25,790 nt of DNA from a virus (Duplodnaviria; Caudoviricetes), in the IMG/VR virus record IMGVR_UViG_3300038673_000375, positions 1-25,790 of that record; one strand, 5' to 3'. The notes beneath the pieces were generated by a model. That model made no database searches. It was not told the DNA's origin and saw only the letters and a program-made list of their open reading frames with translations. Both the position numbers and the translations under genes were made by a program. Of the stretch, positions 1 through 25,790 are shown one piece after another. Position 1 is the stretch's first letter, and every line of letters starts with the position of its first letter.

Positions 1-23
1 TGATAACTATCTATCACTTTCAT
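1..23 (-). CDS. 5' end of a gene truncated by the window edge (MKVIDSY...)
   Basis: ATG at 23 preceded by GGGGTG RBS, 13 nt after the previous stop codon. Confidence 0.55.
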
Positions 24-36
24 CAGAAACACCCCT

Positions 37-504
37 TTATTCGCTTGGTTCAACTGTTGCTAAGATTGTTATTCCCTCTCCATCTTCAACAGAATCCAGC
101 CAACACTCATATAAATCCACATTTTCAAGCACAATAAAATCTTCCGATTCTAAGCTTTTACCCATTTCTGTTGCCTCAGCAGCATCCACACCACTATCAC
201 CAACAGCAACATAACCAACATTACTCCTTTTAGCTGTCAAGTATGCTTTTTTTACTATTGTGCTTTCATCTACAAGCCTTTCAGGAATTCCAGCCGTTGT
301 TACGTCTTTATCAAGTGTTAATGGAACATAATAATTACTACTTCCATTACTATTCCCATCAAATAATTCCCATTCTTCTGTATCTTCATTATAAGTAAGC
401 AGCACAGTGTATGGAACGTTGACCACTGTCCCTCCAGGGAGGGTTATTTGTTGGCCTGAAATGGCTTCTGGTCCTTTCCCTACTACATTCACATTTGATT
501 TCAT
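37..504 (-). CDS. Hypothetical virion/tail-region protein (acidic, beta-rich)
   Basis: ORF in operon with GGAGG upstream; start is either ATG 504 or TTG 510. Confidence 0.75.
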   Translation of the reverse strand: MKSNVNVVGKGPEAISGQQITLPGGTVVNVPYTVLLTYNEDTEEWELFDGNSNGSSNYYVPLTLDKDVTTAGIPERLVDESTIVKKAYLTAKRSNVGYVAVGDSGVDAAEATEMGKSLESEDFIVLENVDLYECWLDSVEDGEGITILATVEPSE

Positions 505-529
505 CTTCAATCATCCTCCAAATTTTTCT

Positions 530-748
530 TTATAAAAATATTTTATCCATCATAACCCGTTCTGGATTAAACAAAGGCTTTGCCAAGGCCACAGTCTCAC
601 CATCCACCTCAACATCCATTTCGGGCTCATCCTTAACATCCAACAAATCAACAACCAAATCAGGATTGCTAACAACCTCTTTAAGCTTCTCACTATCTGC
701 CAAAATAGCATCCGGATTCTCCATAATATCCTCACTAGAAACAGTCAT
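530..748 (-). CDS. Small acidic hypothetical protein
   Basis: GAGGTG RBS upstream of ATG 748 (GTG 754 is an alternative); tight packing with neighbours. Confidence 0.7.
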   Translation of the reverse strand: MTVSSEDIMENPDAILADSEKLKEVVSNPDLVVDLLDVKDEPEMDVEVDGETVALAKPLFNPERVMMDKIFL

Positions 749-758
749 TATCACACCT

Positions 759-1553
759 CTACAACTTGTTAATAATTGGGAAATAATCTAAATGGCATAA
801 AACGTTCACAGCACCGCTCCACGTGGTTCCGCTGCGGTGATAAACTTGTATTGTAAAAGTAGTGTAATCCGTTGCAATGTCCGTCACTACAACACCATAA
901 TTTCGACTCCCTAAGATTGCGGGTACTGGAACTACCCATAACACATCCCCACTCCAGGGCACATCAACTGTTAAGGAATAGTAACTACTGGACCCGTCAC
1001 CTGTCACTGTATAGATCTCTGGGAACAGGTTCAAAACAGTCATTGACCCTTCATCTGTTCCAGCGTAGGCGTAGGCTGATTTGGCGGCCCAATTATCCAC
1101 AGGTATTATCCGTAAATAATCCACGGCCACATATTTGTCTTCTGGGACGCTTCCATCTGATAGGAGTCTTATTCTGAATTCGCAGTTTTCTGTGAAATAT
1201 TTGAGACCGACACCGGTTCCGAATTCATCAGAAACGTAAGGGTCGTAGGTGGCGGGGTGGTATGCTGCTAGTGTTTCGTTCCCATCTGCGTCTCTTTTCC
1301 AGTATTCTATCCAGAGGCCATGGTCTCCTTCGTCTATGTCACTGAACCAGCGGCATGATAGTTGGTGCCATCCAGCCCATGCGTTCCCTGTGGACCATCC
1401 TGTGTCGAGGATTTCTTTATCACCACCATATACTAGGGCGTATTGGCCTTTCCTAGCTAGGGGTTCTGGTAGTACGGTGGCGTCTTTTCCAACGTAATAG
1501 GCACCTTCCACTATGTTGAAGATGTTCCGTGCTATGCCTTCACTTTCAACCAT
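759..1553 (-). CDS. Putative tail-tip/receptor-binding protein (beta-sandwich plus small C-terminal H-lectin-like domain)
   Basis: Trp/Tyr-rich beta pattern ending in VAVDYLRI; C-terminus 'VVVTDIATDYTTFTIQVY...W..AVNV' resembles fibre-tip domains; located after tail-tip genes. Confidence 0.55.
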   Translation of the reverse strand: MVESEGIARNIFNIVEGAYYVGKDATVLPEPLARKGQYALVYGGDKEILDTGWSTGNAWAGWHQLSCRWFSDIDEGDHGLWIEYWKRDADGNETLAAYHPATYDPYVSDEFGTGVGLKYFTENCEFRIRLLSDGSVPEDKYVAVDYLRIIPVDNWAAKSAYAYAGTDEGSMTVLNLFPEIYTVTGDGSSSYYSLTVDVPWSGDVLWVVPVPAILGSRNYGVVVTDIATDYTTFTIQVYHRSGTTWSGAVNVLCHLDYFPIINKL

Positions 1554-3248
1554 TTATATCTCCTCATAGACGTAGCTTGCACTGTTTATTCTGACATTGC
1601 AGTTGGGGTCGGCTTGGAGGTACATTTTCAGGATTATTCCCACGAAACGATCCACACTGTTGTATCCGTATTCCAGGATGTCGAGTGGTGTTACCATTAT
1701 GTCGTTAGTGTCGTATACGTCGTGTTCTAGTTCTGTTGATTCCAGGCAGGCCGGGTCTGCACCAGTCCAATCTGCGGGTGTGGTGTAAAGTATTGAAGTG
1801 TCATCCTCACCGGGTGTGTCTGGATCTACTGTGAGGGTTGATTCTTCACTTCCAAGGCTTCCGATTGTTATTTCAGGGTCAAAATAGGATATTGTGAAGT
1901 TGTCAAAGTCCGCAACTCCGCTGAGGTTCATTCCCACACCATAAAAGTCTTGGCTGAAACTGGCCGTATAGTCGGTGTCGATGTATTGTGTTCCATTGAC
2001 TTTGATGGTGATGTGGTCTCCGGTGTCTTTGATTGAGAGGTGGTATGTGGTTCCGACCGGGATTTTGCTTCCAGACAGCCAGAGGACGTTCGCAACATCG
2101 GTAGGTGTTCCACTTATCACTTTAACGACTTTTAGTCGTGTGTCTGCTCCATCATAGTATGCGTAGGCTTTCAAATGGTTGTTTGAATTTTCACGATTCC
2201 AATAAAATGTAACATAGGGGGCGTTGGTTCCGCTCCCCTGGGATAATAATTTCAGATCCAGGCTGACATGTATGGCCTGGTCCGGGCCCCGTGGTGTTTT
2301 GATATAATTTGTTGTTGTTGCGTCTCCTGTGTGTTTGAGGCTGTATGTGCCTGAAATTGGTGTTGATGAGTCTAGTGAGGGTGTTCCAACCTCATTAGTC
2401 CAGGTGGGGTATGGGCTTCGACTTCCACTGTATGCTCCATCCTCGAAATCATCATATATATCATAATAGCTTGTTAATCCGGCCGAGTAACTGGCTCCAC
2501 TGTTGCCATAGTACATGTATATGGGTAGTGTTGCTCCGGCCACGACTGTGGGGACTAATACGTTGAAAATGGCCTTGCTGCTGGAACTGTAATATTCCCG
2601 GTCGTAACATCTGAGTGTTCTACCATCTTTGTCACAGAATCGGATGTCACTGAAATCTGCATTCATGTCACTGTCATAGTTAACCACTATGCCCCTGAGG
2701 ATTTCGGTGTACTTCCAGGTGGTGGGGTTTCCCGTGATAGGTATTCTGCTTCTTTTATCCCATCCATCGAGCCAGGCTCTTTTAAGTACCATGGATTCAT
2801 AGTTCAACCACCTTTTAGGTAGGTTTAACTGTATTTTCCCGGCCGCTGCACTTCCGGCCATTTTCCTGAAGGCCGGGGTGGAACGGCTGCTATACAAATC
2901 AAAAATAATGTCCTCTGTAACTTCACTGCCAGAGATGCTCGTTATAATGTTTTCTGCTAATAATTCGGTGGTTCCGTCCAGGAGTATTCCTTCCAGGCTG
3001 AAAAGGGCCTCGAAGACTAGGGGTGTGCTGGTGTAACTCCGGGTCCAGTTGATTTTGACCTGGTTCCATGCGAAGTTTGAGTTTACTGGTGGTGCGATGT
3101 TGTGTTGGAAGTAGGCATCCTGTTCCTCATCAGTGTCTGGGCTTGGATTGTAAAGCACTCCTTCCTGTTCACTGTAAACCAGGTTCCCGTGGGGTTGGTC
3201 TTCCTGGACGATCTGGGCTGTTGGTATGGGTACGATGATGCCTACCAT
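1554..3248 (-). CDS. Tail protein with DUF2341 domain and concanavalin/lectin-like domain (putative adhesin)
   Basis: DUF2341 signature WLDGW..R..I.I / DMNADFSDIRFCD.DG..L / IYMYYGN, followed by YDDFE...DFDNF beta-sandwich. Confidence 0.8.
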   Translation of the reverse strand: MVGIIVPIPTAQIVQEDQPHGNLVYSEQEGVLYNPSPDTDEEQDAYFQHNIAPPVNSNFAWNQVKINWTRSYTSTPLVFEALFSLEGILLDGTTELLAENIITSISGSEVTEDIIFDLYSSRSTPAFRKMAGSAAAGKIQLNLPKRWLNYESMVLKRAWLDGWDKRSRIPITGNPTTWKYTEILRGIVVNYDSDMNADFSDIRFCDKDGRTLRCYDREYYSSSSKAIFNVLVPTVVAGATLPIYMYYGNSGASYSAGLTSYYDIYDDFEDGAYSGSRSPYPTWTNEVGTPSLDSSTPISGTYSLKHTGDATTTNYIKTPRGPDQAIHVSLDLKLLSQGSGTNAPYVTFYWNRENSNNHLKAYAYYDGADTRLKVVKVISGTPTDVANVLWLSGSKIPVGTTYHLSIKDTGDHITIKVNGTQYIDTDYTASFSQDFYGVGMNLSGVADFDNFTISYFDPEITIGSLGSEESTLTVDPDTPGEDDTSILYTTPADWTGADPACLESTELEHDVYDTNDIMVTPLDILEYGYNSVDRFVGIILKMYLQADPNCNVRINSASYVYEEI

Positions 3249-5515
3249 TATGTGGATCCTCCTCTCATGAATGCCCCTAGGCTGGTGAGTCCCATGTTTG
3301 TGAGTACGTTGGTGTTGTACATGGTTTGGCTTTGGCCTTTGAGATATTTTTTAAGGTTTTTCTGTAATTTGCGCATGACGAAGGTGTAATATTTTCCGGG
3401 CCGGTTCACCCCTACTCTGGTGATGTATCCTTCATCGTTGATGTTGTGGGTGGCTGTTTTGGTGCTGTAATTCCCAGATAAGTAATATTTTGGGAGTTTT
3501 GACACCATGTATTGGCTTGGGTTGAGTAATGGTGTTCCTTTCATCACTATGGTGAATGATTTGAGTGGGTAACTGTTTTCTTCAACATATTTCTTACCAT
3601 AGAGGAGGGCGTCCGTTTTGGAGCTTATATCTGTTTGGTCCTCGTAGGCTTCCCAGAATCCAGGGCCAAACCTGTTTCCGCTGTCTTCATTTTCATAGAA
3701 TACTCGGCCTGTTTTTTCGGTGTCTCCTTTTTTGTAATGGTAATCGACTAGTATTCGGTTGTGGATGCTGTCACGTGGCTTATATGACCTGTCAGTCACG
3801 TCTAAAACGTTAATTCCCTGGATGGCCTGTACCGTGCTGACCTCATTCATTTCTGGAGCTATGCATAGAACGTCATGGCACCGTTCACGGCCGTAATCCA
3901 TGTAAGCAATGTATCCGGCGTTGTCTAACATCTCTTTGATGTTCTCATAGGCGTATCCTGTTTCCTGGTTGATTTTCATCTTAGTGTTCAGGTCAGAATC
4001 GTAGGCTGTTAATCCGATGAGGTGGATTGTGCTTTTCTCACGGCTGGTTATTTGGTCTGCGATGGCCACGTCCACGGCTTCAATCTTAGAAACGTAATAG
4101 TTGCTGCTTGCCACATAATCCTCGAAGGCTTCTTTCCAATCGAATTTCATTAACTGAGGGAGGCCGTTGAGGACTGGTGTCTCCTGCCCTATTATGTTCG
4201 TGGCACCGGCTTTGCCTGTGAATAGTATGTTGTATGTTTGTGCATCGGCAACAGTCTGATTTGCTTTGTGCATGGTGAGTTTTAAGTTGAACTGGACCCT
4301 ATTGTTTTTTTGGCAGGATTCCCCAGCGGCTAAGTATTTGAGGGATAATATGTCATCCACACTGGCATCCACGGGGTTGTAAGGGTCGTTGAATAAGACT
4401 GCATCACAATCCATGTCAGGAGTTACACCACAATGGTCAGGGGTTAACTTATCATATCCCAATCTAAGGCCGGTTGATGGGCTGTAAGTCTTGTTAAAAC
4501 CAGATACTGTTACCTTTTCATAGTCTTCATATATTCGGAAGTCCAGGTTTAAAGTGTAAGGGTAAAATATTCCATAATTCATGGGGCCGTATTCGCTGGT
4601 GTCGCTGGCGTGTCGTATTGATTCTAGGAAACTTCCAAATTTCCGCACTGGGAAGGTGTAAGTTTCATCACTTGTGGGGGCCACTCCCACCCAGTAATTG
4701 GTGTAAACTGGTTTTCGGTAGAGGTTCACCAGACTCCCAACACCGGCCAGGGTCATTTCTGTGCCTTCATCGTTTTCATCATAGCCCAGGACGTAACCCC
4801 CAAATTTGGGTTTGGTTTGACTCCAATCATCACTGGCCCCTACTATGATGTTTAGAAGGTCCATGAATTCAAAATGAGTTCGGCTGTAAATGTTCTCATT
4901 AGGGTCATTCCATATCTCCTTAATAGGGAGGGTTATTTCGGCACTGTTCAAGTCTCCCAGGTTGTTTTCGGTGAATTCAATATCCTTCCAATCCAACCTG
5001 TATGATGAATCCTTCTCATCACTACTAAAATATTCCAAACGGTACATTAGGAGGTGGTCAACCCAGGTTTTTCTACCATTCAGGGTGATGACGAATGTAT
5101 GTGTTCCTGCGGTTAAATCCACATATCCAAAGTCTAAGAACCTGTAATGCTCCCATTTGTAGTATGATGAGATTGTTTTAACTGTTTCTCCATCTATGGA
5201 TAGGGTGATGGTGGGGTTGGTTCCCCTGGCCCTGACCACCCTTATGAGCATCCAATATTTCCCGGCCTTGTCGATTGTTATATCTTTGGTGAGTGTTGCG
5301 CTGGTTAAGCTCCGGCCAGGGTGTAATCCAACAATATCCGCACCCCTATATCTCTGTTGGTAGATGCTGGTGCTGGATCGTTCCCAGTCAATGCAAGGTG
5401 AACGGTAGATGTTTGATGGATCTCTTCTCTGGATTTCCACCTTCACATAAGGATTATCAGTATAAGCCACATCTGGAACAGGGAATAGTGTGGGTTGAAA
5501 TTCTGCTTCGATCAT
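3248..5515 (-). CDS. Tail tip/baseplate hub-like (Tal-position) protein with N-terminal CBM6/35-like module
   Basis: Second gene after the tape measure; 'AGKY...LSIDG...DLTAGTHTF...VDHL' is CBM-like; the C-terminal half has a hub-like pattern. Confidence 0.6.
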   Translation of the reverse strand: MIEAEFQPTLFPVPDVAYTDNPYVKVEIQRRDPSNIYRSPCIDWERSSTSIYQQRYRGADIVGLHPGRSLTSATLTKDITIDKAGKYWMLIRVVRARGTNPTITLSIDGETVKTISSYYKWEHYRFLDFGYVDLTAGTHTFVITLNGRKTWVDHLLMYRLEYFSSDEKDSSYRLDWKDIEFTENNLGDLNSAEITLPIKEIWNDPNENIYSRTHFEFMDLLNIIVGASDDWSQTKPKFGGYVLGYDENDEGTEMTLAGVGSLVNLYRKPVYTNYWVGVAPTSDETYTFPVRKFGSFLESIRHASDTSEYGPMNYGIFYPYTLNLDFRIYEDYEKVTVSGFNKTYSPSTGLRLGYDKLTPDHCGVTPDMDCDAVLFNDPYNPVDASVDDILSLKYLAAGESCQKNNRVQFNLKLTMHKANQTVADAQTYNILFTGKAGATNIIGQETPVLNGLPQLMKFDWKEAFEDYVASSNYYVSKIEAVDVAIADQITSREKSTIHLIGLTAYDSDLNTKMKINQETGYAYENIKEMLDNAGYIAYMDYGRERCHDVLCIAPEMNEVSTVQAIQGINVLDVTDRSYKPRDSIHNRILVDYHYKKGDTEKTGRVFYENEDSGNRFGPGFWEAYEDQTDISSKTDALLYGKKYVEENSYPLKSFTIVMKGTPLLNPSQYMVSKLPKYYLSGNYSTKTATHNINDEGYITRVGVNRPGKYYTFVMRKLQKNLKKYLKGQSQTMYNTNVLTNMGLTSLGAFMRGGST

Positions 5516-5533
5516 TTAAAAAAAGTCCTCCAT

Positions 5534-7909
5534 TTAGATGGATTGTAGAGCCAAGGCTTGCTGTGTGGGTTTATGCCATTCTCTTGCTAGTTGTACGAAA
5601 TAGTCATCCGTGGTGGGTGGTTGCATTTGGTCATATACTCCTAGTCCTGTTAGGCTGCTGGCAGGAATAGAATCAGATTTAATCGTGCAAGGGTCTTTTT
5701 TAGTAACTACGAGTCCGTAACGGTTTGCTGCTGTGGGGGCTGCAACTATAATTGGATCAGTATGAGGATATACTGGGATTGGTCCTACCAATGAAGAGTC
5801 CATGTAGATTGTTGCTGCCTGTCGTGTAGGGGTTAACACTTTCATTGTGATATATCGTGTGTCTGGGTGTGTTACTTCTGATGTGAAATACGCTGGAAGG
5901 TATGAAGACGTGAGAGTGATTGTACCTGAATGATGGGATGTTAGTATTGATTTAGTAACATCTCTCTCGTAAATAAACAATTGAACCGTTCCGCTGCCTT
6001 TTAAAAACGTTTTGTTGAAGATTGGAAGACCAACTGTGGGAGTAACTGGTACTTCTGCATAGTAATTTGCATTTTCTTGTATTCCTTCATTCACAGCACT
6101 GTCGTTTGTTATTGCTTTCAATGCATAATTTCCAGTATAGCTATCAGGGTCTTGGGAAATTGTGGCCCCTGTTCCTTCCCATCCGGTTGTTCCTGATTCA
6201 ATGCCGTACTGATTAGTGGTCAATATATTATACGAATTGAAAAAGAGAGCATAGAACACGTCATCCATTGTAATGTCATAGTCCGCAGTTAACCAACTAG
6301 TTAGGGAATTATCATGGTAACAATTGTTTTTCAAAGTCATCCCAATATCATCGTAAGGGTGTTTAACATAAACATACGGTTTGCCTGCCCGAATAGTCCA
6401 GTAAGTCCGGTCCAACTGTAAAGTGAACTCCCAAGGTGTCACCATAAACGGACGGATCAACCTTATAGGGTTGGGTAGGGTGAAAGTGTTCACCAAAACA
6501 TAAGCAGATCCATTCCAACCGTACAAGGCCACTCCAGTACTAGTAGTTATAAGCTTAATCAACCCATTACTCACATAGAATTTAGTTGGATCTAAATCCA
6601 TTCCATTATGAGTCACCAAGCGATATACACTATCACTATAATTACCATTCCAACCCTTCACAGTTCCTTTATAAAAATTCGCAGGAGTAATCTGATAATT
6701 CAAGGGATCAAGAGGATTCTTGAAACACTGGATTAACCCATCCTCTGAAGCTCGTGTGAAATCTGGTGTAAGGTTACAAAAAGCATCTGGTGGGGCAACC
6801 ACAACATTAGGCTTACTAACCTCCTCCTCAGTATATGTTTTGAAATTTCCTGATTTCATTGTGGCTGCGGAAGTAGAAGTGGTGTTCATATTCCAGATGA
6901 AATCAGGACTACTCCACAAAAAACCAGTTTTACCAGTCCAGATCGGGTCACCGAAAGTAGTTCCACCAGTCTTGTCAATGTAAATACTCATCGACCCATC
7001 GGTATTATATTCTACTTTAAAGTTCGGGTTTTTCTCTGTGCTAATATTTAATGCCTGTTGAGATACAAGGTAAACAGCAGAACCGGCTTTGCACCGTACA
7101 ACACCAAAATAAAGAGTGCTGCCAGAGTAATAGATATAAAATCTTATATAATTGCTTGTACTACCATTCTGCAATAAATTCCAGGATTGAGGAGTTGATT
7201 CGACCATTATCAATTGTAAATTTGTTTTCCCACCAGTACCTGCAATATATTCCATGTCAAACTCAAAAGTAAATGGGGGGGTGTTCGTGAACTTATTATA
7301 AGTCTTTATACGTCCCCAACCACCATATCCAGGACTACCTGTCTTTGCACCAGTGAATACAAGTTTACCCCCACTGGTAGCGATACTACCACCAGAAAGA
7401 TAATAACTCTCATAAGTAGTCCAATTATCAGTGTAGGCTCCTGTGAACTCATCTTCAAGAATTATAACTTCATCCTTATCTTCATATCGTGAGTTAATGA
7501 CAGCAAGATCCTCACCACCCTTAGTATGATTAAGGGTAAGAGGTTCATTCACATTTCTACTGAGCATTTCTGCGGTTATTTTCACAAGACTATAGTTGGG
7601 ATGTTTGTATTCTTCTTCTGCATCTACTAATTTATAAAGGCCGTTGTGTGCAATTGCTTCATTGGTTGCTACGTAAATACTCCCCTCAACAGGCATAACT
7701 CCCCATCGGCTGTTTCGTGAAGATACTACTCTTAACCCACCATAATTATTTTTAACAACATCCCCACATAATCCGAGGATCTGTTTTGCCTGGGAGGGAC
7801 TGCACCAAATACTCATCTTCTCAGTTCCGTCCCTCTTGATTTCATCATCCTCAAAAACGTTAGCTTTAACAAATTCGAGAGGGCCGATCGTGGCTTCTGT
7901 TGTCATCAT
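5534..7909 (-). CDS. Distal-tail-position protein with inserted lectin-like and CBM4/9-like modules
   Basis: Directly follows the tape measure (ATGA overlap, GGAGG RBS); 'NILTTNQYGIESGTTGW...YTGNYALK...IYMD' is CBM4/9-like. Confidence 0.6.
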   Translation of the reverse strand: MMTTEATIGPLEFVKANVFEDDEIKRDGTEKMSIWCSPSQAKQILGLCGDVVKNNYGGLRVVSSRNSRWGVMPVEGSIYVATNEAIAHNGLYKLVDAEEEYKHPNYSLVKITAEMLSRNVNEPLTLNHTKGGEDLAVINSRYEDKDEVIILEDEFTGAYTDNWTTYESYYLSGGSIATSGGKLVFTGAKTGSPGYGGWGRIKTYNKFTNTPPFTFEFDMEYIAGTGGKTNLQLIMVESTPQSWNLLQNGSTSNYIRFYIYYSGSTLYFGVVRCKAGSAVYLVSQQALNISTEKNPNFKVEYNTDGSMSIYIDKTGGTTFGDPIWTGKTGFLWSSPDFIWNMNTTSTSAATMKSGNFKTYTEEEVSKPNVVVAPPDAFCNLTPDFTRASEDGLIQCFKNPLDPLNYQITPANFYKGTVKGWNGNYSDSVYRLVTHNGMDLDPTKFYVSNGLIKLITTSTGVALYGWNGSAYVLVNTFTLPNPIRLIRPFMVTPWEFTLQLDRTYWTIRAGKPYVYVKHPYDDIGMTLKNNCYHDNSLTSWLTADYDITMDDVFYALFFNSYNILTTNQYGIESGTTGWEGTGATISQDPDSYTGNYALKAITNDSAVNEGIQENANYYAEVPVTPTVGLPIFNKTFLKGSGTVQLFIYERDVTKSILTSHHSGTITLTSSYLPAYFTSEVTHPDTRYITMKVLTPTRQAATIYMDSSLVGPIPVYPHTDPIIVAAPTAANRYGLVVTKKDPCTIKSDSIPASSLTGLGVYDQMQPPTTDDYFVQLAREWHKPTQQALALQSI

Positions 7910-10900
7910 ATCCTCCTACCAAACTTTTTTCTTTTCCTTCTTTTTTCACGAGTTTCAAGAGAAGTTTTGACAGATTCATCAACCACATTCTCAAAATCAG
8001 GAAGGCCATAAACCTTATCATGGAAATGAACATGAACATGTACTTCTCCCTCACCAAGCCCCACGTCAGGCATGGGGCCTGCTGAAGGATAAGACCTCCA
8101 TCCTCCACGCTGCACAAATGCAGTAGGGTCCATATTCCCCAAACCCTGGATCCATGCACGTACATGACCAATCTTATTCCAAGTAGTTTGAACCATATAC
8201 CCATCCAGACCAAAAGCACGGGCAATAGTTAAAAGGAGAGAACTCATATCCCAACAGTTTCCCCCACGGTTGAGGAAAGTTCCCAAAACGCCATATTTGC
8301 TATTATAATAAAATTCGTAATGGAATGCACTGAAAATTTTATTCACGGTTGCTAAGAACATATCTGTCATGCTTTTATTAGGATCAGTTATGTCCACACC
8401 ATCTAATCCGAATTGACTCAGGAAATTCTGAGCCAAACTTCTAGCTCCCCCAATTATCGTATCTTTCCATCGACCTACATTGGTCCAGTTAGTGGTTGAA
8501 TCTCCTCCTGCAAATAAGCCTCCAAGATTATTAGGAGCGCCGGCAAACTGGCCTTTATAAATTGCAGCCATTACTTTATTACGAAGAGATTCACTTTTAA
8601 TGGGTAACGTTAAAGATGCTGAAGATTGAGGAGTCATACTTGTTTCATTAACAGTTATATCCCCACCAGCCACATTTCCCAAACCAAGAGCACTCCTTAA
8701 ACGGTTAACCAAGTTAATTATCGTATTCACCGGATTTTTTACAGCATTTTCAATACTGCTCCATGCACTCCTAGCATCTCCCACTAATCTCCAAAATGTA
8801 CTACTGATCAAACTAATCGCAGCAGTAACAAAATTTTTAATATAATTCAGGGGTCCGACAAAAGGAGTAGTAATCGCAGCCCATAACCCGCCAAGAGCAG
8901 CAGTCACCCTTCCAGGTAAAGATTTAAAGTGAGAAGTTACACTATTAACTCCTCTTGAAACAGTGCTTTTAGCACCATTAAAAGACCTAACAAAGAACCC
9001 CTTAACACGGTTAGGAACAATTTTAAGGGGATTTAAGAAAGTATTAATATTTATTTTGGGCCATTTAATACCAAAACGACTGAAATCAAAAAGGTTTTTA
9101 AGATCCTCCTGAAAACTAGGCTTACCAGCACCACCCGCACCACTAGCAGTTCCAAACATTCCTCCGAAAAAGTCCTTTATACCTTTTGTTGAATTTTGAG
9201 CATCACTCGTGAAGATATCCCCACTATTCTTAAAGGCATTGCCCAAATCAGTTTTCAATGCACTGAAGAATTGGTCGGGAAATCCCAATGTCCATCCTAC
9301 CCCTGTTTGTAATTGTTCAAGCCACCCTGTTGAATCAGTCCAATCTAACTCAAAGTCTGCTAACCATCCTGTTAAGTTTCGTTGTCCTTCAGAAAGATTA
9401 TAACTCCCTTCTGCCGCCTTATTATAACTTTCTGTTAAGTTATCTAAATTTCTTGTGGTAGTTATTGTTGCTTTATCTGCATCTGTTAATTGTGAAGCCC
9501 ATTCTGCATCAGCAGACAACTTCTTACCTTCTTCTGGAGTTAATTCTTCTGTGCTCACCCTATATGCTATAACTGCTTTCTTGGCTCTTTCAAGAGAGTC
9601 AGCATACTTCTCCATTATCTCTTTATGTGTTTCTGATGCATCCTTATAATTATTTTCAGCAGTAGTAGCAGTTTCAGTTGCATCTGCAAGATCGCTTTTT
9701 GCGTCCTTGAGGTTTTTTGTAGCAGTTGCATACTCTTCGGTTCCAGGAGTGGCATTGTTAACAGCAGTCTGCCATTTATCTACTTCTTTTTGAGCTTCCT
9801 GTTGTGCTGTTTTGGCCTCATCCATTACTTGTTTTCCCTTACTTAGAGCATCATTGGCATTTTCTATTCCTGTTTTAAACCATCCATATTTATTTCCTAA
9901 TATGATGATGGCTGCAACCAAAGCAGTTATTCCTATAACTGCGAGTCCCATTGGGCTTATTAAGAATGAAACCATTGCTGAACCTATGCTTTTAAGTTTA
10001 GATCCAACATTACTCATGGTGGATCCCCACTTGACATTTGAAGCAGTGATGTCTTCTGTTGCATCTTTTAAAACAACATTAACTCCGGCTGCATTAATGG
10101 CTTTAGCTGCGAGAGTTCCTAATTCTCTAGCCAATCCCTTAACAATATACCCTCCAGATTGAAGGCCCTGTAAAGCAAGACCACCTACTCCTCCTATTGC
10201 AGCCAATACAGATATCACACCCGCACCAATTATGGATATCTGAATTAGTCCTTTATTGGAATTAACAAAATCATTAATGACATCCATAGCTCCTGTGAAT
10301 AATGGGAGGAGGGTGGTTCCCACTGTGATGCCTATCTCGTTTAAAGTGGCATTAAATTTATTCAATTCTTTATCATACTCTGTGAGTCCGGCAGCGAATT
10401 CCATTATGCCCCTATCATTAAATAATTTCATTAAGGCATCCATTTTCTGCTCATCAGGAAGTGCTGCTATTTCTTTTAATGGCTGAGCCAATGGGGAAGC
10501 CCTTATCTCCCCAGTGTTACCGCTGAATACTGCTGCAATATCCTGCGGTCCTTCAATTTCTGCCAGACTAGCGAACTCTGGCTTCATCTTCTTGAAAAAG
10601 TTAATATAAGCTTGAACAACAGGAGTTAAACTAGCAATCTCAGAGGATGAGGTTGTTGTTGGCATGGTATTAGCCAGCAACTGTAATGTCCGGGCGGACG
10701 TTAATGGTTGAGCATAATATTTTTGCTGCATCATCTCTACTGTTTGAGAGTAGAGTTGTGCTGTTTGTTCGCCATAGGCTTTAGCCCAGAACTGTTCATA
10801 TCCCTGGAAAGTGTTCGCCACTCCCACAGTAAAATCATAAATCTGTTGGGATCCCATAATCCCCACAATGCCTAAGAGGCCCGTTCCAAAGTTGTCCAGG

Positions 10901-11610
10901 GCCTGGGTTGCATTCGAGATTTTGGTACCTATTGAGCCCACGGTGTTCCTTACCTTAGTGGCAGCATTATTTACGATACCCCACTTTCCAGTCATTGCTG
11001 TTTGGGCGGCTAGGAAGCTTCGGCCAGTTCCTGCGAAACTTGAACCTGCTTCTATGATTTGTCTGTTGAATGCTGCCTGTGCTACTGAGCTTCGTTCAAT
11101 ATGTTCGATTGGAAATGCGGATACTGCTGCTTTTCCTGCTACTCTTGCCCCATAGGATAATTGTGAGAATTCCCTAGTAGTTGCCATGGCCTGATCACTC
11201 ATTGTTAGGAGGGACCTTGTGCCTAAGTTGAATTGTTTAGCAAAAGCATCTCCGGGCATTATTGAGGAGGTTGCAGCGCTTATTTGTTTAGTTACTGTTG
11301 GGATTGTGTTCCCCAACGCCGAATAACTGGATCTTGTGTCTGCTAGTATCCTGTTAAATTGTCCTTGGGTAACTCCTAGGTTTTGCAGTCCATAATTTAG
11401 TTTGTTCCCGTAAACTGCTGCTTGGTTTAATTGTTTGGCGAATTCTTTAGCGTTCTGAGCAGCTATCCCTGGGATGGATGAAGACATCTTGGTGGATAAT
11501 CCTTTACCCATTGTCTTCTGAAAATCACTGGCAGCTTTTTTAAGTTCTTTTTCAAACTCTTTTATGTTGAGTTTCAGATACGCTTCGATTGAACCCCTGT
11601 TGTTGGCCAT
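7906..11610 (-). CDS. Tape measure protein with C-terminal transglutaminase-like cysteine protease domain
   Basis: 1234 aa, Ala-rich and helical; typical N-terminus (SIEAYLKLNIKEF); two hydrophobic segments and a coiled coil; C-terminal YEFYYNS...GNCWD...RAFG...GHV...MDPT. Confidence 0.92.
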   Translation of the reverse strand: MANNRGSIEAYLKLNIKEFEKELKKAASDFQKTMGKGLSTKMSSSIPGIAAQNAKEFAKQLNQAAVYGNKLNYGLQNLGVTQGQFNRILADTRSSYSALGNTIPTVTKQISAATSSIMPGDAFAKQFNLGTRSLLTMSDQAMATTREFSQLSYGARVAGKAAVSAFPIEHIERSSVAQAAFNRQIIEAGSSFAGTGRSFLAAQTAMTGKWGIVNNAATKVRNTVGSIGTKISNATQALDNFGTGLLGIVGIMGSQQIYDFTVGVANTFQGYEQFWAKAYGEQTAQLYSQTVEMMQQKYYAQPLTSARTLQLLANTMPTTTSSSEIASLTPVVQAYINFFKKMKPEFASLAEIEGPQDIAAVFSGNTGEIRASPLAQPLKEIAALPDEQKMDALMKLFNDRGIMEFAAGLTEYDKELNKFNATLNEIGITVGTTLLPLFTGAMDVINDFVNSNKGLIQISIIGAGVISVLAAIGGVGGLALQGLQSGGYIVKGLARELGTLAAKAINAAGVNVVLKDATEDITASNVKWGSTMSNVGSKLKSIGSAMVSFLISPMGLAVIGITALVAAIIILGNKYGWFKTGIENANDALSKGKQVMDEAKTAQQEAQKEVDKWQTAVNNATPGTEEYATATKNLKDAKSDLADATETATTAENNYKDASETHKEIMEKYADSLERAKKAVIAYRVSTEELTPEEGKKLSADAEWASQLTDADKATITTTRNLDNLTESYNKAAEGSYNLSEGQRNLTGWLADFELDWTDSTGWLEQLQTGVGWTLGFPDQFFSALKTDLGNAFKNSGDIFTSDAQNSTKGIKDFFGGMFGTASGAGGAGKPSFQEDLKNLFDFSRFGIKWPKININTFLNPLKIVPNRVKGFFVRSFNGAKSTVSRGVNSVTSHFKSLPGRVTAALGGLWAAITTPFVGPLNYIKNFVTAAISLISSTFWRLVGDARSAWSSIENAVKNPVNTIINLVNRLRSALGLGNVAGGDITVNETSMTPQSSASLTLPIKSESLRNKVMAAIYKGQFAGAPNNLGGLFAGGDSTTNWTNVGRWKDTIIGGARSLAQNFLSQFGLDGVDITDPNKSMTDMFLATVNKIFSAFHYEFYYNSKYGVLGTFLNRGGNCWDMSSLLLTIARAFGLDGYMVQTTWNKIGHVRAWIQGLGNMDPTAFVQRGGWRSYPSAGPMPDVGLGEGEVHVHVHFHDKVYGLPDFENVVDESVKTSLETREKRRKRKKFGRRI

Positions 11611-11704
11611 GGGACATTCTCCATAAAATATAATAAAATTAATTCCAAAAATGAGGGATAATAATCTATTAAATAAAATAAAAAAATAGCAAATTTGGGG
11701 TTTT
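11611..11704 (-). terminator. AT-rich spacer with oligo-T runs on the minus strand; possible partial terminator before the tape measure
   Basis: Minus strand reads GCTATTTTTTTATTTTATTT shortly after the stop codon; archaeal termination uses oligo-U tracts. Confidence 0.3.
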
Positions 11705-12103
11705 TTATACCTTGTTGAGTTCTTCGTAAACCATTTTTCGCATTAAACCGACTGTGTAATCTGATTGTTCCATGAGACCTTCTGATAGGAAGAGTGCTTT
11801 ACCATGTCTATGTTCGAATGCCAGGTTTGTTTCTTGAATTTCAGCATAATGTTCCTTATTATAAGGGTTTTCTGGATCGAATAGTATTTTAGAGCCTAAT
11901 TCTGTTCTTTTACTAACAACATACCCACTGGTCCGAAGTCTGGAAGTAAGCAAGGGGATGTCTAATCTGATCTTGAAGATGAATGCAGTTCCCGCTTTTT
12001 GTTCTATGTTCTGCCTTTTTGATCTGATTCTTAACACTATGTCATTCGTAAATTCAGGGAATTGTTTAGAGTTAAGTTTTAGAGTAATGAATTCATCAGG
12101 CAT
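11705..12103 (-). CDS. HK97 gp10-like / minor capsid-type neck (tail completion) protein
   Basis: Motifs IPLLTSRLRTSG (compare P..TG.LR.S), YAEIQE and F.H.HGKA.FL are typical of this family. Confidence 0.65.
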   Translation of the reverse strand: MPDEFITLKLNSKQFPEFTNDIVLRIRSKRQNIEQKAGTAFIFKIRLDIPLLTSRLRTSGYVVSKRTELGSKILFDPENPYNKEHYAEIQETNLAFEHRHGKALFLSEGLMEQSDYTVGLMRKMVYEELNKV

Positions 12104-12105
12104 TT

Positions 12106-12360
12106 TTATATGTCCCCGTTTTTCATCATTTCCATGGCTTGGGTTATCTTTCCAGGTCCGTTAGGTTTTTCTTCGTTGGAATTATTGTCAGATTTATCGG
12201 GATCTTCGTATTCCATTCGTTCATATTTGTATAGGTTCATGATCCGTTGGTCATCTTCATCATCAACTGCCTCATAAGATGGATACTGCCATCGTTTAAT
12301 AGCTAAATGGTATAGTCTCCCTATGCCTACTCTCGGATGGTTTTCACGGCTTCGATTGCC
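12106..12360 (-). CDS. Frameshift extension (gpT-like part) of the tail assembly chaperone, 84 codons
   Basis: Open -1 frame from the slippery site: GNRSRENHPRVGIGRLYHLAIKRWQYPSYEAVDDEDDQRIMNLYKYERMEYEDPDKSDNNSNEEKPNGPGKITQAMEMMKNGDI*; stop ends 2 nt before the next ATG (12103). Confidence 0.85.
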   Translation of the reverse strand, partial: GNRSRENHPRVGIGRLYHLAIKRWQYPSYEAVDDEDDQRIMNLYKYERMEYEDPDKSDNNSNEEKPNGPGKITQAMEMMKNGDI

Positions 12361-12896
12361 TTTTTTATAAAATCCATATCGCCTTTTTCCATGGCAGTTA
12401 ACATCATTGTTTGTTCTGCTATTCCTGCTCTCCTACCCAATTCATTGTCTTCTTTTTCTTGTTTTAGGAATTCTTCAGGAGTTATTCCATTAGCTCGGGC
12501 TTGTCTCATGTGTATGGCCCTGCGGACGTATATGAATTCTGTGATCCCATAGTCCTTAACTTCATCAGCAGTTAAAGGAGTTATTGTGTTTTTGAAGAAA
12601 CTTTTAAACTCCTTCTCCATTTTATCCAATTCTTCATCAGATAAGGATTGTATGAGGTTTCCATCGCTGCCGGTTTTTCCTTCATTTTCAAATCTGAAGA
12701 TTAATTCCCCAAGTTTTTTGAGCTGTAATGTTACTCCAAACCCGGTTCTTTTCAGTTTTTTGTCTTCTCCAAAGTATGAAATTGGATCTAAGTATGTTGT
12801 GTCTATTGCTTTCTCATCAGGTGTGAGATATCCGTTATTCATGTCCTCTGCGAGTTGCTCGTCAGGACTTTTTGCATTTTTTTTATTTTCTTCCAT
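12327..12896 (-). CDS. Tail assembly chaperone (lambda gpG-like)
   Basis: Follows the tail tube gene; charged and helical; slippery site near the 3' end; GGTGA RBS favours ATG 12896 over 12908. Confidence 0.8.
   Translation of the reverse strand: MEENKKNAKSPDEQLAEDMNNGYLTPDEKAIDTTYLDPISYFGEDKKLKRTGFGVTLQLKKLGELIFRFENEGKTGSDGNLIQSLSDEELDKMEKEFKSFFKNTITPLTADEVKDYGITEFIYVRRAIHMRQARANGITPEEFLKQEKEDNELGRRAGIAEQTMMLTAMEKGDMDFIKKAIEAVKTIRE
12360..12366 (-). other. -1 ribosomal slippery heptamer A_AAA_AAG
   Basis: In-frame codons ATA AAA AAG, ten codons before the chaperone stop; fits X XXY YYZ. Confidence 0.85.
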
Positions 12897-12911
12897 CTCT
12901 ATCACCATTAT

Positions 12912-13916
12912 TTAGGCTATTGCAGTTAGTTTGCTGGTTAACACGGCTTTCATTAGCATGTCATCTGTTCCAGGAGTTTCTCCTTTCTCGTATGCTTCCC
13001 ATCCATAATTGTATTGAAGTATGTCGCCTTCTGGGTCGCTGTAATCTGTTAGTTTCCAGTAGGGGAATGTTAGGATTGTTCTATAGTAGTAGGTTGATTC
13101 TATGAGTGGGCCTGTGAATGAGACTTGGGAGTTTTTCCAGACATAATCACTTCCCATGCTGGTTTGTGAGAGTCCTCCTAACCATTCTTTGAGTAAGTTT
13201 AGGTTTTCAAACTGCTGAGCAGCTTTTCCGCTCACTTCATATCCTGTGCATTGACGGACTGAAGGGAATATGCTCTGATTGGCTGTTTGTAGTTCTGTGA
13301 TTTCGTTTTTCAAATCCATGCTGAACTCAGTTATACTAGTATCAGCGACGGGGGTGGTTCCGAAGTCTTCTACTCTGTAATCCATTTCGTTAAATGTGTG
13401 TGGAACTGGGTCTGATGCATAGGTGGGTGTTTGTGCGGAAGTGTCTATGTCCACGGTATCAGCTTTGAATGTTGCTGTGAGTGATCCTTCTCCTTGACTT
13501 TTGATGTCAATTCCTAATGTTTCCAGCAGTGCATTGGCAAATTTCTGTGGGGTGCTGTCTGCAGCGGTGTATCCCTTCCATAATGTGCATTTGGGTCGGG
13601 ATTGAAGAGGATCTTCTGTTATTGTGTGTTGATATGCTGCTGTTGCTCCCTGTTGTGCGGTTGCTTTGGCTCCGAGGCCGAGATATAACAAGTATTCTAG
13701 TAATCCGTCTAGTCTCATGTCTCCACTGAGGTCTAATTTGACAGAGCTGAATATTTTTTTGCTCACGAATTTGGTGTTAAGTTTCCCCCGATGTTCTTCT
13801 GGAGTGTAATCCTTGTTTTCGTAGGAGGATTTCAGTTTTCCTACTGGCAAGAATAGGCTTGGAACTGCATCTGCGCCGATGCCTATTCCTATCCATTCAA
13901 CTTTTTCAGATGCCAT
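12912..13916 (-). CDS. Major tail (tube) protein
   Basis: 334 aa; position before the chaperone; AY.HTIT and 'FSMDLKNEI...R...YEVSG' tube-like pattern. Confidence 0.85.
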   Translation of the reverse strand: MASEKVEWIGIGIGADAVPSLFLPVGKLKSSYENKDYTPEEHRGKLNTKFVSKKIFSSVKLDLSGDMRLDGLLEYLLYLGLGAKATAQQGATAAYQHTITEDPLQSRPKCTLWKGYTAADSTPQKFANALLETLGIDIKSQGEGSLTATFKADTVDIDTSAQTPTYASDPVPHTFNEMDYRVEDFGTTPVADTSITEFSMDLKNEITELQTANQSIFPSVRQCTGYEVSGKAAQQFENLNLLKEWLGGLSQTSMGSDYVWKNSQVSFTGPLIESTYYYRTILTFPYWKLTDYSDPEGDILQYNYGWEAYEKGETPGTDDMLMKAVLTSKLTAIA

Positions 13917-14116
13917 TATTTCTTACCTCCCTTGCTTTTTTTAGTGGGAGTTTCCTCCGATTCTCCTATTTTCCATAGCCGAGGGTTTCGTTTTACCATG
14001 TCCTCGGCTTCGTCCCCATCCACATCTTTACTATCCCCTGGATTCATCTTACCATAGGGAGTATTGCATGGCATGGGACCATTGAACTGTAATTTTACAG
14101 TACCCTTTCTAGCCAT
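13916..14116 (-). CDS. Small Lys-tailed virion-associated protein (PGD..V...EA motif)
   Basis: GGAGG RBS; TAATG overlap with the tail tube gene. Confidence 0.7.
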   Translation of the reverse strand: MARKGTVKLQFNGPMPCNTPYGKMNPGDSKDVDGDEAEDMVKRNPRLWKIGESEETPTKKSKGGKK

Positions 14117-14155
14117 AGTTTTCTAAGCCTCCAAAAAATCAATTAAATAATATAT

Positions 14156-14614
14156 TTAGTCGTTCCGTCTTACTTGGACAAAAAAGCCATAATTAACTTG
14201 GGAAAATCTTTCTACTGGCCTGCCTTCGTCTTCTATGATCCCATTATAACGAGTGCCTTTCCAATCAATATCACGCCATGGTCCTACATTGAAGTTCTTT
14301 TCAATTATTGCCATACTTGTATTTGCTAATGTTTTAACGGTATTTTTAGCAACAGGACCCATATCGTTAATATACCATTGGATTAATAATTCTATTTCGA
14401 GATCTTTGAATGCACCACTTTCATATTTCCCTTTATCTGCTCTTACAGAGATGACTTCCCCATAGGGATAACTTTTTCCAGGGATGAGGTTTCCATCTTC
14501 TGGGAGGAGTCTTTCATCCACAATGTCAGATATTGTTTCCTCTGCTAGGAGGAGTGTGATCACTTTCTCAATTGTGTCATCAACGGCAGCATTATAGTCC
14601 TCAACAGCGGTCAT
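14156..14614 (-). CDS. Putative tail terminator/completion protein
   Basis: 152 aa, acidic, near the tail tube gene; helix-YP-strand pattern of terminators. Confidence 0.55.
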   Translation of the reverse strand: MTAVEDYNAAVDDTIEKVITLLLAEETISDIVDERLLPEDGNLIPGKSYPYGEVISVRADKGKYESGAFKDLEIELLIQWYINDMGPVAKNTVKTLANTSMAIIEKNFNVGPWRDIDWKGTRYNGIIEDEGRPVERFSQVNYGFFVQVRRND

Positions 14615-14970
14615 AATCGTATTTCTCCCACTTTGATCTGTCTGAGTGTGTCGAATGTGTCCTGTTCGAGGTCATCTACGAAATCTTTCAGTTGTTTCTG
14701 TTGATTTTTTGAATATACTGCCTTTAATGCGGCCAGTGCTCCGAGTTTTGCGGATAAAATTTTTATAAACAATCCCATGCTTGTCCCATTAGTTACAGCT
14801 GTTTGAATATCTGTTAAACTATATTGTTTGACTAGTGCAGGGTTTAGGGTATATTTATCCTCGTTTTCAGCATAAGCAATTAGTTCGGCTTCTGTTAAAT
14901 CTCCAGTCTCACTAATAGTTAATGAGGTACAATACGTTTTAATCAGGGTAACATCAGCATAAGCAGCCAT
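14611..14970 (-). CDS. Putative head-tail adaptor-like protein (Mu gp36/SPP1 gp15-like)
   Basis: N-terminal MAAYADVTLIK; all-helical; C-terminal 'LRQIKVGEIRL' similar to gp36-type adaptors. Confidence 0.5.
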   Translation of the reverse strand: MAAYADVTLIKTYCTSLTISETGDLTEAELIAYAENEDKYTLNPALVKQYSLTDIQTAVTNGTSMGLFIKILSAKLGALAALKAVYSKNQQKQLKDFVDDLEQDTFDTLRQIKVGEIRL

Positions 14971-14973
14971 TCG

Positions 14974-15633
14974 TTATACCTCTATGATTCCTAAGAATAG
15001 TTTTTTAGGGAGTTTGTTAAACCGTGTGGTTATGTCAAAGACAATAGGGACTAATTTATCCATTTTATCCGTTCCCTTGTTATAAACACCCGTATCTTGT
15101 TGTTCGATAACATTCTGCAAACTAGGGGGAGTCTCACGTTCCATATACATAGCATACACCACCATGGCCTCACATAATGCTTTAGCCATTGGATGAGCAG
15201 GATCATAACCAGCCGTGTATTCCAAGACCACGTTATTGTAGTCAATAAATGGAAGATAATTTTCCGTATTGATAGATCCTGTGTTACTATCAGTCACATA
15301 GTAATCTGTATCGAGGGTTTTTTCCGTGCCATCAATAGTGAGAGTTATAGGAACACTCATCCCCTCACTATCCATTAATAGGATAGGATAGAACTTAGTT
15401 TGGAGAAGGGTTCCTCCATTTAAATCTTCACCATTCCACTTCTCTTCCACTTCTTGGGCGTTGAATAAACGTCCACTTTGTTCTTCAATCTCTTTCTGAG
15501 CAGCCCGGATCATTTCCCCAAGAACCACATCAGTGTATCTTACCTCATAATCAAAGTTAAGGTAACGCCGTTGAGCGTAACCCTTAACGTCTGTTGGTGT
15601 GGTTATTGGACTGTAAGTGAGAGTGTGAGACAT
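14974..15633 (-). CDS. Head-tail connector (HK97 gp6-like with beta insertion)
   Basis: TTPTDVK...MIRAAQKEIE..SGR.F...YPI...V.LEYTAGY...KALC pattern. Confidence 0.75.
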   Translation of the reverse strand: MSHTLTYSPITTPTDVKGYAQRRYLNFDYEVRYTDVVLGEMIRAAQKEIEEQSGRLFNAQEVEEKWNGEDLNGGTLLQTKFYPILLMDSEGMSVPITLTIDGTEKTLDTDYYVTDSNTGSINTENYLPFIDYNNVVLEYTAGYDPAHPMAKALCEAMVVYAMYMERETPPSLQNVIEQQDTGVYNKGTDKMDKLVPIVFDITTRFNKLPKKLFLGIIEV

Positions 15634-15644
15634 TTAAACCTGTT

Positions 15645-16055
15645 TTATGCTGCCTGTATTATGGGAACTCTTACAGTTGTGGCTGCTGTGGCATTTGCGT
15701 TTACTGTGACGGTTAAAGCTCCTGTTGAGGGTACAAATCTGACGGATGTTATTTCTGTTGCTGTTGCATCAGCGGCTGCATCTATGAAATGAGCCTGTTG
15801 TGGGATTCCATCTATATCTTCGGCGTTGGTTGCGGTGGCTGTTGCTGATTCGATTGCTACTTCAAGATCACGATTAACTACTTTTAGTTTACCTGCCAGG
15901 ATGGAATCATCTTCCGGTCCAGTTCCAGCTTCAACTGCGTCAACTGCACTTTCAAGGGATGAGATGTCTGTTTCTAGTCCGGATAAGAAATCTCCTAAGT
16001 TTAGTTCCATCAATTCCCTGTTGAGGATTTTTATTACCTTTTGATCTAAGGCCAT
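15645..16055 (-). CDS. Hypothetical structural protein, possibly head decoration/fibre
   Basis: GGAGG RBS; short coiled coil followed by an Ala/Thr-rich beta domain; two genes after the MCP. Confidence 0.55.
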   Translation of the reverse strand: MALDQKVIKILNRELMELNLGDFLSGLETDISSLESAVDAVEAGTGPEDDSILAGKLKVVNRDLEVAIESATATATNAEDIDGIPQQAHFIDAAADATATEITSVRFVPSTGALTVTVNANATAATTVRVPIIQAA

Positions 16056-16072
16056 TTTTCAAGCCTCCTCCA

Positions 16073-16279
16073 TTATTTGGTTTTGGAAACGGTGAAACCA
16101 GCTTTTTTACCTAACTCTTTAAGGGTATCTAAACCTTCCTCATTTATTTCAACAACACCCTCACTGGATACCCATTTTCCTTTTTTATCCCTTTTAGTTT
16201 CGAGATCAACGAACCTGTCATCTAATTTGAGTTTATCACAACTTTCTTTAGATTTTATTAAAACTTTGATTAAAGCCAT
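16073..16279 (-). CDS. Small Lys-rich hypothetical protein
   Basis: AGGAGG RBS; directly after the MCP gene. Confidence 0.75.
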   Translation of the reverse strand: MALIKVLIKSKESCDKLKLDDRFVDLETKRDKKGKWVSSEGVVEINEEGLDTLKELGKKAGFTVSKTK

Positions 16280-16314
16280 ATTTTTTCCTCCTAAAAAAGT
16301 AAATATAGCCCTGT

Positions 16315-17370
16315 TTAGGCTATACCATAGATTTGAACGTTCTTAGCTGGAGCAGTGTGGTACTGGACAGCCACCTGAGTGTACCATCCATCACTAGCGA
16401 AAGGTTTAGTCCTTCCGGCAGGAGCCCATGAAGGGGTCATGAAGTCAGCGATGAATGCAAACATTTCATCTATGAAATCTAACCGTCTAGCGGCAGCTGT
16501 GGCTGGTACGTTAGGGTCGCTGATGATTGGAATGTCCATGGCGTTAGATGCATAGGCGGGTACTCTTACACCTGCGGTAACATCATATCTTTCGTTTCTC
16601 AGAGTAGGGGTCATGTCCTTTTTGATCTGGTTAACAACACTAGCCCCAGTTAATAGGAATGAAGGGCTTGCTTTAAGAGTTTCAGTCATGGTAGCTTCAG
16701 CACTGAATAAGTCTTCCAGGGTTAATTCTGCCCCGGATAGGTTTATTCTAGTTCCACTATTTTCAGCAATTTCATCTAACCCATCGAACTGATTACTGCC
16801 TCCGGCACTGTCTCCGGCAACTACAACTTTGTTGAACTCTTCACGGAGAGCTACCTGTGCATATTCTAAGAGTTGTGCCCGGGCTGCAGCGCTGGCACCT
16901 TTACCGATTATGTCAGACATGCTTACTGGCAGGGCCAGGTAGCACATGCTGGCAGTGGCTGGAGTTGTGGTTGCTTCTCCACTTCCACTAGTGTTTCCGG
17001 TTTCTGCGATCCATTCACCGGCAAATCCGGCGGTGAGTTTGATGTATTTGTGTTCTGTGCTGTTTGCAGGTTTCCTCCTGTTTTTGGTTTCTAAGTAGGA
17101 TAAACATGGAGTTCTCCTATATAATACTCCGTTGTCGTAGATGGTTGGATCTAGGATTGTTGGGAAATAGTTACCACTGGACATGGCTTGTTCTAATCTT
17201 CCAGATGTGCCTAATTGCATGTCACTAGCCATGCTTTGAACTAGGTCATCGAAGTTTTCGGCACCTTCCCTCTTAGCTGCTTTTTCGGTTATGGGCTCTG
17301 TTTGAACTCCAACATTGCCCCTTAATTTCTCTATTATATCTTCTTGAATTTCTTGTACGGATGCGGCCAT
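16315..17370 (-). CDS. Major capsid protein (HK97 fold)
   Basis: ~350 aa after the protease; 'EWIAETG', 'EEFNKVVVAGD....NQFDGL' and 'IPIISDPNVP' motifs; GAGGTA RBS favours ATG 17370 (17376 is an alternative). Confidence 0.92.
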   Translation of the reverse strand: MAASVQEIQEDIIEKLRGNVGVQTEPITEKAAKREGAENFDDLVQSMASDMQLGTSGRLEQAMSSGNYFPTILDPTIYDNGVLYRRTPCLSYLETKNRRKPANSTEHKYIKLTAGFAGEWIAETGNTSGSGEATTTPATASMCYLALPVSMSDIIGKGASAAARAQLLEYAQVALREEFNKVVVAGDSAGGSNQFDGLDEIAENSGTRINLSGAELTLEDLFSAEATMTETLKASPSFLLTGASVVNQIKKDMTPTLRNERYDVTAGVRVPAYASNAMDIPIISDPNVPATAAARRLDFIDEMFAFIADFMTPSWAPAGRTKPFASDGWYTQVAVQYHTAPAKNVQIYGIA

Positions 17371-17404
17371 TATCATTACCTCTTATCCATTTTTTTTTGA
17401 TTGA

Positions 17405-18535
17405 TTATTGGTTAACTCCTAAAAGTTCGCCTGCGGTCACTCCTTGGACTACTTCTCCGCCTTGAACTGCGGGGTAACGGGATGGGTCATTGAATTTTTG
17501 TTTCATTGGGGTTTGTTCTGGTTCTCCGGTGACTTCTTGGGTTATTCCTCCATTGCCTGTTTGGCCCTGGATGGATGGTCTTGTGTGTTTCCTGTCTTTT
17601 ATGAGGTTTCCCAGTGATTCTTCTATCACGGTTTTAGCTGCCAGGGTGGCGGCTTCTGTGAATTTCTCAGAGAGTTCTTCTTCCAATTCTGCTTTTATTG
17701 ACTGTTTAAGGTCAGCCATTTTCTGTTTTTCAGCGGCTTCAGCGGCCTCTTTCTGCCTTGCTTGTTCACCTTTAAGTAAGACGTTAAGAGTTTGCTGCAT
17801 TTGCTCAAATTCTGGTTTATCTACTGTAATTTTTTCTTCACTCATTTCTTTTGCCTCCAATTTGGGTTTTTTTCCAGCTTTTCGAAGTTCATTTTCTTCA
17901 AGCGCTTCTTTTATAGCTGGACATGTATTTACTAAGCTTTCTTTTAGTTGAACTGCTGCCTGGCTGCATATTCCACCTTGGCAGGAGTTAGTAATGGTTG
18001 TTTTGCCTTTAGTTTCAAGTTGTGCGGGTATTGTCGTGACACTGTTCTCGAAGGGGGTCATTTCATCAATTTCAATCCACCATTCGTATGTGTCCAAGTC
18101 TTCCACGAATTTCGCTTCAGTTATCCATCCATGGATTGACATTCCAAGTTTCACGTGGTTTTTAATCCAATGTGTAACTTGTAAAACAGGGGCATCCACC
18201 ACATCATTCCCACTTAGGGGAAGTAATTCTGCTATGGGCCATAGTTCTGAGTCAGAACTTGGTTTGATACCAACAATATTCCCCAGAACTTTACCGCTTT
18301 CATGGTCTAAGAGGGTTGGGAGTCCTACGAATGTTTGTTTAAGTTTTGCTATGCATTTCTCAGTTGTTTTATGGCGAGATAATGAAATATCTGTGGTTCT
18401 TGCGAGTCCTTCTAGTCTTATTGGTTTTTCTGGGTCATCTTGTGATTGTTGCACTACTTCTAAAGGTACAACTGCTTCAAATTTGACTTTTTCAGTTATT
18501 GGAATTTCATGTAGGTTCTTTTTCGTCACAATCAC
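17405..18535 (-). CDS. Prohead maturation protease fused to scaffold
   Basis: LEGLA, LLDH (His), GMSIHG (Ser) and ENSVTTIPA motifs of HK97-type proteases; C-terminal coiled coil; GGAGG RBS before GTG. Confidence 0.88.
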   Translation of the reverse strand: MIVTKKNLHEIPITEKVKFEAVVPLEVVQQSQDDPEKPIRLEGLARTTDISLSRHKTTEKCIAKLKQTFVGLPTLLDHESGKVLGNIVGIKPSSDSELWPIAELLPLSGNDVVDAPVLQVTHWIKNHVKLGMSIHGWITEAKFVEDLDTYEWWIEIDEMTPFENSVTTIPAQLETKGKTTITNSCQGGICSQAAVQLKESLVNTCPAIKEALEENELRKAGKKPKLEAKEMSEEKITVDKPEFEQMQQTLNVLLKGEQARQKEAAEAAEKQKMADLKQSIKAELEEELSEKFTEAATLAAKTVIEESLGNLIKDRKHTRPSIQGQTGNGGITQEVTGEPEQTPMKQKFNDPSRYPAVQGGEVVQGVTAGELLGVNQ

Positions 18536-18541
18536 CTCCTT

Positions 18542-19603
18542 TTAGGTGGATTCATCATCGTCATCCTCATATAACAAGAGCAAACTGTAAATTGCTGGTA
18601 TTAAGAATGCGATTAAATTGATAGGGTCATAAACTGGTAGTAACGTACACCTACACCAATTATGGCGTGGAGGGGGATCTAAAAGTTCAGTTATGAGGAA
18701 AATTCGAAGATGATCAGGAAGACATAATGGACATACATCGCTATCGCCAGCTGTGAGGTACATCACTCGCTGAATGTATAATGATTTATAACTGTCTGTT
18801 TTGGCTGTTTCAGTGTAAAAAGAGGATTCACCGTGAGCTATGCGCCTGTAAATGTAGAAAGTGTTATTAGCACTATCTTCAGGGTCAACTATGACTCTGA
18901 GATTCTCAGCTATCTGGTTAACAGTTAAACCATTCTCATATCCATCTATTAGGGATGTTTTCATCACAGAATAGTATTTTTCACCAATATTCCGGAAAGA
19001 TTTCAGAGTATAATTAGCATAATATTCATTTATTGCCGGGTTGGTGAATGAGAACTGTGTTGGGGGGGGTGGTGTCACTCGCACCGTTGTTTTAACAGGG
19101 TAATGCTTTGGGGTCGATATTGAAACCTGGTCGCCGGTGCGGATGACACTGTAACCTTTATCTTCCAAATAGTTTAGGATAGTATTCCATTCTCTGGAAG
19201 TGTAAAATGTGGCTGCATTTTCATAACTGTGGGTTATTCTTTTGAGTATTTGTTCATCAGGATACTGTTCATATACTGCTAAGTTAACAAGAGCGGCTAT
19301 CCCTGCCAGGAATATAACATCATCCTCATCAAACTCATGGTTATCATCAAGGCTCTGGGTGAATATTGCGTTGGTCTTCTTTGCCACCCATTTATCAATC
19401 CGTTCATATATTTCATCACGGATATTTAGGGCCACTGGGAATAATTCACTGACAAATTCATCTATTTCAAGATTTTTAATATAATTAAATTCATCATAGT
19501 CTTGTTTTTGTTCTGATTTGCTTTTTTGGATGAATTTTAGTGTGTGTTGATGGTTATCCAGAGCTTGGGCTATGCCGGATAACTGGCCTTCGGATAACAC
19601 CAT
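18542..19603 (-). CDS. Minor head protein, MuF/SPP1 gp7 family
   Basis: RRIAHGE...D..VCPLC...PP.H.WCRC motifs; located between portal and protease. Confidence 0.9.
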   Translation of the reverse strand: MVLSEGQLSGIAQALDNHQHTLKFIQKSKSEQKQDYDEFNYIKNLEIDEFVSELFPVALNIRDEIYERIDKWVAKKTNAIFTQSLDDNHEFDEDDVIFLAGIAALVNLAVYEQYPDEQILKRITHSYENAATFYTSREWNTILNYLEDKGYSVIRTGDQVSISTPKHYPVKTTVRVTPPPPTQFSFTNPAINEYYANYTLKSFRNIGEKYYSVMKTSLIDGYENGLTVNQIAENLRVIVDPEDSANNTFYIYRRIAHGESSFYTETAKTDSYKSLYIQRVMYLTAGDSDVCPLCLPDHLRIFLITELLDPPPRHNWCRCTLLPVYDPINLIAFLIPAIYSLLLLYEDDDDEST

Positions 19604-19608
19604 GAAAA

Positions 19609-21078
19609 TCAGTTTTGAGCGTTTTTAATAGCATTTAAAACTTCTTTATGTAATCTTTGATTAGCCATCAGCATCTGATTAGTAGGGTCCAACATTTCTT
19701 CAGCTGCCTTCTTAGCATTATTCGTATCTCCTGGACCGGTGGGTGCTTTAGGATCATATCCTTGGTTAAAACTCGATAAGGGAATACAGTTATATGGTAC
19801 AAATGGTTCATCAGCCATTGGATCAACATAACGGGGCAATCCTCTACTTTCTCTTATATCATTCCAAGTGGCAGTACCATTCCTCACGTTCATATTATCC
19901 ACTTCAGCCTGTTTCTGGATATCCTGTTTTGTGAGGTTGGTTAATGTTATTGTAGTGGATTTGACTCCTGTTAATTTGATAAGATCTTTACGTAATGAAC
20001 CGAGTAATCCTGCTCGACTCCAGAATGTGAGGGTTTCGTTCATGTCTTCGGATTGACTGTCACCAGTTCCACTTCCAATGTTCCCTGATTCTATCCTTCC
20101 TACTTTGTGGGGTGGAACTCCATAAACACTAATTATCCGGGTGTTTATTCCTCTCTCCATCTCAGGGGTTAACATTTCCTTGTTAGTGCTGCCTATTGCC
20201 TGGAATGCTGCTCCGAATGTTACTAGGTGGCCCTCATCACCTTTTTCTTTCATCTCTTTTATCTGCTTCTGTATTCTTTTAACTTCATCTTCAGCTGCAT
20301 CATTCCCAAGGCTGGGATCTATTTGCAGTATTCCTTTAATGGAATCATGACTATAATTTTTCAAGTTTTTAGTGAGAATACTATTATCTAACATGGTTGC
20401 GGCCACAATTGGGACCATAGGGGACATTCCAATCTTGTTACTGAATGGATTCATATACTTATTATGGATCAATTCACCAGGTTTGAAAACATAACCACTT
20501 TTATGCACATAACGACCTTTCTTAACACTTATCATATATGGAGGGTGTCTGTAAAGTGCTGCTAAAAATCCGGACTTGTTATAAGCAGGTTCAATGAAAT
20601 TATTACCAGTTGCACAGTAATCTATGGTTAATTTGAATTTGAAATCTTCAGGAGTCTGATTACATTCACAGTAACCATCCAAGTCTGGGTTAGGGTGAGG
20701 GTTAGGATCTTCAAGAACCATGTTTAAATATTCAAGTTCCCTCTGACTGGGTTCCATATCCTTTTTGGTGGTTGCCACCAAGTCAGAGCTGCTTATGGGA
20801 CGTGCCAACGCTCCTATGGCACCCATAACGCTACTACTCCCGAATGCCAGGACATAACAACTGAAAGGGTCTAGTTGATTGTATGCTATGTTAAAGGCAT
20901 CGGATTTGTAGAATTTAATGTAGTCTCCCACAGAGGTGAAGGCCATCCCTGGACCTATGTTGGATAGTGCTGTGATTAAGTTACGGTCCGCACTGCTCAT
21001 CTGCACCTTACTAGGTGCGAATGCCCTGCTCACAGCCTGAGTTATCCGGTTATTGGATAGGGTTTCCCGTAGATTCAT
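19609..21078 (-). CDS. Portal protein
   Basis: L..PNP, TGN.FIE, ELIH, GMSP, I..VYGVPP..VG and T.NDIR..RGLP motifs. Confidence 0.93.
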   Translation of the reverse strand: MNLRETLSNNRITQAVSRAFAPSKVQMSSADRNLITALSNIGPGMAFTSVGDYIKFYKSDAFNIAYNQLDPFSCYVLAFGSSSVMGAIGALARPISSSDLVATTKKDMEPSQRELEYLNMVLEDPNPHPNPDLDGYCECNQTPEDFKFKLTIDYCATGNNFIEPAYNKSGFLAALYRHPPYMISVKKGRYVHKSGYVFKPGELIHNKYMNPFSNKIGMSPMVPIVAATMLDNSILTKNLKNYSHDSIKGILQIDPSLGNDAAEDEVKRIQKQIKEMKEKGDEGHLVTFGAAFQAIGSTNKEMLTPEMERGINTRIISVYGVPPHKVGRIESGNIGSGTGDSQSEDMNETLTFWSRAGLLGSLRKDLIKLTGVKSTTITLTNLTKQDIQKQAEVDNMNVRNGTATWNDIRESRGLPRYVDPMADEPFVPYNCIPLSSFNQGYDPKAPTGPGDTNNAKKAAEEMLDPTNQMLMANQRLHKEVLNAIKNAQN

Positions 21079-21457
21079 CAGTTTTCTCCTTTTTCAGTTT
21101 AACATAATTCTCTAAGGCCCTGAAAATAACATCAGCCGTTAACTCTGTTTCGGATTCAACATCATCCAAAAGGTTTAATTGTAGAAAAGTAACTAATCGT
21201 TGATGGAATTTGAGTAAAGATAAAATTTGGGCGGTTGTGAAATAAAAACTATAATCACGGTTCATCTGAACCATAAGATTACATATCTGGAATTTATTCA
21301 TCTCTTCAAAATCTATCACAACAGGATCATTAAAAGGGAGTTTGAAGTATCTTTCTTCGATACGTTCAATGTGGTCTTTTTCATCAGCGAGACATTTCTT
21401 CTTCCATTCTTCATACCCGCCAATCTCTTCAATGTACTCCTCTATGCTTTTCAACAT
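21050..21457 (-). CDS. Hypothetical protein between terL and portal
   Basis: GGGGTGA RBS; 135 aa; overlaps the portal start by 29 nt. Confidence 0.7.
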   Translation of the reverse strand: MLKSIEEYIEEIGGYEEWKKKCLADEKDHIERIEERYFKLPFNDPVVIDFEEMNKFQICNLMVQMNRDYSFYFTTAQILSLLKFHQRLVTFLQLNLLDDVESETELTADVIFRALENYVKLKKEKTDESTGNPIQ

Positions 21458-21486
21458 GACCCATCACCCCACTGCAACAAAGAGTT

Positions 21487-21624
21487 TTATTCTTTGAATT
21501 CCTGTAATCCATTATCTTCCTTCAATTTCCGGATTCTTTCAGTTAATTTCCCATCTTTACCATTCAAATCCTGTTTTTTAACATGGTCTTTTCTCAGATC
21601 TTTTTCTCGAATTCCAATTCCCAT
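21487..21624 (-). CDS. 45-aa highly charged hypothetical protein
   Basis: GGTGA RBS overlaps the terL stop; ATG 21624 (the longer ORF-track start lies inside terL). Confidence 0.6.
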   Translation of the reverse strand: MGIGIREKDLRKDHVKKQDLNGKDGKLTERIRKLKEDNGLQEFKE

Positions 21625-21628
21625 CTTA

Positions 21629-23083
21629 TCACCACATCTCCACACTGCCAATAAACGCTTTTTTCGGTTTTTCACCCATAAACAATACATTAAACGCCCC
21701 ACTCAGCGCATCCACCATATCATCATGCACCCCTTTAGTTGGGAAGCTAGTAATCTCATTTAAAAAATCATTATTCCAATCAGGATCTTCACGCATCTTC
21801 AGAAGACCCTTCTTAGCAAAAGTCACCATGGCCCGGGCACGTTCAAGTTTATCTTTCCTGGGAACTTTCCACCCATCGAAATCATAACCCGGGAGTTTCT
21901 TACCCCAAATATTCACCAAGTATTTAGGACTGGCCCCTCCTTCCATCTCTATTCGGAACAGGGTTTTGGGACGTTCATCATAATCTTCATGGATCTGTTT
22001 GAAAATTTCCTTCTCAGCCTTATCCGGTTCGAAACGGAAACGCTTGTAATGGTCAATGTAACCCTCTCCATCGTTATCCTTCAATAATAGGCATCCGGCA
22101 GTCCAATCAGCACCACCTTTTTTATTAACATTTTCCTCCTCGGTAGCTGCCAAGTCCCATAAACGGACACTGCCAACTATCGGTTCATCAATAGAAGTGT
22201 AACTATTATCAGTGAACCATTTCCTTTGAAAGATTTTACCCTCTGGAACAGCCTCCCAATCCCCATACTTCCACTGCCGGCCTAGTATTGGGTTTTCGGC
22301 TGCAATATCATCTAATATCTTACCATAATCCTCATGATTTAGGTGAGGGTTATCTGTATAGAGGGAGGGGATGAATAATCCATCCCCTTTAACAAAGCTG
22401 GTGTTAAAATAATCATGACTCAAACCACCAGGGTTCCCAGTGTACCATACATTCACAGGTAAAGGGTCATCCCCTGCTTTACGAACACTACCCCTCAAGT
22501 GAATGATTTTATGCTCACTGAACTGAACAGCTTCATCGAAAAGGAGTCGATGGTATTCTGCTCCCTGGTAATCTTCAACGTTCTCATCATATTGAACATG
22601 ACCAAACTGAACAGCAGCGCCAGAGGGAAACGTGAAAATTTTGTTATAGTTATCCCAGTGTGGTTTTATTCCTTCTTTTTCAAGATAATCCAGTGCCATC
22701 CATTTCCGGCACCGATTCATCACCGCACCGAGAGCGGCAAGCTTTTTATAAGTTAACCTTAAAACTCCTGCCTGCCATGAGGGCATAGATACAAATTGTA
22801 ATGCTGCCATTAGGAGGGTGCTTGTTTTACCGCCTCCCCTACCCCCACCAAACAAGGCATACTTAGAATGGAAGGCACTTACAAGGAGTTCAACTTGGGT
22901 GTAATATGGAACTTCTGGGATGTACGGATTCAGGATAATGCTTTGGTAAAATGTTTTAGCTTCAGCTCGTGGGAGGCTGACCATCATCTTCCGCAGATCG
23001 GAGTCTTCCTCCATCTGCTTCTTCCACTGTTCCACCTTCCACTGCTTCAACTCCATCGTGGATTTGAACTGGTTTATCGCCAC
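21629..23083 (-). CDS. terL: Terminase large subunit (psiM2-like C-terminal nuclease)
   Basis: Walker A GGGRGGGKT, Walker B LLFDEA, TGNPGG; nuclease WDLAAT and HDDMVDALS. Confidence 0.96.
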   Translation of the reverse strand: MAINQFKSTMELKQWKVEQWKKQMEEDSDLRKMMVSLPRAEAKTFYQSIILNPYIPEVPYYTQVELLVSAFHSKYALFGGGRGGGKTSTLLMAALQFVSMPSWQAGVLRLTYKKLAALGAVMNRCRKWMALDYLEKEGIKPHWDNYNKIFTFPSGAAVQFGHVQYDENVEDYQGAEYHRLLFDEAVQFSEHKIIHLRGSVRKAGDDPLPVNVWYTGNPGGLSHDYFNTSFVKGDGLFIPSLYTDNPHLNHEDYGKILDDIAAENPILGRQWKYGDWEAVPEGKIFQRKWFTDNSYTSIDEPIVGSVRLWDLAATEEENVNKKGGADWTAGCLLLKDNDGEGYIDHYKRFRFEPDKAEKEIFKQIHEDYDERPKTLFRIEMEGGASPKYLVNIWGKKLPGYDFDGWKVPRKDKLERARAMVTFAKKGLLKMREDPDWNNDFLNEITSFPTKGVHDDMVDALSGAFNVLFMGEKPKKAFIGSVEMW

Positions 23084-23570
23084 TTTCCTGTATCTCCATT
23101 AATGAATTCAATAAGTCTTTATCTCCAACAATAACCGCAACGGTCCCTGTATGGTTAACATCTTTGGTTTCCTTCTTAGGAGGACCACCAACCAATGCAT
23201 TCTTAGCTTCTATAACCCGTTTAAAGTCCAATGGGTTGCGGATTTTCATAATACTCCCATCATCATCCATTACGTATGCAAGGTATTCCGTTACAATTTG
23301 GTTGAGTATGTTTAACAAGTCACTTTCAAGAACAGCGAGAGATTCTGGGGATAAGTTTTCACGGGCAACTTCAATCATGTCATATTTGAGTTCTTCCTTC
23401 AAATCCCACATGTCATCTTTTTTCCACTTGTAAACAGTGGTTCTATCTCTACCGAACTTTTCAGCTATTCTAAGCATTCTTTGATTGATGGTTAACGTGC
23501 CTGTTAGTCCCATGGCAAAATAATGTTCGAATGCTAATTTTTTTTCTTTGTCTGTTACTGGCTTTGCCAT
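22962..23570 (-). CDS. terS: Terminase small subunit
   Basis: N-terminal HTH (IAEKFGRDRTTVYKWKK..W), helical middle, 'VNHTG.V' strand; GGTGA RBS; directly before terL. Confidence 0.82.
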   Translation of the reverse strand: MAKPVTDKEKKLAFEHYFAMGLTGTLTINQRMLRIAEKFGRDRTTVYKWKKDDMWDLKEELKYDMIEVARENLSPESLAVLESDLLNILNQIVTEYLAYVMDDDGSIMKIRNPLDFKRVIEAKNALVGGPPKKETKDVNHTGTVAVIVGDKDLLNSLMEIQESGDKPVQIHDGVEAVEGGTVEEADGGRLRSAEDDGQPPTS

Positions 23571-23617
23571 AGTTCACCACCATAGATCAGGTTTATGTTC
23601 TTGTTTACTCCGTGCTT

Positions 23618-23777
23618 CTTTCATGGAAAACCATGGATGAATTTCTCCTATTTTAAGAACCAAGCGATTATAACAATAAACCAGAAAAAGTATTACCCTT
23701 TTTATGCCCCCCTACACGGAGAGCCAATCCCACCACAAAAATATAGGGGAAACAATTCTCCCAGGAAACCATGAAAG
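23618..23777. repeat. Long imperfect inverted repeat with internal hairpin
   Basis: Arms 23618-23651 and 23743-23777 (CTTTCATGG.../...CCATGAAAG); inner hairpin at 23706-23724. Confidence 0.7.
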
Positions 23778-23779
23778 TA

Positions 23780-23914
23780 TTACTCTCTGGCCTGTTCATC
23801 CAAAGTTTCAGTCAAACACTGGTAAAACCCACCCTCCTTACGGTAAGGGCCAGGACCATAAAGAACCTTATACCGTTCATTCATAGCATCCCCAGGCAAC
23901 ATCAAAGAACACAT
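23780..23914 (-). CDS. 44-aa hypothetical protein, below the ORF-track cutoff
   Basis: MCSLMLPGDAMNERYKVLYGPGPYRKEGGFYQCLTETLDEQARE*; ATG 1 nt after the upstream stop, with GTGAT upstream. Confidence 0.45.
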   Translation of the reverse strand: MCSLMLPGDAMNERYKVLYGPGPYRKEGGFYQCLTETLDEQARE

Positions 23915-23915
23915 A

Positions 23916-24209
23916 TTAATCACAAAAACTATCCATACAATTCTTCTTATTAACCGCTTTCAACTTCTTAAGGAACTCTTTAAACTCCTTCTCATTACTC
24001 ATCTCACCATTCAAACAAGCCACCCACTGCAATAACAAATTAATATTAGTCTGACTCTTAGCAGCATCCTCCTTAATCTCACTGAGCTCTGTGTTTACAG
24101 CAGTTAACTTCTTATCTAGACCATCATAAATTTTCCAGAATAATCCACCAAAAAAAAGTAATATGGGAATAATAAGTCCACAAATACCAACAATTTCTAA
24201 GATCTCCAT
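23916..24209 (-). CDS. Single-TM plus coiled-coil membrane protein (holin/XhlA-like architecture)
   Basis: N-terminal hydrophobic segment IVGICGLIIPILLFFGGLFW followed by a heptad pattern; ATG 24209 is the likely start. Confidence 0.6.
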   Translation of the reverse strand: MEILEIVGICGLIIPILLFFGGLFWKIYDGLDKKLTAVNTELSEIKEDAAKSQTNINLLLQWVACLNGEMSNEKEFKEFLKKLKAVNKKNCMDSFCD

Positions 24210-24252
24210 TTTCGGGCCATCCCTGCCAACCAGCCATTCATCCACTACAAAA

Positions 24253-24711
24253 TTAAGCACTATCCTCTGAAGAACCAGTTACCATAACATTCTCCATAAG
24301 ATAACCATACCGTGGTTTCAAGAAGTTCCATATAATTAAAGCCATCCCCCCAATTACAGGGATTAATGCTTCAGCAGAATTCCCCACGAACGGAGTTAAA
24401 ACAGATGGGGTCATTGCAATAGTATATACGAAAGTCACAGCAACAATCATGAGGAACGTGGTTAATCCCCCCTGGGTAAACTGAATATCCTCCCCCGCCA
24501 ATATCTTATCACGGAGCCTAGGATAAGCATAATCATATAATGCAACTAGAATAGGCAATACTATAACACTTATTTTAAGCCATAAAGGCAATCCCACTAT
24601 TTGACCTGCAACATCCGGGTTTTCTATTATAAACCCTAAAACCAACACACCAGCAAACAACACAATAGATACCAAATAGGTGCTTATTAACCCTTTACTC
24701 AATTCCATCAT
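24253..24711 (-). CDS. Four-TM membrane protein with internal duplication (putative holin)
   Basis: AGGAGGAG RBS before ATG 24711; two similar 2-TM units ending LYDYAYPR and IWNFLKPR. Confidence 0.65.
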   Translation of the reverse strand: MMELSKGLISTYLVSIVLFAGVLVLGFIIENPDVAGQIVGLPLWLKISVIVLPILVALYDYAYPRLRDKILAGEDIQFTQGGLTTFLMIVAVTFVYTIAMTPSVLTPFVGNSAEALIPVIGGMALIIWNFLKPRYGYLMENVMVTGSSEDSA

Positions 24712-24729
24712 ATCTCCTCCTTTTAACAT

Positions 24730-25010
24730 TTTCACAAAATAAAATCCAAAGAGAAAAAAAACGGGAAAAACACCAGGGGGCAACATACAAAAAGAGTAGC
24801 CAGAATACCCCAAAAGCTACCCCCCAATGCCAAAAACAAAAAGAGATCCCACTCACCACAAATGAAACCTCCCTCAACATAACATACCGCCACACAAACA
24901 ATAAAAAAAAACAAAAAAAACACCACCAAAAAAGCCAAAAACAACCCCCACACACAACCAACCCACAACCAAACAAACAACCAAAACCCCAAAACCCCAA
25001 AAACACCCTA
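24730..25010. repeat. Low-complexity A/C-rich tract (T/G-rich on the minus strand)
   Basis: Very few G or T in 24886-25008; several A runs of 6-9 nt. Confidence 0.85.
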
Positions 25011-25080
25011 GAAAAATATTTTAGGAAAACGGCAAAAACGGCCGAAATGTATATGGGGATGGATTCCAAGCCCCCCTAAG

Positions 25081-25100
25081 AAATATTAAGGCTTTTTTTT
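25081..25100 (-). promoter_or_regulatory. Possible BRE-TATA promoter for the structural operon
   Basis: Minus strand reads AAAAAAAAGCCTTAATATTT. Confidence 0.35.
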
Positions 25101-25348
25101 TGAGAAAAGGAATATTACCCCGGGCCGTGGGACCTGCTCATCTGTCCGGATCTGATGACATGACATGTGATGACACCCCGCGGGGGCCCCGTGGCGGGGT
25201 GTCCTACGGTGATCATCATCACCGGATCGGTCCCAGTGGCACCCCTGGGGCTGCAGCTCCGGCGGTCTGGCGGGGTTCCTGCTGGCGGGCGGGGCCCGCC
25301 GTGGTGTCTGTGCTGTGGCTGTGGGTTGCTGTCTGGCCGTGGTTGGTT

Positions 25349-25376
25349 ACTTCGTTAAACTTGACTATAACGAACT
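25349..25376. other. dif/loxP-like tyrosine recombinase site (11-6-11)
   Basis: ACTTCGTTAAA-CTTGAC-TATAACGAACT; arms are 9/11 complementary. Confidence 0.6.
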
Positions 25377-25490
25377 AGAGTATATGATTTTTCCCATGGC
25401 CCCGGGCCCCTGCAGCTCCCCGGGGATCCGTGGCCCCTGAAGTCCCCGGAAGTCACTGCCCCCGGGGGTCATGGGGTGCTGCAGGTTAGG

Positions 25491-25530
25491 GAGATCAGAA
25501 CTATGATCGAAAGATCAGAACTGAGATCGA
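25491..25530. repeat. Two tandem 20-bp imperfect repeats (iteron-like)
   Basis: GAGATCAGAACTATGATCGA and AAGATCAGAACTGAGATCGA. Confidence 0.75.
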
Positions 25531-25621
25531 GATCGGATCTGCAGCTGCAGGCGGGCCCGGGTGGTTGGAGTGCGCCCGTCTCCGATCGATCACACTGGAG
25601 GCGGGGGTGCTGCAGGGGCTC

Positions 25622-25683
25622 GGTGGTGTGGTTTTTGGGTTGGTGTTGGGTGTTGGGTTGTTTGGGTGTGGGTGTTGTGTGGG
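25622..25683. repeat. Pure G/T tract
   Basis: 62 nt containing only G and T. Confidence 0.85.
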
Positions 25684-25696
25684 AAAGATTTATATA
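25683..25696 (+). promoter_or_regulatory. Archaeal BRE-TATA promoter, rightward
   Basis: GAAAGA-TTTATATA matches a purine-rich BRE plus TTTAWATA. Confidence 0.65.
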
Positions 25697-25755
25697 GGGT
25701 GTGCAACAATGTATTATTGGAGACAGTTTTTATTAGTCTCTGGGAAAGTGGTAAG

Positions 25756-25790
25756 ATGTTTGAAAAATCTGAGGATAAAAGGCGTGGCTG
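25756..25790 (+). CDS. Possible 5' end of a divergent gene (MFEKSEDKRRG...)
   Basis: ATG 60 nt after the TATA box, weak GTGGT RBS, open to the window end. Confidence 0.35.
   Translation, partial: MFEKSEDKRRG

Follow-up and report, generated by a model that had tools for sequence, protein, structure and literature searches.

A predicted XerA recombination site on a tailed virus belongs to a family dispersed in multiple copies in Methanobacteriales

It is known that archaea possess dif sites served by the recombinase XerA, which have been described in Thermococcales, Thermoplasma and Sulfolobus. The site analyzed here resembles them in being an intergenic, imperfect palindrome of 28 bp with an 11-6-11 arrangement and in belonging to hosts with a single XerA (NF040815) (PMC2958812, PMC8371274, PMC11840125). 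According to these accounts archaeal dif is found in a single copy near the terminus, whereas members of the family presented here occur in 0-22 dispersed copies with distinct spacers and are found on plasmids and viruses as well. A review also describes archaeal dif as single-copy and states that no archaeal system that steers the reaction toward resolution is known (PMC8371274). In T. acidophilum two XerA binding sites were reported, one of which is active (PMC11840125). The general requirement that strand exchange by tyrosine recombinases takes place between matching centres is described in two of these sources (PMC8371274, PMC11705084). The arms of the family differ from those of Thermococcales dif and from an HMM-predicted candidate in M. 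stadtmanae (PMC2958812, Figure S6). In the open-access texts retrieved we found no account of the family, and neither XerA sites in multiple copies in methanogens nor promoter switches of the Xer type in archaea are described there; in the text retrieved from the paper on the 2.9-kb circle of M. smithii no repeats are reported and there is no mention of Xer.

The window, i.e. the whole stretch of 25,790 bp analyzed here, is a linear virus record approximately 37% complete, in which a sequence search found one copy of such a site, an 11-6-11 inverted repeat of 28 bp at 25349-25376, with the end of the record 414 bp beyond it. The left arm ACTTCGTTAAA (25349-25359, plus strand) and the right arm TATAACGAACT (25366-25376, plus strand), both predicted XerA half-sites, are complementary at 9 of 11 positions, bordered by T at 25348 and A at 25377, and they enclose the asymmetric 6-bp spacer CTTGAC (25360-25365, plus strand), the predicted region of strand exchange. 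The first-pass annotation, made from the letters of the window, had described this site as an AT-rich island in GC-rich DNA, about 1.8 kb from the small terminase gene and in a window with no recombinase gene, and this description was confirmed: GC content is 31% at 25348-25395 and 66% and 63% in the flanks, the distance to the start of the terS-like ORF is 1,779 bp, and a PF00589 search of the record found no tyrosine recombinase. The bare palindrome is at chance level, the window holding two 11-6-11 repeats with at least 9/11 pairing (shuffle mean 4.4) and 17% of shuffles of the 1.1-kb region 24701-25790 yielding one 11-6-11 repeat. What places the site above chance is that its arm sequence and 6-bp spacing are conserved in hosts, plasmids and other viruses. 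It differs from the family consensus, ACTTCGTTWWA-N6-TWWAACGAAGT, at one position, while the next best match within the window has six mismatches, and ACTTCGTTAAA is the commonest left arm among 109 host sites, a sample whose search pattern itself fixes most of the arm positions. A sigma-70-like match that overlaps the site was set aside as being of doubtful meaning in an archaeal virus, and a scan of IMG/VR with a 14-base palindromic pattern, which gave approximately 370 mostly unrelated matches, was not used.

The window carries the gene set of a tailed virus on the minus strand, with terL, portal, capsid, tail tube and tape measure. The terminase large subunit (21629-23083, minus strand) has its best matches, at 37%, in the Methanobacteriales viruses psiM2 and psiM100, and adjoining it is a putative terminase small subunit (22962-23570, minus strand) with a weak Terminase_5 match (PF06056, E 3.4e-4). 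Single-protein searches with the capsid and the portal found no relatives, and blastn of the site region against phages and plasmids gave weak or low-complexity matches only. Around the site extends a GC-rich, apparently non-coding stretch (25100-25680) in which CTGCAG, GATC and CCCGG words are abundant (six CTGCAG and twelve GATC), and C/A-rich and G/T-rich tracts at 24700-25010 and 25620-25690 are loosely mirrored around this block. A TATA-like sequence, TTTATATA, near 25689 may drive genes past the end of the contig, and the region around the site is possibly an origin or packaging region. The tape-measure protein (7906-11610) ends in a C-terminal transglutaminase-like domain (PF01841) which, judging from this domain match, is plausibly an entry enzyme that cuts pseudomurein.

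With terL alone we found one viral relative (52% identity), whose intergenic site agrees with that of the window at 17 of 22 arm positions and has a different spacer, and from these two sites the search pattern was derived. In IMG/VR it was present at 14 loci on 13 contigs, and 11 of these loci have at least four protein matches to methanogen viruses. In GTDB, where the scan covered 42 of 64 parts, 110 of the 120 exact matches listed fall in records of Methanobacteriales taxa, Methanobacteriota or Euryarchaeota, and the rest of the matches listed are six Bacillus with one fixed spacer and four other bacterial records. The Bacillus genomes (L150, L154, L156, L206, L219 and L250) share an identical 28-bp match to the strict pattern and were left out of the host set. 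A match was found in 108 of 151 Methanobacteriales genomes, with 0-22 copies per genome. Allowing up to three mismatches, five near-complete genomes have 9, 9, 9, 9 and 11 forward matches dispersed round the chromosome (one match in G002 being an assembly overlap), against 0-2 in backward controls. The spacing is almost always 6 bp, with 47 forward matches in the five genomes at 6 bp, two at 5 bp and one at 7 bp. All 52 host sites examined, from six genomes, lie outside ORFs of at least 100 aa; 30 are situated in tandem, 11 in divergent and 11 in convergent gaps, compared with 47, 23 and 14, respectively, of the 84 other gaps at the same loci, and the neighboring genes have no evident common function. 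Two candidates were discarded along the way: identical sites 30 kb apart in G002, considered as attL/attR, are an assembly end overlap (6541/6541 bases identical), the deposited chromosome repeating approximately 30 kb at both ends (L259, L260) as an untrimmed overlap, and three sites seen in both L343 and G045 are the same DNA and do not count as independent.

The arms and the 6-bp spacing are thus kept in Methanobacteriales, plasmids and viruses, as the first-pass annotation had anticipated for hosts and related viruses. Its expectation of a single-copy intergenic host match was borne out for the intergenic part (52/52) and failed for the copy number, each of the five genomes having 9-11 dispersed copies with different spacers. 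The geometry is therefore that of canonical archaeal dif (28 bp, imperfect 11-bp arms, 6-bp spacer, intergenic position), while the number of copies per host and the diversity of their spacers show that the family is not one single dif. One of the host copies could still be the main terminus site.

The spacers behave differently in dispersed copies and in close pairs. Among dispersed copies none of 215 within-genome pairs had spacers within one mismatch of each other, where 4.2 (label shuffle, P 0.007) or 3.5 (column null, P 0.03) such pairs would be expected; an exception beyond this set of pairs is G045, which has GCACGA in both a provirus and a chromosomal island. In the genome G092, on the other hand, all 12 close pairs are inverted and have identical spacers (6/6). 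These 12 candidate invertible loci (L315-L320, L325, L327, L328 and L479-L481) use ten spacers, two of which recur at duplicated loci. Nine of the pairs were scored, and within a pair the arms are identical at 16-20 of 22 positions but the flanks of 15 bp at 1-6 only. Most pairs are situated approximately 0.5 kb upstream of large secreted beta-helix/Ig-like, adhesin-like proteins. Of six homologous segments of 170 bp, three point one way with respect to the gene downstream and three the other way, and the five segments of a second subfamily all have a single orientation. An independent inverted pair with 6/6 spacer identity, 383 bp apart, was found in G214 (C15:9222-9632, L482). Host inverted pairs are 196-383 bp apart and enclose segments of approximately 170 bp, 224 bp in L319 and approximately 355 bp in G214. 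Going by this arrangement, the segments in G092 and G214 are possibly invertible promoters that would provide phase variation of adhesin-like genes in a methanogen. Sites at contig ends of G092 share spacers in two more cases (C16/C36 and C26/C6), as would be expected of a flipping segment that breaks an assembly. At C4:42619-46960 of G092 (L315, L400) a segment lies directly upstream of a gene for a magnesium-translocating P-type ATPase, followed by xerA on the same strand, and the recombinase itself may therefore be under the control of this switch. The inner arms of L327 and L479 looked as if they had been swapped, but this proved to be merely a paralogous locus in reverse complement.

Such pairs raise the question whether the site in the window is one end of an invertible segment whose partner lies past the end of the contig, which stops 414 bp beyond the site. 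We regard this as quite improbable, even with the inverted pairs of G092 and G214 as examples: no partner with the same spacer is present in the 25.8 kb, a partner at the distance seen in host pairs would fall inside the contig, and none of five multi-site viral records (G336, G339, G340, G343 and G344) has a pair with matched spacers, nor do the contigs have a strand-switch joint. A contig from what is probably the source run extends across the site with no joint and no variant, with the reservation that contigs drop rare forms.

The most probable enzyme acting on the family is the host XerA, one of the two candidates proposed in the first-pass annotation. A single strong PF00589 match was obtained in each of five hosts, and the PF00589 proteins tested from two hosts are XerA (NF040815, 353 bits with a cut-off of 220). 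When an XerA orthologue was called at E below 1e-70, 118 of 151 genomes had one and 33 did not; the site is present in 106 of the 118 genomes with XerA and in two of the 33 without it, and at least two sites are present in 95 and none of them, respectively, kinship being uncorrected in both comparisons. The 33 Methanobacteriales genomes without an XerA orthologue may represent one or a few clades, so another protein lost together with it could be the reader, and it can be observed that these genomes lack both the orthologue and the sites. Twelve genomes with XerA have no site, and in five of them a looser pattern gave background counts. An apparent clustering of sites near xerA (within 15 kb in three of nine single-contig genomes, expected 0.9, P 0.054) is not claimed, and at 34 xerA loci no site was found within 1.5 kb of the gene. 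G092 has a second tyrosine recombinase of 197 aa, which could be its invertase instead of XerA; a search of 61 other genomes at E 1e-15, run with no positive control, did not find this protein. From the conserved arms and spacing and their company with XerA we consider it likely that the site in the window is an XerA recombination site.

The same sites could instead be bound by a protein and never recombine, either as operators of a transcription factor, as organisers of the parS/matS kind or as XerA sites resembling the XDS. Such a role would suit sites that are intergenic, dispersed in many copies and free at the centre, and there are precedents in the XDS bound by XerD and in T. acidophilum dif1, which is reported to be bound by XerA but not to recombine (PMC11840125). 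However, binding alone leaves unexplained both the perfect matching of spacers in inverted pairs and their avoidance among dispersed copies, and convergent gaps are not depleted. We therefore find this possibility very doubtful. The repressor operator named as the alternative in the first-pass annotation is likewise disfavoured, with 11 of 52 sites in convergent gaps, as in the background, and no coherent regulon. No canonical Smc was found in the five hosts tested (5/5), which weakens a role in Smc unloading of the XDS type.

Outside chromosomes the family is present on plasmids and viruses of methanogens. One clear intergenic site, with two mismatches and the next best match at eight, was found both in pME2001 (3905-3932, L358) and in its relative pMTB1 (4026, L446), while pFV1 (13,000 of 13,514 bp covered), the DP plasmid and pFZ1 had only degenerate candidates with five, five and six mismatches, respectively. 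The cultured virus Drs3 has one intergenic site (36231-36258, L454) and no integrase match. Eight of nine annotated viruses, psiM2, psiM100, PhiF1, PhiF3, MSTV1, vir080, vir249 and vir323, have no clear site, and PhiF3 carries a perfect left arm. Of the near-complete IMG/VR records, G338 (98% complete) has one site and G336 has four sites with four spacers; in neither was a recombinase found by two queries, and it is in this sense that absence of a recombinase is understood here, because PF00589 alone missed an integrase fragment in G343 that the protein query found. G331, also near-complete, combines a single site with an integrase located 24 kb from it, and integrase genes or fragments are carried by G331, G340 and G343. 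The closest relative of the window virus, apparently one species sampled repeatedly, has three sites with three spacers, and several relatives have 2-4 sites. Profile searches gave six more viral fragments that the pattern had missed, one of which (L462) has two sites, while the other five (1.7-12 kb) have none. One end of L456 lies within the spacer of the site that this virus carries (at its position 1, compared with 657-684 of L351) and L457 begins beyond it, which could be a recombination fork or an effect of the palindrome on the assembler.

The position of the site is not constant among relatives: some copies are near the terminase genes, either upstream of terS or in the terS-terL or terL-portal intervals, and others lie amid head and tail genes, past the lysin or in the early genes. 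Circularisation through terminal redundancy as in P1, one of the roles suggested in the first-pass annotation, is unsupported because of this variation relative to terS. It also speaks against the site being a target of a Cre-like recombinase which the virus itself would encode in the missing part of its genome and use for circularisation after injection. Approximately 63% of the viral genome is missing, and since the record is only about 37% complete a viral recombinase or a partner site may lie outside it; the outer arm bases do match those of P1 lox in register (8/11 and 7/11). But the same arms are present in hosts and on a 4.4-kb plasmid with no annotated recombinase, and the near-complete G336 and G338 as well as Drs3 have sites and no detected recombinase, which makes this the least probable of all the explanations considered, and an extremely improbable one.

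Integration at the host dif, also suggested earlier, is unlikely because the exact spacer CTTGAC was found at sites in none of 328 Methanobacteriales genomes and because two related proviruses, G329 and G344, have their sites in the interior and not at their borders. More generally, the site could be an attP for integration driven by XerA, in the manner of an archaeal IMEX. No integrase was found in the record, spacers with one mismatch to CTTGAC are present in 10 of 328 genomes (seven of them CTCGAC), the spacer CCACGG of a close relative is found also at chromosomal sites in G092, G212 and G214, and the true host may be unsampled. Against it stand, besides the lack of the exact spacer, the absence of a direct pair with the same spacer in six near-complete chromosomes (one assembly overlap removed) and the integrases of related records, G344 having a PF00589 integrase just outside the predicted provirus edge and G331, G340 and G343 their integrase genes or fragments. 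An attP role is in our estimate very improbable. The seven CTCGAC sites were considered as orthologues and rejected, their 1.5-kb flanks being unrelated, with only scattered genes in common within 10 kb (in five genomes).

The main rival explanation is that the XerA site serves mainly for gene traffic resembling that of pdif modules, in which viruses, plasmids and chromosomal islands would form cointegrates and so gain, swap or lose accessory cassettes, and that the copy in the window is an empty or one-sided border of such a module. There is a precedent for this in Acinetobacter (PMC11705084). In G344 (L343 14969-18492, L473) two sites are situated among foreign genes, namely membrane-protein and ParE-type genes inserted before the head-tail adaptor, and in the relative L462/L339 (L462 11267-13752) an insertion at this position, absent from the window, is closed by a site. 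The four sites with four spacers in G336 fit the same explanation. Identical spacers recur among host sites in 92 pairs, compared with a null of 16 (maximum 33), with unrelated flanks in 77 of the 87 same-spacer pairs for which both flanks were scored. A 2.3-kb insertion in L199 relative to L364 begins at a site, but has no second copy that closes it, and the G045 spacer GCACGA is shared between provirus and island. That chromosomal island (L475, G045:C33 380-6277) lies beside EF-Tu/S10 genes and has two sites and a glycosyltransferase gene; a 137-aa ORF in it resembles, by eye and unaligned, a viral head-tail gene of L136. Nevertheless no identifiable cassette adjoins the site in the window, and viral spacers match host spacers at the level of chance (4/23, null 3.0, P 0.36). 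As the main function of the site such traffic is rather unlikely; it is compatible with self-resolution and does not exclude it.

We consider it moderately probable, on the basis of sequence comparison, that the window virus uses its site in a cer-like manner for self-resolution of dimers and multimers by the host XerA. XerA would bind each arm and exchange strands within the spacer. Only sites with equal spacers would recombine, and because exchange is restricted in this way a site with a private spacer would act on its own sister copy alone. For the host this would mean many independent resolution points with no deletions or inversions between them, and for the virus resolution of dimers and multimers of its own circular genome with no accidental fusion to the chromosome. 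Dimer resolution, raised already in the first-pass annotation, is plausible in view of single sites on a plasmid and a virus in which no recombinase was detected. A point against self-resolution is that relatives with 2-4 sites exceed the need of dimer resolution.

For the order as a whole we tentatively suggest that in Methanobacteriales a distributed system of XerA sites addressed by their spacers replaces the single dif and is reused for switches, plasmids, viruses and cassettes. Some ten sites per chromosome, each addressed by a 6-bp spacer of its own, would resolve dimers at any place on it and would need neither FtsK nor Smc. To our knowledge FtsK is absent from archaea. Whether spacers are matching or private would then set the use of a site, in promoter switches of adhesins, in keeping plasmids and viruses monomeric or in the exchange of cassettes by viruses and chromosomes. 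A lineage with many spacer-insulated sites would be a concrete and testable alternative to the single dif. The single site of the window is modest in itself and its value lies in the family that it exposed. Stability elements are predicted from this family both for the widely used cryptic plasmid pME2001 and for the cultured virus Drs3, and the sites of the two are ready experimental handles; the whole of pME2001 is described as the replicon of a Methanothermobacter shuttle vector (PMC8609365). The family also points to phase-variable promoters of adhesins in methanogens and, if orthogonal spacers work as predicted, could provide a lox-like toolkit for methanogen genetics.

Compared with other known systems, the family has features of several of them. 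The bacterial dif/xrs inner motif ATAA-N6-TTAT (PMC11705084) is not present, the family having TAAA or TATA-N6-TATA in its place. With P1 loxP (NC_005856) the site shares outer arm bases equally spaced from the centre (8/11 left, 7/11 right) and a predicted role in dimer resolution. LoxP differs in its 13-bp arms and the adjacent cre gene, a combination that is absent from the window; the inner bases differ as well, and the family site has no constant position close to the start of packaging. IMEX such as CTXphi and TLC (PMC5357621) are alike in being mobile elements with an Xer-type site and no detected integrase, but for the virus a host site with the same spacer was not found, and the sites do not form the borders of related proviruses. 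The invertible promoters of the Bacteroides fragilis type resemble the short segments between inverted sites upstream of surface-protein genes in G092 and G214; the latter, which are absent from the window, are archaeal, are likely driven by the housekeeping XerA or the 197-aa recombinase, and differ also in that it is mainly the spacer that insulates one switch from another. The pdif/xrs sites of Acinetobacter also occur as several Xer sites per replicon with divergent centres and at borders of accessory genes (PMC11705084), and their recombination is reported to need closely matching centres (PMC11705084). Such bracketing of accessory genes is seen in the relatives G344 and G336, the window having one site only, and differently from pdif the multi-site arrangement spans the whole host chromosome and the arms are near-symmetric, as for one protein. 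ColE1 cer/psi (PMC5357621, PMC11705084) corresponds to the single sites of pME2001, pMTB1, Drs3 and G338, episomes in which no recombinase was detected and for which multimer resolution by the host Xer is predicted; the window, with its one site, is a record about 37% complete. While cer has an 8-bp centre and accessory sequences for ArgR and PepA, what we describe here is probably an archaeal single-recombinase system carried by a tailed virus.
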